IMG/VR virus record: IMGVR_UViG_3300042505_001173
Coordinates: 32,001 to 96,000 of that record
Strand: one strand, 5' to 3'
Origin: a virus
Length of the DNA: 64,000 nucleotides
Within the stretch, counting starts at the first letter, position 1. Every line of letters starts with the position of its first letter. The position numbers and the translations under genes were made by a program. This document shows, one piece after another, positions 1 through 64,000 of the stretch. The notes under the pieces were generated by a model. That model saw only the letters and a list, made by a program, of their open reading frames with translations. It searched no databases and was not told where the DNA came from.

Positions 1-126
1 ATCGATACCGGTTCAGCTTGTGATGCTTATGTAGATATTATTTCAGGTACCGAATTTCAAATTAAATGTTCAGCTAGCACATTTGCTCAATTGATTTATG
101 TAACAGTATTTGGACATAAAGCTTAA
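1..126 (+). CDS. 3' end of an ORF running in from the left edge (possibly a fibre-type C-terminal beta domain)
   Basis: Frame 1 is open from base 1 (IDTGSACDAYVDIISGTEFQIKCSASTFAQLIYVTVFGHKA) to TAA at 124-126. Confidence 0.5.
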   Translation: MDTGSACDAYVDIISGTEFQIKCSASTFAQLIYVTVFGHKA

Positions 127-134
127 AAATATTA

Positions 135-163
135 TTGAAATATAAATGTAGATAATATATAAT
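135..163 (+). promoter_or_regulatory. sigma70-type promoter for the NAD salvage operon
   Basis: TTGAAA-17 nt-TATAAT. Confidence 0.75.
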
Positions 164-165
164 AC

Positions 166-196
166 AGGTCGGTAAGATAGACTTACCGACCTTTTC
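166..196 (+). promoter_or_regulatory. 5' leader hairpin
   Basis: AGGTCGGTAAG-ATAGA-CTTACCGACCT, an 11-bp perfect stem followed by TTT, immediately after the -10 box. Confidence 0.55.
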
Positions 197-218
197 ATTT
201 TTAAAGAGGATTTCTTTA

Positions 219-1259
219 ATGACAAAAAAATACGATGTACTCGTCTACATTGGACGTTTCAGTCCAATTCATAACGGCCATATTGAAACTATCAAAACAG
301 CCGCTAAACTTTGTAAAAAACTAATCATTATTGTTGGTTCATCTCATGGTCCAAGGACTATTAAAAATCCATGGACGTATGATGAACGAAGAAACTTCAT
401 TATTACATCACTTGAAAATATTGATGATCCTGATGTAAGAGCACTTGACGTAGATATTCAGTCAGTTGTTGATTATTTGTATAATGATGAACGATGGGCT
501 ACTCATATTCAAAATATTGTAAATTGCAGCTCAAATAGCGATAATATCGGTATCATTGGACATGAAAAAGACGAATCAAGTTATTACATTCATATGTTCC
601 CACAATGGAAAAAACATCTGATTAATGCTGTTGAGATTGATAGTAAAGTTATCAACGGTACTGATATTAGAAAAGCGTTCTTTAATTATACGATTGAAAA
701 ATTTGTAGAGTATTTACCTTATTCAGTTTATATTGATTTGTATACAAAATCGTCACTACCACCCTTTGTAGAATTGCGAAAAGAAAAAGAATATATTGAT
801 CAATATAAGCAATCTTTTTCAATGTTACCTTACCCACCTATCTTTGTTACAACTGATGCTGTAGTAATACAATCAGGGCATGTTTTAATGATTGAGAGAC
901 GTTCGTACCCCGGTAAAGGACTATGGGCATTACCAGGTGGTTTTGTTAACGCTGAGACAGATCGATCATTACAAGATGCAATGTTGCGTGAATTACGTGA
1001 AGAAACAAAACTTAAAGTACCTGATAAAGTATTGAAAGGTAGTATAGTTGATAAACGTGTATTTGATGCTGTTGGACGTTCATTACGCGGTAGAACAATA
1101 ACACATGCGTATCATATCAGATTACATGATGGTGAATTACCGAAAGTTAAAGGTAGTGATGATGCAGCGAAAGCAAGATTTATTCCGTTAAATGAAGTTT
1201 CAAGGTCTAATTGCTTTGAAGATCATTTTGAAATTATTTCTTGGTTTACAGGAGTTTAA
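219..1259 (+). CDS. nadM: bifunctional NMN adenylyltransferase / ADP-ribose pyrophosphatase (NadM-Nudix, NatV-like)
   Basis: GRFSPIHNGH (HxGH) motif, KNPW, NGTDIR; C-terminal Nudix box GGFV...AMLRELREET, GSDDA, FEDH. Confidence 0.93.
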   Translation: MTKKYDVLVYIGRFSPIHNGHIETIKTAAKLCKKLIIIVGSSHGPRTIKNPWTYDERRNFIITSLENIDDPDVRALDVDIQSVVDYLYNDERWATHIQNIVNCSSNSDNIGIIGHEKDESSYYIHMFPQWKKHLINAVEIDSKVINGTDIRKAFFNYTIEKFVEYLPYSVYIDLYTKSSLPPFVELRKEKEYIDQYKQSFSMLPYPPIFVTTDAVVIQSGHVLMIERRSYPGKGLWALPGGFVNAETDRSLQDAMLRELREETKLKVPDKVLKGSIVDKRVFDAVGRSLRGRTITHAYHIRLHDGELPKVKGSDDAAKARFIPLNEVSRSNCFEDHFEIISWFTGV

Positions 1260-1260
1260 T

Positions 1261-1535
1261 ATGTATAAATCAAACGAGTATAGTGATGGTTTTTCTGGGT
1301 TGATATTTGTTATATTTCTTGGCATTATAATTATCGGCTTTGCATATTTTTTTTTTCACCTAATACATCATCAACACCCACACCAACGTCATTAGAAAGA
1401 ATTCATTATATTCAAAATCTTTCCCGCGAAGAAGCTATTGATTTGTTACTAGTTGTATCAACGTATAGTGATTGCTATAGCTGTACAAAAATAATCAATA
1501 AAGCCATGGTCACTAATACAGGTAAACAAAAATGA
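1261..1535 (+). CDS. small membrane protein interrupted by a frameshift at a T10 tract; paralog of the next gene
   Basis: ATG 1261, TM helix, T10 at 1347-1356; the -1 frame continues SPNTSSTPTPTSLERIHYIQNLSREEAIDLLL... to TGA 1533-1535, overlapping the next ATG. Confidence 0.55.
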
Positions 1536-1753
1536 AAACGATATTAATTTTATGTTTACTGTTAGTAGGTTGCGATTCATTGACAACCTCGCCAGGACCA
1601 GATAGAGAGGTCGTAAGAATATCTTACATCAATAGTTTATCACCAGAAAAAGCAAAGGGAATCTTAATCGCGTGTGCAGATGCGCAGTGGCGCTATAATG
1701 TCATTGAAAAACATATGAAGTATGAGCAATATACCTATGGAGTACAAAAATGA
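1532..1753 (+). CDS. small lipoprotein
   Basis: MKTILILCLLLVGC lipobox; ATGA overlaps with both neighbours. Confidence 0.7.
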   Translation: MKTILILCLLLVGCDSLTTSPGPDREVVRISYINSLSPEKAKGILIACADAQWRYNVIEKHMKYEQYTYGVQK

Positions 1754-3120
1754 AAAATTTGTTATTAAATTCAGATAGTTACAAATATTCAATGCATGTT
1801 CAATACCCACCTGGAACTGATTACGTATATTCATACATTGAATCACGTGGTGGTATTTACGACACGGTAGTGTTTTTTGGACTTCAGATGTTTATCAAAG
1901 ATTATTTGATGAACCCTATTACGATTGAAGATATAGATGAAGCTGAAAAAGTATTATTACCTCATGTTGGAGTTTTTAACCGTGAAGGTTGGGAATATAT
2001 TATAAAACACCATAACGGTAGATTACCAGTTGAGATTAAAGCTGTTAAAGAAGGTACGAAAGTACCTGTTAGTAATGTATTAGTATCGATTATCAATACA
2101 GATCCAAATTGTTTTTGGTTAACGACGTTTCTCGAAACAGCATTATTGCGTGCTATTTGGTACCCAACTACAATTGCAACTCAAGGTTATTATACCAAGA
2201 AGAATATCAAAAAATATTTGGATATGACAAGCGGTATTATTGGTGGACTTGATTATATGTTAATCGATTTCGGAAGTCGTGGAGTTTCTAGTTTAGAAAG
2301 CTCAGAAATCGGTGGAACTGCTCATTTATTAAATTTCAAAGGGTCTGATAATGTTTTAGCTATTGCGTATGCAAAGAAATATTATGGGTGCACAACAGCT
2401 GGCTATAGTGTACCAGCTATGGAACACAGTACTGTTACCAGTTGGGGAAGAGAAAATGAATTTGATTCCTACAATAATATGGTTGAAAAATATAAGGATT
2501 TTCCAATCGTAAGTTGTGTTTCTGATAGTTATGATATCTTTGAAGCATGCCATTATGTTGGCAAACATTTAAAAGATAAAATTATTGCTAATAACCAGAC
2601 CTATGTTATTAGACCTGATTCAGGTGATCCGGAAAAAGTAATTGTTGAATGTTTAGAGATTCTAAGTGGTTATTTTGAATGCAAAGAAAACCTTCATGGG
2701 TATAAAGAGTTATCTAATGTCAAGATATTATGGGGTGATGGCATTAATCATGATAGTATTGAACAAATCATGTATGTAGTTGCCATGGCCGGGTATAGCA
2801 TTAATAATTTAGTTTTTGGTTCTGGTGGAGCATTATTGCAACAAATGAATCGCGATACATTAAAGTTTGCTATGAAATGTAGCGCTATTAGAGTGAACGG
2901 TGTATGGAGAGATGTTTTCAAAAATCCTGTAACTGATAGTGGTAAACAATCTAAACGTGGAGCTGTAAAATTATATCAACATAAAATTGATAAAAAATTC
3001 GTTACAGCTGTTGGTGCACCATCACCTGATTATGAAGATGTTATGGAATTAGTGTATACAAATAATAGATTACACCGCGATCAAACATTAGATGAAATCA
3101 GATGTTTAGTAAATATGTAA
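1750..3120 (+). CDS. nadV: nicotinamide phosphoribosyltransferase
   Basis: SDSYKYS, YSYIESRGG, DFGSRG, SVPAMEHS, VSDSYD, IRPDSGDP, GDGI, FGSGGALLQ motifs. Confidence 0.95.
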   Translation: MKNLLLNSDSYKYSMHVQYPPGTDYVYSYIESRGGIYDTVVFFGLQMFIKDYLMNPITIEDIDEAEKVLLPHVGVFNREGWEYIIKHHNGRLPVEIKAVKEGTKVPVSNVLVSIINTDPNCFWLTTFLETALLRAIWYPTTIATQGYYTKKNIKKYLDMTSGIIGGLDYMLIDFGSRGVSSLESSEIGGTAHLLNFKGSDNVLAIAYAKKYYGCTTAGYSVPAMEHSTVTSWGRENEFDSYNNMVEKYKDFPIVSCVSDSYDIFEACHYVGKHLKDKIIANNQTYVIRPDSGDPEKVIVECLEILSGYFECKENLHGYKELSNVKILWGDGINHDSIEQIMYVVAMAGYSINNLVFGSGGALLQQMNRDTLKFAMKCSAIRVNGVWRDVFKNPVTDSGKQSKRGAVKLYQHKIDKKFVTAVGAPSPDYEDVMELVYTNNRLHRDQTLDEIRCLVNM

Positions 3121-3212
3121 CATCTATTCTAATCTTTGTTCTCCTTTGATCTCCCAAATGACAATTAGAAAATAATACATAGATATATCTTTTAGTTGTC
3201 ATTTAATCTCCA

Positions 3213-3872
3213 CTATTCTCCTTTAAATTCCAAATAAAATTTTTCTATTCTTTTATTCAATTCAGAGATATAATTATTTCTATTTTTAATAAAGACTTGA
3301 GGGTTCATTTGTCTTTCGACAGCTATAATAGTAACAATTTGCTCAACATCGATACCTGTACCTTCAAGTAACGCAAGTGAATAGAAAGTTTCTTGTAAGA
3401 AATAATCATTGCACATTTCATCTGTTTTTACATTATTAGAAGTTTTAAAGTCAATAATAGAAAGAAGACCTTTGTATTCAGCGATACAATCAACACGTCC
3501 TGCAACTTTAAGAGCGTCACTATATAAGCCAGCTTCTTGTATGGCGATATTATTGATATTTCTAAGGACATATTTTAATTTTTTGAACAATTTTATATCA
3601 AACGGTGAATATTCACCAATCTCAGTATTGTTTAAGTAATTTTCACACATAGCATGAACAGCTGTTCCACGATCTGCGCATCGTTTTGTTTCAACATCAG
3701 CAGCTTCTTCACCTAAGCGTTCTCTCCACTCGATTAGAAACTCTTTTGGTCCGTACCCTAAAACGGAAGTAATAGACGGGTATTCATTACCATTACAATT
3801 ATAGTGTCTGATCCCATGTTTGATATCAGTTGTAATTTCAGGTATTTGTATCGGTTTGTGATTAAATTTCAT
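3213..3872 (-). CDS. PD-(D/E)xK exonuclease (Cas4-like phage exonuclease)
   Basis: YPSITSVL, RGTAVH, AGRVDCIAEY, IIDFKTS, YFLQ..FY motifs. Confidence 0.85.
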   Translation of the reverse strand: MKFNHKPIQIPEITTDIKHGIRHYNCNGNEYPSITSVLGYGPKEFLIEWRERLGEEAADVETKRCADRGTAVHAMCENYLNNTEIGEYSPFDIKLFKKLKYVLRNINNIAIQEAGLYSDALKVAGRVDCIAEYKGLLSIIDFKTSNNVKTDEMCNDYFLQETFYSLALLEGTGIDVEQIVTIIAVERQMNPQVFIKNRNNYISELNKRIEKFYLEFKGE

Positions 3873-4021
3873 ATAATACCAACTTAGTCAAAATTGGTAT
3901 AATATAGTATTAAATTAGATATTCATACCTGTAAATCTAATGAATACGATTTTTAATTAACATAATCATTATGTTATTGTAAGATCTAACTATAATATCA
4001 TTTAAATTATCGTTACCTATG

Positions 4022-5704
4022 TTATTTACGTACACGTGTCTTATAGCGAGGGTATACATTACCTGAAGTCGGTCTTAACTTGTAATTAACTTTTGGGTAT
4101 ACGGTATTAGTTACTGGTCGTTCAGGGTATACATACAAATGCAAATTGGGTGCACCTTGTAGTTCACACATCCATCCTCCCGGTATACTAGCTAGTTGTT
4201 CTGTATTAGCTAGTTGATCAGGAATTGCATGTTTAGTAATATAAGCTAATGCATCTGCCTGTGTCATATTTGGATACATCTCCAAGGCGCATGCCAAAAC
4301 TCCACAAACCTGTGGTGATGCCATCGACGTTCCAGTATCTATTGAGTTCCCATACAATGGATTTCGTGGATTAAATATCATAAGACTGCTACCTGAATTG
4401 TAAAACTCCCTGGAACTAATTATTGTGGCACCTGGCGCAAAAACGTTAACTTTTGGACCACAACAACTCATAGTCCATTTAATCTCTGTATTGGTCGCCG
4501 CAAACGGAACGGGTACATAAGAATCAGTAGCGCCTACGCAAATAGCGCTAGGTGACGCTGATGGTACATGACCTCTATTATAGTAAATCTGACTAGTCGT
4601 ACCATCCTGTATGATTTTAACATAATTGTTATAATCCACGCCACCCGGTATATCTATTTTGGCGCCAGTGTTTCCAGCTGCTCCGACAATGATAATTCCT
4701 TCAGATATTGCATCTTCGATATCAGCTATCTCATCCGTATTTGATATTTGGATTGATACCGTTCCGCTATCCATTAGTAACCCAGCGGATCTACTTTCAA
4801 TATCTGTAACTGGATCAAACCCATTACCGATTAGGGATCCACGATAATTAAACTGCGTTACACCATTTGTACGTAGAATCCTACCAAAACTACAATTGCA
4901 TATGGTCGGGTTTTTAATACCTGTTAACGGATTGACTGGCTTTGAAGTATGAAACGCTCTAATGTAATCCCACATATGACTTCGGAGTGCAGGAAAGGTA
5001 TCATCGTTTGAGTTTGAATACGGACAAATATTAAAAATATTTGCATCTCTTGCCCACCCGTTTTCATTACCAGCTGCGATACCAGCGACATGACTCCCGT
5101 GACCTGAATTCACATCCCTTGAATAATTATAAGCTGTTGAGGTATTACCAGTTGGTTGAACTATTGGGTCTAGATTAAACCAATTAAAATGGTTAACTCG
5201 TGTACCACCGGTACCATCATTATTAATGCTGAATGATGGGTGGTTTGGTTCAAACAGTCCATCAACAATAATAACATCAACGTGTTTTCCACTTAAACTG
5301 CAAGAAACAGTTCCAACTATATCTTCTACTGCCCCGCCTGAGCGCCACTGCGGGGTTTGGTGTTCTTCTGTGCACCGTTTCAGCCCCCAGTTATACAACT
5401 GTTCGGTTGGAGTTACTTGATACCGTTTACTAAATTTTATTGATGGGGTCGTCCAGAGCGGGGTATCAGCAGGTATCATACTAACTGCTATTACGTCTAG
5501 CACTCTAGGATCTTTTTTAATCTCCTCTGCTTCAGCTGCCGTTAACATATAATGAGTATTCCGGCTAATTGGTCTCTTATGCGCTACAACTACTGCTCTG
5601 TCAGGAGTATACAGATTACCGCCTGGAGTTTCCATATCACTATAGAAACCCTCAAGGTCATCAAAGTTCTTTAATGTAACGACGTACTCTTCTAACTCTA
5701 CCAT
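4022..5704 (-). CDS. S8 subtilisin-like serine protease, probably virion/fibre associated
   Basis: Catalytic triad motifs VIIVDG, HGSHVAGIAAG, GTSMASP; oxyanion AAGN; follows a fibre gene directly. Confidence 0.9.
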   Translation of the reverse strand: MVELEEYVVTLKNFDDLEGFYSDMETPGGNLYTPDRAVVVAHKRPISRNTHYMLTAAEAEEIKKDPRVLDVIAVSMIPADTPLWTTPSIKFSKRYQVTPTEQLYNWGLKRCTEEHQTPQWRSGGAVEDIVGTVSCSLSGKHVDVIIVDGLFEPNHPSFSINNDGTGGTRVNHFNWFNLDPIVQPTGNTSTAYNYSRDVNSGHGSHVAGIAAGNENGWARDANIFNICPYSNSNDDTFPALRSHMWDYIRAFHTSKPVNPLTGIKNPTICNCSFGRILRTNGVTQFNYRGSLIGNGFDPVTDIESRSAGLLMDSGTVSIQISNTDEIADIEDAISEGIIIVGAAGNTGAKIDIPGGVDYNNYVKIIQDGTTSQIYYNRGHVPSASPSAICVGATDSYVPVPFAATNTEIKWTMSCCGPKVNVFAPGATIISSREFYNSGSSLMIFNPRNPLYGNSIDTGTSMASPQVCGVLACALEMYPNMTQADALAYITKHAIPDQLANTEQLASIPGGWMCELQGAPNLHLYVYPERPVTNTVYPKVNYKLRPTSGNVYPRYKTRVRK

Positions 5705-5705
5705 G

Positions 5706-8700
5706 TTAGCTTTCCAATTTAACTAAAGTTAAATACACTGTGAATGATCCTGAGGTGGTATTCGTGTTCGTAACAGCAAGTTCTATATCAGTTGTAGGTG
5801 TAGTCTCATCGTTAAACCCGACCACCCCTGGTGAAATCAACACTGGGGTATTTGATGTTGTAATCACTTCCGCTATAACACCGGGTGTCGATGGATCCAC
5901 TGTCAGGGCCCTGCTAGCATCTGCGGCTCTCGCTGACTTACTAGAGTAGATACGAACCCAAGCACCACCTACAGTGGAATTAGTACTAACTTTATATAGA
6001 GCATATCCTTTAAAGCCTACTAATGTTAAATTTGCAATTGCTCCAGCAGCGATTGTACCTGTGGTACCTTGAATAGTAGTTCTACTTGACGTACTTCCCC
6101 CACCACTACCAACTAGCGTTGATGGGTTAACCCATGTTAGACTTGTTCCTGTACTAGCTAACAAATAGTTATTAGCACCTAACGCAGTACCAGCTAATGA
6201 GGTACCGTTACTCGTAACAATACCTGCTGTAGGAGCTGTTAATCCACTACCAACCAACGTTGATTTATCAATCCAAGTGTAACCTGTATTAGTTGAATTT
6301 ATAGCTAATAATTGATCAGCGATACCGTTTGTACTTGATAAAACAGTTCCATTACTCGTAACAATACCTGCTGTAGGAGCTGTTAGTCCACCACTACTTG
6401 TTCCTGATCCTGAGGTAGCTGTAGCTGTAAGATAGTTATTTCGGTAAGTAATACTACCTGCACCTGTACCAGCCATTGTGATCGTGACCGGTACAGTTGA
6501 TACAGTCACCCTACCTGCACCTGACCATCCACTACCGGAGCTGTTAATATTACCTTCTGCTATTACTTCTGTACCGTTTTTAATCGTAAGAGATGCAATA
6601 CTCCAGGCCTGTGGTGTGGTAGACGCTGAACCGGTGCCGCCAGTTATCCAATAATCTACTGGTGTACCCGTAAGTGAAGCTGGAATTGTAATAGTAGCAA
6701 TAGTGGCAAGTGCAGTGTTTGTTTTTGTTGCAACGGTACTTTGAACCATCACTACAGCGCTCGCCCCCCCACTACCGCCACCACTACTGATACCAGTTAA
6801 AGTACCACCGACCGCTAATACCTCTATAAACATATCGGATACAGTCGCAACAGCTGTTGAAATACCACTTAACGCGCAGGTGTACTGTCCAGATAGATTC
6901 ATTGTATATGATGCCCCAGCTCGTAACGTTGTCATAAACGTTTCACTTGAACCTACTCTACGTATGGACGTTCCATTAATATCGACATATATGTAATGGA
7001 CACATATTGGTGCTGAACCTGTAAACTTTGTTTTAAAACCTACTGTAATACTTACCATAGTATCTACTGTTACCGCAGGTATCTGTAGCGATATCAATTG
7101 TGTAGGTGCACTCAGACTTGCATATGAAGAATTTGATCCATCATGTAGCAGCCATTGCGATCCAGTTTTTTCTGTCGTTTGTGTCGCAGGTAACGTTTTT
7201 GTACCTGGATCATGAACAGCAATAGCGTTAGAATTAATCATCGAAGATGATCCACCACCTAACTTAGATGGGTCAACCCATCTTAGACCTGCTCCTGTAC
7301 TAGCTAACAAATAGTTATTAGCACCATACGCAGTACCATTTAACGTAGTTCCTGTACTAGTTACAATACCTGCAGCGGGTGCGGTAAGACCCCCTACACC
7401 ACCCCCACCACCCGAGGATATCGGAATATCTGCAGCCAACGCTTTACCGTACACCAACCAATAAAAACCCGCTTCCCTCCCGTCATACCCACTCAAATCC
7501 TGTCTAAAATATTTTACCCCTGTGATATTCCCGTTCGTATCTGTGATTTCATCACATATCTGAAACTCTGAATCCCCGTAAATACTACCGGTCGTCGTTG
7601 TGGATGGCATGCGAACCGATGATGACCAACCATACAGACTATTAGCACTCATAGGTTTTGGTAGGGTTAACGTACGAACAATGTATGCAGTGTTGGGGGC
7701 CACCATCGCTACATAACCCCATTGCATTATAAACCCATTTGGAAAAATTTGATAACCTGGACTTTGCATTAACGAATTTAATCCTGATGGGCCAGAACCA
7801 GTTCCTGGAACCGCAACATGGTACTCTGACCATAATCTAATTTCACCGTTAGTGGCCGTGGCGTTTGGGTTCTCATACTTGTACGTTCCACCTGGGGGGA
7901 CAACAAACGTAATATTTTCTAACGCTTCGTTACTCGTCTCACCTACGTTGATACCATCGACAGTAACTTTATACCGGTTCGGAGTCGAATTTCCTAGTAC
8001 GATATTAACAATTCTATCACCGGTATCGTTGTTAGTATACGGTGTATTAGGGGTGCGAGAACTCATAACATTGACCCAAGAACCAACACCAACAACATTT
8101 GGAGTGCCACCACTCCCGCTTCCCACCAACGATGATTTAGCTACCCACTCAGGAACCCCGGTTGAATTTATTGTTAAAACCGTATCGTTATTTCCATTAG
8201 ACGAGGATATTGCTGTACCGCTACTATACAAGAACCCTTTTGGGTTAGATGTAGTTGTTACGAGTCCTAAACCACTCAACGAATTCCATTCATAGCTTAC
8301 CGTTGTACCCGTCAACTTCGTAGATAAAAGTTGTTTGTCAGACGCTCCAGCTAACCCAGAAACTGTGGTACCATTACCAACCAACACTCCCGTTGGGGTG
8401 GTTGACAACCAGCTCGGTAAATTATTTGGAACAGGTGGTGTGATCCATTCAAAACCATCTTTGCTTGAATTTATAGCTAATACCTGCCCGCTAGTATTTG
8501 AAGCATCAATTGGAATGCTACTTATTGGGTTTGTACCATCGCTCCATAAAACACCTAGACTGGGTTGAGTAGATACATTTAACCAAGCTGGTGTAGAACT
8601 AACTGTTGATACCTGACTAGTAACATAATCAGTCATGAATTTTTTATGAACTAACGTATAGTCATCACCACTAGCAGCATATATTGCATCAGAGGTGTAT

Positions 8701-9509
8701 TGAATTTTTGAAACTGAAATTCTGCGGTTATCATTATCAAAAACACCTTCACGTAAATATCTTTGATCAGCATAACCTCTCGTTACAAAATAATTATCAA
8801 ATGCAGGTGTATTACCACTAGGTACGTTACCTGCAGCAGGTATAAAATTATCCAACGAACCAAGTAATGGTTTTGTTGCTATCATACTACCATCAACTTG
8901 AACATCTATACTTAATGTATCAACAATACCTACGAGATCATCTACATATTTTTTAGTTACTAAAGCAGTTGTATCACCTGAGACGAAAGTAACATCTGTA
9001 CTATATTTCAATTTATATTTTGATAATGCATCTGTACCAGCAACAAAATTACCACGTGGTAAATAATGACTATCAGAATAGCCTTTTGTCACAAAATAAT
9101 TATCGAACGCACTCGTATCACCAGTAATATTATTATCTGCTAATGAGGTGATTAGAGGAACAGTTAAACTGCTTGAACCGTTAAATGGACTAACTAACGC
9201 CCATTCAGGACTATATGGAGCTGCACTTGAAAGTCTACGAACTTTTAACGATTGCGACGTAGTATCAAACCATAATTGACCTAACGTGCTATGAGTTGGT
9301 CCTTGTGCACTACAGAAATTTTCAAGCATATGTACTAAATTAGTCCATAAAGCTTCACCGAACGGTGCAGTATTCATACCATGTATCGTTAACGTGGTTG
9401 ATGTAGTGTCTATAGTTGTAGGACCAACAGTAAATTGTGGTTTTACAATAGCTCCAGTTATACCTGTATCGGCGTCTGAACTAAATTTAATTGTATACGT
9501 ATCTGTCAT
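5706..9509 (-). CDS. tail fibre protein
   Basis: N-terminal ...TNLVHMLENF...GQLWFD anchor domain; DNYFVTKxY repeats; GYQIFPNGFIMQWG gp53-like module; G/S/T-rich repeats. Confidence 0.8.
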   Translation of the reverse strand: MTDTYTIKFSSDADTGITGAIVKPQFTVGPTTIDTTSTTLTIHGMNTAPFGEALWTNLVHMLENFCSAQGPTHSTLGQLWFDTTSQSLKVRRLSSAAPYSPEWALVSPFNGSSSLTVPLITSLADNNITGDTSAFDNYFVTKGYSDSHYLPRGNFVAGTDALSKYKLKYSTDVTFVSGDTTALVTKKYVDDLVGIVDTLSIDVQVDGSMIATKPLLGSLDNFIPAAGNVPSGNTPAFDNYFVTRGYADQRYLREGVFDNDNRRISVSKIQYTSDAIYAASGDDYTLVHKKFMTDYVTSQVSTVSSTPAWLNVSTQPSLGVLWSDGTNPISSIPIDASNTSGQVLAINSSKDGFEWITPPVPNNLPSWLSTTPTGVLVGNGTTVSGLAGASDKQLLSTKLTGTTVSYEWNSLSGLGLVTTTSNPKGFLYSSGTAISSSNGNNDTVLTINSTGVPEWVAKSSLVGSGSGGTPNVVGVGSWVNVMSSRTPNTPYTNNDTGDRIVNIVLGNSTPNRYKVTVDGINVGETSNEALENITFVVPPGGTYKYENPNATATNGEIRLWSEYHVAVPGTGSGPSGLNSLMQSPGYQIFPNGFIMQWGYVAMVAPNTAYIVRTLTLPKPMSANSLYGWSSSVRMPSTTTTGSIYGDSEFQICDEITDTNGNITGVKYFRQDLSGYDGREAGFYWLVYGKALAADIPISSGGGGGVGGLTAPAAGIVTSTGTTLNGTAYGANNYLLASTGAGLRWVDPSKLGGGSSSMINSNAIAVHDPGTKTLPATQTTEKTGSQWLLHDGSNSSYASLSAPTQLISLQIPAVTVDTMVSITVGFKTKFTGSAPICVHYIYVDINGTSIRRVGSSETFMTTLRAGASYTMNLSGQYTCALSGISTAVATVSDMFIEVLAVGGTLTGISSGGGSGGASAVVMVQSTVATKTNTALATIATITIPASLTGTPVDYWITGGTGSASTTPQAWSIASLTIKNGTEVIAEGNINSSGSGWSGAGRVTVSTVPVTITMAGTGAGSITYRNNYLTATATSGSGTSSGGLTAPTAGIVTSNGTVLSSTNGIADQLLAINSTNTGYTWIDKSTLVGSGLTAPTAGIVTSNGTSLAGTALGANNYLLASTGTSLTWVNPSTLVGSGGGSTSSRTTIQGTTGTIAAGAIANLTLVGFKGYALYKVSTNSTVGGAWVRIYSSKSARAADASRALTVDPSTPGVIAEVITTSNTPVLISPGVVGFNDETTPTTDIELAVTNTNTTSGSFTVYLTLVKLES

Positions 9510-9519
9510 TTGTTATTCC

Positions 9520-12500
9520 TTAGTAATTAATATCGCCATATACAGTAGACGGGTTTTCAATAGTTAAACTAGCAGTAATGTTTGTTGCATCAATTGCGGG
9601 ACCACCCTGTCCACCAACACCTCCGGGTATAATAGTCGCACCGTTGGCAGGAGCATCAAAGCATGCATCGCCGTCACCTCCCCATCCGGATATACCACCT
9701 CCCCCACCACCGACACAACCCCATAGAGTATTACCTTCGACGGGTTTATCAACTCCACCCAATCCTGCTCCCGGACCTGTACCGTCACCTCCACTACCAC
9801 TTTTACCTCCAATATCTAACGTAACTCTTGTATCTAAGCTAGCTACCGGTAAATTGTTAGGGAATCCTGCATCTATAAAATCTTGAGCTGTTGGATCAGT
9901 TATTGATGGTATGATATGTGAACCGCCATTTGGACTAGTACCTCCGTTAGCTCCAGTTACAGAGCCCCCTGCTCCCGCGCCCGCACCCCCGCTAGCGCCA
10001 GCTACCGTATAAACTTGTAGTGAACCTGTCGATTGTTGGTTACTAGGTGTAGGTGCAGGAAAAAAGTTATCATAATCTGGACTGTACCGGTATACGATAT
10101 TAAATGGTGTTGGGTACGGGTGAGGGGAAGGATCATCATACTGATCTCTAAACGATACGTACAATTCACGGTAAGCAGAATCAAACACGTACATATATTC
10201 AGTTAAATCAAACTGAATAGACGTCTGGTATGTCCCGTCAGAGTACTGATACCAAATAACCGGTATAGTTTGACGTTGTAGATATCTAAAAGCTTTTGCA
10301 GTAGAGTATGATAACCACATAGTGCCACCTGCACCACCTCCCCCACCACCTCCCCCGATCATACCTCCAGTACCAGGTAATATATTAACCGGTATTGCAC
10401 CCGTTAGTAGTTTTAGACCCGGTCCACCATTTTTACCATTTCTAGATGATTCGATTGTGCTAGCGTTACCACCCGCTCCGCCCGCTCCAACAATACTACT
10501 ATTCATAATTAGGTTAATTTTAGAGCTTCCAGCTAACCCAGCCATCTCAATAGTTAGAGCAGCTCGACTTGCTAGAGCTGATGTAATATTTCCATTGACG
10601 TAAATGTTTACTGTTACAGGAGTATACGCTAGTATAGCTTGTGATAAGTTTGCTGCGGTAGAAACATCGTCTAATCCGACAGTCTTAGCATTCGATGAAG
10701 GTAAATATATATTTGCTACTTTATTAATAATCATAAGGTTTAGTGCGACTTGTGTACTAGCATTATACACTGTATCACCGATTCTAATAAAAAATGTAGC
10801 CATTTGTGCCACCACTAACGGAGTTCCTGAAAGTGTCCCAGTTGAACTTAAAGCTAAACCTAACGGAAGTGCTGGAATTATACTAATTACTTCGTACGAT
10901 CCTGACCCTCCGGTAACAGATATGACGTCTGATGATACAGCAGAACTAACTTCTAGCATAGACGATTCAATAAGAACAGTAACTTTAAACTCTGCTACTG
11001 TTTGTAGAATAAACGTTTCGTTGCTACCTATTGTAACACCTGTGAATACGTCAGTTACATTAACTCTAAAATGTACCTCAAAAACATTGGAAACCATCGT
11101 TCTTGCGGTACCTGTGACAGGATCATTTGATAATGAAACAACACCACTCGTACTGTTAATTTTTAAATATTGCTGAAACATTTCCATCGTTGTTGCACCA
11201 ATAGGTTCAACAGAATACAAATATCTTCCTGACCCGTTCACACCTCTAACGAGCATGAAACCCTGCATAGGTGAATTCGTAAACCATGACATATAGGATG
11301 ACGGAGCAGAACCATCTATATTTGTGAACGCTTGACTATTATCTACAGATACGACTGTAAGTTCATCGTAAACTGTTAAAAATATTTTTGATGCGGTAGC
11401 CTTCATTGGAATTGTATCTGAAACACAACAGTAAATTGCCGTTCTGGCTAAAGGTAAAGTAGATGTAGCATACCCTGTCATGACACCTGTGTTGCCATCA
11501 ATATAAAAATTCCGAGGTAATTTGGATGCAATACTATTACCGCTAACATCGGATTCAAAAAACGTGTACGATGGTTTACCATATTGAACATTAGTGTAAA
11601 ATGGTATATTTAACTCAGTTGTAACCTCTGTAATACTACCTGCTTTATATTCGTATACGTTTGATCCTACCACACACATCACTTCACGTATCGCTGAGAT
11701 CGTTGTTGCTGTTATCGGGTCTACGATATTGAAATCAACTGCAACATCATCTGTTCGACCTTTTGCTGAATCAGTAATATAATAATATAATGTACCAGTA
11801 AATGCTCTATTCGCTTTACCTGATATTATATTGGGTGCTGTTAATGTTAAACCTATAGACGGTAATGTTTCTAGTACTCCAGTAACAGAGTTAATTTTTG
11901 ATTTTACCGCATTTATTTTATAGGGAGGTACACCGTTCAATGGTACAATAGGTGTTATATTAATTTCATCAACGTTAGCTACACCTGTAACCATGTAATA
12001 CTGAGATGTCCAGGTAAGCTTATCGTAAATATTGAAAGTAAGTGATGACATGTTCGAACTAAATTCACGATTAACATCCTGAACAAGATATGTAATTGTA
12101 CTTGAACCTGAATACAACCATGTTTTGTTTGTACCTAGCGTTTTACCGTGTACAGGATCGTATCCCCAATTATTTGCCCACAGCTTAATATGTTTCTCAG
12201 TTGTATACGTATCTGATGTACTATTATAATAAGTATACCCGTTCGCTGGATCTAGCGGTAAATCAGAATCGTAACCAGTATTAATTAGTTCAAGCTCAGG
12301 TCTCAATGTACCGGAATTTCTAATAACACTATAAGGCATAAACCCATCGGATATCGTATCAAACACTAGTATCGGTTCAATCTCATCTCCAACAAATGCG
12401 ACAATTTCTTTAATATCGTTTGATGAACTAATATGTTTTTTAACGTTAAAATCTATAGTAACAGTCTCAGGTGCAACCGAACCGAGGCTATCTGTAACAG

Positions 12501-14100
12501 AAACAACAACCGTGGTTTTATTTGGTGCCGTGATTGGACCTTTGATTTGATATTTTGTGTTACCGTAGTATACGTCTGGTACCGTTGCAAAAGACATACC
12601 AGCAGGTAAACCTGGAGCTGCAACATATGAGTACGGTGGTGTACCTAATTCAGCGGTAATAACATCTGTAAACGTGTCAAGTATCGACGACTGGTTAACA
12701 TACATTTTAAATGTATTAGTTGTTAATAGTGGTATACCTACCACGGAATCTCGAATTGATAATATTATTTCAGGGATATTTTGTGCTTCGTGCCCAGTAT
12801 TGTCGTGCGCACCGTAATGAAGCTTGTAAACACCTGCTGGTATTCCACCACTAGCTACATTTAATGTACCATCTGCTGGAACAATTGATGCACCTGCTGG
12901 TAATTCAGTTAGTGTCGCAGTGTTGTTAGCTCCGTCGGTATATACGTAATCAATTAACCTATACACATAAGGTTTAACACCGTTGCTACCAATCAAAGGT
13001 TTAAATGAAAACGATTTTGTCGCTAATTTGGTTATTGAATTTTGACCTGGTGTGGTTAAACCTACCTCAAATACAACGTAAGCATTAATATCAACTTCTG
13101 ATATGGTTGATGCTAAGTTACCCACAGAATCTCGTACCCCAACCTTTAATGTCCCGACATACGGAATATACGTCTCAACAACTTCACCATCTATTATCTG
13201 TGTAGATAGCCCGGTATAAGTACCTGATACAACTCCTGTTACAGAGTTAACTGTAACACCGGTTGGATATGAACCGGATTGAGAGCTAGGTATAAAGTAA
13301 GTATATGGGGGCACACCTGCGGTTACGCTTGTGAAACTATTGAAATATATATTAATAGGTAATGGTCCAACTATTGCAACATTAGGTGATGCAGTCGCTG
13401 TAACAGTTTCCTCAATATTAAAGTGGAAGTCAGCCGTTAAAACACTTTGTGTGTTATAAAAGTCCCGAACTCGTATTGATACGGCTGGGGTTAGTGGAAT
13501 AACACTAGTTTGTGATTGGTCAGTATATGTACGCTTTACACTAGTTGGTGCACCTATTATCCGTCCTGTTGATTGATTTATAGACATTCCATTTGGTAAA
13601 GCTCCGTTAACTATATAATACACGTAAGGTGGCCGCCCACCTGTAACGGAATCATATATCGAATTATTAAATGTAGTCTGTCCTATAAAACCTGTTAGAT
13701 ATGTATTGCCAGATGTAGTCGCTACAAACGGTACAGTAATAATAAAAGTGATTGCACTCTTTTTATATGCGACAAATCCTCTAGAATCTCGAGCTGCAAT
13801 ATATGATGTTGTACTGAATTGTGATTCTGAAACAACCGTAGATACTGTTGGTGTTCCTGATATCACACCAGTAGTTGTGTTTATAGTTATTCCTGTAGGT
13901 AATGGATCACCACTTGTATGCACAAAATACTCATAATATTCACCAACCTCAAGATTTATAAACGGTACACCTCTTGATGCTGTTATGGGTGATAACGGTG
14001 TAATAGGCGTGTTTATGGAATATTGTAATGTAGCGTCGGTACTTGTCGCATATAGTGGTTTTTTTCCGGGTCTACGGTTTCGAATTGATGATATCGGCAT
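9520..14100 (-). CDS. Ig-like (He_PIG-type) repeat protein with glycine-rich gp38-like C-terminal adhesin
   Basis: Repeated LPxGxxINxxTGxISGTP and GGxPPYxY; C-terminal GAGGAGG / GGGGGGGGAGG motifs. Confidence 0.75.
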   Translation of the reverse strand: MPISSIRNRRPGKKPLYATSTDATLQYSINTPITPLSPITASRGVPFINLEVGEYYEYFVHTSGDPLPTGITINTTTGVISGTPTVSTVVSESQFSTTSYIAARDSRGFVAYKKSAITFIITVPFVATTSGNTYLTGFIGQTTFNNSIYDSVTGGRPPYVYYIVNGALPNGMSINQSTGRIIGAPTSVKRTYTDQSQTSVIPLTPAVSIRVRDFYNTQSVLTADFHFNIEETVTATASPNVAIVGPLPINIYFNSFTSVTAGVPPYTYFIPSSQSGSYPTGVTVNSVTGVVSGTYTGLSTQIIDGEVVETYIPYVGTLKVGVRDSVGNLASTISEVDINAYVVFEVGLTTPGQNSITKLATKSFSFKPLIGSNGVKPYVYRLIDYVYTDGANNTATLTELPAGASIVPADGTLNVASGGIPAGVYKLHYGAHDNTGHEAQNIPEIILSIRDSVVGIPLLTTNTFKMYVNQSSILDTFTDVITAELGTPPYSYVAAPGLPAGMSFATVPDVYYGNTKYQIKGPITAPNKTTVVVSVTDSLGSVAPETVTIDFNVKKHISSSNDIKEIVAFVGDEIEPILVFDTISDGFMPYSVIRNSGTLRPELELINTGYDSDLPLDPANGYTYYNSTSDTYTTEKHIKLWANNWGYDPVHGKTLGTNKTWLYSGSSTITYLVQDVNREFSSNMSSLTFNIYDKLTWTSQYYMVTGVANVDEINITPIVPLNGVPPYKINAVKSKINSVTGVLETLPSIGLTLTAPNIISGKANRAFTGTLYYYITDSAKGRTDDVAVDFNIVDPITATTISAIREVMCVVGSNVYEYKAGSITEVTTELNIPFYTNVQYGKPSYTFFESDVSGNSIASKLPRNFYIDGNTGVMTGYATSTLPLARTAIYCCVSDTIPMKATASKIFLTVYDELTVVSVDNSQAFTNIDGSAPSSYMSWFTNSPMQGFMLVRGVNGSGRYLYSVEPIGATTMEMFQQYLKINSTSGVVSLSNDPVTGTARTMVSNVFEVHFRVNVTDVFTGVTIGSNETFILQTVAEFKVTVLIESSMLEVSSAVSSDVISVTGGSGSYEVISIIPALPLGLALSSTGTLSGTPLVVAQMATFFIRIGDTVYNASTQVALNLMIINKVANIYLPSSNAKTVGLDDVSTAANLSQAILAYTPVTVNIYVNGNITSALASRAALTIEMAGLAGSSKINLIMNSSIVGAGGAGGNASTIESSRNGKNGGPGLKLLTGAIPVNILPGTGGMIGGGGGGGGAGGTMWLSYSTAKAFRYLQRQTIPVIWYQYSDGTYQTSIQFDLTEYMYVFDSAYRELYVSFRDQYDDPSPHPYPTPFNIVYRYSPDYDNFFPAPTPSNQQSTGSLQVYTVAGASGGAGAGAGGSVTGANGGTSPNGGSHIIPSITDPTAQDFIDAGFPNNLPVASLDTRVTLDIGGKSGSGGDGTGPGAGLGGVDKPVEGNTLWGCVGGGGGGISGWGGDGDACFDAPANGATIIPGGVGGQGGPAIDATNITASLTIENPSTVYGDINY

Positions 14101-14139
14101 ATTTTAACTTGAGTTGGATATTACCTAAATAGTAAATTG

Positions 14140-14147
14140 TATTTATA
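14140..14147 (-). promoter_or_regulatory. T4-type late promoter
   Basis: TATAAATA 40 nt upstream of the ATG at 14100. Confidence 0.6.
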
Positions 14148-14158
14148 TGAGGTGATGA

Positions 14159-14815
14159 ATGGATCATACAGAATTATTTATCGAACCTGAATCACGTATA
14201 CAGGTTTATTGCACCGAAGACACGCGAAACAATTTTCAACGAATCGCTATAGGTACTACAATATTTCAAACTGATGGTGATTCTGGGCAATACACGTACG
14301 ATGGGACACAATGGGTTAAACATTCATCTCCTGAACCTGAACCAATATTCACAGATTCAGATATAGCTAATATAAAAAAAATACCTGAACTATGCACCTT
14401 AAACGATGTTGTTCAGTATATTACAGACCATAAAGATGTGTTTGAAACAATGTCATCATTGAATGCAAAAATTGATTCAAAATCTGATATTGCGGAAGTT
14501 TATACGAAGCCAGAAATTGATCGAAAGCTTTTAGCACTATCAAACACTCCATCTACAGCTTTAAAAACATCAGCGGGTTCAATTAGTGTTCGCGCTGCAA
14601 AACCACCATTTGCAAACCAAGTGTTAACCGCAATCAACAAAGAGCAAGCTGTGTGGATAGACCCTGTAGTACCGGTTACCTACGTAATGTACTTACAAAT
14701 TGTAGCACGCTTAGATGAGTTAGAGCGGTATCAGCGTGAGAATGAAGCTAAGAAACGTGTAGCATCAAAACCGAAAACGGTATCCAACTCACAAAATCGA
14801 ATAATTTTCAAATAA
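14159..14815 (+). CDS. hypothetical protein with fibre-like motifs
   Basis: ORF with GAGGTG RBS; VYTKPEID and ANQVLTAIN...W motifs resemble fibre repeats. Confidence 0.6.
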   Translation: MDHTELFIEPESRIQVYCTEDTRNNFQRIAIGTTIFQTDGDSGQYTYDGTQWVKHSSPEPEPIFTDSDIANIKKIPELCTLNDVVQYITDHKDVFETMSSLNAKIDSKSDIAEVYTKPEIDRKLLALSNTPSTALKTSAGSISVRAAKPPFANQVLTAINKEQAVWIDPVVPVTYVMYLQIVARLDELERYQRENEAKKRVASKPKTVSNSQNRIIFK

Positions 14816-14825
14816 TAGGTATCCA

Positions 14826-15176
14826 ATGTCACACAATGTTACTTCAAAATTAGTATTAGACGTACAAGCTTCTATAGTTACCGATGTCTTAGATATGCAT
14901 GTTGTTGAAAAAATAACTAAACATAAAGCTGAATACGACTTTAAAACTTATTCAACAGGTTCAGTATTAGTTCCAGCAAATACCTATGAACGTTCATTAG
15001 GTGTAAGTTCAGCTGTATTAGCTACAAGTTCTAAAGTATTTGGAATTCGATTATCTTCAATGTCATCTCCAGTTGACACATCTATATTCTCATACAGCGG
15101 GACATCAGTGGAAATAATACTGTCAAACACTTCAAGTGAAGATGTGATTGTTGAGTATATTCTTGCGAGTGTATAA
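14826..15176 (+). CDS. hypothetical beta-rich protein
   Basis: 116-aa ORF with AGGT RBS directly after the preceding gene. Confidence 0.6.
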   Translation: MSHNVTSKLVLDVQASIVTDVLDMHVVEKITKHKAEYDFKTYSTGSVLVPANTYERSLGVSSAVLATSSKVFGIRLSSMSSPVDTSIFSYSGTSVEIILSNTSSEDVIVEYILASV

Positions 15177-15217
15177 AATATACAGTGACGTCAATTAGCA
15201 TGATTGACGTCCCATCT

Positions 15218-18200
15218 TTAGGTATAAGCTTGCCCAGATACAACCCCGTATATTTTATCTCCATCACCGAAGAACGAAAATATATCAGTTAGATTTGCAA
15301 CAGAAGATGTAACAGGAACTTGATCTTCAGACCAGTTGATTGTTCCTCCGGACCATGTAATACTGTGAGTTCCAGTATATTTTATCACAAGTGTTATACT
15401 TTTACCTGTCATTGATATGATCGACGGCATAGAAATAATTGTATCACCGGATGTTGTAATTTTCTGTAACGAACCTGAATTAGGATTCAAGGTAATGTTA
15501 GTGCCTGTTGGTGCCGCAATAGTTTCAATAACGCACTGAGCGATCTGTATAGATTTATCATTATTGATAGTTAGCGCTACGGACGGATCTACAGAACCGT
15601 TTGAGGTAACACTAAACAGGATTTTAGATCCGTGGTTAGTGGATGACCACATTTCAGTACAATATGCGCTAATAGTTGCAGATCGATACGATTCTTCGGA
15701 ATCCCAACCACCGAACATAATGTTACCTAGTAACGTACCTGAATTTACCGCTGGTGGAACCGACGGAGGTGTTTGACCTGCAGGGTAAATAACAGGAGCT
15801 TCACTCGCAAACAACCCTACGCTTGCGCCGATGGTCGAGTCAGCGTTTGGACTGTATACCGATACTACTGATGTTTTTTCATCTACTGGATCATTTACAA
15901 ACACACCGTTCAGGGTTTTAAGAGTGCCTGTACTTGTATCAAATGTTAGGTTTGAACTCTCACTAAACTTACCACCGTTTGCGAACAACACTGATTTATC
16001 GCTCATATTCAAGTTGGTAGTTGGACCTATGGTTATTCCATCTACATATTGTTTAGTAACGAGAGCGTTGTCATACCCATTGAAATCCGTTAATTCGAAC
16101 CCAGTTGCATATTCAATAAAGTACTGTGATTTACTAGTTTTTGTTTTTGAAAACGCAGCACCCGTTTGAATATAATTGGTATCAGTATAGTGTTTTGTAG
16201 TGAAATAGTAATCATACACTGATGCAGAGGTGTTTGGATTTTTAAAAATATAATTATCGATATCAACACTATAACTTTCTAACGCTGCTCGTATTTTAGC
16301 TGCAAAACTATATTCATTTTGTACTAAATCGTGGGTAATATTTGGTAACGATAATACACCGGTTAAAGCATTGATAGATAGTGGTTGTCCAACTTTAATA
16401 CTTCCTAGACTATTAGAAGTAGCAATATTATTGATACCCTCTTCAATACCTGTAAAATGCTCTTCAACGTATTTTTTTGTTACGAAATAATTATCATACT
16501 CGGACAGCTGTTTATCAATATCTGAACCAATAAAATTGTAGGTATCAGTACTGTACGCATCCTTTTGCATTTTTAAAAACGCGCCAGCAGTGTATTCGGT
16601 AATATCACTATCAAATGTAATATACGGTAAGGTTAAAACACCAGTTTCACTTATTTCAAACGGTACACCAACTTTAATACCACCCAACACGGTATCAGAT
16701 GATGTAGGCAACACATACGAATCTTCAACTAACACGTAGTGTTGATCCGCAAAATATTTGGTCACATAATATGTGTCATAATATTGAACAGGTTTAGTAG
16801 CATCTTTATAGATGTTGTTATTGTTATCAGAGCTATACAAATCCGCTGATGTTTTTACTGATGCAGCAAAATCATACAGTTTTTTATTACTATCATACGC
16901 AAGTTGTGGTAGGGATAATACACCGGTAGCACTAATCTCAAACGGTTTACCTAATTTAATACCACCTAATGTGAATGCTGATGCAGCTGGTAACACATAC
17001 GGACTAGTTGATCCTCCTCCCCCAAATTCTGATGAGTAGTAATGATCATCAGCGTATTTCTTTGTGATGAAATACCCGTCGTAATTTTTTTCAGGGTCTA
17101 GTCCAATAGTATTAGTAATATCATCACTGTATAACCAAACAGATGATTTAATAGCTGCTGATACCTCATATTCTGAAGGAATTGCGGGATCTGTTTCAGT
17201 CGCTTCGACTGCTTCTGTGTATACTACATCTTTTAATGATAGAGTACCTGTTTGTGATACATCAAACGGTTTTGCTACCTTGACACCGCCAACAGTGGTA
17301 CTCGATGCGACAGGTACAGTACCTCCACCGGTTCCTGTACCGTCATTCGCTGCGTAATGACCATCAGCATATTTTTTTGTTACAAAAAATTTATCGTAAT
17401 ATCCATCTGGAGCTGTATTATCACTACCGATAGTATTGTTATCATCTACGGATTTTGTTCCCGCATCTACCGTATATTCATTACTATCTTCATCGTATGC
17501 TACACCTTGCAAAGAAAGAGTACCGTCAGCTGCTACTGCAAATGGACCACCAACTTTAACACCCCCTTTTGTCGATGACGATGCAGCTGGTAAGTTTTTT
17601 AATACGTCATAATTTTCATCAGCAAAATGTTTTGTAATGAAGTGATTATCGTAATCTGAGGGAGATTTCTCAGCGTCGGAGAAAATATGATTATCTGGAT
17701 CACCACTAACAAGTTCATTTTCAACAGTAACATCAGCAGCTATACCATATTCATTAGCTGATTCGTCAAATGTCATGTTCTTTAACGATATTTTACCTTC
17801 AGGTGTATACTTAAATGGTTCTCCTACTATCACCCCACCTACCGCTGTAGATGTAGCAGGTGGTAGTGTAGTTAACCCTCCAATTGAACCTGATGCTGCG
17901 TAGTGATCATCAGCGTATTTCTTTGTGATGAAATATTTGTTAAATGTTGGTGCGGGGGAGCTGGCTGTAGGAGCAATAAAATTATTGTCATCAGCGCTAT
18001 AAACACCTTTTGAGAAGTTAGCGTTAGCTTGAAAACTATATTCGGATTCCGGAACTGAATCTTTTGTTACGGTTGCGTATGTTAAGTCCGGTAACGATAA
18101 TTTTCCGCTAGAGTCGACGGTAAAAGGTGAAGCAACAGCTACAAGACCTGGACTAGATTCAGATGCGACAGGTATATCAAATACGCTACCACCTACCGGT

Positions 18201-18505
18201 TTCCAAAAACCGCCAGCTGGAGATGAGGTTAACACCTGTAATTCATTGGATATAGTATCAAACCATAGTTGACCAACTGTCGGATTCTCAGGTGGTTTAT
18301 CTCTGCTAAAATTTTCTAGCATCCGCACTAAATTTGTTTGCAACCCTTCACCGAAATCAATACTATATTTGCCAAACAATGTCAACGGTGTTTGTGCTGT
18401 ATTAGTGGTTTTTTCGCCTACTACAATCGGTGGTTTATAAAATGAACTAGGTATATTTTCATCATCGTTTGAACTAAACTTAATTGTATAATCGGTTAGT
18501 GCCAT
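15218..18505 (-). CDS. tail fibre protein (acidic paralog of 23444-27430)
   Basis: Same N-terminal anchor; about 6 repeats of LPxAS...GGxKVGxPF...YFxTKKYADxHY; C-terminal TDIFSFFGDGxKIYG shared with paralog. Confidence 0.8.
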   Translation of the reverse strand: MALTDYTIKFSSNDDENIPSSFYKPPIVVGEKTTNTAQTPLTLFGKYSIDFGEGLQTNLVRMLENFSRDKPPENPTVGQLWFDTISNELQVLTSSPAGGFWKPVGGSVFDIPVASESSPGLVAVASPFTVDSSGKLSLPDLTYATVTKDSVPESEYSFQANANFSKGVYSADDNNFIAPTASSPAPTFNKYFITKKYADDHYAASGSIGGLTTLPPATSTAVGGVIVGEPFKYTPEGKISLKNMTFDESANEYGIAADVTVENELVSGDPDNHIFSDAEKSPSDYDNHFITKHFADENYDVLKNLPAASSSTKGGVKVGGPFAVAADGTLSLQGVAYDEDSNEYTVDAGTKSVDDNNTIGSDNTAPDGYYDKFFVTKKYADGHYAANDGTGTGGGTVPVASSTTVGGVKVAKPFDVSQTGTLSLKDVVYTEAVEATETDPAIPSEYEVSAAIKSSVWLYSDDITNTIGLDPEKNYDGYFITKKYADDHYYSSEFGGGGSTSPYVLPAASAFTLGGIKLGKPFEISATGVLSLPQLAYDSNKKLYDFAASVKTSADLYSSDNNNNIYKDATKPVQYYDTYYVTKYFADQHYVLVEDSYVLPTSSDTVLGGIKVGVPFEISETGVLTLPYITFDSDITEYTAGAFLKMQKDAYSTDTYNFIGSDIDKQLSEYDNYFVTKKYVEEHFTGIEEGINNIATSNSLGSIKVGQPLSINALTGVLSLPNITHDLVQNEYSFAAKIRAALESYSVDIDNYIFKNPNTSASVYDYYFTTKHYTDTNYIQTGAAFSKTKTSKSQYFIEYATGFELTDFNGYDNALVTKQYVDGITIGPTTNLNMSDKSVLFANGGKFSESSNLTFDTSTGTLKTLNGVFVNDPVDEKTSVVSVYSPNADSTIGASVGLFASEAPVIYPAGQTPPSVPPAVNSGTLLGNIMFGGWDSEESYRSATISAYCTEMWSSTNHGSKILFSVTSNGSVDPSVALTINNDKSIQIAQCVIETIAAPTGTNITLNPNSGSLQKITTSGDTIISMPSIISMTGKSITLVIKYTGTHSITWSGGTINWSEDQVPVTSSVANLTDIFSFFGDGDKIYGVVSGQAYT

Positions 18506-18539
18506 GGTACCATTGTATAGTATTTGGTGAATAATATAT

Positions 18540-18547
18540 TATTTATA
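18540..18547 (-). promoter_or_regulatory. T4-type late promoter
   Basis: TATAAATA upstream of ATG 18505. Confidence 0.6.
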
Positions 18548-18620
18548 CGTTTTGGTCAAATCATTATCACAGAGAAAGAGTTTAGGTCGAATAATCAACC
18601 TAAACTCTGCGTTGTTAGTG

Positions 18621-21600
18621 TTAGTACACGTCACCGTAAACCAACGATGGTGTCACTAAGGTTGGGATATCTGTTGCAGCTGTAGTTAGAATTGCTGGAC
18701 CTGACACCCCACCTAATCCACCGTTTCCTAAATATGTGACACCTCCTGGAACTACTACACCTTCAGGTAAAGATGAAGCTGAACCACCGTTGCCACCTGT
18801 ACCACCCATACCGCCACCTCCCCCACCACCTAAACCAGCAGCGTACCGGTACGGTTTTGTTAGTGTAGTTACATCTGGACTAGTACCTGGGTTACCCGGG
18901 GTAGCTTCGGATCCTGGCGTCGCAGGAGTAATCTCATGATACGATACCGCATCCATTATCAATACACCATCGCCTACTATAGCGGGTGATTGAGAGATTA
19001 GAGCACTCCATTCAGACGCTAACATGCGGGTAAGATTATTAGTTGGTAGTGATTCAACTATCGGTGCTGCAGAAGCGGTACTTACTGTACCTGGAGCACC
19101 GTTATTTGAATTAGCAGTAGGATGTCCAAAACCATTACCACCTGCGCTACCTTGCCAAATAACTAGTTTAGTTTTACGTGTTTGTGGTGTGAACCCTGTA
19201 CCACCTTCAAAATCCCACGTTTTTGCTGGGTACGCATACATGTCGTAGTACAATCTATAGTTTGGATCAGTTGGACGGTTTGGATCTGGTAATATATAAC
19301 TTTCTTTTCCAAATTGACCTAAGTATGCTAGACTGTTTTGGTTAACACGTCTTTCATATTGCACATCAATATACTGCGAAATACGGTTTTGATCATTTGC
19401 CCAACCTTGTGGACTCCAAATTTGTGTACTACCAGATGCTATAAGCTTTTGAATCTGAGCTACACCTGACTCCAATTGATACACACTCATGGTTTGACCT
19501 TCGACTAACGTCCAGCCATCTCCCCCTGCTCCACCACCACCACCGCCACCAGATATAAATGTACCTGGTAGTGATTCAACTTCAACAACAAGATCACCTG
19601 TATTGAGCTTCAAAGCAACACCACCGCCTTCACCATTTAACAAGGCTGAGTTAGTAGATGATCTTATACCTCCTTTACCGCCGCAACCTATAATATTACC
19701 GGATTTTGTAAAAACCTTAATTGTTGTAGCACTGTTTAAACCAGATGCTAAATTAATAGTTAGAGCAGGAGCATTGACAGATGTTGATCGTACCTCACCT
19801 TCAATATCAATACGAATTTTAATAGGTGTACTCAGTAGCTGTGCATACGATAACGCAGATGCTATCTGAATATTAGCTAACGTAATTGTTTTACCGGATG
19901 TAGATACCGATCTTGCAACAGGAATAATAACATAATCAGACGTAATTGAGAAACGTACAGTAGCAGACATTATAGTGTTATATACTCTATCTTTATACTT
20001 CACCACATAATCTTTAGCCTCAGCTATTGCATCTGCCGAACCGGTTAAACAACCAGCAGGTGTTGTAGCGGAAGTGTTAGTAAAGGTAAGCGACCCAGGT
20101 AATACTGTTTCATTAGCGGGACCTTTTATTGAAACAAAATCGTACTCACCTGATCCACCAGATAGTGCAAATACAGGATCATTTGTATGAATACTGTCTT
20201 TTTCGTAACTAACTGTAGTACTAATTACCGACATTGTCATAGGATTAATAACTTTTAACCGTAACACGTTAGATACGACTTTAACTATTTCAGTAAACGT
20301 GTCAGTTACTTTAATTCCCATGGTAACGTCAAGTGTATTGGCAAATGACGAACCACCTGCTGAAGGTTTTAAATTTATAGCACCTGTAGATCCATTGATT
20401 TGAAAATAATCTAGTACGTTATCTACAGACGGAGTTGTTAAATCGAACATATACGAATATCTTCCAGACCCGTTTTTACCGCGCACTAATGAGAACCTGT
20501 TAAAAACCCCACCTGTTAAAAACACTACAGATGAATTTGATTTGTTCAAATTGAAGCTAGTTACTGCAGCGGCATTTTCTGATAAATTATCTACTAATGT
20601 AGTGGAAAACTCGTCACATATTGTCAATTTGATAGCACTAGCCTCACCGCCAGATACTAAATTGTTATCTGCTACACTACAATATACCGTATTTGTTGCA
20701 TATACAGCTGGTCTCGATGAGCTATCTCCGTTTAAGTTACCAAAAGTGTCAATAAACAGTCCAGTCGGTAATGATGATGTTGGAGCTGCAACACCGGTTG
20801 AATTAGATTCAAAATACACATACGGTACCGCACCACCTGTTACAGATTTAAAGAATGGAATCTTTAGTACTGTATCAGTCGTTACTACTGGCGAAGCTCC
20901 TGTTTTGTCAGTAATTTCAAACTTATCAAATCCACGAACATACAGTACTTCAAGAGGCGCGCTATACGCTACCGCTGAGATTTTGGGTGTAATATTAAAT
21001 TTAACCGGTATATTATCTGTGCGACTACCAACACTATCCGACATATAATAATATAGTGTACCTTTATAACCTGCACTTGGAACACCAGCAATTGTACCAG
21101 GTTGGATCGTTTTTAACCCTAATTTAGGTAATGTTGTTTTTATTGGTGGTTTTTTAGTAAAATCGGTAATCGATGGAGTAAAATTTATCGTATACGGTGG
21201 TATACCTCCAACTGGTACAACTGGATTAAATGATACGTTCGTAAATTGAGCTATACCTGTTACGATAGGAGGTATGCGGGTAGCAGTACCTCTTAATTTT
21301 TTGTATATTTTGTAGTTAATTGTTACAATATTCGGGCTTTCATTACCTCTAGAATCTGTAATTTTAAACGTGTATGTATCCGTACTTGCATACCCGTACT
21401 TATGGAAAGATCCTAAAATTGGAATTGCAGTACCTGCACCTGTAACCATAATATTACCCCATATCTGTGGGACAGTGGTTGTAATATTTTTACTTTGCGC
21501 TGTATCGTAATATTGGTACCCCATCGGTACAATTGTTAATTCAGGTCTAAGTGTCCCTGATAACAATGTAGCGGTATACGGAGGGTAACCACCTGTTATA

Positions 21601-23354
21601 TTATCAAAAATATCTATAGGTTTCACTACATCATCGATAAATGCTTCGACATCCGTGACATTAGCGGTAGATGTAAAATGATCTACGATTTTTAATGTAA
21701 TAGTTTCTGTAACTTTTGCAGATGTACCAGTACTATCTTTTACTGAAAACACATACGGTTTATCAGTAGCAGCAGTAGCTGTACCAATTAAGGAGCATTT
21801 GGTAGCTGTAGTTGCTAATGATAACCCCGGTGGTAATAACGGATCAACAAAAAATGTATATGGTGGAATTCCTAATTCAGCACTTAAAATTTCTACACCA
21901 GTTGTAAGCGCTGAAGTATCACCTACATACATTTCATATGATTTAAGTGTAGCGAGAGATGTAGCTGCTACTGCATCTGATACATTAAATGTAATTGGAA
22001 CGAAACCGTTCGCAACCGTATTTGTTGTATCAATTGCATCAAGTGTAAATTCATGAGCACCAATTGGTAAACCGGTAGTGGTACCTATCTGACCTGTTGC
22101 AGCTGTTAATGTTACACCAGTAGGTAAAGATGTGCTAGTTGTTATTACTCCTGCACCGTTTGTGTATTGATATTGTACCAATCTAAATGTATATGGTGGT
22201 ACACCGTACACACCTTTAAACGGTGTGCGTGAAATCGGTTTAAGTTGAACCGCATCGTACGAGGTTTGAGGTAACCCAGTTGATAGCGTATCTAGTGGTT
22301 CTACAGCAAAATGTAAATATGCATTTATCTTAACATTAGCTATTTTAGATGCAATCGCATCAGTTGAATCTTTAACTGAAACTTTAAGTGTACCAGAATA
22401 TTCTTTTAAATCGGGTACCGGTACCCCACCCACCAATTTTGTTGCAGTACCACCCACGTATGTACCGGATATGCTACCTGTCGTAGCGTTTAGTGCAAGT
22501 CCTTCTGGTGTTGTATCTTTTTGCGCTTCCGGAGTGAAAAAAGTGTAAGGTGGTGTACCTGCGACCACACTTGAAAAGGACTGAAAGTTTACAGATAGCG
22601 GTATCACACCTGTAATAGTATAATCAGCTGATTCAGACGGCACTGCAATGATTAAATCAATGATATCAAAATTAACGATAGTATGGTTAGCTACTTTAGT
22701 ACCATAAAAATCTTCAACTGCTATTTCAACTGGTGATGTAATCGGTAAAACTTCTGTCTGTGAAGCATCAGTAAATGTTCTTTTTGTATCTGTAGCGATC
22801 CCTGTTAGTGTTCCAGTCGTTTGGTCAAGAATAACACCAGGGGGTAAAGTTCCAGCAGCTACCGAATATACATACGGTGGTCTACCACCGGTTATACTCG
22901 TAAATAAAGAAACATTAGCTGAAACACTATTTACAACACCTACAACTTTATTATTTGCAGTGTTCACAGCAACTAAATCATTAAGAACAATAAAAGTTAA
23001 AGTACTTTTTTTATAAGCTTTTCTATTTCTTGAATCACGTACAGCGATTCTACATACAACACTAAAAATTAATGCACTTACAACAGTTGTAGCTGTAGGT
23101 GTCCCTGTAATTTGACCTGTTGTTTGGTTAAGTGATAACCCAGCTGGTAATGGCGCGCCAGTAGGGTCAACAAAATACTCATAATATGTAGCTCCTGTTT
23201 CAGAATCTCTAAATGGTATACCGTTAAGACCTGTAACAGGTGTAAACGGTGTAATAGGAGTATTTGTTTTACATGTTACTGTATTGTCTGTTATTATGGC
23301 ATATGTTGCCTTAATATTTTTATTTCGAAACTTTAATGCGGATGGTAGTGGCAT
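18621..23354 (-). CDS. Ig-like repeat protein with glycine-rich C-terminal adhesin (paralog of 9520-14100)
   Basis: Collinear similarity (NTPITP..P, YYEYFV, AYKKS, GGRPPYVY, GSGRY); glycine-rich C-terminus ending VYGDVY vs VYGDINY. Confidence 0.75.
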   Translation of the reverse strand: MPLPSALKFRNKNIKATYAIITDNTVTCKTNTPITPFTPVTGLNGIPFRDSETGATYYEYFVDPTGAPLPAGLSLNQTTGQITGTPTATTVVSALIFSVVCRIAVRDSRNRKAYKKSTLTFIVLNDLVAVNTANNKVVGVVNSVSANVSLFTSITGGRPPYVYSVAAGTLPPGVILDQTTGTLTGIATDTKRTFTDASQTEVLPITSPVEIAVEDFYGTKVANHTIVNFDIIDLIIAVPSESADYTITGVIPLSVNFQSFSSVVAGTPPYTFFTPEAQKDTTPEGLALNATTGSISGTYVGGTATKLVGGVPVPDLKEYSGTLKVSVKDSTDAIASKIANVKINAYLHFAVEPLDTLSTGLPQTSYDAVQLKPISRTPFKGVYGVPPYTFRLVQYQYTNGAGVITTSTSLPTGVTLTAATGQIGTTTGLPIGAHEFTLDAIDTTNTVANGFVPITFNVSDAVAATSLATLKSYEMYVGDTSALTTGVEILSAELGIPPYTFFVDPLLPPGLSLATTATKCSLIGTATAATDKPYVFSVKDSTGTSAKVTETITLKIVDHFTSTANVTDVEAFIDDVVKPIDIFDNITGGYPPYTATLLSGTLRPELTIVPMGYQYYDTAQSKNITTTVPQIWGNIMVTGAGTAIPILGSFHKYGYASTDTYTFKITDSRGNESPNIVTINYKIYKKLRGTATRIPPIVTGIAQFTNVSFNPVVPVGGIPPYTINFTPSITDFTKKPPIKTTLPKLGLKTIQPGTIAGVPSAGYKGTLYYYMSDSVGSRTDNIPVKFNITPKISAVAYSAPLEVLYVRGFDKFEITDKTGASPVVTTDTVLKIPFFKSVTGGAVPYVYFESNSTGVAAPTSSLPTGLFIDTFGNLNGDSSSRPAVYATNTVYCSVADNNLVSGGEASAIKLTICDEFSTTLVDNLSENAAAVTSFNLNKSNSSVVFLTGGVFNRFSLVRGKNGSGRYSYMFDLTTPSVDNVLDYFQINGSTGAINLKPSAGGSSFANTLDVTMGIKVTDTFTEIVKVVSNVLRLKVINPMTMSVISTTVSYEKDSIHTNDPVFALSGGSGEYDFVSIKGPANETVLPGSLTFTNTSATTPAGCLTGSADAIAEAKDYVVKYKDRVYNTIMSATVRFSITSDYVIIPVARSVSTSGKTITLANIQIASALSYAQLLSTPIKIRIDIEGEVRSTSVNAPALTINLASGLNSATTIKVFTKSGNIIGCGGKGGIRSSTNSALLNGEGGGVALKLNTGDLVVEVESLPGTFISGGGGGGGAGGDGWTLVEGQTMSVYQLESGVAQIQKLIASGSTQIWSPQGWANDQNRISQYIDVQYERRVNQNSLAYLGQFGKESYILPDPNRPTDPNYRLYYDMYAYPAKTWDFEGGTGFTPQTRKTKLVIWQGSAGGNGFGHPTANSNNGAPGTVSTASAAPIVESLPTNNLTRMLASEWSALISQSPAIVGDGVLIMDAVSYHEITPATPGSEATPGNPGTSPDVTTLTKPYRYAAGLGGGGGGGMGGTGGNGGSASSLPEGVVVPGGVTYLGNGGLGGVSGPAILTTAATDIPTLVTPSLVYGDVY

Positions 23355-23409
23355 ATATTAACACCTAGGCAAAATAAATCATAAATTCAATCACTATATT
23401 TAATTATGT

Positions 23410-23435
23410 AGGGTACAGGTTTAAACCTGTACCCT
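23410..23435. terminator. perfect palindrome / terminator-like hairpin
   Basis: AGGGTACAGGTTT-AAACCTGTACCCT just downstream of the fibre gene stop. Confidence 0.55.
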
Positions 23436-23443
23436 CATTAACC

Positions 23444-26400
23444 TTAAGGGAATGCTTGACCGCTACATACACCATAAATTTTTGTACCATCTCCAAAAAA
23501 TGAGAAGATGTCAGTTGTACCAGCAAGTGATGTCGGTACAGGAACAATATTACTTTCCCAACTAATAGTACCACTCCAAGTAATCGTATGTGCACCTGAA
23601 TATTTCACAACAACTGATACACTTTTACCGGTAAATGCGCTAGCAGCAGGTAATGTGATAGTAACATTAGCCGTAGTTGATAATATTTGCATAGATCCTT
23701 GAGTTGGATCTAACGCCCATGTAGTTGAATTGGTATTGTATATATTTTCAACAATTCCACCTGGTATTACAACAGAATTATCACTCTGTACAATTAAAGC
23801 TGGTATAGGATCTTTAGCTCCATTTTTTGTAGAACTAATTACCAATCTACTACCGTGCGCTGTTACAGACCAATCTTCAGTACTGTAAGCTTCAATTAAT
23901 GTACTTACATATTCAGTAGCTCCATCCCACCCACCTAATTTAACAGATCCTAATAATGTACCAGTTGGGTTGGTTGGTTTAGTAGCTGCTGGAGTGACAG
24001 GCGAAGGACTTGAAAATAATTGAACACTTGCACCTGATGTCGCTGACGCTGTTGGGTTATACACTGTTAACGCAGCTGTAGTATTTGTTGTTACCGCTTC
24101 CAATACAACTTTTTCAGTTTTTAATGTGGAACTAGTTTTATCATATGTAAATTTAGTATCTTCAGATAATGTTCCACCTGATGAAATAATAACTGATTTA
24201 TCCGCAAATGTTGAAACCGTTGTAGGACCAACAGCTTTATCATCTACATATTTTTTTGTTACTAACGCTGCATCTTTTCCATTTAAATCTGTTAATGTGA
24301 AACCGGTAGCATACTCTAAAACTTGTTTAGGTTTAGATGTTGATGTATTATCAAATACAGTTCCTAATTGTAAGTAATTAGAATCAGCGTATTTTTTAGT
24401 AGTGTAATAATAATCAAAATCAGCAGCTGGTACACCTACTGCGCCAATATTATTGTTCAAGTCTGAACTATACGCACTACCTAATGTTTTTAAATTAGCT
24501 GAAATACGATATTCATTATGTGGAGTATCATATGTTACATTTCGTAACGATACAGCTGTACCAGTTAATAACAAAGGTTCAACAACTGTAAATCCAACAG
24601 GGGTACCACCCGTTGATCCAATTGAAGCGTAGTGCGTATCAGCAAAATGTTTAGTTACGAAATAATTATCGTAATCAGCTGGAACTTTACCAACCTCTTT
24701 ATTGATATTATTATCATTATCGGAACTTAAAATATGTTTTTTAGTTTGAATGTTTACATCAAAATCATATCTATCATTAGCGTTATCTAATGTAATGTGA
24801 GGTAACGTTAACACACCACTTGAATCTACATTGAAAGGTGCACTAACTTTAACACCTCCTAATACAGTAGGTGACGATACAGGTAACGTGTACGAACTAG
24901 AAGATTTGACATAATTAGCATCAGCGAAATGTTTAGTTATGAAATATTTGTCATAATCAGTTACAGCTTTTAATGGATCGCTAAAGATTTTATTATCAAT
25001 ATGATCACTGTACGAAAACTCACCAGATTTGATAGCTGCAGCAAATACATATTCAGCTGGGGCTGCTAATACAGGAGGTGTGGCCGTCGGGTTAGCAGTG
25101 ACAGGTGCAGTATATGTAATTTGAGGTAACGATAACACGCCTGTGTTACTCATATCAAATGGCGTACCCACTTTAATGCCACCTAACGTGGTATTGTTAG
25201 CTGCTAGTAATGCGTATGGGTTAGTACCACCTGCACCTCCCCCACCTATAGCTGCATAATGAGTGTCTGCAAATTTCTTGGTTATAAAATACTTGTCGTA
25301 ATTTTTAGATACGTCTAAACCGATAGTGTTGTTATCGTCGTCACTGTAAATCCACTTCAGTGATTTAATAGCTGCATCGACTGTATATTCAGCTGGAGCT
25401 GCTAATACAGGAGGTGTGGCCGTCGGGTTAGCAGTTACCTCACTAGTGAATGCAAATTTTTGCAATTGCAATACACCTGTAGCATCAACAGCAAACGGTT
25501 TCGCAATCATTATTCCACCGACAACCGTAGCGGTAGCTATTGAAGTAGATGAACCACCAGGTACACCTGGTGTACCAATTGCCGAGTAACGCGCATCTGC
25601 GTAATTTTTAGTGATGAAATAACCATCGTAAAAATTTGCTGGTTTAGTTGTATCAGCATCGACAGTATTGTGTACATCGGTACTATATAAAGCGTTACCT
25701 GATTTAATAGCAGCTGTAAAATTATATTCTGATTTAGCTGAATCGTAAGCAACCTTAGCTAAAGATAAAACACCTGTCGCTGAAATTGTTAATGGGTCAC
25801 CAACTTTAACACCGCCCATGGTACCAACTGAAGCTGTAGGTAAAACGTATGTACCTCCCCCACCGGAGCCCCCACTTAATTTCACGAATTTACTTTCTGC
25901 GTAATGTTTCGTAATATAATATGAATCGTAATATGTAGATGGTTTTGAGTTATCTGCATCCACCAAACCGTCTTGTTCAGAACTATACAATGATTTCTGG
26001 GTCAATAAGTTCGCATTTATTGTATATTCAACTTTAGATGAGTTGTATGTTTGCCCAGCTAATGATAATTCACCGGTTGTAGCATTTGTTGTAAACGGAG
26101 CACCAACTTTAATACCACCTAATACAGTACTTGTTGCGATAGCTAATGGTCCACTACTACCACCCGCACCTAACGACGCGTAATGATCATCTGCATATTT
26201 TTTTGTAACGAAATAGTTATCGTAATCAGTGATTGGTCTTGTGATATCTACACCAATATTATTATCAACAGTAGAGCTATATGCTTCACCGGTAACTTTT
26301 AGGTTTGTAGAAAAATCATATTGGGCAGGAATTGATGGATCCGTAGCAGTAGCAGGTACAAAAATTCTATACTCTACATCTTCCAATGATATATCACCTA

Positions 26401-27430
26401 ACCCGTTTACAATGAATGGACGTTGTGGTCTAAAGCCGCCTAATACTAAACTTGTTGCAACAGGTAATGGACCTCCACTACCGGTTATCGTCGACCATCC
26501 AATAGTACCATTACCATCAGTGCAGGTTAACACTTGGTTGATAGCACCTTTGCTCCAACTTGCAGAGGTTCCATCGTATGCCAATATACCTTTAGTAGGT
26601 GTTGCTGTTGGTACCCAGCTAGGTGAAGATCTATTGGTTTCCCAACTCAACGAACCAGCTGAATCAGTACAGGTTAATACTTGGTTAGCAGAACTGCTTT
26701 TACTCCATACGGTATTGGTTCCATCATATGCAAATACACCTTTAGTTGGTGAACTTGTTGGGAACCATACCGGTAGTGAACTACCACCGCTACCTCCGCT
26801 ACCTAACCCAGCATAATGTTCATCGGCGTATTTTTTAGTAATGAAATATTTGTTAAATGTAGTTGCTGGAACACTAGGTGTTGGAGCAATATAGTTATAA
26901 TCATCGTAGCTATAGATATCGCCAGACATCATTAAATTGGCATCAATGGTGTACCTTGCTGATGACGGTGGTGTCACAGCTGCAGGCGCATAAGTGACAC
27001 CCTTCATGGTTAATGCACCTGATGATGGAACCATAAATGCGCCACCGGTTTTAATGACGCCAGCGGTTGAATCAGTTGCTAACGAAAGTGTAGGTGTGCT
27101 TCCACTACCGCCTGAACCTACCGCTGTCCAAACGTTACCGGTTGATGAAGGTGTAAAAACTTTTAATAATCTGGTGCCTGTATCAAACCACAATTGACCT
27201 ACTGTTGGGTTAGTAGGTGGTACGTTTCTACTGAAATTTTCTAACAGTCTTACTAAATTTGTTTGAAGGTCCTCACCGTACGTTATACTATATTTGCCGA
27301 ATAGAGATAAAGAAGTGGAGGTTTTATTTGTGGATCTTTCACTAATTGCGAAAGGAGGCTTATAAAAATACCCTGCAGTGGTAGAGTCATCACTCGAACT
27401 AAATTTTATAATATAATCGTTTATTGCCAT
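23444..27430 (-). CDS. tail fibre protein (start revised to MAINDYIIKF)
   Basis: N-terminus aligns with paralogs MALTDYTIKF and MTDTYTIKF; CATAAATA late-promoter-like site at 27463-27470; same internal repeats. Confidence 0.8.
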   Translation of the reverse strand: MAINDYIIKFSSSDDSTTAGYFYKPPFAISERSTNKTSTSLSLFGKYSITYGEDLQTNLVRLLENFSRNVPPTNPTVGQLWFDTGTRLLKVFTPSSTGNVWTAVGSGGSGSTPTLSLATDSTAGVIKTGGAFMVPSSGALTMKGVTYAPAAVTPPSSARYTIDANLMMSGDIYSYDDYNYIAPTPSVPATTFNKYFITKKYADEHYAGLGSGGSGGSSLPVWFPTSSPTKGVFAYDGTNTVWSKSSSANQVLTCTDSAGSLSWETNRSSPSWVPTATPTKGILAYDGTSASWSKGAINQVLTCTDGNGTIGWSTITGSGGPLPVATSLVLGGFRPQRPFIVNGLGDISLEDVEYRIFVPATATDPSIPAQYDFSTNLKVTGEAYSSTVDNNIGVDITRPITDYDNYFVTKKYADDHYASLGAGGSSGPLAIATSTVLGGIKVGAPFTTNATTGELSLAGQTYNSSKVEYTINANLLTQKSLYSSEQDGLVDADNSKPSTYYDSYYITKHYAESKFVKLSGGSGGGGTYVLPTASVGTMGGVKVGDPLTISATGVLSLAKVAYDSAKSEYNFTAAIKSGNALYSTDVHNTVDADTTKPANFYDGYFITKNYADARYSAIGTPGVPGGSSTSIATATVVGGIMIAKPFAVDATGVLQLQKFAFTSEVTANPTATPPVLAAPAEYTVDAAIKSLKWIYSDDDNNTIGLDVSKNYDKYFITKKFADTHYAAIGGGGAGGTNPYALLAANNTTLGGIKVGTPFDMSNTGVLSLPQITYTAPVTANPTATPPVLAAPAEYVFAAAIKSGEFSYSDHIDNKIFSDPLKAVTDYDKYFITKHFADANYVKSSSSYTLPVSSPTVLGGVKVSAPFNVDSSGVLTLPHITLDNANDRYDFDVNIQTKKHILSSDNDNNINKEVGKVPADYDNYFVTKHFADTHYASIGSTGGTPVGFTVVEPLLLTGTAVSLRNVTYDTPHNEYRISANLKTLGSAYSSDLNNNIGAVGVPAADFDYYYTTKKYADSNYLQLGTVFDNTSTSKPKQVLEYATGFTLTDLNGKDAALVTKKYVDDKAVGPTTVSTFADKSVIISSGGTLSEDTKFTYDKTSSTLKTEKVVLEAVTTNTTAALTVYNPTASATSGASVQLFSSPSPVTPAATKPTNPTGTLLGSVKLGGWDGATEYVSTLIEAYSTEDWSVTAHGSRLVISSTKNGAKDPIPALIVQSDNSVVIPGGIVENIYNTNSTTWALDPTQGSMQILSTTANVTITLPAASAFTGKSVSVVVKYSGAHTITWSGTISWESNIVPVPTSLAGTTDIFSFFGDGTKIYGVCSGQAFP
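25049..25435. repeat. 51-bp direct repeat inside the fibre gene (25049-25099 and 25385-25435)
   Basis: One mismatch; both copies encode TANPTATPPVLAAPAEY. Confidence 0.85.
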
Positions 27431-27503
27431 AGTATTGTTCGTATATGAGGTGAATAATACAGTATTTATGATGAGATATATTATATAACAATAGCACAAA
27501 GGT

Positions 27504-27531
27504 ATACCCAAGGTGTTGATTCCTTGGGTAT
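27504..27531. terminator. hairpin terminator
   Basis: ATACCCAAGG-N8-CCTTGGGTAT between the groES operon and the fibre gene. Confidence 0.55.
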
Positions 27532-27536
27532 TTTAT

Positions 27537-27680
27537 TTACTTGTAAATAATTCGATAGTTAGATACTATCAATTTATAAGGTGCTGAAATTCCAATATTT
27601 GAACTGTTTAGCATCTTCCAATTATCGTATTTACCTTGTATCTTTGATTTATATTTTGGTAACCACGTAACTGAATACAT
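27537..27680 (-). CDS. small basic hypothetical protein (47 aa, not in the ORF track)
   Basis: MYSVTWLPKYKSKIQGKYDNWK...; start overlaps the groES stop (TGATG). Confidence 0.4.
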   Translation of the reverse strand: MYSVTWLPKYKSKIQGKYDNWKMLNSSNIGISAPYKLIVSNYRIIYK

Positions 27681-27973
27681 CATTCTGGCTTTTCCACGAG
27701 CATTACTTGATCTTCAGTAGTCATCCAGAACTCTACACCTTCGTGTTTATGACCTTCAGTCCATCGTAACGCTTCAATCAAGATTCTATCACCTACCTCA
27801 ATGTATTTTACTCCATCGCCAATGGACATCACTTTGCCCCATCTAGGAGACTCTAAATCATGGTGTAGACTAGTAAAAACAATACCACCTGCTGATACGT
27901 TGTTAAAACCTACTTTACCGTGGTCATCATCAAATGCAAATAATATTTTATCGTGAATAGTTCTAACCTTCAT
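27680..27973 (-). CDS. groES: GroES-like co-chaperonin (start revised to MKVRTIHDK)
   Basis: VRTIHDKIL, SAGGIV, GKVMSIGDG, VGDRIL motifs. Confidence 0.8.
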   Translation of the reverse strand: MKVRTIHDKILFAFDDDHGKVGFNNVSAGGIVFTSLHHDLESPRWGKVMSIGDGVKYIEVGDRILIEALRWTEGHKHEGVEFWMTTEDQVMLVEKPE

Positions 27974-28286
27974 TTTTAGCTCCTTTTTTAGCAGGTTTAG
28001 TTGTTTCTTCAACTGTTTCAGGTGTCGCAATCGTAATTTTGGGTGCTGTAGCAACTTTTGTATCTAATGATGTAGGTATTGTAACCGTAGTATTTGTATA
28101 TTCAGGTGTCCGCATAATACTCACATGAGATGGTATAGGGTCTCTAACTAGTATATTTGGATTGACAACTGTATTAGCGCTATCATTTGTCGTTACAGCT
28201 GCGGGCTGAACAGTTCCATAATCAGCCATAATTTTCATCATTTCAAAATCTACAAACTCACCTAATGCTGATTTTACCTTTGACAT
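27963..28286 (-). CDS. hypothetical protein
   Basis: 107-aa ORF, VKSALGEFVDF N-terminus, low-complexity tail. Confidence 0.65.
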   Translation of the reverse strand: MSKVKSALGEFVDFEMMKIMADYGTVQPAAVTTNDSANTVVNPNILVRDPIPSHVSIMRTPEYTNTTVTIPTSLDTKVATAPKITIATPETVEETTKPAKKGAKNEG

Positions 28287-28288
28287 AT

Positions 28289-28819
28289 CTAATTCCTTAA
28301 AAACTCATTAAAATCTAATTCGTACGTAACACTATCGATATCGTGAACACCGAGCAAATATAATATATAACTCGATACAGAACTACCTCGTCCAACTCCC
28401 CACACCACTTGTTTTTCTATAAAGTTATCAATGATATATACTAAGGTCTTCAATAGTGGTACTAACTCTAATTGGCTAAAAACTTTAAATTCAAATTGTA
28501 CACGTCTATGTCGTTCAACAAATTCAACTTCTGTTAAACTATCATCGACACCTGCTTGAACAAGTTTATCTGTTATATATTGTTTAATATCCATCGTATG
28601 ATACTTTGGTGGTATGTTCCACTCTAAATCAAAAACATCTAACTCGCGTTTAAGTTTAATTTTTTGATCAGCTAACACATTCTTATTAAATTTAACGATA
28701 TCATCAGTCATCTCAGTGACTGATAGTTTCGAATATTTAACCCACTTTAACACATCCTTTGGATGTATTTCAATAGTCCCATCATACCAAAGATCCCGGC
28801 TATTTAACACTGATTTCAT
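28289..28819 (-). CDS. stand-alone fragment of DNA polymerase III alpha (DnaE-like)
   Basis: VVWGVGRGSSVSSYILYLLGVHDIDS...LDFNEFL matches the DnaE GxGRGSxxxSxxxYxLGIxxIDP...LxFERFL motif; only 176 aa. Confidence 0.8.
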   Translation of the reverse strand: MKSVLNSRDLWYDGTIEIHPKDVLKWVKYSKLSVTEMTDDIVKFNKNVLADQKIKLKRELDVFDLEWNIPPKYHTMDIKQYITDKLVQAGVDDSLTEVEFVERHRRVQFEFKVFSQLELVPLLKTLVYIIDNFIEKQVVWGVGRGSSVSSYILYLLGVHDIDSVTYELDFNEFLRN

Positions 28820-29181
28820 ATGAATTCTGCTGCTTCGCCTGATGAGTACGCAATGACATCATTTGTACTAAATTGAGGTGCTTCAAACTGCTGAGGTTCA
28901 TAATATGTAGGTTGTTGAGCTTGTTCTTGGTACGTGACTGGTGGTACTGGATACGGTAGCTGATGGTTTGGATAAATCTGTGGCTGTTGTAACACTTCAT
29001 GAGTACTATCAGATCTATCATTAGCTTCATCTGATAGTAGTGCAATTTTAGATCTAATTCGTTCCCACTGGGTTTTATTTGGTACCCAACCAGACTCTTG
29101 CATATCTTCTACACCTGACATCCAACTTTTAAATTCATTAACGCTAAGTTGTAGGTTATTTTTTTTAGTAGGTTTTTTCAT
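28816..29181 (-). CDS. hypothetical protein
   Basis: FKSWMSGVEDM..GWVPNKTQWERIR; GAGG RBS; overlaps the next gene. Confidence 0.65.
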   Translation of the reverse strand: MKKPTKKNNLQLSVNEFKSWMSGVEDMQESGWVPNKTQWERIRSKIALLSDEANDRSDSTHEVLQQPQIYPNHQLPYPVPPVTYQEQAQQPTYYEPQQFEAPQFSTNDVIAYSSGEAAEFI

Positions 29182-29209
29182 TTAACATCCTCAGTTAAAA
29201 ATATATGAT

Positions 29210-29238
29210 ATTATAATATTTAAATCATTATTTTTCAA
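29210..29238 (-). promoter_or_regulatory. sigma70-type promoter
   Basis: TTGAAA-17-TATAAT. Confidence 0.7.
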
Positions 29239-29245
29239 GGTATTT

Positions 29246-29737
29246 TTAATATCCTATTAAATCGCCTACGTTTTTATGCTTTAAGAATCTAGTATACGTA
29301 TCAGAAAAAGAGCACGATACCCATTTACCGTCACCTATATCAAGACACAACATAACGCCTCGTGAATGCGTTGGATATACATGAGTGCCTTGAGGCTTCC
29401 AATCAATTACATCTATTTTCATATATTCATGAGTACCTGCGCTAGCGCCGTAGCCAAGTGCATAAAAGGTGTTATTTGACAGATGACATACCTGAACCGT
29501 ATCAATTTGGGTTGTTTCGGGGTCACACACGAGTATATACCAATAGCTGGGAAGTTCAATGTACCGATTATTGATTCTAACGGTGAGAGTATTACATTTA
29601 CACTCTTCGACTACTTTAAACATGTTAATAGTAAAATCTTGCGATTTTAAGTCTAAGCACCACAAATAATTCGTATGTACTTTATCGTGTATACTATTGA
29701 TCGCTAATGGGTTACCGTTTTCTTCATGGAATATCAT
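29246..29737 (-). CDS. hypothetical protein downstream of the helicase
   Basis: 163-aa ORF with AGGTG RBS. Confidence 0.65.
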   Translation of the reverse strand: MIFHEENGNPLAINSIHDKVHTNYLWCLDLKSQDFTINMFKVVEECKCNTLTVRINNRYIELPSYWYILVCDPETTQIDTVQVCHLSNNTFYALGYGASAGTHEYMKIDVIDWKPQGTHVYPTHSRGVMLCLDIGDGKWVSCSFSDTYTRFLKHKNVGDLIGY

Positions 29738-29769
29738 TTAACACCTTTAAAAACATTATTAGTAAATTT

Positions 29770-30675
29770 TTAACTATCGTCAACTATATCTTTATCATAA
29801 TTAACTTTAATTACTTTGTACGGGTATCGCGCATTTTTATAATGTGTTACACGTTTTTTCATCCTTGCATTTGCTGAATTAAAATTGCTACAAATATCTA
29901 GTACATTAACAGAATCTTTATCTTTGCCCTTTCTTAAACCTCTACCAATAGATTGTATAGTACCTACGAAAGATTTACCACTGTCTATGAAAAATAAAGC
30001 AAAAATTCTATCAATTGATAGACCGACTCCTGCAATTTGTTTAGTACATATAACAATCAAATCATTATTATGTTCAAATAAATCATACACTTCATCACGT
30101 TCCTTAACTTTATCACTACCGTGAAGGAAGTATGAATTAGGTATCAATTTTTGTAGTGTTCTACCGTACTTGATATTATTAACAAGAACTAACGTATTCC
30201 CGTGATGGTGTTTATCTCTATTAGCAACGATAAAATTAGCTATCCAGTTAGTACGAGTTTCATTTGTTTTGCAAAATTCTGTTTCTTCTTCGTACATTAT
30301 CTTATGGACGTCCTCTTCAGGAACACCATGATCGATTAAATAACGTGTATCGTTTAACTGTAAAATGTTAATATTCAGTTGAGCTAACCATCCCTTTTCA
30401 ATCAACTCATACGCAGGGTACTCACATAAAACTTTACCTAATGCGACGTGAACGTTTAACTTATCTGCAGCTGGTTCAGGTAATGTACCTGTTAGTCCGT
30501 ACCGGTGAACGAGATTTTTACCGTGCTCCGTTAACAATTGATATAATTTTGCTGCTTTACTACCATGACAATTACTAACAACTGCGCCATTAGCTACATA
30601 ATTGTGATTTTTTGAGACTTTTAAATTATAGACGATATTTGGTTTTTCAATTTCGGTACGTTTGACTAGTTTCAT
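29770..30675 (-). CDS. uvsW: UvsW-like SF2 helicase, C-terminal half, fused to split-intein IntC
   Basis: 35-aa IntC (VYNLKVSKNHNYVANGAVVSN) then CH..., GLTGT (motif III), GVGLSI (V), QSIGRGLR (VI). Confidence 0.88.
   Translation of the reverse strand: MKLVKRTEIEKPNIVYNLKVSKNHNYVANGAVVSNCHGSKAAKLYQLLTEHGKNLVHRYGLTGTLPEPAADKLNVHVALGKVLCEYPAYELIEKGWLAQLNINILQLNDTRYLIDHGVPEEDVHKIMYEEETEFCKTNETRTNWIANFIVANRDKHHHGNTLVLVNNIKYGRTLQKLIPNSYFLHGSDKVKERDEVYDLFEHNNDLIVICTKQIAGVGLSIDRIFALFFIDSGKSFVGTIQSIGRGLRKGKDKDSVNVLDICSNFNSANARMKKRVTHYKNARYPYKVIKVNYDKDIVDDS
30571..30675 (-). mobile_element. split intein C-fragment (35 aa)
   Basis: Block F VYNLKV, NHNY; block G VVSN followed by +1 Cys. Confidence 0.88.
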
Positions 30676-30923
30676 GCGTATTTTTTAAATTTATTAGATA
30701 CTTTTGGTGATATTGTTTTTTCGCCGTTTATAGTAGATATTACATCTCCGTCACGGATAATATGTTTTTCACCGGATGTGTCAAATATATAAGGTACTAA
30801 CATTACTTTGGTACAACAATGAGGTTTATCTATATTTTTGTATTGTCTTAAATTACTAACTACCATAAACCCATCTTCCATACCCAATTCATATGTTTTA
30901 ATACTAATAATTGACCGTGACAT
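30672..30923 (-). CDS. 83-aa hypothetical protein inserted between the two split-intein halves
   Basis: ORF with GAGGT RBS; ATGA overlap with the IntC gene. Confidence 0.65.
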   Translation of the reverse strand: MSRSIISIKTYELGMEDGFMVVSNLRQYKNIDKPHCCTKVMLVPYIFDTSGEKHIIRDGDVISTINGEKTISPKVSNKFKKYA

Positions 30924-30933
30924 TTAACTTACC

Positions 30934-32955
30934 TCAAAAATTAATTATTTCATGATCATCCGTGAGTTTATCCGCCCTAACATACCCATCAGTTGTTAAA
31001 AACAAATGATTACCCGTTACTTCAATTTTTACACCCGTATCAAACTCCAACTTATACATTTTTTCAGCGTTAGATTTAAGTAAGTTTTCATAAACGTTTT
31101 CTACAACATCTTCTTCGAAGATCTGACTAGCTTCGTTATATGATAATACATTTTCACCAATTTTAATATCTTTTAATATTTTTTTTGTCCCATCAACTAA
31201 TGTTATATTAGTCTCACCCGATAAACATTCATCAACTACCACCATTTGAAATTGATTTATGAGGAGTGGATAGTTTTGTAATGTTTGCCACGTTGTTACG
31301 ATATGATCATAATCAATGCTTGGGTTACCTGCATGGAAATGTGAAACATCTAATTGTAACGCTGTAAATTGCTTAATTGTTTGAGTTATTAACGATGTAG
31401 CTGGTACGATCGTTAACGTTTTACATCCTTGCTGTTTATATTTATCAACAAGAACGGCGTTCAAAATGGTGTTGTGTGTGATAATACACCCATCAGTTAC
31501 ATATAAATGATCAACATCATCAATGTATATGCATTTAGTACGCTCTTTACCCCAGTACTCTATTGATTTAACTCGTCTGTTTATTTTTTGGGTATGGTTT
31601 TGTATAGTGTGATGGTATTTGATATAATTTAACTTTTTTTCATGTGACGTGAAAAATATATCATGTATTCTGTGGGACATTGTCAATGAATGAGTTCTAC
31701 GATCCTCAGATAATTTATACCAGTTACTTAAAACACCTCCTTGCATAATTACCATTTCTGATACTTGTTCAACAAGCTTAGCGTTTTGTACAATATGAAC
31801 AGTAGTGCTACCTGAAGCTGATAGTGATCCAGTCACGTCACACATACCTTGTAAAAACGATAATCTATCTTTAGCAGCGCCGAACACATATTCTTTAGGT
31901 ATGCGGTAATCGTTGCGCATATTTTGCTCTAAAAAACTGACTAGTTTCTCACTCTGTTCAGTGGTCGGTGTTAAATACGCTCTTACCTTTAACCCGTGAG
32001 TACGTTCTACTTGTAAGTCAATATCATATTTTTTAAAGTGTTTGGTAAAATCGTGTATACTGTAGCCTTTATCATATAATTTTTTATTCGGTTTGAAATA
32101 GACTCTTTCACCGTCAAACGATATAAATGGTACTGTACTACCAAACGTATATGGATCAACATCATATATTTGAGGTTCAAGATCAATTGGTACAGGAAAC
32201 GTTGGAATTAACACGCGGCTATTCTTCTTTATTTGCTCCATCAATTCTAAGGTAGTGTGCGTTTTATACTTTGAATGTTTACTGTAACGGTGATAACTTA
32301 AATTATATACGAACCATAAATGATCAGGGTGCGCGTATGTAATAGATCCGTCATACATTGTTATTTTATACACATCTGTGATACCTTGATCGTGCGTACT
32401 TAATACTTTAGCTATTGTATTTTTAGGTGTTAGTACGTATTCACCCTTTTTAATTGCACCCATGGTAGTCCAACCAGTTGGTGTCATAACTTTACAGCGT
32501 CTTGGTTGAGCTTTTCCAAAACCTGTTCCAGCTAATGCGATACCACTGCCAGCAGCTAACATTGTATTTGCAGCTTCGATTTGATGAGCAGCTAACTTAT
32601 AAGGTGTACCGGTTTTTGGATTTGTAATATGACTAAAATAATCTTCATTAACATCGGGCTGTACATCGTAAAATGTACCAGATCTATTATCGACAATATC
32701 AATATTATTATATCCTAATTTTCGTAGTGATTTGATAACCTCTGTCATCAAATATACATATGTATTTCCATTATTATAGAAAAATTTGATCTTACCATCC
32801 CATGAACCTAATTGAAATAGGGTCATATACTGGTACCCGTCAACAAATAACGCGTAACGGTCACATAAAAAGTTTATATGATCTGCATAGATACCTGAAA
32901 AATTACAATTGATCTCATCAGAGATAGTAACCCTAACTTTAGTATTGATAATCAT
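30934..32955 (-). CDS. uvsW: UvsW-like SF2 helicase, N-terminal half, with internal intein and C-terminal split-intein IntN
   Basis: WDGKIKFF, HQ (Q motif), GTGFGK|T Walker A, TTWQTL, VVVDE then CLSGET intein start. Confidence 0.88.
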   Translation of the reverse strand: MIINTKVRVTISDEINCNFSGIYADHINFLCDRYALFVDGYQYMTLFQLGSWDGKIKFFYNNGNTYVYLMTEVIKSLRKLGYNNIDIVDNRSGTFYDVQPDVNEDYFSHITNPKTGTPYKLAAHQIEAANTMLAAGSGIALAGTGFGKAQPRRCKVMTPTGWTTMGAIKKGEYVLTPKNTIAKVLSTHDQGITDVYKITMYDGSITYAHPDHLWFVYNLSYHRYSKHSKYKTHTTLELMEQIKKNSRVLIPTFPVPIDLEPQIYDVDPYTFGSTVPFISFDGERVYFKPNKKLYDKGYSIHDFTKHFKKYDIDLQVERTHGLKVRAYLTPTTEQSEKLVSFLEQNMRNDYRIPKEYVFGAAKDRLSFLQGMCDVTGSLSASGSTTVHIVQNAKLVEQVSEMVIMQGGVLSNWYKLSEDRRTHSLTMSHRIHDIFFTSHEKKLNYIKYHHTIQNHTQKINRRVKSIEYWGKERTKCIYIDDVDHLYVTDGCIITHNTILNAVLVDKYKQQGCKTLTIVPATSLITQTIKQFTALQLDVSHFHAGNPSIDYDHIVTTWQTLQNYPLLINQFQMVVVDECLSGETNITLVDGTKKILKDIKIGENVLSYNEASQIFEEDVVENVYENLLKSNAEKMYKLEFDTGVKIEVTGNHLFLTTDGYVRADKLTDDHEIINF
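30937..31227 (-). mobile_element. split intein N-fragment (97 aa)
   Basis: Block A CLSGETNITL, IKIGENVLSY; block B VTGNHLFLT; ends at the stop codon with no block F/G. Confidence 0.88.
31471..32511 (-). mobile_element. contiguous class-3 intein with LAGLIDADG-type endonuclease remnant in Walker A
   Basis: Starts with Ala (AQP); block B HPDHLW, FLQGMCDVTGS, block F TKCIYID, block G ITHN, then +1 Thr; 347 aa. Confidence 0.85.
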
Positions 32956-32967
32956 TTATAGTCCTGT

Positions 32968-33438
32968 TTATGGAATTAACCAATCATCGTTCGATGCGAT
33001 AATTAATCTTGTTAGATTGTTTAATGCGTACCCTAACTTATCATAACTACTCACAACACGTTTGAACTGGTCATGAAGTTCTTCCACTTTAAGATATTTT
33101 TCTAGCATGTCAAGGTACACTGGATCATGCTTAATATATTCTTCTTTATCTTTTGGTGTTAATACCCGATCCATTTTTTCAGTATATTTTTGCCATAATT
33201 TACCTTTTGTTGAATCAAGAACTAATTTTACATATTCTTTAATGTATTTTACTTCTACTTCTTTTTCATGGTAATAGTTGGCCCAACCGGATTGTTCTGC
33301 ATTCACAACACTAATAGGTTTACCAGATATTCTTAAAAGATCTTCAACTTCGTCCAAATATGATGTGTATACATTGATAACTTTATCTAAATTATTCAAA
33401 TCTTTCTTAATCAAATCGAGAGCTTTCATTACCTTCAC
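32968..33438 (-). CDS. uvsY: UvsY-like recombination mediator
   Basis: Helical 156-aa protein between uvsX and uvsW; YTEKMDRVLT.KDKEEYI, GYALNNLTRL. Confidence 0.7.
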   Translation of the reverse strand: MKVMKALDLIKKDLNNLDKVINVYTSYLDEVEDLLRISGKPISVVNAEQSGWANYYHEKEVEVKYIKEYVKLVLDSTKGKLWQKYTEKMDRVLTPKDKEEYIKHDPVYLDMLEKYLKVEELHDQFKRVVSSYDKLGYALNNLTRLIIASNDDWLIP

Positions 33439-33449
33439 CGTATAACGAA

Positions 33450-33471
33450 GAGTGCTCCTTAAGGAGCACTC
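33450..33471. terminator. palindromic hairpin after uvsX
   Basis: GAGTGCTCCTT-AAGGAGCACTC. Confidence 0.55.
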
Positions 33472-33483
33472 AGTTTAAAATGC

Positions 33484-34629
33484 TTATTCTACAATAAAAT
33501 CATCATCATATCCAGACATATCTACAGCTGTCGAATCTACTAATGGTATCGATACACCTATATTAGCTGGTACAGCTTCTGGAATTTCTTCAAGCTCAGC
33601 ATCATCTTTTGAAATTTGCAAGAAAACATTTGTTTTTTCATTACATTTTTCAATAATTCTATCAGCATGCTGTGCAATATCTCTAGCGTACCATTTATTT
33701 TTCTCTTCGCCGTCGATATAAACATACGACCCAGCTTTTTTCAATACACCTAATCCAACAGCAACATCAGATAAACCACTTAATGGATTCATACCGGTAT
33801 CGTATGGTACTTCTACTGTAACTGTTTGATAAGGTTTAGTAAACCTTGTTTTGAATGCTTCGCATTTCATTCGAATACCAGCGATACCTGCTTCAGCTGA
33901 CTCACCTTTCAGTTTTAATTTAGTAATTAAAATAATTTGAGACAAGCTGTATCTAATAGCGCCATTAACTACCCAAGCGCCTTCACCTTGCATTAACTGA
34001 TCACGTGATGCTGCATAGACCTGTTTAGTAACGATCATGCTAATATTCAATCCCTTAACATCGCCGACGAAGGTTTTAAGCATTTGTTTAATTTGTTTTG
34101 GGTGTTGCCCCTGATCAGCATTAGCATCACCTTTCTCGTATTTGTCTGCTTCTGTTTCAGTCTGTAACATATCACAGCTATCGATAGCGATCAATACCTT
34201 AGGTGCATCTACACCATCTCCGTATTCGCTACGATAACCTTTAATATACGAGCTTACAATTTTAATTACTTGAGGTATAGTTACTACTTGTACAGGCATA
34301 TAATACGGGTCTTCTGTATCAATACCAATTGCTGACGCAAATTGATCATCAAAAGCGCCCTCACTATCTAGTAATAGAATAAATGCGCCTTCCTTTTGAG
34401 CTTGTTTAACAATATTTGCTAATAAGAAGCTTTTACCAGCTCCTGATGGACCTGCTAAACCGGTCACACGACCTTGAGGTATACAATGGTTAAAATCACC
34501 GCTTACGATTTTATTTAAAACGTAATTACCAGAACCAAACCAATATCTTGGAGGTGAAGTATCAGTACTTACACCTTCCATCTTGCTGATGGTTTTTTTG
34601 AAATCTTTTAAAAAATCCATTGTCATCAC
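33484..34629 (-). CDS. uvsX: UvsX/RecA-like recombinase
   Basis: GNYVLNKIVSG, GPSGAGKS Walker A, LDSEGA, IAIDS, KTRFTKP. Confidence 0.9.
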   Translation of the reverse strand: MMTMDFLKDFKKTISKMEGVSTDTSPPRYWFGSGNYVLNKIVSGDFNHCIPQGRVTGLAGPSGAGKSFLLANIVKQAQKEGAFILLLDSEGAFDDQFASAIGIDTEDPYYMPVQVVTIPQVIKIVSSYIKGYRSEYGDGVDAPKVLIAIDSCDMLQTETEADKYEKGDANADQGQHPKQIKQMLKTFVGDVKGLNISMIVTKQVYAASRDQLMQGEGAWVVNGAIRYSLSQIILITKLKLKGESAEAGIAGIRMKCEAFKTRFTKPYQTVTVEVPYDTGMNPLSGLSDVAVGLGVLKKAGSYVYIDGEEKNKWYARDIAQHADRIIEKCNEKTNVFLQISKDDAELEEIPEAVPANIGVSIPLVDSTAVDMSGYDDDFIVE

Positions 34630-34767
34630 CTATAATATACATAATGTTAAATTAAGGAGATTCAATGACCGAGTCTTTTAATAACGTATTATTAAAAATC
34701 ATTTCTCATTGAATCTCCATTAAGAGACATTAAGGAATAATATGTCGCAACGACAATTATAGATTAA

Positions 34768-35046
34768 CTATGCTGCAACAATATCTGTATTATTCCAAAA
34801 CGCTAACGGTAAGAATACTGCATCTGATTTCAAGTACTTGTGTAACCCTTGATATACGTACAGGTTCAATCCGTCTGTAGTTAATGCTGTAGTTAGATCA
34901 GCTGTATAAGCTGGTGTTATTAGTTTCAAAACTGCTGCTACAGATTTATTATCAATTGTTATGTTTTTATAATTATAAAAAACATACCACGAATAATGTT
35001 TAATAACACAATCTAAAATGCTAAAATCTGGTGTAGTCATGTTCAT
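34768..35046 (-). CDS. hypothetical protein
   Basis: ORF overlapping the upstream stop. Confidence 0.55.
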   Translation of the reverse strand: MNMTTPDFSILDCVIKHYSWYVFYNYKNITIDNKSVAAVLKLITPAYTADLTTALTTDGLNLYVYQGLHKYLKSDAVFLPLAFWNNTDIVAA

Positions 35047-35384
35047 GCATGTACCTCTGGTTGGTTAACTACTGTGTAGTTAGTTGAATTAGGAATCACT
35101 AAAATATTATTATTAGGGAACACCGCTTTAAATTTAGCAGCAGTTTGTGTCGCTAATGATTGGTATTTCGATGATGATAATTCACCACGATTAATGCGTA
35201 CTATGATTACAGAACCAGTTTTTAAACATAAAACTTTAGGCTGATCGCAACATCCTTCAGATGCTTCTGAACAATCCTCATCACCATCGTCAATAACATC
35301 GACGATATCAACAGTAACTGCCGTTGATGAGTTAGAAGATTTTGAGGATGAATTTGAATTAGTATTTGATTGGGTCTCCGCCAT
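35043..35384 (-). CDS. hypothetical protein
   Basis: 113-aa ORF with GGAG RBS; TAAATA-like site upstream. Confidence 0.6.
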   Translation of the reverse strand: MAETQSNTNSNSSSKSSNSSTAVTVDIVDVIDDGDEDCSEASEGCCDQPKVLCLKTGSVIIVRINRGELSSSKYQSLATQTAAKFKAVFPNNNILVIPNSTNYTVVNQPEVHA

Positions 35385-35490
35385 TTTTACAACTCCCTTA
35401 TATTAAAAATACATGCTCACCGAGTCATTCGATGTGCATTGTATTTATTATATTTGAGAGTTGCAATTAAACGGACACCTTACAAAAATT

Positions 35491-36129
35491 TTAAACTAAT
35501 TCTATATGTACTGGTTTTTTTGATTCCAATACAATTTGTTGTTCTACTACAGGGTTAACGTACGGTTCCGAATTTACTAACTTATTCCAAAACTCTGGAT
35601 CTTTCCACGATTTAACGATTGCATCACTAAATTTAATATCTTGAATACCAAAATTCCACCAACCGTTCCAATTACCCCAGGTTTTGTTTGTTGCTTCTGC
35701 CCAACCTGAAGTTGTTTCATGTACTCTTACAGAATGCAATGACATTGAATTTGCATTCTCGCCATTATTGAATTGCGTATTTTTAATTATTGCATCAATA
35801 GCATGATACATCATTAATGAAATTGCTTCAGCGCTAGGTGAGGTAGGTGTAATAATAACTCGAGGACAATGATTAGCAATCATATTTTTAAATGATTCAG
35901 GTTCTGCATCCCAAATTGTATAAGCATTATCAAACGATTTTACAAATTCACCGATGGTTGGTTTAAACAACCCAAAATCCATAACCATTTGACCATTATC
36001 TAATTTGTCACCCTGTACTACTACTTCGACGGAATACGTATGAGAGTGTATGCTACGTTTACAACGCTCGCTAGAGCAATTTCTAACGATATGCATATTA
36101 TTGAACTGAAATTGTTTTCTAATTAACAT
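35491..36129 (-). CDS. queD: 6-carboxytetrahydropterin synthase (QueD/PTPS family)
   Basis: H..RNCSSERC..SIHSHTY, GQMVMDFG, PSAE, VHETT motifs. Confidence 0.85.
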   Translation of the reverse strand: MLIRKQFQFNNMHIVRNCSSERCKRSIHSHTYSVEVVVQGDKLDNGQMVMDFGLFKPTIGEFVKSFDNAYTIWDAEPESFKNMIANHCPRVIITPTSPSAEAISLMMYHAIDAIIKNTQFNNGENANSMSLHSVRVHETTSGWAEATNKTWGNWNGWWNFGIQDIKFSDAIVKSWKDPEFWNKLVNSEPYVNPVVEQQIVLESKKPVHIELV

Positions 36130-36133
36130 CGTT

Positions 36134-36508
36134 TTAACCCTCGATATGGTAGCTTAATACATCTGAATATCCTGGAGCGCTTACATCACCTTCAAATGTA
36201 CATTTACATAAGGAAACTTTAATAGTGTGAGGTCTATCAATCGTTTTTAGTACTCTTTCTTTTATCATATGACTAATAACGCTACACACGTCATAATAAA
36301 GATTTTTTGATTCTGCTAATAAGAAATGACGTAAACTGTACGAAGCTATTTCAGCACTATCAGTAATTAAACAATGATCCAGTGAATCAATAATTTGCAA
36401 ATATAACGCAGGCTCTACTACACGGTCAAACATTAATTCGATTTTTACAGAGCCACCTATATATTTGCTATGACCCATTTCAACGACATCTGATACAATA
36501 AAATTCAT
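36134..36508 (-). CDS. hypothetical protein, possibly a degenerate QueD-like T-fold
   Basis: IIDSLDHCLI resembles QueD LDH; adjacent to queD. Confidence 0.4.
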   Translation of the reverse strand: MNFIVSDVVEMGHSKYIGGSVKIELMFDRVVEPALYLQIIDSLDHCLITDSAEIASYSLRHFLLAESKNLYYDVCSVISHMIKERVLKTIDRPHTIKVSLCKCTFEGDVSAPGYSDVLSYHIEG

Positions 36509-36687
36509 AACTGTTCCTGTTTACCTGGTACTACTGAAAGAGAGTTATGATCATAACTCGGTTTGATTATTTGGTTTTCTTCTTCATTATCCATAGGTCT
36601 TCGATCGTAAACAACGGTATCGATAATACCAACTACCATGATCGTGAATAAAACCCATAAAAGAAAAGTTTTTAAATCTGAGGCCAT
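36505..36687 (-). CDS. small membrane protein
   Basis: AGGAG RBS, one TM helix. Confidence 0.6.
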   Translation of the reverse strand: MASDLKTFLLWVLFTIMVVGIIDTVVYDRRPMDNEEENQIIKPSYDHNSLSVVPGKQEQL

Positions 36688-36705
36688 TTTTATCTCCTAA
36701 TAAAT

Positions 36706-36732
36706 GAGTGAGTAGCTAATAACTACTCACTC
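36706..36732. terminator. hairpin after the SSB gene
   Basis: GAGTGAGTAG-N7-CTACTCACTC. Confidence 0.55.
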
Positions 36733-36741
36733 GAGCATTAT

Positions 36742-37668
36742 TTAGCCAGCTTTGTTACGTCTTGCGTTTCGAAGTTGCTCTAAAATAGCTTCAGCTTCAT
36801 CATCTTCATCGTTTGATACTTGAATCGTTGGTTTAGATTCTGCAGCGACTGCTACAGTTGCAGTAGGTGCTGATGTTGCTTGTAAAATATCACTGGTAGA
36901 TGATAACGTCGCTGTAGGTGCACTAGACGCACCAGGAGTATAGGATGTACCGTTTAGGAACGCGTTTAATGCAGCATTAACATCATCTAATGATGGTTTA
37001 GCTGGAAGTAATGACTTCAACTCGACGTATTCTGATTCAATAAATTCAATTGTTTCATCATCTAACGCTGTTGGTTGTTTTGCGAAACGACTTCTAATAT
37101 AACTGAAGTAATTCCCATCAACTGTTTTACGAGCAATGAAGTTACAACCTAATTTATAATCATGTGGTGGCTCATCAACATCTTCTAATGAAATATCCAC
37201 CGCTTCATACACTTGTGATCTAATAACCACAGGACAAACCTTACCTTCATATGTTTCAGAAGTTTCTGGATTGGGTGGTAATGGATCTTTAACAACGTAA
37301 ACTTGAGCTAACCAATCTCGACTACGGTATAACTGTTTACCAGTTACAGAAGTTTTACCTTCGTTTTTGTAATACATCACACTTGCTTTACAGATTGGGC
37401 ATTGATCGCCATACATTTTAAGACATGGGACACGTTTCTTTTCACCGTTAATCGTAAGAATATGAATATCACGTTCTGCAAAGAACCATTGATTATCTAT
37501 ATCTTTATCTGGTAAAAATCTGAAAATTGCTTCTGAGCCAGCTTCTGCTGAAAAGAAAGGGTAGTATTTGGAATTGCCGTAGTTGGGTTGAGCGCTAGGT
37601 GCGCGACCGTTGCTTTTGAATTTTGATCTTAAAGCGTTAAGGTCAAAGGTTCTACGAGTTGCTGTCAT
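36742..37668 (-). CDS. gp32-like single-stranded DNA-binding protein (start probably MTATRR)
   Basis: FRFLPD, PCLKMYGDQCPIC Zn site, VYVVKDP, GCNF, acidic C-terminal tail. Confidence 0.85.
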   Translation of the reverse strand: MTATRRTFDLNALRSKFKSNGRAPSAQPNYGNSKYYPFFSAEAGSEAIFRFLPDKDIDNQWFFAERDIHILTINGEKKRVPCLKMYGDQCPICKASVMYYKNEGKTSVTGKQLYRSRDWLAQVYVVKDPLPPNPETSETYEGKVCPVVIRSQVYEAVDISLEDVDEPPHDYKLGCNFIARKTVDGNYFSYIRSRFAKQPTALDDETIEFIESEYVELKSLLPAKPSLDDVNAALNAFLNGTSYTPGASSAPTATLSSTSDILQATSAPTATVAVAAESKPTIQVSNDEDDEAEAILEQLRNARRNKAG

Positions 37669-37705
37669 ATTAATCACCATTATTTTATCTTTATTAATTT
37701 AGAAT

Positions 37706-37744
37706 TAGGTTTAAGATTTCTCTTTAAGGTGAACCTATACACCT
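37706..37744 (-). promoter_or_regulatory. H-type RNA pseudoknot in the SSB mRNA leader
   Basis: AGGTG/CACCT stem 1, TAGGTT/AACCTA stem 2, 2-nt loop 1. Confidence 0.6.
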
Positions 37745-37783
37745 CTACCATTAGCACATTTAGTTAACTAAACACACTCTACT

Positions 37784-37812
37784 ATTATATGATTGTTTAC
37801 TTAAAAAATCAA
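37784..37812 (-). promoter_or_regulatory. sigma70-type promoter for SSB
   Basis: TTGATT-17-TATAAT. Confidence 0.7.
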
Positions 37813-37970
37813 TGTATATTCTTGATATCCGATAAAAAATCATCGTTATTCGTTGTTGGTAGTTCTACCTGTTTCATTAAAAATGTAATGTAGTCAGAAA
37901 ACTCAACTGGTGTTAATTCTTTGAGGTCTGTACCGTAAATCTCATTATATTTGTCTATAGATAGTTGCAT
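37809..37970 (-). CDS. small acidic hypothetical protein (53 aa, not in the ORF track)
   Basis: GGTGA RBS; MQLSIDKYNEIYGTDLKELTPVEFSDYI... Confidence 0.5.
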   Translation of the reverse strand: MQLSIDKYNEIYGTDLKELTPVEFSDYITFLMKQVELPTTNNDDFLSDIKNIH

Positions 37971-38046
37971 ATTTATCACCAAAAAATGAATATTAACCTT
38001 GATTTTCGCAGTCTAAATATTTATAAAAATACATTATGAGGTCGTT

Positions 38047-38229
38047 ATGAATTTACACACAAAAACACAATACGCCATTAAAGTTAATGGTATGATTCAA
38101 CAAAAGTATGCAACATCAGAAGAAGCAAATTATCAGTTATCAGGTTTGAGACAATCACACCCAGGTATATACGAACATGCTTCAATTGTAGTTGTTTCAG
38201 ATGATAATAGAGAGATGCTCCTTGGTTAA
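38047..38229 (+). CDS. hypothetical protein
   Basis: GAGGT RBS; 60 aa ending DNREMLLG. Confidence 0.65.
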   Translation: MNLHTKTQYAIKVNGMIQQKYATSEEANYQLSGLRQSHPGIYEHASIVVVSDDNREMLLG

Positions 38230-38539
38230 TCGTTTACCTGAAATTAAAACTCTGTACAATAGACTTAAATCATCTGCTAAGTCTCGTAATATTGAGTTTA
38301 AATTAAGCATTACTGATTTATATGATTTATCGTTTCCGATAACTTGTCCTATTTTAGGAATACCTATGAAATTTAATAGAGGTGTACCACAGGATGATAG
38401 TTATTCGATTGATAGAGTTGACTCTTCTAAAGGGTATATAGCTGATAACATTAGAGTTATCAGCTATAGAGCTAATCGGTTGAAAAGCGATGGTACTAAA
38501 ACTGAAATTATTAAATTATCAGATTATATTACACTATAG
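38192..38539 (+). CDS. HNH/His-Me finger endonuclease-like protein (start may be TTG near 38222)
   Basis: CPILG...SIDRVDSSKGY..DNIRVIS..AN..K. Confidence 0.7.
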   Translation: MFQMIIERCSLVNRLPEIKTLYNRLKSSAKSRNIEFKLSITDLYDLSFPITCPILGIPMKFNRGVPQDDSYSIDRVDSSKGYIADNIRVISYRANRLKSDGTKTEIIKLSDYITL

Positions 38540-38565
38540 TACACAATTACAACACACTAAAAATA

Positions 38566-39255
38566 TTAAGATAACATAGTACCTACATCATTACGATTTA
38601 GATAACAATCTTGTAAGAAATCTAACACTTCATTCATTAAATTATTACTAACCTTAGCTGTTTTAAGGAAATGGGTTAAATATTCGTTATCTTCTTTATC
38701 GCTCCAAATTTTTACATAAGTTCCATCTTTATATCCGTTGTTTTGACGGAAAATATTTAATGCGTTTTTACCAATATACATTTTATACAGATCGTTAAAA
38801 TTCTTTCCTAATCCGTACCAAACTGCAAAGAATGATTCAAAGCAAAAGTAACTTTCATATGGATCTGGAGCTGTTACATGATGTACCAAGTTACAAATAT
38901 CACCTCTAATTTGCGCTGCATCTAAAATAGTAAAGTCATCCTCAACACTATTAATAACTTCAACCATATTGTCCCATTCATCGTCAGTGATGGTGACGTT
39001 CCCGTTTGCATCAAGTACGTAACTCATACCAAAATGCCAGATATCGACCATTTCCATGATTACTTGATTCATGTCAGGCTCTTGATGTTTCCACCATTTA
39101 TACCCGAGGTGCTCAATTAGTTCTGCACTCTCAGCTAAAATTGCTTCATTCCAAGCAAAGTGTTGAGATTTCCAATCGGTGTGTACATGTTTATTAAAAC
39201 TATCTTGCATTGCGAACATAGTTTGAATTAATTCTTGTTTTGAAGCTTCGCTCAT
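38566..39255 (-). CDS. dut: dimeric all-alpha dUTPase
   Basis: ESAELIEHLGYKWWK, EMVDIWHF, YIGKNALNIFRQNNGYKDGTY. Confidence 0.88.
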   Translation of the reverse strand: MSEASKQELIQTMFAMQDSFNKHVHTDWKSQHFAWNEAILAESAELIEHLGYKWWKHQEPDMNQVIMEMVDIWHFGMSYVLDANGNVTITDDEWDNMVEVINSVEDDFTILDAAQIRGDICNLVHHVTAPDPYESYFCFESFFAVWYGLGKNFNDLYKMYIGKNALNIFRQNNGYKDGTYVKIWSDKEDNEYLTHFLKTAKVSNNLMNEVLDFLQDCYLNRNDVGTMLS

Positions 39256-39264
39256 AATGTAACC

Positions 39265-39720
39265 TTATTTTTTAACATGATTTAAATAATACCCAACCCA
39301 ATCCCCCATAAAGATGTTTTGCGCATCTTTAAGTGAAATTTTTCCCCTACAAATATCTTTTTGCATTTTACGTTCTAACACATCTTTATTATAAGCAGTA
39401 ACATTTACACTTTTGTATGGTTGAGGCCACAAATTAGCTTCACTAGATGGTGCACCACCACTCGATAAAGGTAAAAGATGATCAAGCTCATAATGAGATA
39501 AATTTGTATCTGCATACCCGTATTTTTTAATTAATTTTTTTTTCAATTTGTTGGTGTACGATACCGGTGGACGTACCGTACTTGTCCAATTTGGTACACA
39601 AATTGTTTGATGAATGTTATCCTGTGTTACATCAGGGTTAATATCTCCAGGAGTGTAGATGTTTGGTACAGCTGACACGGTTGAAGATACAAATATCCCC
39701 AAGATTAATAATTTTTTCAT
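39265..39720 (-). CDS. secreted HNH-like protein
   Basis: Signal peptide MKKLLILGIFVSSTVSA; YELDHLLPLSSGG..NLWPQ...KD.LE. Confidence 0.7.
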   Translation of the reverse strand: MKKLLILGIFVSSTVSAVPNIYTPGDINPDVTQDNIHQTICVPNWTSTVRPPVSYTNKLKKKLIKKYGYADTNLSHYELDHLLPLSSGGAPSSEANLWPQPYKSVNVTAYNKDVLERKMQKDICRGKISLKDAQNIFMGDWVGYYLNHVKK

Positions 39721-39735
39721 ATAGATCTCAACATG

Positions 39736-40422
39736 TTAAATGAATGATTGTGTGATATATGTAATATCATGCTTGTAAAAATGTTTATATTTTTGCAAGA
39801 TCTGTACAGGTACTTCAGTTCCATATCTTTCGTACATTAAATGTAATGTTGATCGACTTGTAATATAATGGTATCCACGAAATACATCAACTAGATGAAT
39901 ACGTACAGATTTTTTATTTGGATTGAACCACGAACTATCAGCTGTTACACTTTCCACACCATTATAGTCTACTCTAGATGTTTTGACATCAGCTGAAACT
40001 CTATTTCCGTTGCAATAATATGTAATATCCTCGCCACGAATTTGACTATCTTTTGATTGATTAATTACACCCATCTCAAAATTATCTAGTACTACTTTTA
40101 ATGAAATATATTCAGACATCATACCTATAATTGAGCAGTATGCGCCATGTCTAATATTATATGTCATATAAGGTAGGCTAATATCCATACCATTAAACTT
40201 TTCGGGTATACCCATATGTTCATATACATTGATAATAAAATCTTTATATTTTTCACCTTTAATATCATCATGGATATTAAAGTTGGGATAATTACCACTA
40301 AGATATTGAATTATATCAACAACTTGAAAACCATCATCTACATTTACATTCTGCGTTTTTAAAAAATTTAGCAAATTTGTTGAATCTGTTATGAGCTGTT
40401 CAACTGTATTCGGTTTATACAT
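39736..40422 (-). CDS. hypothetical protein, possible PD-(D/E)xK fold
   Basis: G..SE...Q.RGED....ADVKT pattern. Confidence 0.45.
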   Translation of the reverse strand: MYKPNTVEQLITDSTNLLNFLKTQNVNVDDGFQVVDIIQYLSGNYPNFNIHDDIKGEKYKDFIINVYEHMGIPEKFNGMDISLPYMTYNIRHGAYCSIIGMMSEYISLKVVLDNFEMGVINQSKDSQIRGEDITYYCNGNRVSADVKTSRVDYNGVESVTADSSWFNPNKKSVRIHLVDVFRGYHYITSRSTLHLMYERYGTEVPVQILQKYKHFYKHDITYITQSFI

Positions 40423-40618
40423 TGTATACTAGTTTAAGAAGTTGCTTACGTAACTCTATTGTATATTCTTTTAATACATTTTCATATGGAATATCATATG
40501 TTTCTGCACATTGTTTTGCAATGCTATCTAAAGTGCGCCAATGATCATCGTTAGGTGACTGTAAAGTTTTAATCCCGTAGTATACTAAGTTATCTATAGT
40601 TTGCTGATATCCACTCAT
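40415..40618 (-). CDS. hypothetical protein
   Basis: 67-aa ORF overlapping the next gene. Confidence 0.55.
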   Translation of the reverse strand: MSGYQQTIDNLVYYGIKTLQSPNDDHWRTLDSIAKQCAETYDIPYENVLKEYTIELRKQLLKLVYNV

Positions 40619-40835
40619 TTAAATTCCATGCACAAATTAAACTATTATTTAATATGTACATTTTACGGGTAAAATGGTTGATAAACTGTACCGTTTTATG
40701 TATTATATCAAATACACTAACAATATTCAACCAATAACAGTTGGACATTTGAAACACTATTGTGACGTATTGAAAACCTTAAAGTTCTAAAAAACGACTG
40801 ATAAATATTAATTTTACAAATAAGAGCATTATTAA

Positions 40836-41624
40836 ATGAGTAACCCACTATTAACATCATTAAAAATACCAGGCGAAATAGTACGTTTACCTTCTGGAGG
40901 ATTATTCTATGATGAAGGTGTAATAGACCCATCAGTAACGAATGCTGAGGTTACAGTTTACCCTATGAGTGCATATGATGAAATATGCATGCGTAATATA
41001 GGTGAAGTTATCAACGGTAGATCTATATCAAATGTTTTTTCAAGATGTATTCCTCAAATTTTACAACCAGATGAATTATCAGGTAAAGACGTAGATACTT
41101 TATTCATGGTTTTACGTAAAGTTACCTACGGTTCAACACTAATGGTAACATACAAACATGATTGTGAAGAATCTAAAACACACAAATATAGCATCTCACT
41201 GAACAACATTTTAAACACCGTAAAATATATTGATCCAAGTTTAATAGATGATGAATTTACAGTTGTTTTAGAAAATGGACAAGTAGTACAACTAAGACCA
41301 TTAAAATTTAAAGATATTTTATCTATTATGTCAGATGCGAAAGATATTGATTATAATGATTTTTCACATTTTGATATTCAACAAAAATTATTACGTTCAA
41401 CTGTACACTTAATTAAATCTGTTGATGATATTAAAGATCCTGCGTTGATTCAAGAATGGTTAGATACAATTCCGGTTACATGGTTTACACAAATCACTGA
41501 TAAATCTGGATTAAGCAATTCATGGGGAACAGAAAACACCTATACAATCACATGCGAAGATTGCGGAAAAGAGATTGTGATTGATGTTCCTGTTAATCCG
41601 CTAACTTTTTTTTTGGACTTTTAA
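40836..41624 (+). CDS. T4 gp26-like baseplate hub / tail assembly chaperone
   Basis: LPSGGLFY, PMSAYDE, D.D.LF..LR..TYG, CEDCG, ends PLTFFLDF; GATAAATA upstream at 40800-40807. Confidence 0.75.
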   Translation: MSNPLLTSLKIPGEIVRLPSGGLFYDEGVIDPSVTNAEVTVYPMSAYDEICMRNIGEVINGRSISNVFSRCIPQILQPDELSGKDVDTLFMVLRKVTYGSTLMVTYKHDCEESKTHKYSISLNNILNTVKYIDPSLIDDEFTVVLENGQVVQLRPLKFKDILSIMSDAKDIDYNDFSHFDIQQKLLRSTVHLIKSVDDIKDPALIQEWLDTIPVTWFTQITDKSGLSNSWGTENTYTITCEDCGKEIVIDVPVNPLTFFLDF

Positions 41625-41845
41625 GATCGAATGATAAGCAACGTATCAGTAAATACCTAGAACAACTAACAAAAGAAACCAGTCGCATAATAGAGGAAAT
41701 AGTAGAGTTGACTTATTATATGCGCGGTAGTATACAATATAACGATATGCTCCATTTATCAGTACCGGAACGAACCGCTGTTAGCGAGTTTATTAATACG
41801 AGAATGGAAAGCGAACTTAAAAAACCAAAATTTGCAATATATTAG
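41606..41845 (+). CDS. -1 frame extension of the gp26-like gene (gp51/gpGT-like part)
   Basis: T9 tract 41606-41614; -1 frame open for 76 further codons (GLLRSND...YYMRGSIQYNDMLHLSVPER...FAIY*). Confidence 0.65.
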   Translation, partial: FFFGLLRSNDKQRISKYLEQLTKETSRIIEEIVELTYYMRGSIQYNDMLHLSVPERTAVSEFINTRMESELKKPKFAIY

Positions 41846-41878
41846 GTGATATAATGAAACATGAAACGCAGGTGAATT

Positions 41879-44800
41879 ATGGGTAAGATGACAGATATTT
41901 TTCAAATTGTCACACCGTCAACACCTACTTCGGTTGTTCAAGACAATCAATTGATGGATACCGGTTACGCTGCAACTAGCAATTACACGTGGTATCAGAG
42001 ACTAATACAAGGTAGTGGTACTAGACTCACACGTTATAACGAATATGACGTCATGGATAACGATGTCGAGGTAGCTAGAGCTTTAGATATTATCGCAGAA
42101 GAAATGACGGGTAGAAATACAAAGACAAGTCTACCAATTGAACTTAAAATTCTAGACGAAAAACATGCTAATACCGAAGATACAATTGTATTAACGTTAC
42201 GCACCGCATGTCACCATTGGTGTAAAATACACGGGTTTGATGCAAATAGATTATTTAAATTATCTAGAAACATGGTAAAATACGGTGATTGTTTCTTTAG
42301 AAAATCATCTAATTTTAAAAAATGGGAGTGGATACCATCAGGTGCGATAGTAGGTGCAATCGTAGATGACCGTGACGTTACAAATGTTTTAGGTTATCGT
42401 ATCCGTACAGATACTAAATCTACTGGTGTAGCTAATAGTACCAGTTCACCTTTTAGAAATGCAGCTGATCATGGTAAGTTTGAGAATGTATCTATTGATA
42501 ACATGGTTGTATTTTCAATAAACGATGATATGTCGGATGCTGCACCATTCGGTGAATCTGTATTGCGTACGGTTTATAAAACACATAAACAAAAAGAATT
42601 ATTAGAAGACGCTATTATTATTTACCGTATACAACGTGCACCTGAACGTAGAGTATTTTACATTGATGTTGGTAAAATGCCTCCACATCGTGTCAAATCA
42701 TACTTAGAAACGATTAAAAATGAAATTAGACAGAAAAAAATACCGTCTAATAATATGAATGGTCAAAGTTCTGTTGATTCTATTTACAATCCTCAGTCAA
42801 TGTTAGAGGACATATTTCTCGCACAAAGATCTGATGGGGTTGGATCAAAGGTTGAAGTACTGCAAGGTGGTTGCTTCTCAATGGATACAAAAGTATCATT
42901 ATTGGATGGTAGAGAACTATCAATTAGTGATATTGAATTAGAATTAGCTGCAGGTAAAGAGCTATGGACATATTCATGCGAAAAGAGTACTGGTAAAGTA
43001 GTACCTGGTATCATTTCTTGGGCTGGTGTTACACGTAAAGCAGCTAATGTTATGCGTCTAACATTTAACAACGGCGAAAGTGTTGTTTGTACACCTGACC
43101 ATCGGTTCTGTGTATACGGTCAAGAATACAAACGTGCACACGAATTTACAATCGGCGATAGTGTTATACCTCTATACCGTCGTAAAGAATGCTTAAACGA
43201 CGATTATCGTCGCGATTATGAACAGTTTTTTGACAATAGTACTAAAACATGGGTTCACACTCATAGAATGGTTGCTGACACTCTTAAAGATACCGCTGTA
43301 AAATATTGGGTGTATAAACCTGAAAAAAGCAACGGTAAATACGAAGTGAGACACCATATTGACTTCAATAGATTTAATAATAGTCCTTCTAACTTGTGTT
43401 TCATGTCATATATAGATCATCGTCATTACCATGCGAAAGTGACTGCAACATTCTTTAGGGATTTAAAGCACTCTAATATTGATGAATATAATAGAATTAA
43501 AGAAGCGAGACATAACTCTATTAGACGGTACTGGGATAACATCACTACTGAACAAATTGAAGCTCGAAGCGCTAAAGCTCGCAAAACTAAAAGTGAGTGG
43601 TCACAAGAACGCAAATCTAACCACAGATTAACAGTATCTAATTCGTTACGAAAATACATTAACGGGTTATCACCGGAACAGCGTGCAGCACGTGATGATG
43701 CATCTCGTAAGCATTTCGGTAAACATGCTAACAGTATTTTTAATGAAAAAATGTTGAATGATTTAGAGTTTAGAGCGCAAGTTTTAGCTAACCGTAGAAA
43801 AGCTTGGACTGATGGAAAACGACAATTGAAAGCTGAGCAGATGTCTGCTCAACAAAAACAACGCCATTCTGACCCTGAATATCAGCGATGGTATAGAAAA
43901 CAGCATCAAGAAAACCAAAAAGTTGTATTTACGCATGATATGTTGAAGTTTGCTATTAATTTAATTAAAGGTAAAACATCTCATCAATTTACGTTAGTTG
44001 ATGTTATTAGAGAGCTTAACGCAAACGAAGAATTAATATCTGAGTTACGTGATTTAAACAAACATAAAAATGTACCAAACTGGAACATTGATGATGGTTT
44101 TACCAGTTCAAATGTAAGAACTATGGTTAAGCAATTTGGTTATGATAGTTGGTATGATTTACGTAAAAATGAAAGTATACACAATCATACAATCGTAAAA
44201 ATTGAGTACTTAGATGATACTGTCGACGTCGGCACGTTAACAATCGATCAAGATGAAGTGCATCATAGTCATCACACCTTCGCGTTAAGTTGCGGGGTGT
44301 TTGTACTAAATTCTCAGCTTGGTGAAAATTCCGATCTGGACTACTTCAGTGATAAAGTATTATGCGGTTTACGTATCCCAAAAGGATGGATGGGCAGACA
44401 CAGAGAAGATTCAGGTGCTGTATTTAACGACGGTAAATTAGGTGCAGCATATATTGAAGAACAACAATTTGCTAAATTCGTTGAAAGGTTACAGGTATAC
44501 GTATCAGCTGTACTAGACTACGAATTCAAATTATTTTTATTTGAAAGTAACATACAAATAGATAACACTATATTTGAAATTGCTTTACCTAAACCATCTA
44601 ACTACGAAAAATACAAACAAGCTGATCTTGATAGTGCTTTATTAGGTACAATTGGTACCGCTGACAGCATTTCATGGTTATCGAAACGTTGGATTGCTAG
44701 AAACTACCTACAAATGAGTGAAGAGCAACTAATTGACAACGAAAACTTGTTGAAACAAGAAAAAGGTATTGATAGTAAAGATAAAACGTTACAATCTATT

Positions 44801-45031
44801 TACGGACCTCAAGCTGAAGGGGATATGGGTGGAGGTTTCGGTGGAGGTATGGGCGGCTTAGGTGGTGATCTCGGAGGTTTTGGAGGTGAATTAGGTGGAG
44901 GTGCTGAAGCAGCTCCGTTTGGTTCAGAAGGAGGAGAAGGTGAAATAGAAGGTTCAGTACCTGCAGAACAAACAGCGCCATTAGGCGGAACCGCTCCCGG
45001 ATCAACTTCAAATGTAGCTTCTCCGCGGTAA
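41879..45031 (+). CDS. portal protein (T4 gp20-like) with intein
   Basis: PFGESVL, LLEDAIIIYRIQRAPERRVFYIDVGKMP, SMLEDIF, LRIP; Gly/Glu-rich tail. Confidence 0.93.
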   Translation: MGKMTDIFQIVTPSTPTSVVQDNQLMDTGYAATSNYTWYQRLIQGSGTRLTRYNEYDVMDNDVEVARALDIIAEEMTGRNTKTSLPIELKILDEKHANTEDTIVLTLRTACHHWCKIHGFDANRLFKLSRNMVKYGDCFFRKSSNFKKWEWIPSGAIVGAIVDDRDVTNVLGYRIRTDTKSTGVANSTSSPFRNAADHGKFENVSIDNMVVFSINDDMSDAAPFGESVLRTVYKTHKQKELLEDAIIIYRIQRAPERRVFYIDVGKMPPHRVKSYLETIKNEIRQKKIPSNNMNGQSSVDSIYNPQSMLEDIFLAQRSDGVGSKVEVLQGGCFSMDTKVSLLDGRELSISDIELELAAGKELWTYSCEKSTGKVVPGIISWAGVTRKAANVMRLTFNNGESVVCTPDHRFCVYGQEYKRAHEFTIGDSVIPLYRRKECLNDDYRRDYEQFFDNSTKTWVHTHRMVADTLKDTAVKYWVYKPEKSNGKYEVRHHIDFNRFNNSPSNLCFMSYIDHRHYHAKVTATFFRDLKHSNIDEYNRIKEARHNSIRRYWDNITTEQIEARSAKARKTKSEWSQERKSNHRLTVSNSLRKYINGLSPEQRAARDDASRKHFGKHANSIFNEKMLNDLEFRAQVLANRRKAWTDGKRQLKAEQMSAQQKQRHSDPEYQRWYRKQHQENQKVVFTHDMLKFAINLIKGKTSHQFTLVDVIRELNANEELISELRDLNKHKNVPNWNIDDGFTSSNVRTMVKQFGYDSWYDLRKNESIHNHTIVKIEYLDDTVDVGTLTIDQDEVHHSHHTFALSCGVFVLNSQLGENSDLDYFSDKVLCGLRIPKGWMGRHREDSGAVFNDGKLGAAYIEEQQFAKFVERLQVYVSAVLDYEFKLFLFESNIQIDNTIFEIALPKPSNYEKYKQADLDSALLGTIGTADSISWLSKRWIARNYLQMSEEQLIDNENLLKQEKGIDSKDKTLQSIYGPQAEGDMGGGFGGGMGGLGGDLGGFGGELGGGAEAAPFGSEGGEGEIEGSVPAEQTAPLGGTAPGSTSNVASPR
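42872..44311 (+). mobile_element. intein with HNH homing endonuclease in the portal
   Basis: CFSMDTKV start, CTPDHRF block B, RHHIDFNRFNNSPSNL HNH, HHTFALSCGVFVLN then +1 Ser; 480 aa. Confidence 0.88.
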
Positions 45032-45039
45032 CTAACAAT

Positions 45040-45072
45040 AAACCCTTCAACCTAAAAACTGAAGGGTTTTTT
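45040..45072 (+). terminator. rho-independent terminator
   Basis: AAACCCTTCA-N10-TGAAGGGTTT followed by TTT. Confidence 0.7.
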
Positions 45073-45127
45073 ACCGTTTATACGAACATAAATAATAGAT
45101 GATGTTTAACTAATTACCCGAACTAGA

Positions 45128-45811
45128 ATGACTGATAATTACACTTTAGTATTCACCGACCCTGATAATCTAAATACGATTGAAATTGTACCGTATTCTA
45201 TCGATTATAGTACCTCACTAACTTTTTACGGTAAAAACGCGTTAAACTATTGGCACGATCTTAACAACAACCTATTGCTATTATTAACAAATTTTGGGCA
45301 TAAGAACCCACCATTGCATCCAATTGTTGGTCAAATATGGTATGATGCTACCAATAAACTATTAAAATATTTTGATAAAACCTGGCAAACAATTGTACCA
45401 CCTCAATTAGATTTATCAATGTTTGTGCAACAATCTGGTGATACATTAAACGGAAATTTAATTATTTTAAATCAAGGGTTTAATGCTAAATCGATAACGA
45501 CACGAGGGTACATAGAGCAACAATTAGCTAAATGTACATACGGTGATGAAAAGGGTACATGTTGGGTTAAACATTCTGGTAGTAATTATGTCGTGTTGTC
45601 AACATACGCAACCAAAGCTAAACAAACAGTTACATTACCATTTGAGATGGCTGACACACAATACTCAATTGTTGCTACTACAAACGATACAGCTAATAGT
45701 AACGACGGTTTGCACTGGACTACATACAATAAAACAACCAAAGATTTTCAAATATTTTTTGCGGGTAGTGTACAAACTTTAGCAATAGTAATAACAGGAT
45801 TTGCAAAATGA
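45128..45811 (+). CDS. short fibre/baseplate protein sharing the fibre N-terminal anchor domain
   Basis: TSLTFYGKN...NLL.LL.NF...PP.HP.VGQIWYD; CATAAATA at 45087-45094. Confidence 0.7.
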   Translation: MTDNYTLVFTDPDNLNTIEIVPYSIDYSTSLTFYGKNALNYWHDLNNNLLLLLTNFGHKNPPLHPIVGQIWYDATNKLLKYFDKTWQTIVPPQLDLSMFVQQSGDTLNGNLIILNQGFNAKSITTRGYIEQQLAKCTYGDEKGTCWVKHSGSNYVVLSTYATKAKQTVTLPFEMADTQYSIVATTNDTANSNDGLHWTTYNKTTKDFQIFFAGSVQTLAIVITGFAK

Positions 45812-46326
45812 AACAATTTCAATATTTAATGGAAATTACAGTTCCTCAAATTAAACAAAACAATAATACCGGGTTTCCAAATACAAAAAAACGTCAAAAT
45901 GTATCACATCTCGTAAACATCAGACATGTTAAATTTGAACCGTATGAACCATCAAACAAGTTAGTAGTTGTAGCTGAAGCATTATCTAACGGTAATACGT
46001 ACCAGCCAATGATTGAATTTAACGATATCGAGTATAGCGAGAACGGTAATAGTAAATTTGAAGGTACAGATGGCGAAGAGCATAAAATAAATAAAATTAT
46101 ATTAAACAGAGTTGATGTAAGCATTAACTGTACCTGTTCTGATTTTAAATTTAGGTTTGCGCACCAACATTATCAAAATAAATCATTAGTTGGTGAGCCA
46201 CCTGAGCAATATGTAAAAGTTCCAGGTTCAAATAGACCTCCAGTTAACCCTGATAATGTACTAGGTGCATGTAAACATATCTTAGCATTAGAACAATATT
46301 TGAAACGTCAAGGTATATTGGTATGA
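45808..46326 (+). CDS. SWIM-type zinc-finger protein
   Basis: CTCSDF...GACKHIL. Confidence 0.7.
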   Translation: MKQFQYLMEITVPQIKQNNNTGFPNTKKRQNVSHLVNIRHVKFEPYEPSNKLVVVAEALSNGNTYQPMIEFNDIEYSENGNSKFEGTDGEEHKINKIILNRVDVSINCTCSDFKFRFAHQHYQNKSLVGEPPEQYVKVPGSNRPPVNPDNVLGACKHILALEQYLKRQGILV

Positions 46327-46862
46327 AATTAATTGAAGTTTTTAGCATGCCTGATTTAGACAAATACACCTACACCGTAGCATCTAAATCATCACATAAA
46401 GAAGTATATCAATTTACGCTTCAAGATGGGCAACGGTTTATTGTTACATTTAAAATGTTATCAACGCCTGAAAGTAGTGAAATTTATTACAAACTGTTAA
46501 ACTACGTAAAAACACCTGAACGTTTAAATGACCCAACAATAGCTGACCAAATACGTAAAAGTCTAGGCGGGATATACTATGTTACATTTCAAGATGCTGC
46601 AAAAGGTGAAAATGAGTATGATGCAACTAACAAAAATATAGATATGTTCTATATTCTTGGTCATGTTACTAAAATTCTTGTAGATTTTACAAAAAATCAT
46701 AAAATTTTAGAGTTAAGTTTTGCGTCTGAGAGTAAAGAGTTGTCTCGTATTAAAGTATACAATAGAATGTCTACAATCATACCTAGATACACTAATTTAA
46801 AATTGTTAACTATTGATAAGGATTCGTCAATATTCAATTATATATTTACATCAAAGCAATAA
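46323..46862 (+). CDS. hypothetical protein (paralog of next)
   Basis: GGIYYVTFQ...V..ILVDF...F.S..KE.SRIKVYNRM. Confidence 0.7.
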   Translation: MKLIEVFSMPDLDKYTYTVASKSSHKEVYQFTLQDGQRFIVTFKMLSTPESSEIYYKLLNYVKTPERLNDPTIADQIRKSLGGIYYVTFQDAAKGENEYDATNKNIDMFYILGHVTKILVDFTKNHKILELSFASESKELSRIKVYNRMSTIIPRYTNLKLLTIDKDSSIFNYIFTSKQ

Positions 46863-46863
46863 T

Positions 46864-47385
46864 ATGTTATTAAGTGAAATTTTAAAAAAATCAAATGTTC
46901 CGTACGATTTGGTGCGTACATCTCCTGATTTTTTATACACGTTCCATACACCTAGCATGTCAATCGATGTACATATAATACCAAAAAAATGGCCATCTAG
47001 TGAACAGGTCGCAAATGCGTTGCTACGTAAAATAAAAAATAATCAAGACCTCGAAGATTCAAACATGGCTGACTTAAAACAGAAATACGGTGGGGTGTAT
47101 GAAGTGACATTTCAACCTGCGGGGTCAGATTACTTTGGTATGACCAATACTCACGAAGATATGATAAAAATAATGAGTGCAGTAATTCAAATCGTTAAAG
47201 ATTTCGTTTCAACGCACAAAACAGCTGAACTTATGTTTGTTGCAAATAAGAAAGAGAAAGGACGTGTAAAGCTGTATAACAGAATAGTGCAAACGATGCC
47301 TCAATCGAACAATTTTACCTTAGTAGATAAAGTCGATACCGGTGACCGAATACACTATATGCTTGCTAATAATGATTTAATTTAA
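46864..47385 (+). CDS. hypothetical protein (paralog of previous; start revised to MLLSEIL)
   Basis: GGVYEVTFQ...V..IVKDF...F.A.KKE.GRVKLYNRI. Confidence 0.7.
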   Translation: MLLSEILKKSNVPYDLVRTSPDFLYTFHTPSMSIDVHIIPKKWPSSEQVANALLRKIKNNQDLEDSNMADLKQKYGGVYEVTFQPAGSDYFGMTNTHEDMIKIMSAVIQIVKDFVSTHKTAELMFVANKKEKGRVKLYNRIVQTMPQSNNFTLVDKVDTGDRIHYMLANNDLI

Positions 47386-48281
47386 ACAGCTACCTGACCT
47401 TTAATCGTTGGGTGGCTAGTATAATTAAGTATTTCGATATCATCGTATTTGATATCTAGTATTGAATTGTATTTTTTACTAAACGATACAGTTGGAATAC
47501 AATCGATAGTTGTACGAGATAATTGTTCTTTTACCTGGTCAATATGGTTCACGTAAATATGTGCATCGCCAATAGTATGGTACAATTTACCCGGTTTCAA
47601 CCCGTGTACATGACATAACATATGTACAAATAACGAATAAAATACAATATTGAACGGAATACCTAAAAAGATATCACCTGATCTTTGATATAGTGTACAA
47701 TCTAGAAATTTATTACCCTTTTCATCAAATCTAACATAGAATTGAGATAATGTATGACAAGGAGGCAATGCCATCTCATCTATATTAGCTACATTCCATG
47801 CTGTAACTATCATTCGTCTACTATAAGGGTCTCGGTTTAACAAATCTTCCAATTGTATAATTTGATCAATCTCACGCGTAAATATAACCGATTGAGAATC
47901 CCATGAAATACGGCTCATATTTTGAGATATACAATAATTGTACTCAGTAGGTGATGTAACTATACGTGTATCATTCCAATGACGCCATTGTTTTCCATAG
48001 ACTTTATTTAAATTACCATCTTCATCAGCCCATTCATTCCAAATACGTACACCACTATCTTGTAAGTATTTGATATTGTCGCTACCTGATAACATCCAAA
48101 TCAATTCATGAATAATAGCTGGATAATGAATTTTTTTAGTAGTTAATAACGGTAATTTGTAGTCACTAATATCATATTCAGCATTTACGTTAAATTTTGA
48201 ATATGTATCAGTTCCGGTACGATTTGATCTCAAATCACCTGAATTGTACACATCAGATAAAATTCTTAAATATTCTTTCAT
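47382..48281 (-). CDS. thyA: thymidylate synthase
   Basis: NRTGT, PLLTTKK, IWNEWAD, MALPPCH, YQRSGDIFLGIPFN, GDAHIY. Confidence 0.95.
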   Translation of the reverse strand: MKEYLRILSDVYNSGDLRSNRTGTDTYSKFNVNAEYDISDYKLPLLTTKKIHYPAIIHELIWMLSGSDNIKYLQDSGVRIWNEWADEDGNLNKVYGKQWRHWNDTRIVTSPTEYNYCISQNMSRISWDSQSVIFTREIDQIIQLEDLLNRDPYSRRMIVTAWNVANIDEMALPPCHTLSQFYVRFDEKGNKFLDCTLYQRSGDIFLGIPFNIVFYSLFVHMLCHVHGLKPGKLYHTIGDAHIYVNHIDQVKEQLSRTTIDCIPTVSFSKKYNSILDIKYDDIEILNYTSHPTIKGQVAV

Positions 48282-48796
48282 GATATTATATCCCACTTTA
48301 TCATAGCTTCAGCACGTTTAATAGCATCGAGTTTTGAAACATACATTAAACGTTTAGCAATTAAATGATCTAATTCTGCGCAGTTCCATAGCATCTCACC
48401 GGACAAACACGTTATTAATGCTGTATTCGCTACATACGGTACCCATATTGAGCATTTAGTATTAGCACGACATAACGCATTGAATTCTTCGCGAGTTTCA
48501 ATACCTAGCGGCACTTCTTCGTTGTTCACTAAACAATTAGAGTTGATACGTTTATATTCCCACCCGGGTACGAACATAGGTGTTTTAGCTTCACATTTAT
48601 ACCAAATAGTACTTCCATCACCCTTAAACATCCACCATTTATGAGGTGTATTAGATTGCTCACAATCTTGTACCCATAATTTTAGTAAACATAAATGTGG
48701 GTGTGTGCTAGTTGCAGGTACAGCGTTTTTAATATCATCAGCTGTTAATTTAGTTGTTACATACACTACTTCACCGTTACTTTGTGTTACTATCAT
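48278..48796 (-). CDS. hypothetical protein (start revised to MIVTQ)
   Basis: GGAGG RBS; ATGA overlap with thyA. Confidence 0.6.
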   Translation of the reverse strand: MIVTQSNGEVVYVTTKLTADDIKNAVPATSTHPHLCLLKLWVQDCEQSNTPHKWWMFKGDGSTIWYKCEAKTPMFVPGWEYKRINSNCLVNNEEVPLGIETREEFNALCRANTKCSIWVPYVANTALITCLSGEMLWNCAELDHLIAKRLMYVSKLDAIKRAEAMIKWDIIS

Positions 48797-49253
48797 AATA
48801 TACCTCCGGTTTTCTTTCCCATGGAAAATACACAAACGGTGCATTATCAGGTATCTCAGTAGTAAAGATTATATTTGGTACAATTTGCTGACATAACTTT
48901 GTAGATGAATATTTTGCTACTAGTACAGCAATATCTACAGTACAGTCTTTTTGATAATGTTTTGCACATGTTAATAATGTGTAGCCACTGTCAAGAATAT
49001 CATCAACAATAAGAATTTTTGAACCCGGTTTAATTTCAGGTAATATTGTATCGTGCCAATCTAAATTATCACCTTTCGATAATTCATGAGATACATCAGC
49101 AACATACATTGGTACACATAAATGATGAGACAAATATACAGCAGGAATTAACCCGCCACGTTTTAATCCAATAATGCAATCATACTTAGTTTGTATTCTA
49201 ATGTACAGGTTATCCATCATTTGTTTGAAATTTCGATCGTTGTAAATGATCAT
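48777..49253 (-). CDS. type I purine phosphoribosyltransferase (Gpt-like)
   Basis: GLKRGGLIPA, LIVDDILDSGYT PRPP loop, VYFPWE. Confidence 0.85.
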   Translation of the reverse strand: MIIYNDRNFKQMMDNLYIRIQTKYDCIIGLKRGGLIPAVYLSHHLCVPMYVADVSHELSKGDNLDWHDTILPEIKPGSKILIVDDILDSGYTLLTCAKHYQKDCTVDIAVLVAKYSSTKLCQQIVPNIIFTTEIPDNAPFVYFPWERKPEVYYDSNTK

Positions 49254-49828
49254 AATAATGTATTCCACATTTTGTTAATTTGTGAGAAGGATTTTAATAT
49301 ATTTCTTGCATCAACTAAAGCATTTCTTTTGCCTTGTTTTATGTTTAGCAAATTATAAATCTCAACCTTTTTGACAGCGCCCAATAAAACAAAACCTAAA
49401 GTGCTTAAATCGTATACATGAGTACTAAAATTAAGATCGATATCGACACGCTTGAACATTGCATCAAAGAACGGTAATGTAAACGAACCGGTATTATGAC
49501 CAATTACGGTAATAGCACGTGTATCAAAATGATCAAGTATGAAACCACCCATTTCTTCGATAGCTTCATAGAATGGAATCCCGTTTGCTGTTAAATGTTC
49601 AATTGTAAAACCATTGATACCTAAGGCTTCTTTATCCCAACATACATTTGGAATATCAGTATAATCAATCTCAACATACATTTCATCGATTTTATTAAAT
49701 TTTTCATCGACGACAATTAAACCAGCACTAATAACAGCGTAGCTTAAATCATCAACCCCTTTTGTAGGTTCACGTGAGTTGCTAAAGTTTAACCCACTTG
49801 TTTCACAGCTTAACACTAGATATTTCAT
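49250..49828 (-). CDS. DEDDh/DnaQ-family exonuclease fold, catalytic residues degenerate
   Basis: LVLSCETSG, IGHN..SFT, RNALVDA align to ExoI/II/III. Confidence 0.75.
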   Translation of the reverse strand: MKYLVLSCETSGLNFSNSREPTKGVDDLSYAVISAGLIVVDEKFNKIDEMYVEIDYTDIPNVCWDKEALGINGFTIEHLTANGIPFYEAIEEMGGFILDHFDTRAITVIGHNTGSFTLPFFDAMFKRVDIDLNFSTHVYDLSTLGFVLLGAVKKVEIYNLLNIKQGKRNALVDARNILKSFSQINKMWNTLL

Positions 49829-49829
49829 T

Positions 49830-50798
49830 TTAATCCTTACACAATAAATTAACCGCAACTTTTGCTTCAAAACCTTTTTTTGCATTTTGTAACAATGACA
49901 TGTACACAAACATATATCCAAACCTGATGATTGACTGGTTTATATCTTTACATTCACCCGTATCTGGTATACTTACTTCCCAACCTGCATTGATAGCGTT
50001 AAACGCTGCAGATTTACCATTACCGTATCTATCAGGGATATAAATCTTTCTTCTTCTAGACTGGTTTATTACTTTAATTTTAGCAGGTGATAAATCGCCA
50101 CCGTTAATTGCTATACCTTTTAAATGGTAACAATCAAAAAATCCTTCCGTAATGAACAATGGTTCGTCTATATCAGTATGTAATCGATTATAACCGTATA
50201 ATATTACACTATCGCCAGTTACCATTGAATTTTCATATCGATGTTTAGTTTTTAAAAAACTCCGTCCTTGATAGAAAATTAACTTACCATCCCGGTAAAA
50301 TGGAATTATCAATCTACCGTACCATTTTTTCTCAAAAGCTGATGTTTTTCCTAATGATAAGAAGAAGTTATCATCGTTAACGATACCTCGCTGTTCAAGA
50401 TATTCTATTGCAACATTTGACCATACATCTGCACCATCTGTTTTAATTCGATAAAATGATTGAGGTAATGGTAATTCAACTATAGGGTTATCATCTTTTA
50501 TAATAACCGTTTTCTTTGTTGGTGTTTTACCTAAATTAGCTAATTGAATTTTTTGTATTTCTTCTTTTGGAATGTTAAAAGCTAACAACACATCCATCAT
50601 TTGATCAGAAATATGTGAGTTTTTGTAGAATATTGATTTACACCCACAATTAAAGCAATTATACGCTACTTCGCTATCAGATAATAAGAACCCACCTCTT
50701 ACTTTATAATCATGGCATACTGCACACTTAGTAGTAAACCAACCTTTATTGTTTGCATGGGTAGATAATGTTACATATTTTCGAATTAACTCTTCCAT
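49830..50798 (-). CDS. DNA primase (Zn finger + TOPRIM)
   Basis: CAVC...YNCFNCG, EYLEQRG, RLIIPF, YQGRS, ITEGFFD, KDIN. Confidence 0.85.
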   Translation of the reverse strand: MEELIRKYVTLSTHANNKGWFTTKCAVCHDYKVRGGFLLSDSEVAYNCFNCGCKSIFYKNSHISDQMMDVLLAFNIPKEEIQKIQLANLGKTPTKKTVIIKDDNPIVELPLPQSFYRIKTDGADVWSNVAIEYLEQRGIVNDDNFFLSLGKTSAFEKKWYGRLIIPFYRDGKLIFYQGRSFLKTKHRYENSMVTGDSVILYGYNRLHTDIDEPLFITEGFFDCYHLKGIAINGGDLSPAKIKVINQSRRRKIYIPDRYGNGKSAAFNAINAGWEVSIPDTGECKDINQSIIRFGYMFVYMSLLQNAKKGFEAKVAVNLLCKD

Positions 50799-50829
50799 AT
50801 CGATTTTTCATATTAAAATCAATATTATA

Positions 50830-51312
50830 TTATTTTTTTGTATAGACCACAAATGCTAAATCAGGGTGACCACTATCAATTTGTTCTTTATTAAAATTTA
50901 CTAATGGTTGTCCGGGAAACTGTTGATCGCATTCATAATTACGGTTAATAACAGATAGGTAAACTGTATCGCATTGTTTAATTGTTGTTTGGTATAATTT
51001 TGTACCACCAATAATGAATATCTCTTTATCGGTTTGAATATCTTCCAAATTTAAAACAGTTGTAGCACCTTTACACAAATTATCAGTATCAGAAGTAATT
51101 ACGTAACATTCACGGTTAGGTAAAACAGATTCACCTATATCTCTTAAACCGGCAATCTCGTTATACGTGTTTCTACCCATAACAACACAATGACCATCTG
51201 TTAATTGTTTGAAACGTTTCAAATCTAATTTACTAAAATCTTCACCTAACCATGGAATTTGCTTATCTTTAGCCATTCCACCCATAATATCACAACATGC
51301 TATTAACTTCAT
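50830..51312 (-). CDS. folA: dihydrofolate reductase (start revised to MKLIACC)
   Basis: IPW, DLKRFKQLT, VVMGRNTY, LPNR, IIGG, CD..FP. Confidence 0.9.
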   Translation of the reverse strand: MKLIACCDIMGGMAKDKQIPWLGEDFSKLDLKRFKQLTDGHCVVMGRNTYNEIAGLRDIGESVLPNRECYVITSDTDNLCKGATTVLNLEDIQTDKEIFIIGGTKLYQTTIKQCDTVYLSVINRNYECDQQFPGQPLVNFNKEQIDSGHPDLAFVVYTKK

Positions 51313-51392
51313 TTTAAACCTATGGTATTTTAAAGGGAAACATATCAAATTTAAATGACAATATTGGTATAGTGTTATATAATCAATTAACA

Positions 51393-51626
51393 CTAATCAT
51401 TGGGAGACTCAATTCTCTTAAGTTCTCCGGTATGCGCTTCGAGATCAGCTGAAAACTGTATTAGGTGTAATTCACGTACATTAACAAATTTTGTCCAAGA
51501 TACATCATCATCGATAGGTGTTATTTCAATGAAATGGTCCACTGACCTAACGACTGAATTAGGTTTATTAACGTACCTACCTGTACATTTAACCTCAATA
51601 TCCCCGTACAAATAATTTTTACTCAT
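51393..51626 (-). CDS. hypothetical protein
   Basis: YLYGDIEVKCTGR...IEITP..W.KFV. Confidence 0.65.
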   Translation of the reverse strand: MSKNYLYGDIEVKCTGRYVNKPNSVVRSVDHFIEITPIDDDVSWTKFVNVRELHLIQFSADLEAHTGELKRIESPND

Positions 51627-51861
51627 CCCACTCCCAACCGTTACCGATTTGATCTACTTCTTCACGTGAGTCGTCGAGATACACATCGAGCCATCTATTA
51701 ACTGTTTGGTATACTATATCGTTTACAGTATCATGTACCGCATCGGATTCATCAATGGTTATACCATATACATACAACATCTCTTCGCTATCCATGCGTT
51801 TAAGATCTTTCCGTACTGCTGTTTCAATTTGTTGCAAATATCTATTATTGTGTTTACTCAT
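51619..51861 (-). CDS. hypothetical acidic protein
   Basis: 80-aa ORF overlapping the next gene. Confidence 0.6.
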   Translation of the reverse strand: MSKHNNRYLQQIETAVRKDLKRMDSEEMLYVYGITIDESDAVHDTVNDIVYQTVNRWLDVYLDDSREEVDQIGNGWEWDE

Positions 51862-51902
51862 TGGAGAACTTACTGATTATCTAAAAAAATTCTATTTAGA
51901 CT

Positions 51903-51935
51903 AAAAAAAAGCGTTATATAAAAATATAACGCTTT
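51903..51935 (-). terminator. rho-independent terminator of the TROVE-like operon
   Basis: AAAGCGTTATA-N6-TATAACGCTTT with a T8 tract on the minus strand. Confidence 0.7.
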
Positions 51936-51972
51936 GAGGTAGGACACTATATTAAAAACATCTAACAACTAA

Positions 51973-53457
51973 CTAAAAACTGATACTTTCGTATCTTGGA
52001 GAGTTAACAACCTCCATCATCATACCTTCAGGTGATAAAATCTCATCTTGCTCACCTGTTATATACTTCAAGATATTTGGACTAAAACCTGAAATCATAC
52101 AGGTATTAGGAGTATTATGTACTACTGGAAAATTGCCAGAGTTAGCATTAACATTCCAGAATACTAACTTAGGAATTGTATATCCAGCAATTTCAAATGA
52201 CGATCTAATTGTTTCATAGAACGTTTCAACCGCTGAAGCTTTAATTTGACTACGAGTAATAGCATTAAATTCCATATCAGAAATGATATAAATTGTTCCA
52301 ACCATATCACTAGGTGACAACTGATTAGTAATAGCTGCTTGTAGAATTAATTTAAACACTGCTTCAAGGTCTGTTGACATACCCCATTCAGCGTGTGAAA
52401 GATTATGAACCTTTTCAAAGATATTATTACCTTTTAAATCTTGAATTCTTGGGGTTTCACTAAACGTAATGAATTTGTCACGATATGGACCTTTTGCTCG
52501 TTCAGCAAAATAAATTGCTAACGATATACAAACTTCCATTGGAAGACCTGACATTGAACCACTAACATCAGCTACAACGATAGCGTTACTATCAACATCA
52601 ATTTTTGGTAAGTTTTTCCATAAAATTTCTGCTTCATCTGGTTTAATGTCACTTGTCCAATTGTTTAAAATTTTACCAACGATTTGATATGGATATAAAG
52701 TACTAGCGTTAACATGAACTTTCCCGTCTTTAGCTAATGTAATAAATTCTTCATAACGGGTAGCATCATTTCTTGCAAATGCTTTGCGATGTTTTAGTAA
52801 ACATTGACTTGGTAACTTAGAATAAGTAATGGTATCCCATTGTTTAGCACTCATACGATTTTCAGCAACTTCAAGATATCTGTTCAAATTTGAACATAAT
52901 TTACGATAATCTTTTGATGATAGCCCAAAAGCTTTACGCGTTAAATTACCTAATCGGACTGATTCTTTACTTGAAGTATTGATACGTTTTAACCATTTAC
53001 CTAAAATTGAAATAGGTTGATTTGATGTGATACCCTCAAGATCTCTACGTGATTGATCTTTCATTAAACTAAAAGCATATGATTCACAAGGTGTACCGAC
53101 AACTGAATAAAGATCATCCCATCTTCCGTATTCAGCAACGAGGTCTAATAGGTTTTTTGTTTGATCTGGGTAGTTACGAGCAAGCCATTCTAATTGAATA
53201 CGAAATGGTCTTCTTTGACCTTGACCACCACGAATATCTCTAAACATGTACATTAACCGTACAGCAATTGTCTTTTCTTGTGCAAATGCACGTGTAAACA
53301 AACTTAAAATTTCACTTTCGGTTCTTGATCTAATTGATCCACCTTGAGCAAAGAAATCAACACAATTGTTTAAAGATGAATGGTTAGTAATAGCACCGTT
53401 TTGTGTTGTTGAATGATTCATTTGATTTGAAATCGCTGATAAGAATTTTTCGGTCAT
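51973..53457 (-). CDS. Ro60/TROVE-like helical domain + vWA domain protein (DUF2828 type); start revised to MTEKFL
   Basis: TTQNGA, RDIRGGQGQR, YGRWDDL, KW, LYPYQI, MIDAS DVSGSM, ISDMEF, VFWN, ISGFSP; GGAG RBS 6 nt before ATG 53457. Confidence 0.8.
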   Translation of the reverse strand: MTEKFLSAISNQMNHSTTQNGAITNHSSLNNCVDFFAQGGSIRSRTESEILSLFTRAFAQEKTIAVRLMYMFRDIRGGQGQRRPFRIQLEWLARNYPDQTKNLLDLVAEYGRWDDLYSVVGTPCESYAFSLMKDQSRRDLEGITSNQPISILGKWLKRINTSSKESVRLGNLTRKAFGLSSKDYRKLCSNLNRYLEVAENRMSAKQWDTITYSKLPSQCLLKHRKAFARNDATRYEEFITLAKDGKVHVNASTLYPYQIVGKILNNWTSDIKPDEAEILWKNLPKIDVDSNAIVVADVSGSMSGLPMEVCISLAIYFAERAKGPYRDKFITFSETPRIQDLKGNNIFEKVHNLSHAEWGMSTDLEAVFKLILQAAITNQLSPSDMVGTIYIISDMEFNAITRSQIKASAVETFYETIRSSFEIAGYTIPKLVFWNVNANSGNFPVVHNTPNTCMISGFSPNILKYITGEQDEILSPEGMMMEVVNSPRYESISF

Positions 53458-53466
53458 TTTGTACTC

Positions 53467-54198
53467 CAAGACATTAATTGTTAAATTGCGGATACTGTCT
53501 TTATAACTAGATGCATAAGTCATTTTCAATAATGAGTTGTTTAATTGCTGGAAGCATCTATAAGTGTTTAGGTTTTACCCTAAAAATATAAACTTGAAAC
53601 AAACTTATATTTTTAAGATCGAATGTTCCAACCAATACACCTCTAAGTCTGTCAGGACTTAGTTTATTTCATGGAGACTATTTTTAATCGCTGTATGTGC
53701 GGTTATTGGAACACCCAATTTTTAAAAATATAGACCTGTTTTTAGCAACCCACATTCATTCCAATAAGATTAGATATGTAATTGCTGTAAGTGAGTTTTA
53801 TAACAGGTCTACATCTGTACATCAATATGAGGTTTTTCACGATGATCGATCACTTATTGTGACCATCAAACGTTTAACCTCTCTGCATTAAAATTATATG
53901 CTGTACTACACCTACTTGGAGGTGCCATCTTAAACCAAGATGGAGCAAGATCTTATTAACATTTTCGATTATTGCTGTTAAGATCTTTGATAAAAGAGCG
54001 GTCACGATCTAAATTTAACATTTGCAGTGTTTATAAAATTGCTGTTGAGATCGTTGATTTTACTAATAACTTTCAAGACCTTATTCACGTTTTCGAGTAT
54101 GAGTCGATTATTGTTGCAGTTAAGGTCTTACGTAAACTAGATTCTGTTTATGTGTTCAGATTAGAGGTCTGATATTAAATGGTTGCTGTTCGAATCTA
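53467..54198 (-). ncRNA. array of about 9 hairpin RNA units with conserved ACAGCAA motif (Y-RNA-like array)
   Basis: Units at 54137-54198, 54074-54129, 54003-54054, 53946-53987, ~53805-53913, 53731-53811, 53624-53713, 53507-53560, 53467-53501; each is stem + ACAGCAA-like motif + variable insert + complementary stem. Confidence 0.8.
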
Positions 54199-54206
54199 TA
54201 AAACGT

Positions 54207-54235
54207 ATTATAATGATCTAAAAAAATTAAATCAA
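54207..54235 (-). promoter_or_regulatory. sigma70-type promoter driving the RNA array + TROVE-like gene
   Basis: TTGATT-17-TATAAT, 8 nt before the first unit. Confidence 0.8.
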
Positions 54236-54248
54236 CTATATCTTTAAA

Positions 54249-55202
54249 TTAATACGCTTCAAGCCAGCTACCTGACAACCCACCTTTAACATACGAGGTA
54301 GGTTTACTTTCAAAGAAGTTTGTATGCTCAGGTGAGCCAATTAATTCATCAAACCACGGTACAGGATTATCTTTAACATTAAAGTTACCTTTGAACCCCA
54401 TTTGAATCAAACGACGATCTAACAAATATTTCATATATTCTTTAACATCGTTTTTAGGTAAACCTTCAATGTCACCCATTTCATACGCTAATTCAATGAA
54501 TTTTTCATCTAATTCGTAGAATTTACGAGAAATATCATAAACTTGTTTTTTAAACTCATCGTTGACGATACGAGGATGTTCATCAATATACGTTCTAAAC
54601 AGCATAATCAAACCTTCACAATGTGCTTGCTCATCAATGATAGACCATAGATTAACTTCACTCATACCTTTAAACAAACCACGTCTTGAGAAGTTTAATA
54701 GCATGATGAACGTTCCAAATAATGAAACACCTTCAGAAAACACATTCTTAACTAACGATAAAGCTTTACCTTTATGAGTCGAGGTATCGTTATCACCCAT
54801 AAAATCAATCTTGCTATACATTTGCTCATATTCTAAGAATGCTTCAAAATCTGATTCAGGTAAATTTAAAGTAGTCAATAAAGCTGAGTAAGCTCTTTGA
54901 TGTACACCTTCACGAGCTGCAAACGATAAAAGCATTTGTTGAATTTCGTTATTTTTAAATGTAGGTATCAAATTATTCGTATACATTGAAGCAACTTGCG
55001 CGTCACTCTGAGTAAAGAACTTTAAGATCTGATGAATCAGATTCTTTTCTTGAGGAGTGAGGTTGTTTTGCCAATCAGCAACATCTGGACTAAAATCCGT
55101 TTCCTCATGTGTCCAATGTGAACGTTCCGATTGAAGAGCCATCTCAACAGCCCATGGGTAGCTAAAAGGTTTGTATGTTTTACTTACTTCTAATACTGAC
55201 AT
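54249..55202 (-). CDS. nrdB: ribonucleotide reductase class I beta subunit
   Basis: YKPFSYPWA, FFTQSD, REGVHQRAY, EGVSLF, DEQAH, NFFE. Confidence 0.93.
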   Translation of the reverse strand: MSVLEVSKTYKPFSYPWAVEMALQSERSHWTHEETDFSPDVADWQNNLTPQEKNLIHQILKFFTQSDAQVASMYTNNLIPTFKNNEIQQMLLSFAAREGVHQRAYSALLTTLNLPESDFEAFLEYEQMYSKIDFMGDNDTSTHKGKALSLVKNVFSEGVSLFGTFIMLLNFSRRGLFKGMSEVNLWSIIDEQAHCEGLIMLFRTYIDEHPRIVNDEFKKQVYDISRKFYELDEKFIELAYEMGDIEGLPKNDVKEYMKYLLDRRLIQMGFKGNFNVKDNPVPWFDELIGSPEHTNFFESKPTSYVKGGLSGSWLEAY

Positions 55203-55231
55203 ATTATTTTCCTTAATTTACTGTTCGTGTA

Positions 55232-55474
55232 CTACGCGTGAACATCGATAATTTGTGATTGAAAAAACGGCACTAACTGTATGTTACCATTCTGTATTGT
55301 GTAGCTGACAATTTCAACAGAATTTGAACCATCAACTTTTGGGTGTCCGTTATACCCGAGAACTACATCAGAAAATTGAACTAAATCAGTACTGATGTTT
55401 GGCATATAATGACATCTAATAGATGGTGAATACATACTCACCGGTAAAACACTAGCATTAATTGCGGTAGACAT
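55232..55474 (-). CDS. hypothetical protein between nrdA and nrdB
   Basis: 80-aa ORF with AGGT RBS. Confidence 0.5.
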   Translation of the reverse strand: MSTAINASVLPVSMYSPSIRCHYMPNISTDLVQFSDVVLGYNGHPKVDGSNSVEIVSYTIQNGNIQLVPFFQSQIIDVHA

Positions 55475-55482
55475 AACTAAAC

Positions 55483-55905
55483 CTATTTGTTTAAATAATT
55501 TGCGACTGATTTAAGATCTGAAAACGATTTTGCACCGTTTTCAGATACCATTTTAGATACAGCTTCCAATGACTTCAATTGACCTTTATCAAACGTTTTA
55601 CCACCATCTGATTCAAGCACACAAAACACTGTTTTATTTGGTCTTTTGTTTGAATCGTCAACTACTTCTGCTACCGAATAAACACCTGACATTTTCGGTG
55701 TTAGTACGTATAATACATGATCGCATATTTTACGCTGTTTTAGTTCTTCTTGGTAGCATTCTTCTGTCCAATCATCTACAACTGGATTGAAGTAATCGAT
55801 TCTTAACAGTTTGATTAATTCATCCCGCCATGTACTTTCATTACAAGTACCACCTAAAAATACCGACACCTTTGATTTACCTTCAGCTATATCTGTTAAT
55901 TTCAT
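55483..55905 (-). CDS. nucleoside 2-deoxyribosyltransferase-like protein (start revised to MKLTDIAE)
   Basis: VFLGGT...WRD...YFNPVVDDW...E...GVYSVAE. Confidence 0.7.
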   Translation of the reverse strand: MKLTDIAEGKSKVSVFLGGTCNESTWRDELIKLLRIDYFNPVVDDWTEECYQEELKQRKICDHVLYVLTPKMSGVYSVAEVVDDSNKRPNKTVFCVLESDGGKTFDKGQLKSLEAVSKMVSENGAKSFSDLKSVANYLNK

Positions 55906-55913
55906 AATTTGCG

Positions 55914-57806
55914 TTATGCGTGGCAAGATGTACATTCTACTTTATCTACTTCTTGACTTTCATAATCTTTTAATGCTGTGCGTTGAATTTTACCTGAAAC
56001 CGTTTCAAATGTATCGCTTTTATTAGCACGTAAATAATATAGAGTTTTCAATGGGTCACCAGGTAAAGCTGGATCTTTTGAAAACGCTCTCAAATGAATC
56101 TGGTTCAATGTACGTCTTGAAACACCTTCGTTCAAATAAAGATTAACTGAACATGCTTGATCGATATGCGCTTGTCTAATACGAGCTTGATCAACTACAT
56201 AATTTTGATCAATTTCAGTAGCAATTTTATACAGCTTTTGCTCTTCAGCGGTAAAGATATCATCCATACCTTGGATAGAACCATTATTTTGTAAAATACT
56301 GAGCCAAATATCATTCACGTTAAGATTTTTTTCATCAGCAATACGAATAATATCTTGTTCAAGAAATTTATTTTTAACTGTATAACTTCCAATACGTGTT
56401 CTATGTACATAAATGTTAGCTCTGATAGCTTCAATTGACGCACTCGTTTGACAAATAATTGAACTATTAGCATTAGGTGCATACGCAATACGATGAGCGT
56501 TGCGTACACCGTAACCTTTTAAATATTCAGGTTCACCACGTTCTGCTGCTAATTGTTTAGATGCTGCTAAAGATCTCTCATCTATTAATTTAGAATGTGT
56601 ATGGGCCCACTGTGCAGCTGAACCAACACCACCAGATTCAAATGGAATTTTATTCTTCATTAGGTAGTTGTGCCAACCCATATAACCAAGACCAATATCC
56701 CGTGAATTTCTGGCAGATCTTACAGCTTTATGTAATTCATCAGAAGCATAATCAACAAACCATTGTAGTACATTATCTAAGAAACGTGTACAATCTTCAA
56801 TAATTTTAGAATCTTTCCATTCGTCGTATTTTTCACCGTTGATACTTAATAAGCAGCAAATAGCTGTATGCAGCTCATCGATTATTAAAATGATTTCTGT
56901 GCATATATTAGAAGCTTTAACACTATATCCGCGCGCTTTTAGAGCTGGATGTAATTTATTATTAGATTCTTCAACATTATGAATATATGGTTCACCTGTT
57001 AAGAATCTTGTTTCTAATATTGATTGCCATAATTCACGTGCTTTAACAGTATGTACTACTTCTTTTGAATGTGGATCAGTTAAGTTCCAATCAGCATCTG
57101 CTTCAACAGCATCTAAAAATGCGTATGTAATGTTTACTGCGTTGTTAACATTGAATGCTTTACGATTTAAATCTGAACCACCTGATGGTACACGGACACC
57201 TAAAAACTCAATTAAATCTGGGTGTGTAATATCCAAATAACCAGCAACAGTACCACGACGTGTACCAGCTTGATGATAATATAAGATGTTACTATCCATC
57301 GTTTTGAGATAGGGAATCGCACCTGGCGATTTTTCAGTAATACCTCTCATACCTAGATACTGACCGACACCACCACCTATTGTTGATAAATGAGCTAATT
57401 CTTTCGCTGACTCAATTTGACCATTTAATGAATCGGGCACCATTGTAATGAAACATGATATCGGCATCGCACGAACTGTTTCATCTGTAGTGAAAGCAGT
57501 TTTTCTATGAACAATATCTTCTTCTGAATACCCCCATTTATCTACTAATGTATGCCACATTCCTTTTACTGAATTAGAAATAATTGGACTTGAAAAGCAT
57601 GCATGTTGATCTGATACATAATTATACATTCGTTGCGCAAATTCATAATCACCGTAACAGAAATTAGTAGCTGCTCTTGCGAATGCGTACTGAGGACTAT
57701 TCTCGTCCGGCTTCAAATAATGTTTCTTAAGTAGCTCCAATGGAAATTCATCATATGTTTCATCTTTAGATAAGTCAATCTCGATTCCTAGATATTGTTG
57801 TTTCAT
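55914..57806 (-). CDS. nrdA: ribonucleotide reductase class I alpha subunit (short, no obvious ATP cone)
   Basis: PISCF, GGGVG, RRG, SNICTEI, APNANSS, KTLYYLR, C-terminal CTSCHA. Confidence 0.93.
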   Translation of the reverse strand: MKQQYLGIEIDLSKDETYDEFPLELLKKHYLKPDENSPQYAFARAATNFCYGDYEFAQRMYNYVSDQHACFSSPIISNSVKGMWHTLVDKWGYSEEDIVHRKTAFTTDETVRAMPISCFITMVPDSLNGQIESAKELAHLSTIGGGVGQYLGMRGITEKSPGAIPYLKTMDSNILYYHQAGTRRGTVAGYLDITHPDLIEFLGVRVPSGGSDLNRKAFNVNNAVNITYAFLDAVEADADWNLTDPHSKEVVHTVKARELWQSILETRFLTGEPYIHNVEESNNKLHPALKARGYSVKASNICTEIILIIDELHTAICCLLSINGEKYDEWKDSKIIEDCTRFLDNVLQWFVDYASDELHKAVRSARNSRDIGLGYMGWHNYLMKNKIPFESGGVGSAAQWAHTHSKLIDERSLAASKQLAAERGEPEYLKGYGVRNAHRIAYAPNANSSIICQTSASIEAIRANIYVHRTRIGSYTVKNKFLEQDIIRIADEKNLNVNDIWLSILQNNGSIQGMDDIFTAEEQKLYKIATEIDQNYVVDQARIRQAHIDQACSVNLYLNEGVSRRTLNQIHLRAFSKDPALPGDPLKTLYYLRANKSDTFETVSGKIQRTALKDYESQEVDKVECTSCHA

Positions 57807-58208
57807 TATTAGTCTCAGTAAGGGTGTAAATAATTTATGCCGTTTATAATTATGTATTCCATTACTTAATTATCTGTGTCATCCTTGACGTATAGTATAA
57901 CATATTTTTATCAAAATTAAAATATATATTTTGCTATACCTTTAGATAATATGTAGGTTCCTGCAATTGTTAATTCTTGTAATACTATTAACCTATTAGA
58001 GATTATAGTATGGATATGTTATTGTTTTATTACGGTTATGGTGTTAATGATTGTGGTTTTATTTATTGTTCTTTTTACTTGTTTTAACCCGGGTACATCA
58101 CACGATTTATTTTGATTAGCTATTATAGTGGTGATGTAACTTGTTTGTGATTTACCGTTTATGGTTTGAGCTATTCTATAGTTATTACTCACGACATTGA
58201 AATAATAG

Positions 58209-58237
58209 TTGTTAAATATCGCTTTCGATGATATAAT
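58209..58237 (+). promoter_or_regulatory. sigma70-type promoter (extended -10)
   Basis: TTGTTA-17-TATAAT preceded by TG. Confidence 0.6.
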
Positions 58238-58277
58238 ATCATGTACCATAAAATAAAAACAGAGGTTAAATCACTAT

Positions 58278-59996
58278 ATGTTAGATCATCTTGTAAACCG
58301 GAAAATTAACGCCATCACCTTCAAGTATGACAAGAACAAACAAATGTTTCTTGATCATGTTGCTGAAAAATGGGTAGAAAAGATCCCACGTAACAAAACA
58401 TACACAGAAACATATGAAAAATATCGCACATGGTCAATTTATAGATTGAATGACTATGTAGAGGTACTATTAAAAAATAATGCTGTCGCTGAATCGATTG
58501 ATATTAAGCCACAATCAGCAAAAGTAAAAGATTCAATAGAAACAGGTAAAAGATTCAAGTTACGATATCAAAATCTTGTTGATTCGTTAAAAGTACCTGA
58601 CCCTATTAAGTTTAGTAATATTCGTGCAAGGTTACCAATCGGTTTATCTGATTCAGATATTATGCAAGCATTAGTTGAGTTTAAAAACAAGACAGGTGAT
58701 ACAAAATTTGTTTTAGATATTGATTATGCTAAAGCTATCTTAAGTACTATTATCATTACGTACTCTCAGTATAAATTATCATTAAGAAAAATGACATATG
58801 AGCCAAGATATCGCGAGAAAAAAGGGTATGTTCAATGTTCATGGAATCTATTACGTCATACATGTTCAAATGGCTACCCAAAATATTTAAAAGCATTGCA
58901 AGATGCTGGTATCGTTGAATGTGATGGTGTATATGCTAACTGGGGTGATAATAAGAAAGCTTATAGTTATAAAATCAATGATAGGTACTTTGAAACAACA
59001 GGTTCGCAAAAATATCGTTTTGACGATTATAACAATTATCATATCAGATATACACAATTATTGTATAAAATGGAGTATCGCAGAAAACAACGCGAAACAA
59101 AAAATGAATTCCATACTCAAATGATCGAGGATGTAGAAACATTGATTGCTCCTATTGATACAGTACAAATGGCTAAAGATTTTGAATCTAATAAGTATGC
59201 GTTCTATAATGTAAAAACTGAAGAAGAATTAGAAGCAAAATTAAAAAAATCAGAAACATTAACAATTGAAGATTTCGTTACATCTGTTGAACATATTCAA
59301 ACTAATGGCGCATATTTTAATGTTTCAGATGATTTTGGTGGTAGATTTCATAGTCCATTCACTAATCTTAAATCTGTTATTCGTAATCATGTCCAATATA
59401 ATGACATGAAATATATCAATATTGATATTAGCAATTCACAGATGATTGTTTTATCTACAATTATGGATAATCCAAAATTAGCTAAACGTTTGTTAACTAA
59501 TGTAAAATTCGGTGATCAAGATTCAGATAAGCTTATCAATGCTGTTGAATTGATTAACGGGTTAGAAGATGTTAAAAACTTTTGCGAAAAAGCAAAAACA
59601 GGTGAGATATACGAAACAGTTGCTGAGCATTTAGGAACAGACAGACAACAAGCTAAAATCAATTTATTGAGTATACTTTTCAGTAATGAAGATCAATTCA
59701 AACGCATCAAAACGAAAATGCAAGAATTATATCCATCATTGATTAAGTTATCAAATCAATTAAATTGTGTAAACGGTATACATTATCTTCCAATGTTATG
59801 TCAACGTTTTGAATCAGAACTATTCATCAATACAATTGTAAAAGAATTCTTCAAACATAAAAAATATCCTGCAATTACTATCCATGATTCAATCATGGTT
59901 CATCCAGAAGATTACGAAAAATTCATGTTAGTATACAAAAATGAATTTTCAAAATTAGGTCTTACATCGTTTCAAGTAAAGGTGGAGCAATACTAA
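58278..59996 (+). CDS. family-A/T7-like polymerase-fold protein with N-terminal HTH-like region
   Basis: GGRFHSPFTNL, NIDISNSQ (motif A), RQQAK..L..LF (motif B), CQRFES, TIHDSI (motif C). Confidence 0.65.
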   Translation: MLDHLVNRKINAITFKYDKNKQMFLDHVAEKWVEKIPRNKTYTETYEKYRTWSIYRLNDYVEVLLKNNAVAESIDIKPQSAKVKDSIETGKRFKLRYQNLVDSLKVPDPIKFSNIRARLPIGLSDSDIMQALVEFKNKTGDTKFVLDIDYAKAILSTIIITYSQYKLSLRKMTYEPRYREKKGYVQCSWNLLRHTCSNGYPKYLKALQDAGIVECDGVYANWGDNKKAYSYKINDRYFETTGSQKYRFDDYNNYHIRYTQLLYKMEYRRKQRETKNEFHTQMIEDVETLIAPIDTVQMAKDFESNKYAFYNVKTEEELEAKLKKSETLTIEDFVTSVEHIQTNGAYFNVSDDFGGRFHSPFTNLKSVIRNHVQYNDMKYINIDISNSQMIVLSTIMDNPKLAKRLLTNVKFGDQDSDKLINAVELINGLEDVKNFCEKAKTGEIYETVAEHLGTDRQQAKINLLSILFSNEDQFKRIKTKMQELYPSLIKLSNQLNCVNGIHYLPMLCQRFESELFINTIVKEFFKHKKYPAITIHDSIMVHPEDYEKFMLVYKNEFSKLGLTSFQVKVEQY

Positions 59997-59997
59997 A

Positions 59998-60360
59998 ATG
60001 ACAACGTTCTATAATAACAACTCATGGAACTGTACAAAAAATAACGCATTGTTTTATTTGTACTTAAATGATTCAATAATGTTCAAGATAGATGAGCAAA
60101 CATATGGATGCGAATTTTATAATTATGATGCTAGTTTTAAAAACCGTAAACAAGTAGAAGCATTATTTGATACATCGATTGACATGATATCTCCTTATAA
60201 TATTGTTGAATTATGCGAAACAATGAAAGGTACTATATACGAGAATAAAGATATGCCAAACGATTCAAATTCAGGAACTTATAAATTTGAAAAATTAAAT
60301 TTAGATAGTTCTACCTTACGTAGAATGATGGATGGAGATATAGCATATTATGCAGCATGA
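59998..60360 (+). CDS. hypothetical protein
   Basis: 120-aa ORF with GGAG RBS. Confidence 0.6.
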   Translation: MTTFYNNNSWNCTKNNALFYLYLNDSIMFKIDEQTYGCEFYNYDASFKNRKQVEALFDTSIDMISPYNIVELCETMKGTIYENKDMPNDSNSGTYKFEKLNLDSSTLRRMMDGDIAYYAA

Positions 60361-60589
60361 TATTGATGGACCTAATTACAAAACTGATTACAAAACTGAT
60401 TACGATAGATTACACGGATTAATATCGTTAGGTATTTTAAAGAAAGATGAGCTGTATGATACTGGAACGTATCAAGATGTGATTGATAGCGCAATCGAAA
60501 ATTTAACGTGCTTGCAATCATATGCGACCGATGAAGCTGAAACAATGATATCGAATTCATTTAATCGGGGTTCAGCTTATTTGTGGTAA
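60350..60589 (+). CDS. hypothetical protein
   Basis: 79-aa ORF with GGAG RBS. Confidence 0.55.
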   Translation: MQHDIDGPNYKTDYKTDYDRLHGLISLGILKKDELYDTGTYQDVIDSAIENLTCLQSYATDEAETMISNSFNRGSAYLW

Positions 60590-60597
60590 AGGGGTAA

Positions 60598-60620
60598 GAA
60601 GGGCGAATTAATCGCCCTTC
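60598..60620. terminator. hairpin between convergent genes
   Basis: GAAGGGCGA-N5-TCGCCCTTC. Confidence 0.65.
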
Positions 60621-60625
60621 AAAAA

Positions 60626-61357
60626 TTACTTTAATGATAACGATCTATCAAATGCATCAATATAATAATCGTGTAATTTGTCTAAGTAATTAGAATTTCG
60701 TAAATCTTTAAATACTAAATTTTCAATTGAGAACTCACCGCCTCGTTCGAGTCCAGCTTGTCTCATATTTTTGATTTTTTTACGAAGTTCTTTAATTTTA
60801 GCGCAATTTTTACTATCTTTAAATCCGTCAATGCGTTGTTTTAAAGCTTGTGATTTTACATTGATAGCGTATTCGTTTACTTCACGTTCAATTCCTTTTT
60901 TACGTTTGGGTTGAGTAACCCATTCGTCATTTTGCAAGCTGTACACGCCAGTTGAATGGTGTGGCTCATCTTCTAGTTGTGTATAAACTTCAACAGGAAA
61001 ATTAAAGATTGTAATATCGTGTAAATCATTCCATATCTGATTTTTATCTTTTAATATATCAGCTAATTCAAACCCGCATTCACCGCAGTCTGAGTCACTT
61101 TTATTAATTATAACATGAACATCGATATCTGAAAATCTGGTATAGTTATAATTTGCTAAACTACCAGTCATTACGATGTCAGTTATATGATACATAGGAT
61201 CAAGATCTAAATTTTCAAAATATAAGTTAGCAATTTTTAACAATTGACGTCTTACTTTTGCTTTTAGTTTGTTGTTGTCCCATAATCTTGAATTTAATTC
61301 AGAATGATATTCGAAACTGTATGATTCGATTAAGAATTGTGTTAATGATTGTTTCAT
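60626..61357 (-). CDS. Pol-beta-superfamily nucleotidyltransferase
   Basis: TGSLANYNYTRFSDIDVH, PVEVY, GEFSIENLVFK.LRN; TATAAATA at 61389-61396. Confidence 0.8.
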   Translation of the reverse strand: MKQSLTQFLIESYSFEYHSELNSRLWDNNKLKAKVRRQLLKIANLYFENLDLDPMYHITDIVMTGSLANYNYTRFSDIDVHVIINKSDSDCGECGFELADILKDKNQIWNDLHDITIFNFPVEVYTQLEDEPHHSTGVYSLQNDEWVTQPKRKKGIEREVNEYAINVKSQALKQRIDGFKDSKNCAKIKELRKKIKNMRQAGLERGGEFSIENLVFKDLRNSNYLDKLHDYYIDAFDRSLSLK

Positions 61358-61435
61358 AATTGTTTTTTCTAAATTGTGATAAACAACATATTTATATGAG
61401 AATCAGTATAGATAACGTATAACTATTAAGCTATC

Positions 61436-62080
61436 TTAACAATTCCATTTTTTTAATGCTAAAGCTTTACGTGTAGGTTTACCATGTTTGTCTTTCATTG
61501 GTCCTTTAACACCGCTCATTCTAGCACAAAAGCTTTTACGTCTTTTATAAGCTTTACTATCTTTCTTTAATTTACTTGGTTTGGTTGTTACAGCTGTCTG
61601 CAATTTACTACCAGGATGTTCTTTACGGTAGCTTGCTACACCTTTTGCGTTTAAACCACCGTTTTTATTTTTACCTTCTTTACGAGTCCATGCAGCAGCT
61701 TCAAAAAGCTCATCATCACTTACAGACTCAAAATCATCCCAAATAACATCGCTATCAACACCATGATGAATAGCTAAATTATCTACCATAGTTTCAATCA
61801 TATCAAACATTTCATGAACAGATGGGTTAATACCACGTTGTTCTTGACTTTGCAAATAATCCCAAACTGATACAAGAATATACTCAGCTTTAGCTATTTT
61901 TTCTTGAACCCATTCAGGTAAATTCTCATTTTTTTCAATTGTCTTCATTAGACCCGATGCAGCACGGGCAATCGTGAGTAGATGACCGTGAGCAGTGCCT
62001 GCTTCATCATTATACTCAGAATTCATATTTTCGTTAGCAACCGTGCTAACACGAGTGGTTAATATATCATTTACTTTCAT
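61436..62080 (-). CDS. late hypothetical protein with acidic N-half and basic DUF6321-like C-terminal domain
   Basis: LPEWVQEKI; AAWTRKEGKNKNGGLNAKG...RRKSFCARMSG...ALKKWNC; TATAAATA at 62106-62113. Confidence 0.7.
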   Translation of the reverse strand: MKVNDILTTRVSTVANENMNSEYNDEAGTAHGHLLTIARAASGLMKTIEKNENLPEWVQEKIAKAEYILVSVWDYLQSQEQRGINPSVHEMFDMIETMVDNLAIHHGVDSDVIWDDFESVSDDELFEAAAWTRKEGKNKNGGLNAKGVASYRKEHPGSKLQTAVTTKPSKLKKDSKAYKRRKSFCARMSGVKGPMKDKHGKPTRKALALKKWNC

Positions 62081-62144
62081 AGTTGTATCTCCATTATATT
62101 AGGAATATTTATAAAAGTAATATCAGTACTGTTTTTAATGACAT

Positions 62145-62183
62145 AAAAAAAAGACTTAACTGAAAAAACAGTAAGTCTTTTTT
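62145..62183 (-). terminator. terminator of the Y-like RNA
   Basis: AAGACTTA(A)CTG-N6-CAGTAAGTCTT flanked by A8 and T tracts. Confidence 0.75.
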
Positions 62184-62187
62184 AATA

Positions 62188-62302
62188 CAAGATTCATTTT
62201 AATTTCAATTATTCTACCAACTGAACTACATAACCTTTCGGTTATGGTGGGAATCGAACCCACGACACATTGATTCCGATTATATATTGCTGTTAGAATC
62301 TT
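62188..62302 (-). ncRNA. Y-RNA (YrlA)-like RNA: ACAGCAA stem enclosing a circularly permuted tRNA body
   Basis: AAGATTC-TA-ACAGCAA...TCAAT GTGTC GTGGG TTCGATT CCCAC CATAACC GAAA GGTTATG TA GTTC AGTTGGTA GAAT A ATTGA...GAATCTTG. Confidence 0.85.
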
Positions 62303-62315
62303 AACTTCAAATACA

Positions 62316-62344
62316 ATTATAATATGTTATATAGTATTGATCAA
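62316..62344 (-). promoter_or_regulatory. sigma70-type promoter of the Y-like RNA
   Basis: TTGATC-17-TATAAT. Confidence 0.8.
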
Positions 62345-62428
62345 CTGTTTTTATATGGTTCACAATAGAGTTTATCTACTATTGTCATACATACTAATCC
62401 TTTATTTTTAAGTGTTTTTTAGGATTGG

Positions 62429-63628
62429 TTAATAATTAATTTCAATTAACGGAAATAGCAATCTAAATGCTGTACCGTGGTTTGATTCAGCTGTATTTGA
62501 GTCGACGATAATATGACCATTAGCGTCATGTACCATACCGCTAACGGTTGACAATCCTAAGCCTGTACCTTCACCAATAGGTTTTGTAGTAAAAAATGGA
62601 TCAAAAATATGATCAATTACAGTTTGATCAATACCTGTACCAGTATCTAGAACACGTAATTCAATATAATCATTTGAAATAATATGTTGAGCACACGATG
62701 TACAAATTTGATTATGAATATTGACTTGTTTTAATGAAACTACAATAGTACCACCATTTTTCATGGAATCACGAGCATTAATAATCAAATTAGTTAAAAT
62801 TTGATGTAAATCAATAGCATCTATTTGAATATCAAGATAGTTGTCGACATTTGTTTCAAGGTGAAACCTACTAGTTAATGCTGGACCTACCATTGATGCA
62901 ACATCGTATATTACTTCTTGTGTTGGTCGTATTTCTATATCTTTATCAGCTGAGTTTTGACGTGAATAAGCTAGCATTTTACTAATCAAGCTAGATGCGC
63001 GTTTACTAGCAACGTTAACTGCGTTTACATTGTATATAAAGTCAGCTTTGCGTTGTTCATCCGGACAATCTTCTGCTAATAATAAGTTGAGTTCGTTGTA
63101 ACCTAATATACAGTTTAAAATATTATTAAAATCGTGTGCTATACCTGCTGTTAACCGACTAAGGCTTTCGATTTTTTGCATCTGGTTAACTTGTTTGTTT
63201 AATAATAGTAAAGCGGCTTTATTTTTTTCACGCTCAGTAATATCTTTAAACACACCCATATAGCCAATTATATTACCGTCATCGTCATTAATTGTAGATG
63301 GTCTAACAGATACTTGATGTTTACCTAACGTCATTGTAAACTCTTGACAGCTTGATAATTTTTTGATTAGTTCTTTTTGATTGTTAGTATTTTTATGAAA
63401 CATAACAATATTAACGCCAATCATTTTATTAACGTTAAAAGATGGGAATTTTTTTTGAATCTCTGATTCTGCAGCAGTAAAAATTTTTACTGCGCTATCA
63501 TTATAATAAACAACGTTGCGATCTGCATCTGTAATAACAACAGCATCGTTTAATGAATTTAAACCTTTTGTTAGACGAAAATTACATAGACTGAGATTTT
63601 CATTGGGTGTAGCTGTTATTGTTGGCAT
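62429..63628 (-). CDS. PAS-domain sensor histidine kinase
   Basis: PAS (FHKN, FKDITE); H box AGIAHDFNN; N box NLIINARD; G1 DTGTG; F box FDPFFTTK; G2 GTGLGL. Confidence 0.92.
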   Translation of the reverse strand: MPTITATPNENLSLCNFRLTKGLNSLNDAVVITDADRNVVYYNDSAVKIFTAAESEIQKKFPSFNVNKMIGVNIVMFHKNTNNQKELIKKLSSCQEFTMTLGKHQVSVRPSTINDDDGNIIGYMGVFKDITEREKNKAALLLLNKQVNQMQKIESLSRLTAGIAHDFNNILNCILGYNELNLLLAEDCPDEQRKADFIYNVNAVNVASKRASSLISKMLAYSRQNSADKDIEIRPTQEVIYDVASMVGPALTSRFHLETNVDNYLDIQIDAIDLHQILTNLIINARDSMKNGGTIVVSLKQVNIHNQICTSCAQHIISNDYIELRVLDTGTGIDQTVIDHIFDPFFTTKPIGEGTGLGLSTVSGMVHDANGHIIVDSNTAESNHGTAFRLLFPLIEINY

Positions 63629-63722
63629 TCGGTGATCCTTTTAGTTGAAAATGTGTTTACCGATAAACCGCCCCATGTATACCATACAAAACATCCTGAT
63701 ATAATGTATTTATTAATTATTT

Positions 63723-63752
63723 TATAGAGGGTTAGCAATGTAACCCTCTATA
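63723..63752 (-). terminator. terminator after HU
   Basis: TATAGAGGGTTA-N6-TAACCCTCTATA. Confidence 0.65.
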
Positions 63753-63761
63753 ATTAGCTAG

Positions 63762-64000
63762 TTAATCAATATCGTTAACAGCTACTTTTAAAGATTTACC
63801 AACTTTAAAAACAGGTATTTTAGCTGCTTTAATTTCAACAGGCTCACCTGATTTTGGATTACGTCCAACACGTGCAGCTCGTTCTCTAATATCCCAAGTA
63901 CCAAACCCAGTTAAAATAACAGGTTCACCTTGACTCAAGACATGAGTAACAGATGAAATAAAACCATCTAATGCACGAGATGATTCACCTTTTGTTAAAC
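63762..64000 (-). CDS. hup: HU/IHF DNA-binding protein (5' truncated by the window edge; not in the ORF track)
   Basis: LTKGESSRALDGF...GEPVILTGFGTW..RERAARVGRNPKSGEPVEIKAAKIPVFKVGKSLK. Confidence 0.92.
   Translation of the reverse strand, partial: LTKGESSRALDGFISSVTHVLSQGEPVILTGFGTWDIRERAARVGRNPKSGEPVEIKAAKIPVFKVGKSLKVAVNDID

What the first reader, a model, noticed from the sequence alone, without database searches (positions are those of the whole stretch)
51973..54235. Candidate new RNP system: promoter-driven array of ACAGCAA hairpin RNAs co-transcribed with a Ro60/TROVE-like vWA protein
Seen: the roughly 740-nt gap between nrdB and the TROVE-like gene is structured. On the minus strand a near-consensus sigma70 promoter is followed by about 9 units of the form [6-10 bp stem]-N0-3-[ACAGCAA]-[variable insert]-[complementary stem]-(often G). 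Examples are TAGATTC.GA.ACAGCAA...GAATCTAG; AAGACCTT.A.ACTGCAA...AAGGTCTTG; ACGATCT.CA.ACAGCAA...AGATCGTG; AAGATCTT.A.ACAGCAA...AAGATCTTG; AACTCAC.TT.ACAGCAA...GTGGGTT; TAGATGC.TT.CCAGCAA...GCATCTAG; AAGACA.GTA.TCCGCAA...TGTCTTG. Stem sequences differ between units but stay complementary while the motif is held constant, which points to RNA-level selection rather than simple DNA repeats. The unit at ~53805-53913 is the weakest. The operon ends in a terminator after the protein gene. Known: Ro60 (TROVE+vWA) proteins bind a conserved stem in Y RNAs encoded next to their gene. Inference: the DUF2828-type protein binds the stem+ACAGCAA handle and displays interchangeable RNA payloads, i.e. a multiplexed RNA array unrelated to CRISPR.
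Basis: partly seen in the sequence, partly recalled or inferred. Interest (0 to 1): 0.92.

Follow-up and report, generated by a model that had tools for sequence, protein, structure and literature searches.

The report
Phage Ro60-like protein's partner RNA array
A large phage carries, just upstream of a gene for a ring-shaped Ro60-like protein, a row of seven or eight small hairpin RNA genes that share one conserved "handle"; the same pairing recurs in hundreds of phage and bacterial loci, I found no description of it, and the handle resembles the unexplained Class I RNAs of social amoebae.

Summary
On the minus strand between nrdB and a DUF2828/DUF7788 gene lie a sigma70-like promoter, seven model-supported units, one variant unit (ACAGCGA) and one doubtful stretch. 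Each unit is a 7-bp closing stem, 2 nt, ACAGCAA, a variable insert, the 3' stem arm and an unpaired G. An eighth, tRNA-shaped copy lies 8 kb away.

A covariance model built from these units finds 158 copies in 79 viral loci that encode a homologue, and 187 in 80 independent genome or MAG loci. All 345 lie on the gene's strand, and none of the 122 placed in the viral set lies inside the gene. The stem covaries strongly. Ten nrdB-related contigs that lack the gene have no clear unit (one 16.8-bit match).

The protein's predicted fold matches full-length Ro60. Pfam TROVE and a PDB sequence-profile search do not detect it. No Rfam family covers the RNA. The nearest model, Dictyostelium Class I RNA, picks these units as its best hits in four of five phage genomes but scores below its cut-off.

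Inserts are enriched for anticodon-loop-like hairpins. Most likely these are Y-RNA-like partners that display tRNA parts. This scan has already met the same class on other genomes. I found no publication describing it.

The parts
54207..54235 (-). sigma70-like promoter TTGATT-17 nt-TATAAT, about 8 nt upstream of unit 1
   Evidence: 10 of 12 positions; both hexamers identical in relative L003
54137..54199 (-). Unit 1: UAGAUUC-GA-ACAGCAA ... GAAUCUA-G. The insert holds a 5-bp stem with the 7-nt loop CCUCUAA.
   Evidence: R1 50.9 bits; fold z -2.3; insert hairpin identical in L003
54074..54130 (-). Unit 2: AAGACCUU-A-ACUGCAA ... AAGGUCUU-G. The insert hairpin UCGA-CUCAUAC-UCGA resembles a Met-type (CAU) anticodon loop.
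   Evidence: R1 48.1 bits; fold z -3.7
54003..54055 (-). Unit 3: ACGAUCU-CA-ACAGCAA ... AGAUCGU-G. The insert hairpin AACA-CUGCAAA-UGUU resembles a Cys-type (GCA) anticodon loop.
   Evidence: R1 40.7 bits; sequence
53946..53988 (-). Unit 4: AAGAUCUU-A-ACAGCAA ... AAGAUCUU-G. It is the shortest full unit and looks like unit 2 without the Met-like hairpin.
   Evidence: R1 46.5 bits; fold z -4.3; sequences
53799..53945 (-). Structured spacer with several hairpins and an ACAGCAU. It is not a bona fide unit.
   Evidence: Folds; no model hit; only the first hairpin and the 3' end are conserved in L003
53746..53798 (-). Unit 5: AACUCAC-UU-ACAGCAA ... GUGGGUU-G. It is nested in a 10-bp outer helix (53802-53811 with 53731-53740).
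   Evidence: R1 42 bits; an A-U to G-C compensatory change in the stem and three compensated pairs in the outer helix versus L003
53617..53718 (-). Variant unit 6: motif ACAGCGA (53688-53694) inside a long outer helix; the inner stem is weak in this phage.
   Evidence: Fold z -4.1; not detected by R1 or R2; the L003 counterpart has an 8-bp stem followed by G
53580..53616 (-). Long AU-rich hairpin between units 6 and 7. L003 has a hairpin of different sequence at the same place, followed in both by the conserved GGGUAAAACCUAA. It may be a processing site.
   Evidence: function inferred only
53507..53561 (-). Unit 7: UAGAUGC-UU-CCAGCAA ... GCAUCUA-G
   Evidence: R1 53.9 bits; best weak Rfam hit is Dictyostelium Class I RNA, 16.1 bits
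53467..53502 (-). Unit 8: AAGACA-GUA-UCCGCAA ... UGUCUU-G. Its terminal G is the first G of the GGAG ribosome-binding site (53464-53467).
   Evidence: R1 28 bits; conserved in L003 with motif UCUGCAA
51973..53457 (-). DUF2828 + DUF7788 protein, 494 aa from the ATG at 53457. Predicted Ro60-like HEAT-repeat ring plus a vWA domain with an intact MIDAS motif (D297-x-S299-x-S301, T362, D394).
   Evidence: Pfam; PHROG 850; AlphaFold2 pLDDT 87.7; the 12 best Foldseek hits are all Ro60; invariant residues
51908..51935 (-). Intrinsic terminator after the protein gene
   Evidence: 12-bp stem followed by a T-run
62188..62303 (-). Remote ninth copy with the same handle (AAGAUUC-UA-ACAGCAA ... GAAUCUU-G). 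It encloses a T-arm, an acceptor-like hairpin and a D-arm, giving a YrlA-like tRNA mimic.
   Evidence: R1 26.3 bits, not in the seed; RF02553 YrlA 41.2 bits, E 7e-8, below the cut-off of 69 and matching only the tRNA-like part; fold z -3.4

Best explanation
The array encodes a family of small non-coding RNAs that are the partner RNAs of the adjacent DUF2828/DUF7788 protein. That protein is a sequence-divergent structural relative of Ro60. The arrangement parallels Y RNAs (YrlA/YrlB, Yrl1/2), which are encoded next to Ro60/Rsr and bound by it.

Proposed mechanism, with the status of each step:
1. Transcription starts at the sigma70-like promoter and runs through the units into the protein gene, ending at the terminator. 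The signals are shown; the transcript is inferred.
2. The precursor is cut into RNAs of about 40-65 nt (inferred).
3. The ring protein recognises the shared handle: a 7-bp closing helix with a conserved AGA...UCU base, a 2-nt linker, single-stranded ACAGCAA and an unpaired 3' G. This is inferred from tight, strand-specific co-occurrence and from the conservation pattern.
4. The variable insert is displayed. Inserts are enriched for tRNA parts: anticodon-stem-loop look-alikes in short units (Met-CAU-like and Cys-GCA-like here) and a T-arm, acceptor hairpin and D-arm in long units. The enrichment is shown.
5. The particle therefore engages factors that recognise tRNA. It could act as a decoy or sponge for host tRNA-targeting nucleases, or as a scaffold that brings tRNA-processing or repair enzymes or exonucleases to the ring, as Y RNA tethers PNPase to Rsr. 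This step is speculative.
6. Unit 8 abuts the Shine-Dalgarno sequence and may let the protein repress its own translation once the other sites are filled (speculative).
For: Linkage:
- 158 of 158 hits (E <= 1) in 79 IMG/VR loci and 187 of 187 hits (E <= 0.1) in 80 independent GTDB genome or MAG loci lie on the DUF2828 gene's strand.
- Of 122 viral hits, 95 lie upstream of the gene, 27 downstream and none inside it.
- 54 of 79 viral loci have a unit (roughly 68 by a looser pattern scan, read by eye) and at least 64 of 80 genome loci do.

Genome-wide specificity:
- The window's own 147.6-kb genome has only the array and one remote copy.
- Among 14 nrdB-related contigs, all 3 with DUF2828 carry units next to it, and a fourth has a unit at its truncated end. 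The 10 without the gene have none except one 16.8-bit hit.

Cultured phages: units lie beside the gene in Staphylococcus 6ec, Listeria A511, Mycobacterium Archie, Campylobacter F336, E. coli CL1, Bacillus PJN02 and Enterococcus VRE9_3.

RNA-level selection:
- 98.7% and 99.9% of cells are paired.
- 229 and 233 cells show a change on both sides.
- Covariation scores are 0.73 and 0.57, against 0.21 and 0.24 for shuffles and at most 0.18 for slid registers.
- Compensatory changes separate the window from L003.

The linkage does not depend on tRNA clusters: 73 of the 95 loci with no tRNA within 3 kb still have units.

Protein:
- The 12 best Foldseek hits are all Ro60 (E about 1e-7 to 4e-5, TM 0.45-0.61).
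- The MIDAS motif and many basic residues are invariant.

Payload: 96 of 262 units carry a stem of at least 4 bp closing a 7-nt loop with U at position 2 and a purine at position 6, against 25 +/- 4.7 in shuffles.

Literature:
- In Listeria phage CKA15 the homologue CKA15_055 lies within 2 kb downstream of the three most transcribed non-coding regions, on the same strand. The authors speculated that these are Y RNAs, and the protein was detected in virions (PMC12282133).
- The units map to CKA15 25283-25608.
Against: - No binding, expression or processing data exist for these RNAs.
- The only CKA15 region with published coordinates (26,236-26,727) lies 0.6-1.1 kb upstream of the units, not on them.
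- About 15-30% of DUF2828 loci show no unit within 3 kb, and a jumbo Salmonella phage shows none.
- The handle is unlike the Ro60-binding helix or the GNCGAA motif of known Y RNAs (PMC4201824).
- The hit alignments used for covariation were fitted to the model's structure, which inflates the paired fraction.
- This genome fragment has no RtcB or Rnl2 gene to support a repair role, though it is only about 54% complete.
Confidence: 0.7

Rival explanations
1. The units are free-standing tRNA-mimic small RNAs, for example decoys for anticodon nucleases or for tRNA-modifying enzymes. They do not bind the DUF2828 protein and sit next to it only because both belong to the phage's tRNA and RNA-metabolism gene island and are co-regulated.
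For: - Inserts mimic tRNA parts.
- In many phages the units are interspersed with tRNA genes. 47 of 79 viral loci have tRNAs within 3 kb, 312 of 316 of them on the same strand.
Against: - 73 of the 95 loci without a nearby tRNA still have units beside the gene.
- This window has no tRNA at all.
- Units cluster within about 300 nt of the gene.
- Contigs that lack the gene have no clear unit.
- A universally conserved handle implies a common binder, and the adjacent Ro60-fold protein is the obvious candidate.
Confidence: 0.12
2. The hairpins are cis-acting elements of the DUF2828 mRNA, such as translational operators, stabilisers or attenuators, rather than separate RNAs.
For: - Unit 8 overlaps the ribosome-binding site.
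- In 37 of 104 loci with upstream units, the nearest unit ends within 45 nt of the gene.
- No terminator lies between the array and the gene.
Against: - 27 of 122 units lie downstream of the gene. In 6ec and Archie all units are downstream, and in Archie they follow a terminator-like hairpin.
- A remote copy lies 8 kb away.
- Other phages have copies scattered among tRNAs.
- tRNA-like inserts make no sense for a leader.
- At most, the last unit could serve as an operator as well as an RNA.
Confidence: 0.08
3. The handle is a maturation or recognition signal for a host enzyme (a ribonuclease or a tRNA-processing or modifying enzyme). The DUF2828 protein acts on other substrates.
For: - The ends are invariant (a 5' A or U, a 3' G).
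- The units are arranged as an array, like the tRNA precursors they often sit among.
Against: - The handle would then be expected in phages without DUF2828, and that was not seen in the small control.
- The hosts span Bacillota, Actinomycetota, Pseudomonadota, Campylobacterota and MAGs labelled archaeal. That argues for a phage-encoded reader.
Confidence: 0.07
4. The repeats act at the DNA level, as protein-binding palindromes or recombination sites.
For: - Unit gain and loss between the window and L003 looks like recombination between handles.
Against: - All 345 hits are on one strand relative to the gene.
- The asymmetric motif lies on one arm only.
- G-U pairs are tolerated.
- The stem sequence varies while pairing is kept.
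Confidence: 0.02

Closest known systems
Ro60/Rsr with Y RNAs, especially bacterial and mycobacteriophage YrlA/YrlB (Rfam RF02553; Chen et al. 2014, PMC4201824) and Thermus phage phiLo phiRo60 with Yrl1/Yrl2 (PMC12135203; PDB 9KOP, 9L5Y)
   Same: - The protein has the same predicted architecture: a HEAT-repeat ring plus a vWA/MIDAS domain.
- Partner RNAs are encoded within about 2 kb on the same strand.
- The RNA is closed by a stem that pairs its 5' and 3' ends and carries the conserved site.
- A second module mimics tRNA. The copy at 62188-62303 matches YrlA's T-arm, acceptor hairpin and D-arm at 41 bits.
   Different: - The protein is not detected as TROVE by Pfam, nor as any PDB chain by sequence profile.
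- The handle (stem, NN, ACAGCAA, then the 3' arm and G) is unrelated to the bulged Ro60-binding helix and GNCGAA/CGAA motif of Y RNAs.
- Most units are minimal hairpins of 40-65 nt carrying anticodon-loop-like inserts.
- They occur in arrays of up to about 9.
- No binding data exist.
Class I RNAs of dictyostelid social amoebae (Rfam RF01414; Kjellin et al. 2021, PMC7919456)
   Same: - Size is 42-65 nt.
- A short stem joins the 5' and 3' ends.
- A conserved, mostly unpaired motif lies directly 3' of the 5' arm and contains the identical ACAGCAA(U).
- The geometry is the same (about 7 bp, then UU or NN, then ACAGCAA).
- The rest of the RNA is variable and AU-rich.
- The stem covaries.
- Four of the five positions that paper calls nearly invariant (C6, C9, A10, A11) are also invariant here.
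- RF01414's best hits across the whole genomes of A511, 6ec, Archie and PJN02 fall on or overlap the DUF2828-adjacent units.
   Different: - Scores are 12-23 bits against a gathering score of 41.5.
- The first four bases of the 11-nt motif (CCUU) are not conserved here.
- Class I RNAs start with an invariant G and end in CUGU.
- They have the DUSE promoter and are dispersed single genes in a eukaryote.
- Their only known direct binder is the RRM protein Rnp1A.
- Whether dictyostelids have a DUF2828 protein could not be determined here.
Phage tRNA gene clusters and tRNA-like decoys
   Same: - The units are often embedded among phage tRNA genes, co-oriented with them, and carry tRNA parts.
   Different: - They are not tRNAs. 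ARAGORN finds none in the window.
- The conserved handle is not a tRNA feature.
- The linkage is to DUF2828, not to tRNAs.

Membership tests
Ro60/TROVE-Y RNA ribonucleoprotein | Protein with the Ro60 fold: an alpha-helical HEAT-repeat ring plus a vWA domain with a MIDAS motif | tested here: met
   AlphaFold2 model with pLDDT 87.7 and pTM 0.88. The 12 best Foldseek PDB hits are all Ro60 (9kop, 1yvr, 2i91, 9nf8, 2nvo, 9l5y and others), E 1.6e-7 to 4e-5, TM 0.45-0.61, over about 514-566 aligned columns. D297-x-S299-x-S301, T362 and D394 are invariant.
Ro60/TROVE-Y RNA ribonucleoprotein | Sequence membership in the TROVE family (Pfam PF05731), or a detectable sequence relationship to solved Ro60 chains | tested here: not met
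   Pfam reports only PF11443 and PF25043 at E <= 0.01. A profile of 25 homologues finds no Ro60 chain in the PDB at E <= 1.
Ro60/TROVE-Y RNA ribonucleoprotein | Partner non-coding RNAs encoded next to the protein gene | tested here: met
Ro60/TROVE-Y RNA ribonucleoprotein | Y RNA signature: a terminal stem carrying the conserved Ro60-binding helix and GNCGAA-type motif (RF02553, RF00019) | tested here: not met
   No Y RNA family reaches its gathering score. YrlA matches only the tRNA-like part of the remote unit, 41 bits against a cut-off of 69, with the stem columns mismatched.
Ro60/TROVE-Y RNA ribonucleoprotein | Physical binding of the RNA by the protein | not testable with these tools
   Needs EMSA, RIP or cryo-EM
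Dictyostelium Class I RNA (RF01414) | RNA of 42-65 nt with a short terminal stem and a variable remainder | tested here: met
   Units are 36-63 nt with a 6-10 bp closing stem
Dictyostelium Class I RNA (RF01414) | 11-nt motif CCUUACAGCAA adjacent to the 5' arm of the stem | tested here: inconclusive
   ACAGCAA is conserved at the same place. CAGCA is near-invariant, at least 126 of 129 and 149 of 150 at every position. The CCUU part is not conserved.
Dictyostelium Class I RNA (RF01414) | Score at or above Rfam's gathering threshold of 41.5 bits | tested here: not met
   16.1 bits in the window; 18-23 bits for the best hits in four of five phage genomes
Dictyostelium Class I RNA (RF01414) | Invariant 5' G, 3' CUGU end and the DUSE promoter 60 nt upstream | tested here: not met
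   Units here start with A or U and end in UUG or UAG. The promoter is bacterial sigma70-like. Listeria phage units do end in CUG.
tRNA genes | Cloverleaf recognised by ARAGORN or RF00005 | tested here: not met
   No tRNA in the window
CRISPR array | Near-identical direct repeats alternating with unique spacers | tested here: not met
   Stems differ between units and only 7 nt are shared. No cas gene appeared among the ORFs scanned; there was no dedicated cas search.

The most novel reading that the evidence does not exclude
The phage handle RNAs and the dictyostelid Class I RNAs are one RNA class, through common descent or virus-to-host transfer. Class I RNAs have had no known mechanism since their discovery in 2004. 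On this reading they would be the Y-RNA-like partners of a Ro60-fold protein of the DUF2828 type, or of whatever reads stem + ACAGCAA. That would give them a first testable molecular function, and it would define a second, widespread branch of Ro/Y ribonucleoproteins spanning phages, bacteria and eukaryotes.
Probability: 0.2. Interest if true: 0.9.

Novelty: new variant of a known kind. Interest (0 to 1): 0.8.

Why it matters
- Scale. DUF2828 proteins are very common: 711 phage records, including A511/P100-like, Felix O1-like, KVP40-like and cluster L mycobacteriophages, and more than 7,000 clusters. They also occur in plants, fungi and protists, and are annotated as 'unknown' or vaguely as 'RNA-binding'.
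- A concrete hypothesis. A conserved partner-RNA handle turns this family into a testable ribonucleoprotein, a second Ro60/Y-RNA-like system with its own recognition code.
- A lead on function. The RNAs display tRNA parts, which points to phage-host conflict over tRNAs.
- Annotation. Many small 'hypothetical ORFs' and unannotated gaps in phage tRNA regions would be explained.
- Dictyostelium. The resemblance to Class I RNAs could make a 20-year-old open question directly testable.
- A possible tool. The handle could serve to tether chosen RNA modules to a protein ring.

Tried and rejected
- tRNA genes: ARAGORN finds none in the window.
- An existing Rfam family: none reaches its gathering score in the window or in seven phage loci apart from tRNAs.
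- A naive stem-plus-motif scan was too noisy with 6-bp stems and long spans. I replaced it with covariance models.
- MAFFT alignment A3 broke the register of the 3' arm, so I used A2.
- A near-identical DNA match in the phage collection: none.
- Does Dictyostelium have a DUF2828 protein?
  - Literature searches found nothing.
  - The Atlas returned only viral clusters.
  - A 'longer proteins' search found one RecQ fusion.
  - A length-shifted search gave plant and fungal proteins.
  - A profile of eukaryotic members found 9,405 relatives. Of the ten most AT-biased among the top 150, the five with an organism label were Naegleria, a mite, a chrysophyte and a fungus, with no dictyostelid.
- Avesson et al. 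2011, which reported the four Class I-interacting proteins, is not in the library.
- The supplement of Chen et al. 2014 is not held.
- RNA repair genes (RtcB, Rnl2) are absent from the 147.6-kb fragment.
- The 9-bp stem with ACAGCAA at 49452-49602 lies inside an ORF, neither model scored it, and I treated it as chance.
Full report
**What is there**

The window comes from a 147.6-kb IMG/VR viral contig, estimated about 54% complete. It is a large tailed phage. It has a portal protein, a UvsX-like recombinase, a primase, NAD-salvage genes, nrdAB and DHFR.

On the minus strand, nrdB (54249-55202) is followed by about 790 nt with no long minus-strand ORF. Next comes a 494-aa gene (51973-53457) matching Pfam DUF2828 and DUF7788 and PHROG 850 'RNA-binding protein'.

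The gap opens with TTGATT-17-TATAAT (54235-54207, 10 of 12 positions). An intrinsic terminator follows the gene at 51935-51908. No convincing minus-strand terminator lies in between.

**The units**

Seven units share one architecture:
- a 6-10 bp stem that pairs the unit's two ends;
- 0-3 nt of linker;
- ACAGCAA, or the variants ACUGCAA, CCAGCAA and UCCGCAA;
- a variable insert;
- the 3' arm of the stem;
- an unpaired G.

I built a covariance model (R1) from 16 units of this phage and three others. It scores the seven at 28-54 bits, while the best background hit in the window is 13.8 bits. It also finds a copy that was not in the seed, at 62188-62303, at 26 bits.

The broader model R2 finds nothing else in the whole 147.6-kb genome. 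Every unit keeps its closing stem when folded alone (z -1.45 to -4.3). Every unit also keeps it in the MFE of the whole 767-nt transcript, with the motif largely unpaired.

Two stretches are weaker:
- Unit 6 (about 53617-53718, motif ACAGCGA) has a poor inner stem here but a good one in the relative L003.
- The stretch 53799-53945 is structured but is not a unit.

Unit 5 also sits inside a 10-bp outer helix. That helix shows three compensated pairs relative to L003.

**Comparison with a close relative**

L003 encodes a protein 81% identical to the window's. It keeps the promoter, units 1, 5, 7 and 8, and the insert hairpin of unit 1 exactly. Unit 5's stem shows an A-U to G-C compensatory change.

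Where the window has units 3 and 4, L003 has a single unit. Its second unit has a decayed motif. A Met-like hairpin (CUCAUAC or CUCAUAA) is present in both phages, but in units with different stems. So arrays gain and lose units, apparently by recombination between handles. More distant relatives have only two units.

**Association with the protein family**

tblastn finds the protein in 711 phage records from very different hosts.

*Viral loci.* In 79 IMG/VR loci with a homologue and 3 kb of flank, R1 finds 158 hits at E <= 1, every one on the gene's strand. Of 122 hits at E <= 0.15, 95 lie upstream, 27 downstream and none inside the gene. About half lie within 200 nt of it. 54 of 79 loci have a hit. 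A looser pattern scan, read by eye, raises that to roughly 68 and shows variants with a one-base-shorter linker.

*Independent genome loci.* In 80 loci from GTDB genomes and MAGs, R2 finds 187 hits at E <= 0.1. All are again on the gene's strand, in at least 64 loci, with arrays of up to five among the 150 best hits and more in the full list.

*Cultured phages.* Named phages carry units beside the gene:

| Phage | Units |
|---|---|
| Staphylococcus 6ec | 3, downstream |
| Listeria A511 | 3, upstream of gp57 |
| Mycobacterium Archie | 3, downstream, one tRNA-like |
| Campylobacter F336 | 2 |
| E. coli CL1 (Felix O1-like) | among tRNAs |
| Bacillus PJN02 | at least 6 |
| Enterococcus VRE9_3 | present |

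A jumbo Salmonella phage showed none.

*Negative control.* Among 14 contigs related through nrdB, the 3 with DUF2828 have units next to it. One contig truncated at that point has a unit at its end. The 10 without the gene, including two genomes at least 92% complete, have none except one 16.8-bit hit.

*Independence from tRNA clusters.* 73 of the 95 loci with no tRNA within 3 kb still have units.

**RNA-level selection**

| Measure | Viral hits | Independent genome hits |
|---|---|---|
| Cells forming a standard pair | 98.7% | 99.9% |
| Cells changed on both sides | 229 | 233 |
| Covariation score | 0.73 | 0.57 |
| Score in shuffles | 0.21 | 0.24 |
| Score in slid registers | at most 0.11 | at most 0.18 |

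All seven pairs show double changes in both sets. These alignments were fitted to the model, which favours pairing. The slid-register control and the window-versus-L003 changes do not depend on that.

The consensus handle is 5'-(A/U)(A/U)AG(A/G)(C/U)N C-NN-ACAGCAA ... G N(G/A)(U/C)CU(U/A)-G-3'. CAGCA and the 3' G are nearly invariant. So both the base of the stem and the single-stranded motif look like a recognition surface.

**The protein**

AlphaFold2 gives a confident model (pLDDT 87.7, pTM 0.88). The 12 best Foldseek hits in the PDB are all Ro60 and cover the whole chain. They include Thermus phage phiRo60, Xenopus and human Ro60 and Deinococcus Rsr, with E 1.6e-7 to 4e-5 and TM 0.45-0.61. 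Only isolated vWA domains follow.

The vWA MIDAS residues and a set of N-terminal arginines and lysines are invariant across 25 homologues. By sequence the family is separate:
- Pfam finds no TROVE domain.
- A profile of homologues finds no PDB chain.

**The inserts**

Long units enclose a permuted tRNA-like module of T-arm, acceptor-like hairpin and D-arm. The remote copy matches Rfam YrlA at 41 bits through that module only.

Short units often carry a small hairpin with a 7-nt loop. Among 262 distinct units, 96 have a stem of at least 4 bp closing a 7-nt loop with U at position 2 and a purine at position 6. Shuffled inserts give 25 +/- 4.7, with a maximum of 42. Position 1 of such loops is C or U in 86% of cases, as in anticodon loops. 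About 15 of them are T-loops.

In this window, unit 2 displays CUCAUAC (Met-like), unit 3 CUGCAAA (Cys-like) and unit 1 CCUCUAA.

**What is known**

No Rfam family covers the units. The best weak match is Dictyostelium Class I RNA (RF01414).

I ran that model over five whole phage genomes. Its top hits in A511, 6ec, Archie and PJN02 fall on or overlap the DUF2828-adjacent units, at 18-23 bits and E 0.004-0.08 per genome. Its cut-off is 41.5 bits.

Class I RNAs are 42-65 nt. They have a terminal stem followed by CCUUACAGCAA and a variable remainder. They are reported as unique to dictyostelids and their function is unknown (PMC7919456). The geometry and four of their five most invariant motif positions coincide with the phage handle. 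The ends, the promoter and the score do not. This is a resemblance, not membership.

I could not establish whether dictyostelids encode a DUF2828 protein. The family does occur in plants, fungi, Naegleria and a chrysophyte.

Known Y RNAs carry a different binding motif (GNCGAA or CGAA) and were sought only next to TROVE-annotated genes (PMC4201824, PMC12135203). These include YrlA in bacteria and cluster C mycobacteriophages, and Yrl1/2 of phage phiLo.

The library holds five papers that mention DUF2828, and none is about its RNA. No paper pairs ACAGCAA with Ro60 in this sense.

The nearest prior statement is in the Listeria phage CKA15 multi-omics paper. Its authors noted three very highly transcribed non-coding regions within 2 kb upstream of CKA15_055, on the same strand. 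CKA15_055 is the homologue; HHpred matched it to Rsr, and it was detected in virions. They speculated that the regions might be Y RNAs, but defined no motif or structure (PMC12282133). The units map to CKA15 25283-25608. The one region with published coordinates (26,236-26,727) lies upstream of them.

**How it most likely works**

The best reading is a Y-RNA-like ribonucleoprotein. The Ro60-fold DUF2828 ring binds the handle and presents the insert.

What is shown:
- the RNA family exists;
- it is under selection for structure;
- it is linked to the gene;
- the protein has the Ro60 fold;
- the inserts are biased towards tRNA parts.

What is inferred: transcription as one precursor, processing, binding and function.

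The function is probably engagement of tRNA-recognising factors. The particle could be a decoy for host tRNA-targeting nucleases. Alternatively it could be a scaffold for tRNA surveillance or repair, by analogy with Y RNA tethering PNPase to Rsr. Possible self-repression through unit 8 at the ribosome-binding site is speculative. A unit lies within 45 nt of the gene in about a third of loci with upstream units.

**Standing in this scan**

Earlier follow-up reports of this scan reached the same class on at least eight other genomes. They also noted the remote unit, the anticodon look-alikes and the RBS overlap in this genome. I had found the Class I RNA lead and the cross-phage recurrence before reading those notes, and I tested the claims above independently.

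Noticed in passing
window 62188-62303 (-): A stand-alone copy of the handle encloses a T-arm, an acceptor-like hairpin and a D-arm, giving a YrlA-like tRNA mimic. It lies about 2.4 kb from three tRNA genes just outside the window (genome 96666-97111).
   Followed up: partly
window 53725-53815 (-): Unit 5 is nested in a second, 10-bp outer helix (UAGACCUGUU / AACAGGUCUA). The helix is kept in relative L003 with three compensated pairs, and it begins and ends like a handle stem.
   Followed up: partly
window 53799-53945 and 53580-53616 (-): Structured spacers lie inside the array: several hairpins, and a long AU-rich hairpin followed by the conserved GGGUAAAACCUAA. Position and pairing are kept in L003 although the sequence differs. 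They may be processing sites.
   Followed up: no
window 51973-53529 (-): The longest ORF starts at a TTG (518 aa) and would run through units 7 and 8. A 98%-identical database protein of 516 aa appears to have been called that way. The ATG at 53457, preceded by GGAG, is the likely true start.
   Followed up: partly
L084 2521-3012 (Listeria phage A511; corresponds to CKA15 26,236-26,727): An unannotated region of about 490 nt lies downstream of a tRNA-Pro and a TTGACA promoter. In phage CKA15 the matching stretch takes up to about 67% of phage reads. No Rfam family matches it, so it may be a large unknown ncRNA.
   Followed up: no
L084 3341-3411 (A511): Rfam finds a tRNA (52.5 bits) that is not annotated in the record and lies inside the annotated gp58 ORF.
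   Followed up: no
window 219-3120 (+): NAD-salvage genes are present: a cytidylyltransferase/NMN adenylyltransferase-NUDIX protein and nicotinamide phosphoribosyltransferase. Similar genes occur in KVP40-like and P100-like phages.
   Followed up: no
P0121 (metagenome protein, 1148 aa): A single DUF2828/DUF7788 protein is fused to a RecQ-type helicase. It could be a real fusion or a gene-calling artefact.
   Followed up: no
L090 (Salmonella jumbo phage SE_PL): The DUF2828 gene lies two genes downstream of an RNA ligase gene, but the model detects no handle unit within 4 kb.
   Followed up: no
L141 and L106 (MAG contigs labelled Woesearchaeota and Promethearchaeota): DUF2828 genes occur on contigs binned as archaeal, and L141 also carries two strong handle units. 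These could be archaeal viruses or binning errors.
   Followed up: no

What the first reader, a model, noticed from the sequence alone, without database searches (positions are those of the whole stretch)
53643..54172. Array payloads resemble isolated tRNA anticodon stem-loops
Seen (minus strand): TCAGA-CC TCT AA-TCTGA (54156-54172, Arg UCU-like, but C33); TCGA-CT CAT AC-TCGA (54093-54107, Met CAU-like); AACA-CT GCA AA-TGTT (54017-54031, Cys GCA-like canonical loop); TCTA-AT CTT AT-TGGA (53760-53774, Lys CUU-like); CTAAGTC-CT GAC A-GACTTAG (53643-53662, Val GAC-like, 6-nt loop). Four have 7-nt loops with A at position 37, three of them with U33. The array thus supplies anticodon loops without bodies, while the 62.2-kb RNA supplies a body without a loop. 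Known: host anticodon nucleases (PrrC, colicin D-type, VapC, PARIS AriB) cleave specific anticodon loops, and Ro60 systems are often linked to RtcB RNA repair. Inference: a decoy panel against tRNA-cleaving defences, or parts for tRNA repair. Stems are short, so chance resemblance is possible.
Basis: inference. Interest (0 to 1): 0.78.

Follow-up and report, generated by a model that had tools for sequence, protein, structure and literature searches.

The report
Anticodon-arm mimics on Ro60-partner RNAs
Three of the five hairpins are real copies of tRNA anticodon arms, carried on small "handle" RNAs encoded just upstream of a phage protein shaped like the RNA-surveillance protein Ro60. This design recurs in many unrelated phages and may serve as bait for host enzymes that read or cut tRNA anticodons.

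Summary
Within this window alone they are no more than chance would give. Comparison with other phages decides the matter.

- **Supported (three):** the Arg-UCU-like (54156-54172), Met/Ile-CAU-like (54093-54107) and Cys-GCA-like (54017-54031) hairpins are the best-conserved parts of their units in related phages. One shows compensatory stem changes.
- **Not supported (two):** the "Lys" and "Val" hairpins are not anticodon-like.

Each unit is a module made of a closing stem, an ACAGCAA-type motif and a payload. Such modules precede the Ro60-shaped DUF2828 gene in most of 79 distantly related phage loci. In 89 independent short payloads, 7-nt loops with U33 and R37 occur 23 times against 3.4 expected (0 of 1000 shuffles). 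In other phages the same module carries a whole circularly permuted tRNA, and its anticodon arm sits in the same place.

The payloads are therefore real anticodon-arm mimics on Y-RNA-like partner RNAs. Their function is untested. I favour baits for host proteins that read or cut anticodon loops. I found the module neither in Rfam nor in the papers searched. This scan met the same system before in at least 27 other genomes.

The parts
54207..54235 (-). sigma-70-like promoter (TTGATT, 17 nt, TATAAT) in front of the array
   Evidence: Matches 10 of 12 positions. The same hexamers are kept in L001, L002 and L003.
54138..54198 (-). module M1: closing stem TAGATTC/GAATCTA, motif AACAGCAAC, payload with the Arg-UCU-like hairpin
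   Evidence: orthologue alignment A2 shows closing-stem covariation
54156..54172 (-). anticodon-arm mimic 1: 5-bp stem, loop CCUCUAA (UCU, C33, A37, A38)
   Evidence: Invariant core across 6 orthologous modules. The same 15-mer forms the anticodon arm of ARAGORN-called viral tRNA-Arg(UCU) genes.
54075..54129 (-). module M2: closing stem AAGACCTT/AAGGTCTT, motif AACTGCAAC
54093..54107 (-). anticodon-arm mimic 2: 4-bp stem, loop CUCAUAC (CAU, U33, A37)
   Evidence: Loop kept while the stem changes on both sides in L003. The exact 15-mer lies inside two predicted viral tRNA-Met(CAU) genes.
54004..54054 (-). module M3: closing stem (AC)GATCT/AGATC(GT), motif AACAGCAAT
54017..54031 (-). anticodon-arm mimic 3: 4-bp stem, loop CUGCAAA (GCA, U33, A37, A38)
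   Evidence: Kept in L002 and L003; same loop on a different 5-bp stem in L064. No tRNA with the same 15-mer was found.
53947..53987 (-). module M4: handle with a short payload and no anticodon-like hairpin
   Evidence: Both stems covary in L001 and L002, but the 'Lys-like' hairpin is not conserved.
   Evidence: The hairpin is conserved in position with a covarying stem, but has 6-7 bp and loops of 6-8 nt.
53508..53560 (-). module M8: closing stem TAGATGC/GCATCTA, motif TTCCAGCAAT; payload hairpin with loop AUUGAA (orthologues AUUUGGC, AUUUGGA)
   Evidence: weak Rfam match to Dictyostelium Class I RNA
53468..53501 (-). module M9: short handle (motif TCCGCAAT) next to the ribosome-binding site
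51973..53457 (-). Ro60-shaped protein (Pfam DUF2828 + DUF7788), 494 aa
   Evidence: Pfam. The AlphaFold model (pLDDT 88) has Ro60 structures as its top twelve Foldseek hits: 1yvr at TM 0.62, also 9kop and 2nvo.
62189..62302 (-). stand-alone handle RNA whose payload is a tRNA body without an anticodon loop (YrlA topology)
   Evidence: Sequence. Rfam YrlA RF02553 scores 41.2 bits against a gathering score of 69, E 5.7e-8 in a local search.

Best explanation
The 790-nt spacer upstream of the Ro60-shaped DUF2828 gene encodes, from one promoter, about nine small RNA modules. Each has a closing stem followed by an ACAGCAA-type motif (the 'handle') and a variable payload. The handle is most likely the docking site for the Ro60-like ring, as the conserved stem of a Y RNA is for Ro60 (inferred from co-occurrence).

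In modules M1-M3 the payload is a mimic of a tRNA anticodon arm: Arg-UCU, Met/Ile-CAU and Cys-GCA types. In related phages the same handle displays whole circularly permuted tRNAs, and the window's 62.2-kb RNA displays a tRNA body. I put the structural part at about 0.85.

The most likely function is inferred and untested. The ring-bound RNAs would present anticodon arms as baits to host proteins that recognise anticodon loops, above all anticodon nucleases of anti-phage systems. The baits would bind and titrate these proteins so that working tRNAs survive. Variants at position 33 would make such baits poor substrates but good binders. The stated confidence is for this functional reading.
For: Handle tied to the gene:
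- Modules occur at 1.49 per kb on the sense strand upstream of the gene in 65 loci, against 0.06 per kb antisense and about 0.3 per kb inside the gene.
- They are present in most of 79 loci whose protein is 38-60% identical to the window's.

Protein is Ro60-like in fold.

Anticodon geometry in 89 independent short payloads:
- 59 hairpins with 7-nt loops against 21.3 +/- 4.6 expected.
- 23 with U33+R37 against 3.4 +/- 1.9.
- 10 of the form Y-U-NNN-A-A against 0.35.
- None of 1000 shuffles reaches any of these values. Coding-DNA controls give 15.4, 2.6 and 0.26.
- After collapsing duplicates the counts are still 56, 22 and 10.
- Only the 7-nt loop size is enriched, and the commonest stem length is 5 bp.

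Whole permuted tRNA mimics sit in the same handle with the anticodon arm directly 3' of the motif. Un-permuted, ARAGORN calls them as Thr-UGU, Ile-UAU, Arg-UCU, Gln-UUG, Ile-GAU and Tyr-GUA, as read by eye.

Window hairpins 1-3 are conserved, and stems covary. The C33 form of hairpin 1 occurs in predicted viral tRNA-Arg(UCU) genes.

Context:
- 35 of 79 loci have tRNA genes within 2 kb.
- The Bas63 homologue gp130 is reported to counter the Ppl defence (PMC11482910). I found five handle modules in the tRNA cluster next to it.
- Phage tRNAs are proposed to escape anticodon nucleases through anticodon-loop changes (PMC10264068).
Against: - No binding, cleavage or expression data exist for this phage.
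- The window's array alone is not statistically distinguishable from chance.
- Only three of about nine modules carry an anticodon-like hairpin. M4, M6, M7 and M9 do not, so bait display cannot be the whole function of the array.
- Stems of hairpins 2 and 3 are 4 bp, not 5.
- The loop of hairpin 3 contains CUGCAA, which is also a variant of the handle motif, so it could be a second protein site.
- The mechanism of Ppl, and how gp130 counters it, are unknown; the preprint proposes DNA degradation, not tRNA cleavage.
- The host, and therefore its nucleases, are unknown.
Confidence: 0.45

Rival explanations
1. Adaptor, not decoy. As in the Ro60-Y RNA-PNPase machine, the handle docks on the ring and the tRNA-like or anticodon-like payload recruits a tRNA-binding enzyme (modification enzyme, nuclease, ligase or synthetase). 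The complex then works on tRNAs or tRNA fragments, for repair, quality control or selective decay.
For: Y RNAs are known tethers, and YrlA tRNA-like domains are substrates of tRNA enzymes (PMC4201824). Thermus phage phiLo Ro60 with its Yrl RNAs assembles with host PNPase (PMC12135203). Frequent placement inside tRNA gene clusters. The loops keep the sequence determinants I know for t6A (U36-A37) and i6A (A36-A37-A38) (own knowledge).
Against: No ligase, RtcB or kinase-phosphatase gene is in the held 147.6 kb, but the record is about 54% complete. An isolated anticodon arm is a poor recruiter for enzymes that need the tRNA elbow. There is no direct data.
Confidence: 0.25
2. Likeness by descent only. 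The short payloads are decayed leftovers of permuted tRNA mimics. Only the handle matters, for example to load or regulate the protein, and the anticodon-like loops have no role.
For: Full mimics, body-only and arm-only payloads coexist in the family. Several window modules have no anticodon-like hairpin.
Against: The hairpin is the most conserved part of the M1 payload while the linkers drift. It is identical in a phage whose protein is only 40% identical. The loop is kept while the stem changes on both sides in M2. The enrichment is specific to 7-nt C-U-NNN-A-A loops.
Confidence: 0.1
3. Generic U-turn loops for RNA-RNA pairing. The 7-nt Y-U-N-R loops are fast-pairing recognition loops like those of antisense RNAs. 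They guide the ring to complementary RNA targets rather than mimic tRNA.
For: U-turn loops are a known device of antisense RNAs (own knowledge: Franch et al. 1999). The triplet in the middle is the variable part within a fairly constant frame.
Against: The same position in the same handle is occupied by anticodon arms of complete tRNA mimics. C32 and A38 are also enriched, and the commonest stem length is 5 bp. Position 33 is often not U, which would break a U-turn.
Confidence: 0.08
4. Chance. Short A/T-rich hairpins merely happen to look like anticodon loops.
For: Within the window alone the counts are within the shuffle range. Hairpins 4 and 5 do not hold up.
Against: Family-level enrichment with 0 of 1000 shuffles reaching the observed values. 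Conservation and covariation of hairpins 1-3.
Confidence: 0.03

Closest known systems
Ro60 (Rsr) with Y RNAs, especially the tRNA-mimicking YrlA of bacteria and phages (Rfam RF02553; Chen et al. 2014, PMC4201824)
   Same: Ring-shaped Ro60-fold protein encoded next to small RNAs that have a terminal stem and a variable module. One RNA (62.2 kb) has the YrlA topology: T arm, sealed acceptor stem and D arm, with the anticodon stem running into the handle.
   Different: The protein is DUF2828/DUF7788 rather than Pfam TROVE, and a profile search finds no PDB relative by sequence. The handle has its own ACAGCAA-type motif. The array modules match no Rfam family and the 62.2-kb RNA stays below the YrlA gathering score. 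Payloads include isolated anticodon arms and, in relatives, complete permuted tRNAs with intact anticodon loops, which YrlA lacks. There are up to nine modules in one transcription unit.
Thermus phage phiLo Ro60 with Yrl1 and Yrl2 (PMC12135203; PDB 9kop, 9l5y)
   Same: Phage-encoded Ro60 homologue with partner RNAs encoded directly upstream. It is the second-best structural match of the window protein.
   Different: The phiLo RNAs are described with a CGAA motif in an internal bulge. No anticodon-arm or tRNA mimicry is reported, and there are two RNAs rather than an array.
Phage tRNAs with anticodon-loop changes proposed to escape host anticodon nucleases (van den Berg et al. 2023, PMC10264068)
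   Same: Virus-encoded anticodon loops that depart from the host norm. The C33 form of the Arg-UCU loop is shared between hairpin 1 and predicted viral tRNA genes.
   Different: Those are complete, presumably decoding tRNAs. Here the anticodon arm stands alone on a handle RNA and cannot decode.
Dictyostelium Class I RNAs (Rfam RF01414; Kjellin et al. 2021, PMC7919456)
   Same: Same plan: a short stem joining the 5' and 3' ends, a conserved motif ending in ACAGCAA next to the 5' arm, a variable remainder, and about 50-60 nt in length. M8 aligns end to end with the Rfam consensus.
   Different: The score is far below the gathering threshold (16.1 against 41.5 bits). These are eukaryotic RNAs said to be unique to dictyostelids, their reported binder is an RRM protein, and no link to a Ro60-like protein is reported.
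Circularly permuted tRNA genes of some algae and archaea (own knowledge)
   Same: The tRNA parts are encoded in permuted order, with the acceptor ends joined by a loop.
   Different: Those are processed into normal tRNAs. Here the permutation point carries the handle, and ARAGORN does not call the genes unless they are un-permuted.

Membership tests
tRNA anticodon stem-loop (geometry) | 7-nt loop | tested here: met
   Hairpins 1-4 have 7-nt loops; hairpin 5 has 6 nt. Hairpin 4's loop ends can pair, leaving 5 nt.
tRNA anticodon stem-loop (geometry) | 5-bp stem | tested here: inconclusive
   Hairpin 1 has 5 bp; hairpins 2 and 3 have 4 bp; hairpin 5 has 7 bp. Across the family the commonest length is 5 bp (25 of 51).
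tRNA anticodon stem-loop (geometry) | U33 and purine 37 (with Y32 and A38 common) | tested here: met
   Hairpins 2 and 3 meet it. Hairpin 1 has C33, but the same loop occurs in ARAGORN-called viral tRNA-Arg(UCU) genes. Family enrichment is 23 against 3.4 expected.
tRNA anticodon stem-loop (geometry) | conserved as a hairpin in orthologous units | tested here: met
   Met for hairpins 1-3. Not met for hairpin 4. Hairpin 5 is conserved but not anticodon-like.
Y RNA / YrlA (Rfam RF02553) | reaches the Rfam gathering score | tested here: not met
   The array has no match. The 62.2-kb RNA scores 41.2 bits against 69.
Y RNA / YrlA (Rfam RF02553) | encoded next to a Ro60 homologue; terminal stem plus variable module | tested here: met
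Y RNA / YrlA (Rfam RF02553) | bound by the Ro60 homologue | not testable with these tools
   Needs RIP/CLIP or EMSA. Here it is inferred only from co-occurrence.
Ro60 / TROVE protein | HEAT-repeat ring plus vWA domain fold | tested here: met
   AlphaFold model (pLDDT 88, pTM 0.89). The top twelve Foldseek PDB hits are Ro60 structures, aligned full length at TM up to 0.62.
Ro60 / TROVE protein | sequence membership (Pfam TROVE, or a sequence match to solved Ro60) | tested here: not met
   Pfam gives only DUF2828 and DUF7788. A profile search of PDB sequences finds no Ro60.
Dictyostelium Class I RNA (RF01414) | reaches the Rfam gathering score | tested here: not met
   16.1 bits against 41.5, E 0.91 on a 121-nt search.

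The most novel reading that the evidence does not exclude
Phages carry an exchangeable panel of anticodon-arm and whole-tRNA decoys, each docked through a common ACAGCAA handle on a Ro60-like ring. The panel neutralises host tRNA-targeting immune nucleases, and each phage's set of displayed anticodons reflects the nucleases its hosts deploy. The same handle plan in Dictyostelium Class I RNAs would then point to an ancient, unrecognised partnership between Ro-like proteins and handle RNAs that spans viruses and eukaryotes.
Probability: 0.3. Interest if true: 0.9.

Novelty: new variant of a known kind. Interest (0 to 1): 0.72.

Why it matters
Ro60 and its Y RNAs have been studied for forty years, yet the purpose of the tRNA-like part of bacterial Y RNAs is still unknown. 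This phage family strips the mimicry down to a bare anticodon arm in some RNAs and extends it to a full tRNA with an intact anticodon in others. That points to the anticodon loop as the part that matters, and it makes the question testable.

A tractable member already exists. Phage Bas63 of E. coli K-12 has a homologue of the protein that is reported to counter a defence system, with handle RNAs beside it. If the baits work as proposed, this would be an RNA-based counter-defence against tRNA-cleaving immunity. It would also explain many unannotated stretches and spurious small ORFs inside phage tRNA clusters.

Tried and rejected
- **Close DNA relatives.** Megablast of the locus against GenBank phages found nothing. 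The metagenome-contig scan with the single protein also found nothing. Close relatives came instead from the protein collection and IMG/VR. One look-up, P0007, had no DNA.
- **Rfam.** No family at gathering thresholds in the whole window. In E-value mode the array gave only noise, apart from the weak Class I RNA match.
- **PDB by sequence.** A profile search gave no Ro60. Only the fold comparison did.
- **Covariance model.** The MAFFT alignment of 37 short modules (A4) left the 3' arms ragged. I did not build a model from it and relied on my own stem-plus-motif scanner, with shuffles and coding-DNA controls. That scanner has a background of about 0.3 hits per kb and made a few false calls over real tRNA genes in L076 and L086.
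- **Exact 15-mers in IMG/VR.** Most matches are coding DNA and mean nothing. The Cys-like 15-mer lies in no predicted tRNA.
- **Assembly in trans.** I considered and rejected the idea that the arm-only RNAs pair with the 62.2-kb body to rebuild a tRNA. I saw no complementarity between them by eye and ran no formal search.
- **The phage's own tRNAs.** The anticodon arm of the phage's tRNA-Gln(UUG) does not match module M8.
- **RNA repair genes.** Searches for RtcB and two RNA ligase families in the record found nothing. The record is about 54% complete and one family's control did not ring, so this says little.

Full report
**The locus.** On the minus strand, a ribonucleotide reductase small-subunit gene (54249-55202) is followed by a 790-nt spacer. 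Next comes a 494-aa gene (51973-53457) that Pfam assigns only to DUF2828 and DUF7788. An AlphaFold model built on 33 homologues is confident (pLDDT 88, pTM 0.89). Its twelve best Foldseek matches in the PDB are all Ro60 proteins aligned over their full length: Xenopus 1yvr at TM 0.62, Thermus phage phiLo 9kop and 9l5y, and Deinococcus 2nvo. A sequence profile finds none of them. The gene therefore encodes a Ro60-shaped protein that is not a sequence-level TROVE member. The record is a 147.6-kb IMG/VR contig with 35% G+C. Its relatives carry T4-type portal and baseplate genes. CheckV rates it 54% complete, and it holds two tRNA genes (Gln-UUG, Pro-UGG) just past the window's end.

**The array.** After a promoter-like site (TTGATT, 17 nt, TATAAT; 54235-54207), the spacer holds about nine units of one plan. 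Each has a closing stem of 5-9 bp, then 1-4 nt and a motif of the type A-C-A-G-C-A-A, then a variable payload, then the 3' arm. A tenth unit stands alone at 62189-62302. Its payload is a T arm, an acceptor stem sealed by GAAA and a D arm, and the anticodon stem runs into the handle. Rfam's YrlA model matches it below threshold: 41.2 bits against 69, E 5.7e-8 in a local search. The array units match no Rfam family.

**The observation.** Taken alone they prove nothing. In 1000 dinucleotide shuffles of the 731-nt array, 7-nt-loop hairpins are as frequent as observed (5 against 6.7). The U33+R37 subset is matched in 284 shuffles, and the strict Y-U-NNN-A-A form in 73.

**Close relatives.** Four further arrays, from phages whose protein is 76-82% identical (L001, L002, L003/L004), and two at 57-60% (L005, L007), were fetched. 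In the orthologues of M1 the hairpin core is invariant while the linkers on both sides drift. One relative (L003) has the canonical U33 form, CUUCUAA. The closing stem shows double changes at four pairs (five in the whole structure counted), which none of 500 shuffles reaches. A phage with only 40% protein identity (L075) carries the identical 17-nt hairpin inside a handle with a completely different closing stem. For hairpin 2 the loop is kept ([C/A]UCAUA[A/C]) while the stem changes from UCGA/UCGA to UUCAA/UUGAA in L003. Hairpin 3 is kept in L002 and L003, and its loop recurs on another stem in L064. The conserved element in M6 does not preserve hairpin 4, whose loop ends can also pair. Hairpin 5 is a conserved structural hairpin of 6-7 bp, with loops of 6-8 nt that differ between relatives.

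An alignment-based scan of IMG/VR returned 80 loci, 79 of them from phages whose protein is 38-60% identical to the window's. A simple scanner (motif plus best closing stem, with no use of the payload) finds modules upstream of the gene in most of them. Density is 1.49 per kb on the sense strand, 0.06 per kb antisense and about 0.3 per kb inside the gene. In all 160 unique payloads, only one loop size is enriched: 7 nt, 146 against 62.2 +/- 7.5.

I then left out the window's close relatives, the long payloads and T-loop-like loops. The remaining 89 short payloads gave these counts:

| Measure | Observed | Shuffle expectation | Coding-DNA control |
|---|---|---|---|
| Hairpins with 7-nt loops | 59 | 21.3 +/- 4.6 | 15.4 |
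| Loops with U33+R37 | 23 | 3.4 +/- 1.9 | 2.6 |
| Loops of the form Y-U-NNN-A-A | 10 | 0.35 +/- 0.6 | 0.26 |

None of 1000 shuffles reaches any observed value. Collapsing duplicates leaves 56, 22 and 10. The commonest stem length is 5 bp. Loops include CUUUUAA, CUGUUAA, CUGUAAA, CUUCCAA, CUUGAAA, CUUUCAA and CUGCAAA, which are the standard anticodon loops of Lys, Asn, Tyr, Gly, Ser, Glu and Cys tRNAs (the assignment to tRNAs is from my own knowledge).

**Whole tRNA mimics in the same handle.** Many long payloads (85-113 nt) read, from the motif onward, as a short linker, a 5-bp stem with a 7-nt loop, a 5-nt variable loop, a T arm, an acceptor stem sealed by a tetraloop, U8-A9, a D arm and N26. 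That is a complete tRNA, circularly permuted between positions 26 and 27. ARAGORN does not call them as they stand. When I cut them in the acceptor loop and trimmed the linkers, it called them as tRNAs, and the dominant anticodon was the one read by eye. These were Thr-UGU (L045), Ile-UAU (L055), Arg-UCU (L082), Gln-UUG (L071) and Ile-GAU (L060). A class II Tyr-GUA, with a long variable arm and a CCA end joined to the 5' end, was called in L053, L066, L072, L073 and L076, where it was the commonest call in four of the five and second in L053. The window's 62.2-kb RNA gave no dominant call, as expected for a body without a loop. The hairpin of the short payloads sits at the same place as these anticodon arms: 3-25 nt after the motif (median 10), against 4-13 nt in the full mimics.

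**The C33 problem.** The 15-mer core of hairpin 1 occurs as the anticodon arm of ARAGORN-called tRNA-Arg(UCU) genes in giant-virus bins (such as L091 and L107) and in two phage contigs (L099, L101). C33 is therefore a feature of some viral Arg-UCU tRNAs and not a defect of the mimic. In the short payloads, loops of the form C-x-NNN-A-A have x = U 13 times, C 7, G 3 and A 2. The core of hairpin 2 lies in two predicted viral tRNA-Met(CAU) genes, and that of hairpin 3 in none. With 4-bp stems such identities are weak evidence on their own.

**Function.** Shown here:
- the modules are real;
- they are tied to the Ro60-like gene;
- a large share of payloads are anticodon arms or whole tRNA mimics.

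Known from the literature:
- Y RNAs dock on Ro60 by their stem and use the rest to engage other proteins, and YrlA mimics tRNA (PMC4201824).
- A phage Ro60 with upstream partner RNAs assembles with host PNPase (PMC12135203).
- The homologue in phage Bas63, gp130, 33% identical to the window protein, is reported to counter the Ppl defence (PMC11482910). I found five handle modules in the tRNA cluster beside it, including a full mimic with loop CCGGUAA.
- Phage tRNAs are proposed to evade anticodon nucleases by loop changes (PMC10264068).

Inferred: the ring-bound RNAs offer anticodon arms as baits for host proteins that read or cut anticodon loops. I put this at 0.45. An adaptor role in tRNA repair or turnover gets 0.25, and the remainder is divided among vestigial likeness, generic U-turn pairing loops and chance.

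**Novelty.** Tethering by Ro60-type rings and tRNA mimicry by Y RNAs are known. Four things are not in Rfam or in any paper I could find: the ACAGCAA handle, its pairing with DUF2828-type proteins, the arrays, and the display of bare anticodon arms or complete permuted tRNAs. I class it as a new variant of a known kind. Other agents of this scan described the same system independently in at least 27 other genomes. I did not count that as evidence.

Noticed in passing
window 53508-53558 (-), module M8: The handle plan (stem joining the ends, motif ending ACAGCAAU next to the 5' arm, variable rest, about 50 nt) aligns end to end with Rfam's Dictyostelium Class I RNA consensus. The score is far below threshold (16.1 against 41.5 bits). 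Those RNAs are described as unique to dictyostelids and of unknown mechanism (PMC7919456). DUF2828 proteins are mentioned in plant papers.
   Followed up: partly
L091 1760-1833, L107 2521-2596, L099 798-873, L101 21-93: Predicted tRNA-Arg(UCU) genes of giant-virus bins and phages have C instead of the near-universal U at position 33 of the anticodon loop (loop CCUCUAA).
   Followed up: partly
L089 (Escherichia phage Bas63, MZ501086) 5730-6564: Five handle modules lie in the tRNA cluster just downstream of gp130. Two of them lie under the small minus-strand ORFs bas63_0137 and bas63_0138, which are therefore probably not genes.
   Followed up: partly
window 53830-53945 (-): Between M4 and M6 there are two adjacent hairpins followed by a variant motif (UACAGCAU) and a longer stem. 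The arrangement is kept in L002 and L003. It is an atypical module whose structure I did not resolve.
   Followed up: no
window 53573-53620 (-): An A/U-rich inverted repeat lies between M7 and M8. Relatives have a much stronger hairpin at the same place (for example L001 about 2845-2885). It could be an internal terminator or a processing site that splits the array.
   Followed up: no
window 53508-53560 and 53732-53810 (-); L001, L002, L003, L007, L071, L087: A second recurrent loop type, A/C-U-U-(U)-G-G-A/C, occurs in M8 orthologues and resembles the loop of the Gln-UUG full mimic of L071 (CUUUGGA). It has G at position 37, unlike the phage's own tRNA-Gln loop (CUUUGAC).
   Followed up: partly
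window 62429-63628 (-): A 399-aa PAS-HisKA-HATPase histidine kinase gene lies directly upstream of the 62.2-kb tRNA-body RNA. This is unusual cargo for a T4-like phage, and I saw no response regulator nearby.
   Followed up: no
window 60626-61357 (-): A 243-aa protein gives a weak match to the nucleotidyltransferase domain (NTP_transf_2), about 0.8 kb downstream of the tRNA-body RNA. The gene is kept in L002. A link to RNA 3'-end tailing is conceivable but untested.
   Followed up: no

What the first reader, a model, noticed from the sequence alone, without database searches (positions are those of the whole stretch)
62145..62344. Stand-alone circularly permuted tRNA mimic carrying the same ACAGCAA handle
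Seen: it has its own promoter (TTGATC-17-TATAAT) and terminator. Inside the AAGATTC/GAATCTT stem with ACAGCAA, the order is anticodon-stem 3' strand (TCAAT), variable loop (GTGTC), T arm (GTGGG-TTCGATT-CCCAC), a 7-bp acceptor stem closed by a GAAA tetraloop (CATAACC/GGTTATG), TA, D arm (GTTC-AGTTGGTA-GAAT), A, and anticodon-stem 5' strand (ATTGA). It is a full cloverleaf with the acceptor end sealed and the anticodon loop replaced by the handle. Known: this is the topology of bacterial YrlA Y RNAs, but those use a different Ro-binding stem. Inference: it links the array 8 kb away to a Ro-like RNP. It cannot be aminoacylated unless processed, so it may act as a tRNA-elbow decoy or as a tether for a nuclease or ligase.
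Basis: partly seen in the sequence, partly recalled or inferred. Interest (0 to 1): 0.87.

Follow-up and report, generated by a model that had tools for sequence, protein, structure and literature searches.

The report
Phage tRNA-shaped partner RNA for Ro60-like protein
This is a real small-RNA gene in a T4-like phage: a complete tRNA shape with its ends sealed and rewired onto a short "handle" (a clamp helix plus ACAGCAA). The same handle marks the RNAs encoded beside the phage's Ro60-like protein gene, so this RNA is most likely a partner of that protein, in a protein-RNA pairing I found described in no paper.

Summary
**Observation: confirmed.** Re-joined in normal order, the RNA is called a canonical 76-nt tRNA. 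In its native order it is no tRNA and reaches only 41 bits on Rfam YrlA (cut-off 69).

**Family.** It belongs to a widespread phage RNA family. The order is clamp helix, 2 nt, ACAGCAA, variable part, T arm, sealed acceptor stem, D arm, clamp helix, invariant G. All four helices covary in 72 sequences (94.5% paired against 35-45% in controls).

**Association with the protein.** The handle travels with DUF2828/DUF7788 proteins. The window's copy (51973-53529) is predicted to fold like Ro60 over its full length. Its five upstream array units are found by the same RNA model.

**Best reading (0.72).** It is a Y-RNA-like partner of this Ro60-like protein, analogous to YrlA but with a different protein family and a different binding module. 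The tRNA-shaped body would act as adaptor or bait. Binding, expression and function are untested.

**Literature anchor.** In phage Bas63 the homologous protein (gp130) counters the Ppl defence. I found the same RNAs unannotated beside that gene.

**Earlier notes.** This scan has noted the same pairing before on other DNA (at least 19 genomes).

**Verdict.** New variant of a known kind; interest 0.66.

The parts
62316..62344 (-). Sigma-70-like promoter: -35 TTGATC (62344-62339), 17-nt spacer, -10 TATAAT (62321-62316). The start of transcription is inferred near 62309.
   Evidence: 10 of 12 matches. The start site is inferred, not mapped.
62296..62302 (-). Clamp (closing) helix, 5' strand AAGAUUC. 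It pairs with 62189-62195.
   Evidence: All 7 family pairs covary (helix 1, 93.7% paired).
62287..62295 (-). Handle motif: 2-nt spacer UA, then ACAGCAA (62293-62287), predicted unpaired.
   Evidence: In the family alignment the ACAGCAA positions are 65-72 of 74 conserved.
62274..62286 (-). 5' linker UAUAUAAUCGGAA between the handle and the tRNA-like body.
   Evidence: This region varies in length and content across the family.
62264..62273 (-). Anticodon-stem 3' strand UCAAU (62273-62269) and 5-nt variable loop GUGUC (62268-62264).
62247..62263 (-). T arm GUGGG-UUCGAUU-CCCAC.
   Evidence: Family helix 2 is 99.7% paired.
62229..62246 (-). Acceptor stem sealed by a GAAA tetraloop: CAUAACC-GAAA-GGUUAUG.
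   Evidence: All 7 family pairs covary (helix 3). The first pair is C-G here and U-A in the close relative.
62205..62228 (-). UA (tRNA positions 8-9), D arm GUUC-AGUUGGUA-GAAU, A26, and the anticodon-stem 5' strand AUUGA.
   Evidence: Family helix 4 is 97.1% paired.
62188..62204 (-). A-rich 3' linker AAUUAAAAU, clamp helix 3' strand GAAUCUU (62195-62189), and the G that follows it (62188).
   Evidence: The G after the helix is present in 72 of 74 family sequences.
62145..62183 (-). Intrinsic terminator: a 15-bp bulged hairpin followed by a U8 run.
   Evidence: -14.3 kcal/mol, z -4.7.
51973..53529 (-). Gene for the 518-aa Ro60-like protein (DUF2828 + DUF7788, intact MIDAS residues), the proposed protein partner. 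It lies 8.7 kb downstream on the same strand.
53743..54200 (-). Array of short handle RNAs just upstream of the protein gene. Five units are detected: 54134-54200, 54071-54131, 54000-54056, 53943-53989 and 53743-53799.
   Evidence: 22-30 bits each, matched through the handle alone.

Best explanation
The element is a stand-alone gene for a small RNA of roughly 120-165 nt with two modules.

**Module 1, the handle.** A 7-bp clamp helix joins the two ends. After its 5' strand come a 2-nt spacer and unpaired ACAGCAA; after its 3' strand comes a conserved G. The short RNAs encoded directly upstream of the phage's Ro60-like gene (DUF2828/DUF7788) carry the same signature. The handle is inferred to dock the RNA onto that ring-shaped protein, as the conserved stem of a Y RNA docks onto Ro60.

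**Module 2, the body.** A complete L-shaped tRNA body, with the acceptor end sealed by a GAAA loop and the anticodon loop opened and wired to the handle. It cannot be charged or decode. It can still present the tRNA elbow and acceptor/T-arm stack to proteins that recognise tRNA shape.

**Proposed mechanism.** By analogy with YrlA, this is an adaptor or bait RNA. It would bring a tRNA-binding host or phage factor to the Ro60-like ring, or hold such a factor away from real tRNAs, during infection. The likely setting is RNA surveillance or repair, or counter-defence.

**Shown here:** the anatomy, family membership, covariation, the predicted Ro60 fold of the protein, and genomic co-occurrence.

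**Inferred:** expression, binding to the protein, and the biological role.
For: **Anatomy.** Confirmed.

**Rfam.** YrlA aligns the tRNA-like module at 41.2 bits, E 1.2e-7.

**Family**
- The pattern ACAGCAA followed by a T loop filled the scan's 118-stretch limit in viral contigs.
- A clamp helix of 7 bp or more flanks the motif in 51% of hits, against 7% when partners are swapped.
- In 72 distinct sequences, mostly outside the seed, 94.5% of cells pair. The slid controls give 35-45%. The covariation score is 0.869 against 0.09-0.15, and 0 of 500 shuffles reach it.
- The window's RNA fits the family consensus at every handle position.

**Same handle as the array.** Model R1 finds five array units in the phage's own genome and nothing else there.

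**Protein**
- DUF2828 + DUF7788.
- AlphaFold2 model with pLDDT 86 and pTM 0.85.
- Best structural matches are Ro60 over about 535 columns: 1YVR at E 2.5e-9 and TM 0.57, also Rsr and the phiLo phage Ro60.
- The MIDAS residues D321, S323, S325, T386 and D418 are invariant.

**Co-occurrence**
- 26 of 48 viral records with the pattern encode the protein. The rate among phage records is 711 of 50,697.
- Among records at least 90% complete with a well-formed element, 8 have DUF2828, 1 has a TROVE protein and 1 has neither.
- All 12 named phages that encode DUF2828 have R1 matches, mostly beside the gene.

**Conservation.** The nearest relative keeps the element at the same site, at 92 bits.

**Functional anchor.** Bas63 gp130 counters the Ppl defence (preprint 10.1101/2024.10.10.617714). 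I verified that it is a homologue (35% identity, E 1.4e-72) with the same RNAs beside it.
Against: - No binding, expression or processing data exist for this RNA or any family member. The link to the protein rests on co-occurrence and analogy.
- The gene lies 8.7 kb from the protein gene.
- Relatives whose protein is 57-60% identical have no such element within 10 kb. A relative at 82% has ordinary tRNA genes at the site instead. The tRNA-shaped member is therefore dispensable.
- Model R1 is not handle-specific. It also scores TROVE-type YrlAs (61 bits) and tandem tRNAs.
- One well-formed element sits in a 99%-complete record that has neither DUF2828 nor TROVE.
- The base rate used for comparison comes from a different collection.
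- The nearest relative has ACUGCAA, so the motif tolerates change.
- The viral record is only 54% complete, and no RtcB was found in it.
Confidence: 0.72

Rival explanations
1. The handle RNAs are real, but they bind some other factor: a host protein or another phage protein (for example an RRM or La-like protein). The Ro60-like protein would only work in the same pathway, without docking on ACAGCAA.
For: - Only co-occurrence links the RNA to the protein.
- One complete record has the RNA without DUF2828 or TROVE.
- The look-alike Dictyostelium Class I RNAs are reported to bind an RRM protein directly (PMC7919456).
- A weak RRM_2 match lies 2 kb away in the window, E 9e-4, below Pfam's cut-off.
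Against: - The RNAs sit immediately beside the DUF2828 gene in phages of very different lineages.
- Stem plus conserved unpaired motif plus variable module is the Y-RNA design, and the protein has the Ro60 fold.
- No other gene was seen to travel with the RNAs. I did not test this systematically.
Confidence: 0.13
2. It is a circularly permuted tRNA gene whose transcript is processed (cut, re-joined or circularised) into a working, chargeable tRNA.
For: - The re-joined sequence is a flawless cloverleaf.
- It sits in the phage's tRNA neighbourhood. tRNA-Gln and tRNA-Pro lie 2.4-2.7 kb upstream, and a relative has tRNA genes at the same site.
- M. smegmatis YrlA is cut by RNase P and receives CCA (PMC4201824).
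Against: - There is no anticodon loop. Its place is taken by 13-nt and 9-nt linkers and the handle.
- The family keeps the handle and the sealed acceptor under covariation, while the region where an anticodon arm could lie is variable.
- To my knowledge, permuted tRNA genes that mature into tRNAs are known only from a few eukaryotic algae and archaea.
Confidence: 0.03
3. It is a decayed or rearranged tRNA remnant with a chance ACAGCAA and no function.
For: - ACAGCAA alone is common: 19 sites in the window and 50 in the genome.
- A loose stem search next to random 7-mers succeeds 15% of the time.
- More distant relatives lack the element.
Against: - Its own promoter and terminator.
- All tertiary-contact bases are intact.
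- The relative shows compensatory change.
- The same ordered architecture recurs with covariation in 72 sequences from unrelated phages.
Confidence: 0.04
4. It is a cis-acting leader that controls the downstream DUF6321 gene (61436-62080) through the terminator, as tRNA-sensing leaders do.
For: - The terminator lies between the RNA and the next gene on the same strand, 65 nt before its start.
- In the relative, the element ends 34 nt before the homologous gene.
Against: - I could see no alternative pairing between the element and the terminator.
- The relative shows no terminator in that gap.
- Family members sit next to many different genes, or inside tRNA arrays.
- The handle is shared with RNAs in a different location.
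Confidence: 0.04

Closest known systems
YrlA, the tRNA-like Y RNA bound by bacterial and phage Ro60/Rsr (Rfam RF02553; Chen et al. 2014, PMC4201824)
   Same: - Same module order: protein-binding stem joining the two ends, then T arm, sealed acceptor-like stem and D arm.
- Same idea of a tRNA mimic tethered to a ring-shaped protein with the Ro60 fold.
- The Rfam model aligns the whole tRNA-like part (41 bits). Accepted phage examples also score only 32-42 bits.
   Different: - The partner protein is DUF2828/DUF7788, not Pfam TROVE. It has no sequence match to any solved Ro60 and only 13-14% identity in structural alignment.
- The binding module is a short 7-bp clamp plus unpaired ACAGCAA plus a 3' G, not a long helix with GNCGAA.
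- The gene is 8.7 kb from the protein gene, not adjacent.
Thermus phage phiLo Ro60 with Yrl1/Yrl2 (PMC12135203; PDB 9KOP, 9L5Y)
   Same: - A phage-encoded Ro60 ring with phage-encoded partner RNAs next to the gene.
- It assembles with host PNPase in vitro, and a counter-defence role has been proposed.
- It is among the structural matches of the window's protein.
   Different: - TROVE-type protein.
- The RNAs were picked by a CGAA motif in a stem-bulge-stem and are not described as full tRNA mimics.
Bas63 (Felixounavirus) gp130, a Ro60-like protein that counters the Ppl defence (preprint 10.1101/2024.10.10.617714)
   Same: - gp130 is a homologue of the window's protein (35% identity, E 1.4e-72).
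- The same two RNA types lie beside it, in gaps of the tRNA array: handle-only at 82237-82300 and tRNA-shaped at 82779-82910.
   Different: - The authors guessed that some annotated tRNA genes might be Y RNAs. The candidates I find are unannotated and are not those tRNAs.
- No RNA partner was shown.
- Whether the window's phage meets Ppl is unknown.
Dictyostelium Class I RNAs (Rfam RF01414; Kjellin et al. 2021, PMC7919456)
   Same: - A short stem joins the 5' and 3' ends, an unpaired conserved motif follows the 5' strand directly, and the rest is variable.
- The model consensus is CCUUACAGCAA. The five positions the paper calls near-invariant (T3, C6, C9, A10, A11) all match UCUAACAGCAA here.
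- A conserved CUGU lies at the 3' end, compared with CUUGU here.
   Different: - Eukaryotic, about 60 nt, with no tRNA-like body.
- The Rfam model gives only 16-30 bits on phage units, below its 41.5 cut-off, and no match on this element.
- The reported direct binder is an RRM protein.
- Common descent is untested.
Permuted tRNA genes and two-piece (permuted) tmRNA
   Same: The 3' half of the tRNA-like structure is encoded before the 5' half.
   Different: - Those are processed into molecules with a free CCA end that is charged.
- Here the acceptor end is sealed, there is no anticodon and no tag reading frame. ARAGORN finds no tmRNA, and the Rfam tmRNA matches (13-19 bits) cover only the T arm.

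Membership tests
YrlA (Rfam RF02553) | Score at or above the curated gathering cut-off (69 bits). | tested here: not met
   41.2 bits, E 1.2e-7. TROVE-type phage YrlAs of CcrColossus and Bxz1 also score only 42 and 32 bits, so this criterion is weak for phages.
YrlA (Rfam RF02553) | tRNA-like domain in the order T arm, closed acceptor-like stem, D arm. | tested here: met
YrlA (Rfam RF02553) | Ro60-binding helix carrying the GNCGAA(N)G motif on its 5' strand (PMC4201824). | tested here: not met
   The outer helix columns are marked as non-pairs in the Rfam alignment. The element has ACAGCAA after a 7-bp clamp instead. TROVE-type examples show the GNCGA-type motif.
YrlA (Rfam RF02553) | Encoded next to a TROVE-domain Ro60 orthologue. 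| tested here: not met
   The only Ro60-like gene found is DUF2828/DUF7788, 8.7 kb away. No Pfam TROVE match was listed for it.
ACAGCAA-handle RNAs of DUF2828 proteins (family defined in this scan, not in the literature I could search) | Clamp helix joining the ends, 2-nt spacer, ACAGCAA, and a G after the 3' strand. | tested here: met
   The window RNA was a seed of model R1, so its 104 bits are by construction. It fits the consensus of the 72 other sequences at every handle position.
ACAGCAA-handle RNAs of DUF2828 proteins (family defined in this scan, not in the literature I could search) | A DUF2828/DUF7788 gene in the same genome. | tested here: met
   Across the family.
ACAGCAA-handle RNAs of DUF2828 proteins (family defined in this scan, not in the literature I could search) | Physical, motif-dependent binding to the protein. 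| not testable with these tools
   No binding data and no RNA-protein structure prediction were available.
Ro60 / TROVE proteins (for the partner protein) | HEAT-repeat ring plus vWA domain with a MIDAS site. | tested here: met
   Model pLDDT 86. Full-length Foldseek matches to Ro60, TM 0.55-0.59. D321, S323, S325, T386 and D418 are invariant.
Ro60 / TROVE proteins (for the partner protein) | Sequence membership in Pfam TROVE (PF05731). | tested here: not met
   Pfam lists only DUF2828 and DUF7788. phmmer finds no PDB match even at E 10.
Dictyostelium Class I RNA (RF01414) | Score at or above the gathering cut-off (41.5 bits). | tested here: not met
   No match on the element. Related short units score 16.1 and 29.8 bits.
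Canonical tRNA gene | Contiguous cloverleaf with an anticodon loop and a free acceptor end. | tested here: not met
   ARAGORN and Rfam tRNA find nothing in native order. A tRNA is called only after artificial re-permutation.

The most novel reading that the evidence does not exclude
DUF2828 proteins and their ACAGCAA-handle RNAs form a second, so far undescribed branch of the Ro60/Y-RNA world. Phages would use it as a modular display platform: one protein ring and interchangeable RNA cargoes (whole tRNA bodies such as this one, anticodon arms, other hairpins). The cargoes would bait, titrate or recruit host enzymes that act on tRNA, and so defeat defences such as Ppl. The same handle in Dictyostelium Class I RNAs would then point to a shared, cross-kingdom RNA-protein recognition code.
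Probability: 0.3. Interest if true: 0.88.

Novelty: new variant of a known kind. Interest (0 to 1): 0.66.

Why it matters
**What it would add.** Ro60 and its Y RNAs are a classic but still poorly understood RNA-surveillance particle. Homologues of the DUF2828-type protein are encoded in 711 sequenced phage records. These include tractable ones: Felix O1-like Bas63, KVP40, and Listeria, Staphylococcus, Enterococcus and cluster L mycobacterium phages. The protein is annotated only as "Ro-like" or "RNA-binding", and no RNA partner is known.

**A testable prediction.** A defined handle (clamp helix + ACAGCAA + G) gives a direct prediction of what the protein binds. It also reveals unannotated or misannotated RNA genes in well-known phage genomes.

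**What this instance shows.** The tRNA-shaped member can be an independent transcription unit far from the protein gene, so searches limited to the gene's neighbourhood will miss partners.

**Why it could be tested soon.** One homologous protein already has a counter-defence phenotype, so the RNA's role could be tested quickly by genetics.

Tried and rejected
- **DNA similarity searches.** blastn of the element and of the protein-array region against 50,697 phage records found nothing. The family is too divergent for DNA search.
- **Standard detectors.** Rfam at gathering thresholds and ARAGORN on native sequence found nothing in the window.
- **Single-protein locus search.** A single-protein search of viral contigs returned only one relative.
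- **Simple handle detector.** ACAGCAA plus any stem of 7 bp or more within 150 nt is not specific within one genome. 15% of scrambled 7-mers pass, so I did not use it as evidence.
- **Model R1 as a handle detector.** It also scores TROVE-type YrlAs and tandem tRNAs in T4, T5, Bxz1 and CcrColossus. I therefore used R1 only for alignment and covariation, and for the short handle-only matches.
- **Context genes.** No RtcB in the record, which is 54% complete. The neighbours are uninformative: DUF6321, a nucleotidyltransferase, a PAS histidine kinase and genes of unknown function. The nucleotidyltransferase stays in relatives that lack the RNA, so I do not link the two.
- **Sources not available.** The supplement of Chen et al. 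2014 and the 2020 Ro60 review were not held. I could not check whether cluster L mycobacteriophage RNAs were ever listed as YrlA.
- **Protein atlas.** It returned only DUF2828 clusters and said nothing about Dictyostelium.
- **Rejected readings.** Permuted tRNA or tmRNA gene, tRNA relic, and cis-acting leader (see rivals).
Full report
**1. What is there**

The element lies on the minus strand. Read 5' to 3', it contains:
- a sigma-70-like promoter, TTGATC-17-TATAAT, at 62344..62316 (10 of 12 matches);
- the clamp strand AAGAUUC (62302-62296);
- UA, then ACAGCAA (62293-62287);
- a 13-nt linker;
- UCAAU, then GUGUC;
- the T arm GUGGG-UUCGAUU-CCCAC;
- CAUAACC-GAAA-GGUUAUG;
- UA;
- the D arm GUUC-AGUUGGUA-GAAU;
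- A, then AUUGA;
- a 9-nt A-rich linker;
- the clamp strand GAAUCUU (62195-62189), then G;
- a bulged 15-bp hairpin with a U8 run (62183-62145; -14.3 kcal/mol, z -4.7).

All parts are at the stated positions. The lowest-energy fold recovers the clamp, the T arm and the sealed acceptor hairpin (z -2.9).

ARAGORN finds no tRNA in the native window. I joined the 3' part (GGUUAUG...AUUGA) to the 5' part (UCAAU...CAUAACC) through an artificial 7-nt loop. ARAGORN then calls a canonical 76-nt cloverleaf. Read from the sequence, the bases that hold a tRNA in its L shape are all present: U8, A14, G15/C48, G18G19, G53-C61 and U54-A58.

**2. Genome context**

- The window is part of a 147.6-kb viral record estimated 54% complete.
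- Close relatives carry T4-type portal, baseplate and major capsid genes.
- The record has two ordinary tRNA genes (Gln, Pro) 2.4-2.7 kb upstream of the element, on the same strand.
- The 518-aa gene at 51973-53529 matches DUF2828 and DUF7788.
- Upstream of it lie about 700 nt of non-coding DNA tiled by short stem-plus-ACAGCAA units.

**3. The partner protein**

- The protein has no sequence match to any solved structure.
- An AlphaFold2 model from 35 homologues is confident (pLDDT 86, pTM 0.85).
- Its best structural matches, over the full length, are Ro60 proteins. These are Xenopus Ro (1YVR, E 2.5e-9, TM 0.57), human Ro60, Deinococcus Rsr and the Thermus phage phiLo Ro60. vWA domains follow only far below.
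- The MIDAS residues D321, S323, S325, T386 and D418 are invariant.
- It is therefore Ro60-like in fold but not a Pfam TROVE member.
- The family is very large: more than 6,899 clusters, with homologues in 711 of 50,697 phage records. Hosts include Escherichia, Mycobacterium, Salmonella, Vibrio, Listeria, Staphylococcus, Campylobacter, Enterococcus and Bacillus.
- In most of the named phages I examined, the gene sits in or beside a tRNA gene cluster.

**4. The RNA family**

Rfam YrlA matches the element at 41.2 bits (E 1.2e-7, cut-off 69). It aligns the T arm, acceptor hairpin and D arm but not the outer helix.

Evidence that the architecture recurs:
- 51% of hits have a clamp helix of 7 bp or more next to the motif, against 7% when upstream and downstream parts are swapped between hits.
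- Thirty clear members aligned well. All four helices show compensatory changes. The clamp helix in that set was selected for, so this is not independent evidence for it.

I built model R1 from these 30 and searched 80 other stretches. This gave 74 matches (72 distinct), mostly outside the seed.
- 94.5% of cells pair, against 35-45% when partners are slid.
- The covariation score is 0.869 against 0.09-0.15, and 0 of 500 shuffles reach it.
- Every pair of the clamp, acceptor and D helices shows changes on both sides.
- Caveat: this alignment is fitted to the model.

The handle consensus is A(A/G)GAnnC, NN, ACAGCAA ... GnnUC(U/C)U, G. The G after the helix is present in 72 of 74 sequences. The window's RNA fits at every position.

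**5. Link to the array and to the protein**

- In the phage's own genome, R1 finds the element and five array units (22-30 bits, matched through the handle with the tRNA part deleted). It finds nothing else.
- Of 48 viral records with the pattern, 26 encode a homologue of the protein.
- Among records at least 90% complete with a well-formed element, 8 have DUF2828 and 1 has a TROVE protein instead. One has neither.
- Six complete records whose hits lacked a well-formed element (no seed membership and no R1 match) have no homologue. A seventh (G041) does carry DUF2828.
- All 12 named phages that encode DUF2828 have R1 matches, mostly next to the gene.
- Some of these lie kilobases away, as here: about 11 kb in KVP40 and about 5 kb in Enterococcus phage EF5.
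- The association is strong but correlative. The base rate comes from another collection.

**6. Contrast with TROVE-type YrlA**

- In CcrColossus and Bxz1, which lack DUF2828, the tRNA-like RNAs found by R1 and by Rfam have long closing helices with GNCGA-type motifs and no ACAGCAA.
- Rfam scores them only 42 and 32 bits. The failed cut-off therefore says little by itself.
- The two systems look like cousins: the same tRNA-mimic module and the same protein fold, with a different protein family and a different docking module.

**7. Conservation of this copy**

- The relative whose protein is 80% identical keeps the element (92 bits) at the same site, just upstream of the DUF6321 gene. The first acceptor pair changes from C-G to U-A, the D-stem G-U becomes A-U, and the handle reads ACUGCAA.
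- A relative at 82% has ordinary tRNA-Cys, -Tyr and -Gln genes there instead.
- Relatives at 57-60% have only the array.
- The tRNA-shaped member is therefore a recent, exchangeable occupant of the phage's tRNA region.

**8. How it most likely works**

Shown:
- a transcription unit for a small RNA with a handle and a sealed, anticodon-less tRNA body;
- family-wide selection on both modules;
- co-occurrence with a Ro60-fold protein.

Inferred:
- the handle docks on the protein, as a Y-RNA stem docks on Ro60;
- the tRNA body engages factors that read tRNA shape, candidates being RNase P, CCA-adding enzyme, modification enzymes, tRNA-directed nucleases or repair ligases;
- the RNA acts as tether or bait.

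Supporting literature:
- YrlA is modified by TruB and DusA. M. smegmatis YrlA is cut by RNase P and receives CCA (PMC4201824).
- phiLo Ro60 with its RNAs assembles with host PNPase (PMC12135203).
- Deleting Bas63 gene 130 makes the phage sensitive to the Ppl defence (preprint 10.1101/2024.10.10.617714).

I verified that gp130 is a homologue of the window's protein. A handle-only RNA (82237-82300) and a tRNA-shaped handle RNA (82779-82910, 66 bits) lie unannotated in the gaps of its tRNA array. I put 0.72 on the partner-RNA reading. The specific role is open.

**9. Rivals**

- Another protein binds the handle (0.13).
- A permuted tRNA gene that matures into a tRNA (0.03). There is no anticodon loop, and the sealed acceptor is conserved.
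- A functionless relic (0.04). Covariation, its own promoter and terminator, and intact tertiary bases argue against it.
- A cis-acting leader of the next gene (0.04). I saw no alternative pairing, and family members have varied neighbours.

**10. Novelty**

- Full-text searches for DUF2828, for ACAGCAA with tRNA-like and phage, for Ro60 with phage and Y RNA, and for Ro-like found no description of these RNAs.
- The nearest statements are the Bas63 speculation and annotations such as "Ro-like RNA-binding protein" (PMC13148394).
- The library holds open-access papers only, so absence is not proof.
- Earlier notes of this scan report the same pairing in at least 19 other genomes. I treated them as leads and re-derived the points above.
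- The resemblance to Dictyostelium Class I RNAs is striking at motif level (stem, CCUUACAGCAA, CUGU 3' end; PMC7919456). It does not reach the Rfam cut-off, and common descent is untested.

Noticed in passing
L155:1501-1628 (Mycobacterium phage Gardann, KX507361.1 42086-42213): A tRNA-shaped handle RNA (68.7 bits) lies directly after the 'Ro-like RNA binding protein' gene. It has the variant motif ACAGUAA and an inner hairpin with a GUU anticodon-like loop. The GenBank record annotates part of it as tRNA-Asn (42089-42159); ARAGORN calls no tRNA there.
   Followed up: partly
L206:2438-2501 and 2980-3111 (Escherichia phage Bas63, MZ501086.1 82237-82300 and 82779-82910): Two unannotated handle RNAs sit in gaps of the tRNA array downstream of gene 130. 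The tRNA-shaped one is overlapped by an antisense 'hypothetical protein' CDS (bas63_0137), which is probably a false gene call.
   Followed up: partly
L017:1230-1660 (Enterococcus phage PEF1, upstream of its DUF2828 gene): Each of three handle RNAs is preceded by a second conserved element of about 50 nt (GGUUUUG...AGUUCC-loop-GGAAC-AUAAAGAA). It may be a processing signal or a separate small RNA.
   Followed up: no
L048 (IMG/VR record G018, 167 kb, complete): This record has tRNA-shaped RNAs, one carrying ACAGCAA after a 14-bp closing helix. It encodes a TROVE-domain protein and no DUF2828. It may be a bridge between the two systems, or a chance motif.
   Followed up: partly
L057 (IMG/VR record G027, 332-kb 'provirus', 99% complete): A well-formed tRNA-shaped handle RNA (65.6 bits) in a record with neither a DUF2828, DUF7788 nor TROVE match. 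The partner protein may be too divergent to detect or may be absent.
   Followed up: partly
L184:222-831 (relative whose Ro60-like protein is 82% identical): The site that holds the tRNA mimic in the window holds ordinary tRNA-Cys, tRNA-Tyr and tRNA-Gln genes in this relative. The slot appears to exchange tRNA-type cargo.
   Followed up: partly
window 62429-63628 (-): A 399-aa PAS / HisKA / HATPase sensor histidine kinase gene lies immediately upstream of the RNA gene. That is an unusual gene for a phage.
   Followed up: no
L162:1459-1568 (Synechococcus phage B23, annotated 'tRNA-Undet') and L180:1452-1568 (Aeromonas phage LAh_9): Stretches of 110-117 nt beside DUF2828 genes score as tRNA (51-54 bits) despite large insertions. 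The B23 stretch overlaps an R1 match. They may be a further way of joining a handle to a tRNA body.
   Followed up: no
window 60626-61357 (-): A 243-aa nucleotidyltransferase (NTP_transf_2, Pol-beta-like) is syntenic in all relatives examined, whether or not they carry the tRNA mimic. No link to the RNA is shown.
   Followed up: partly
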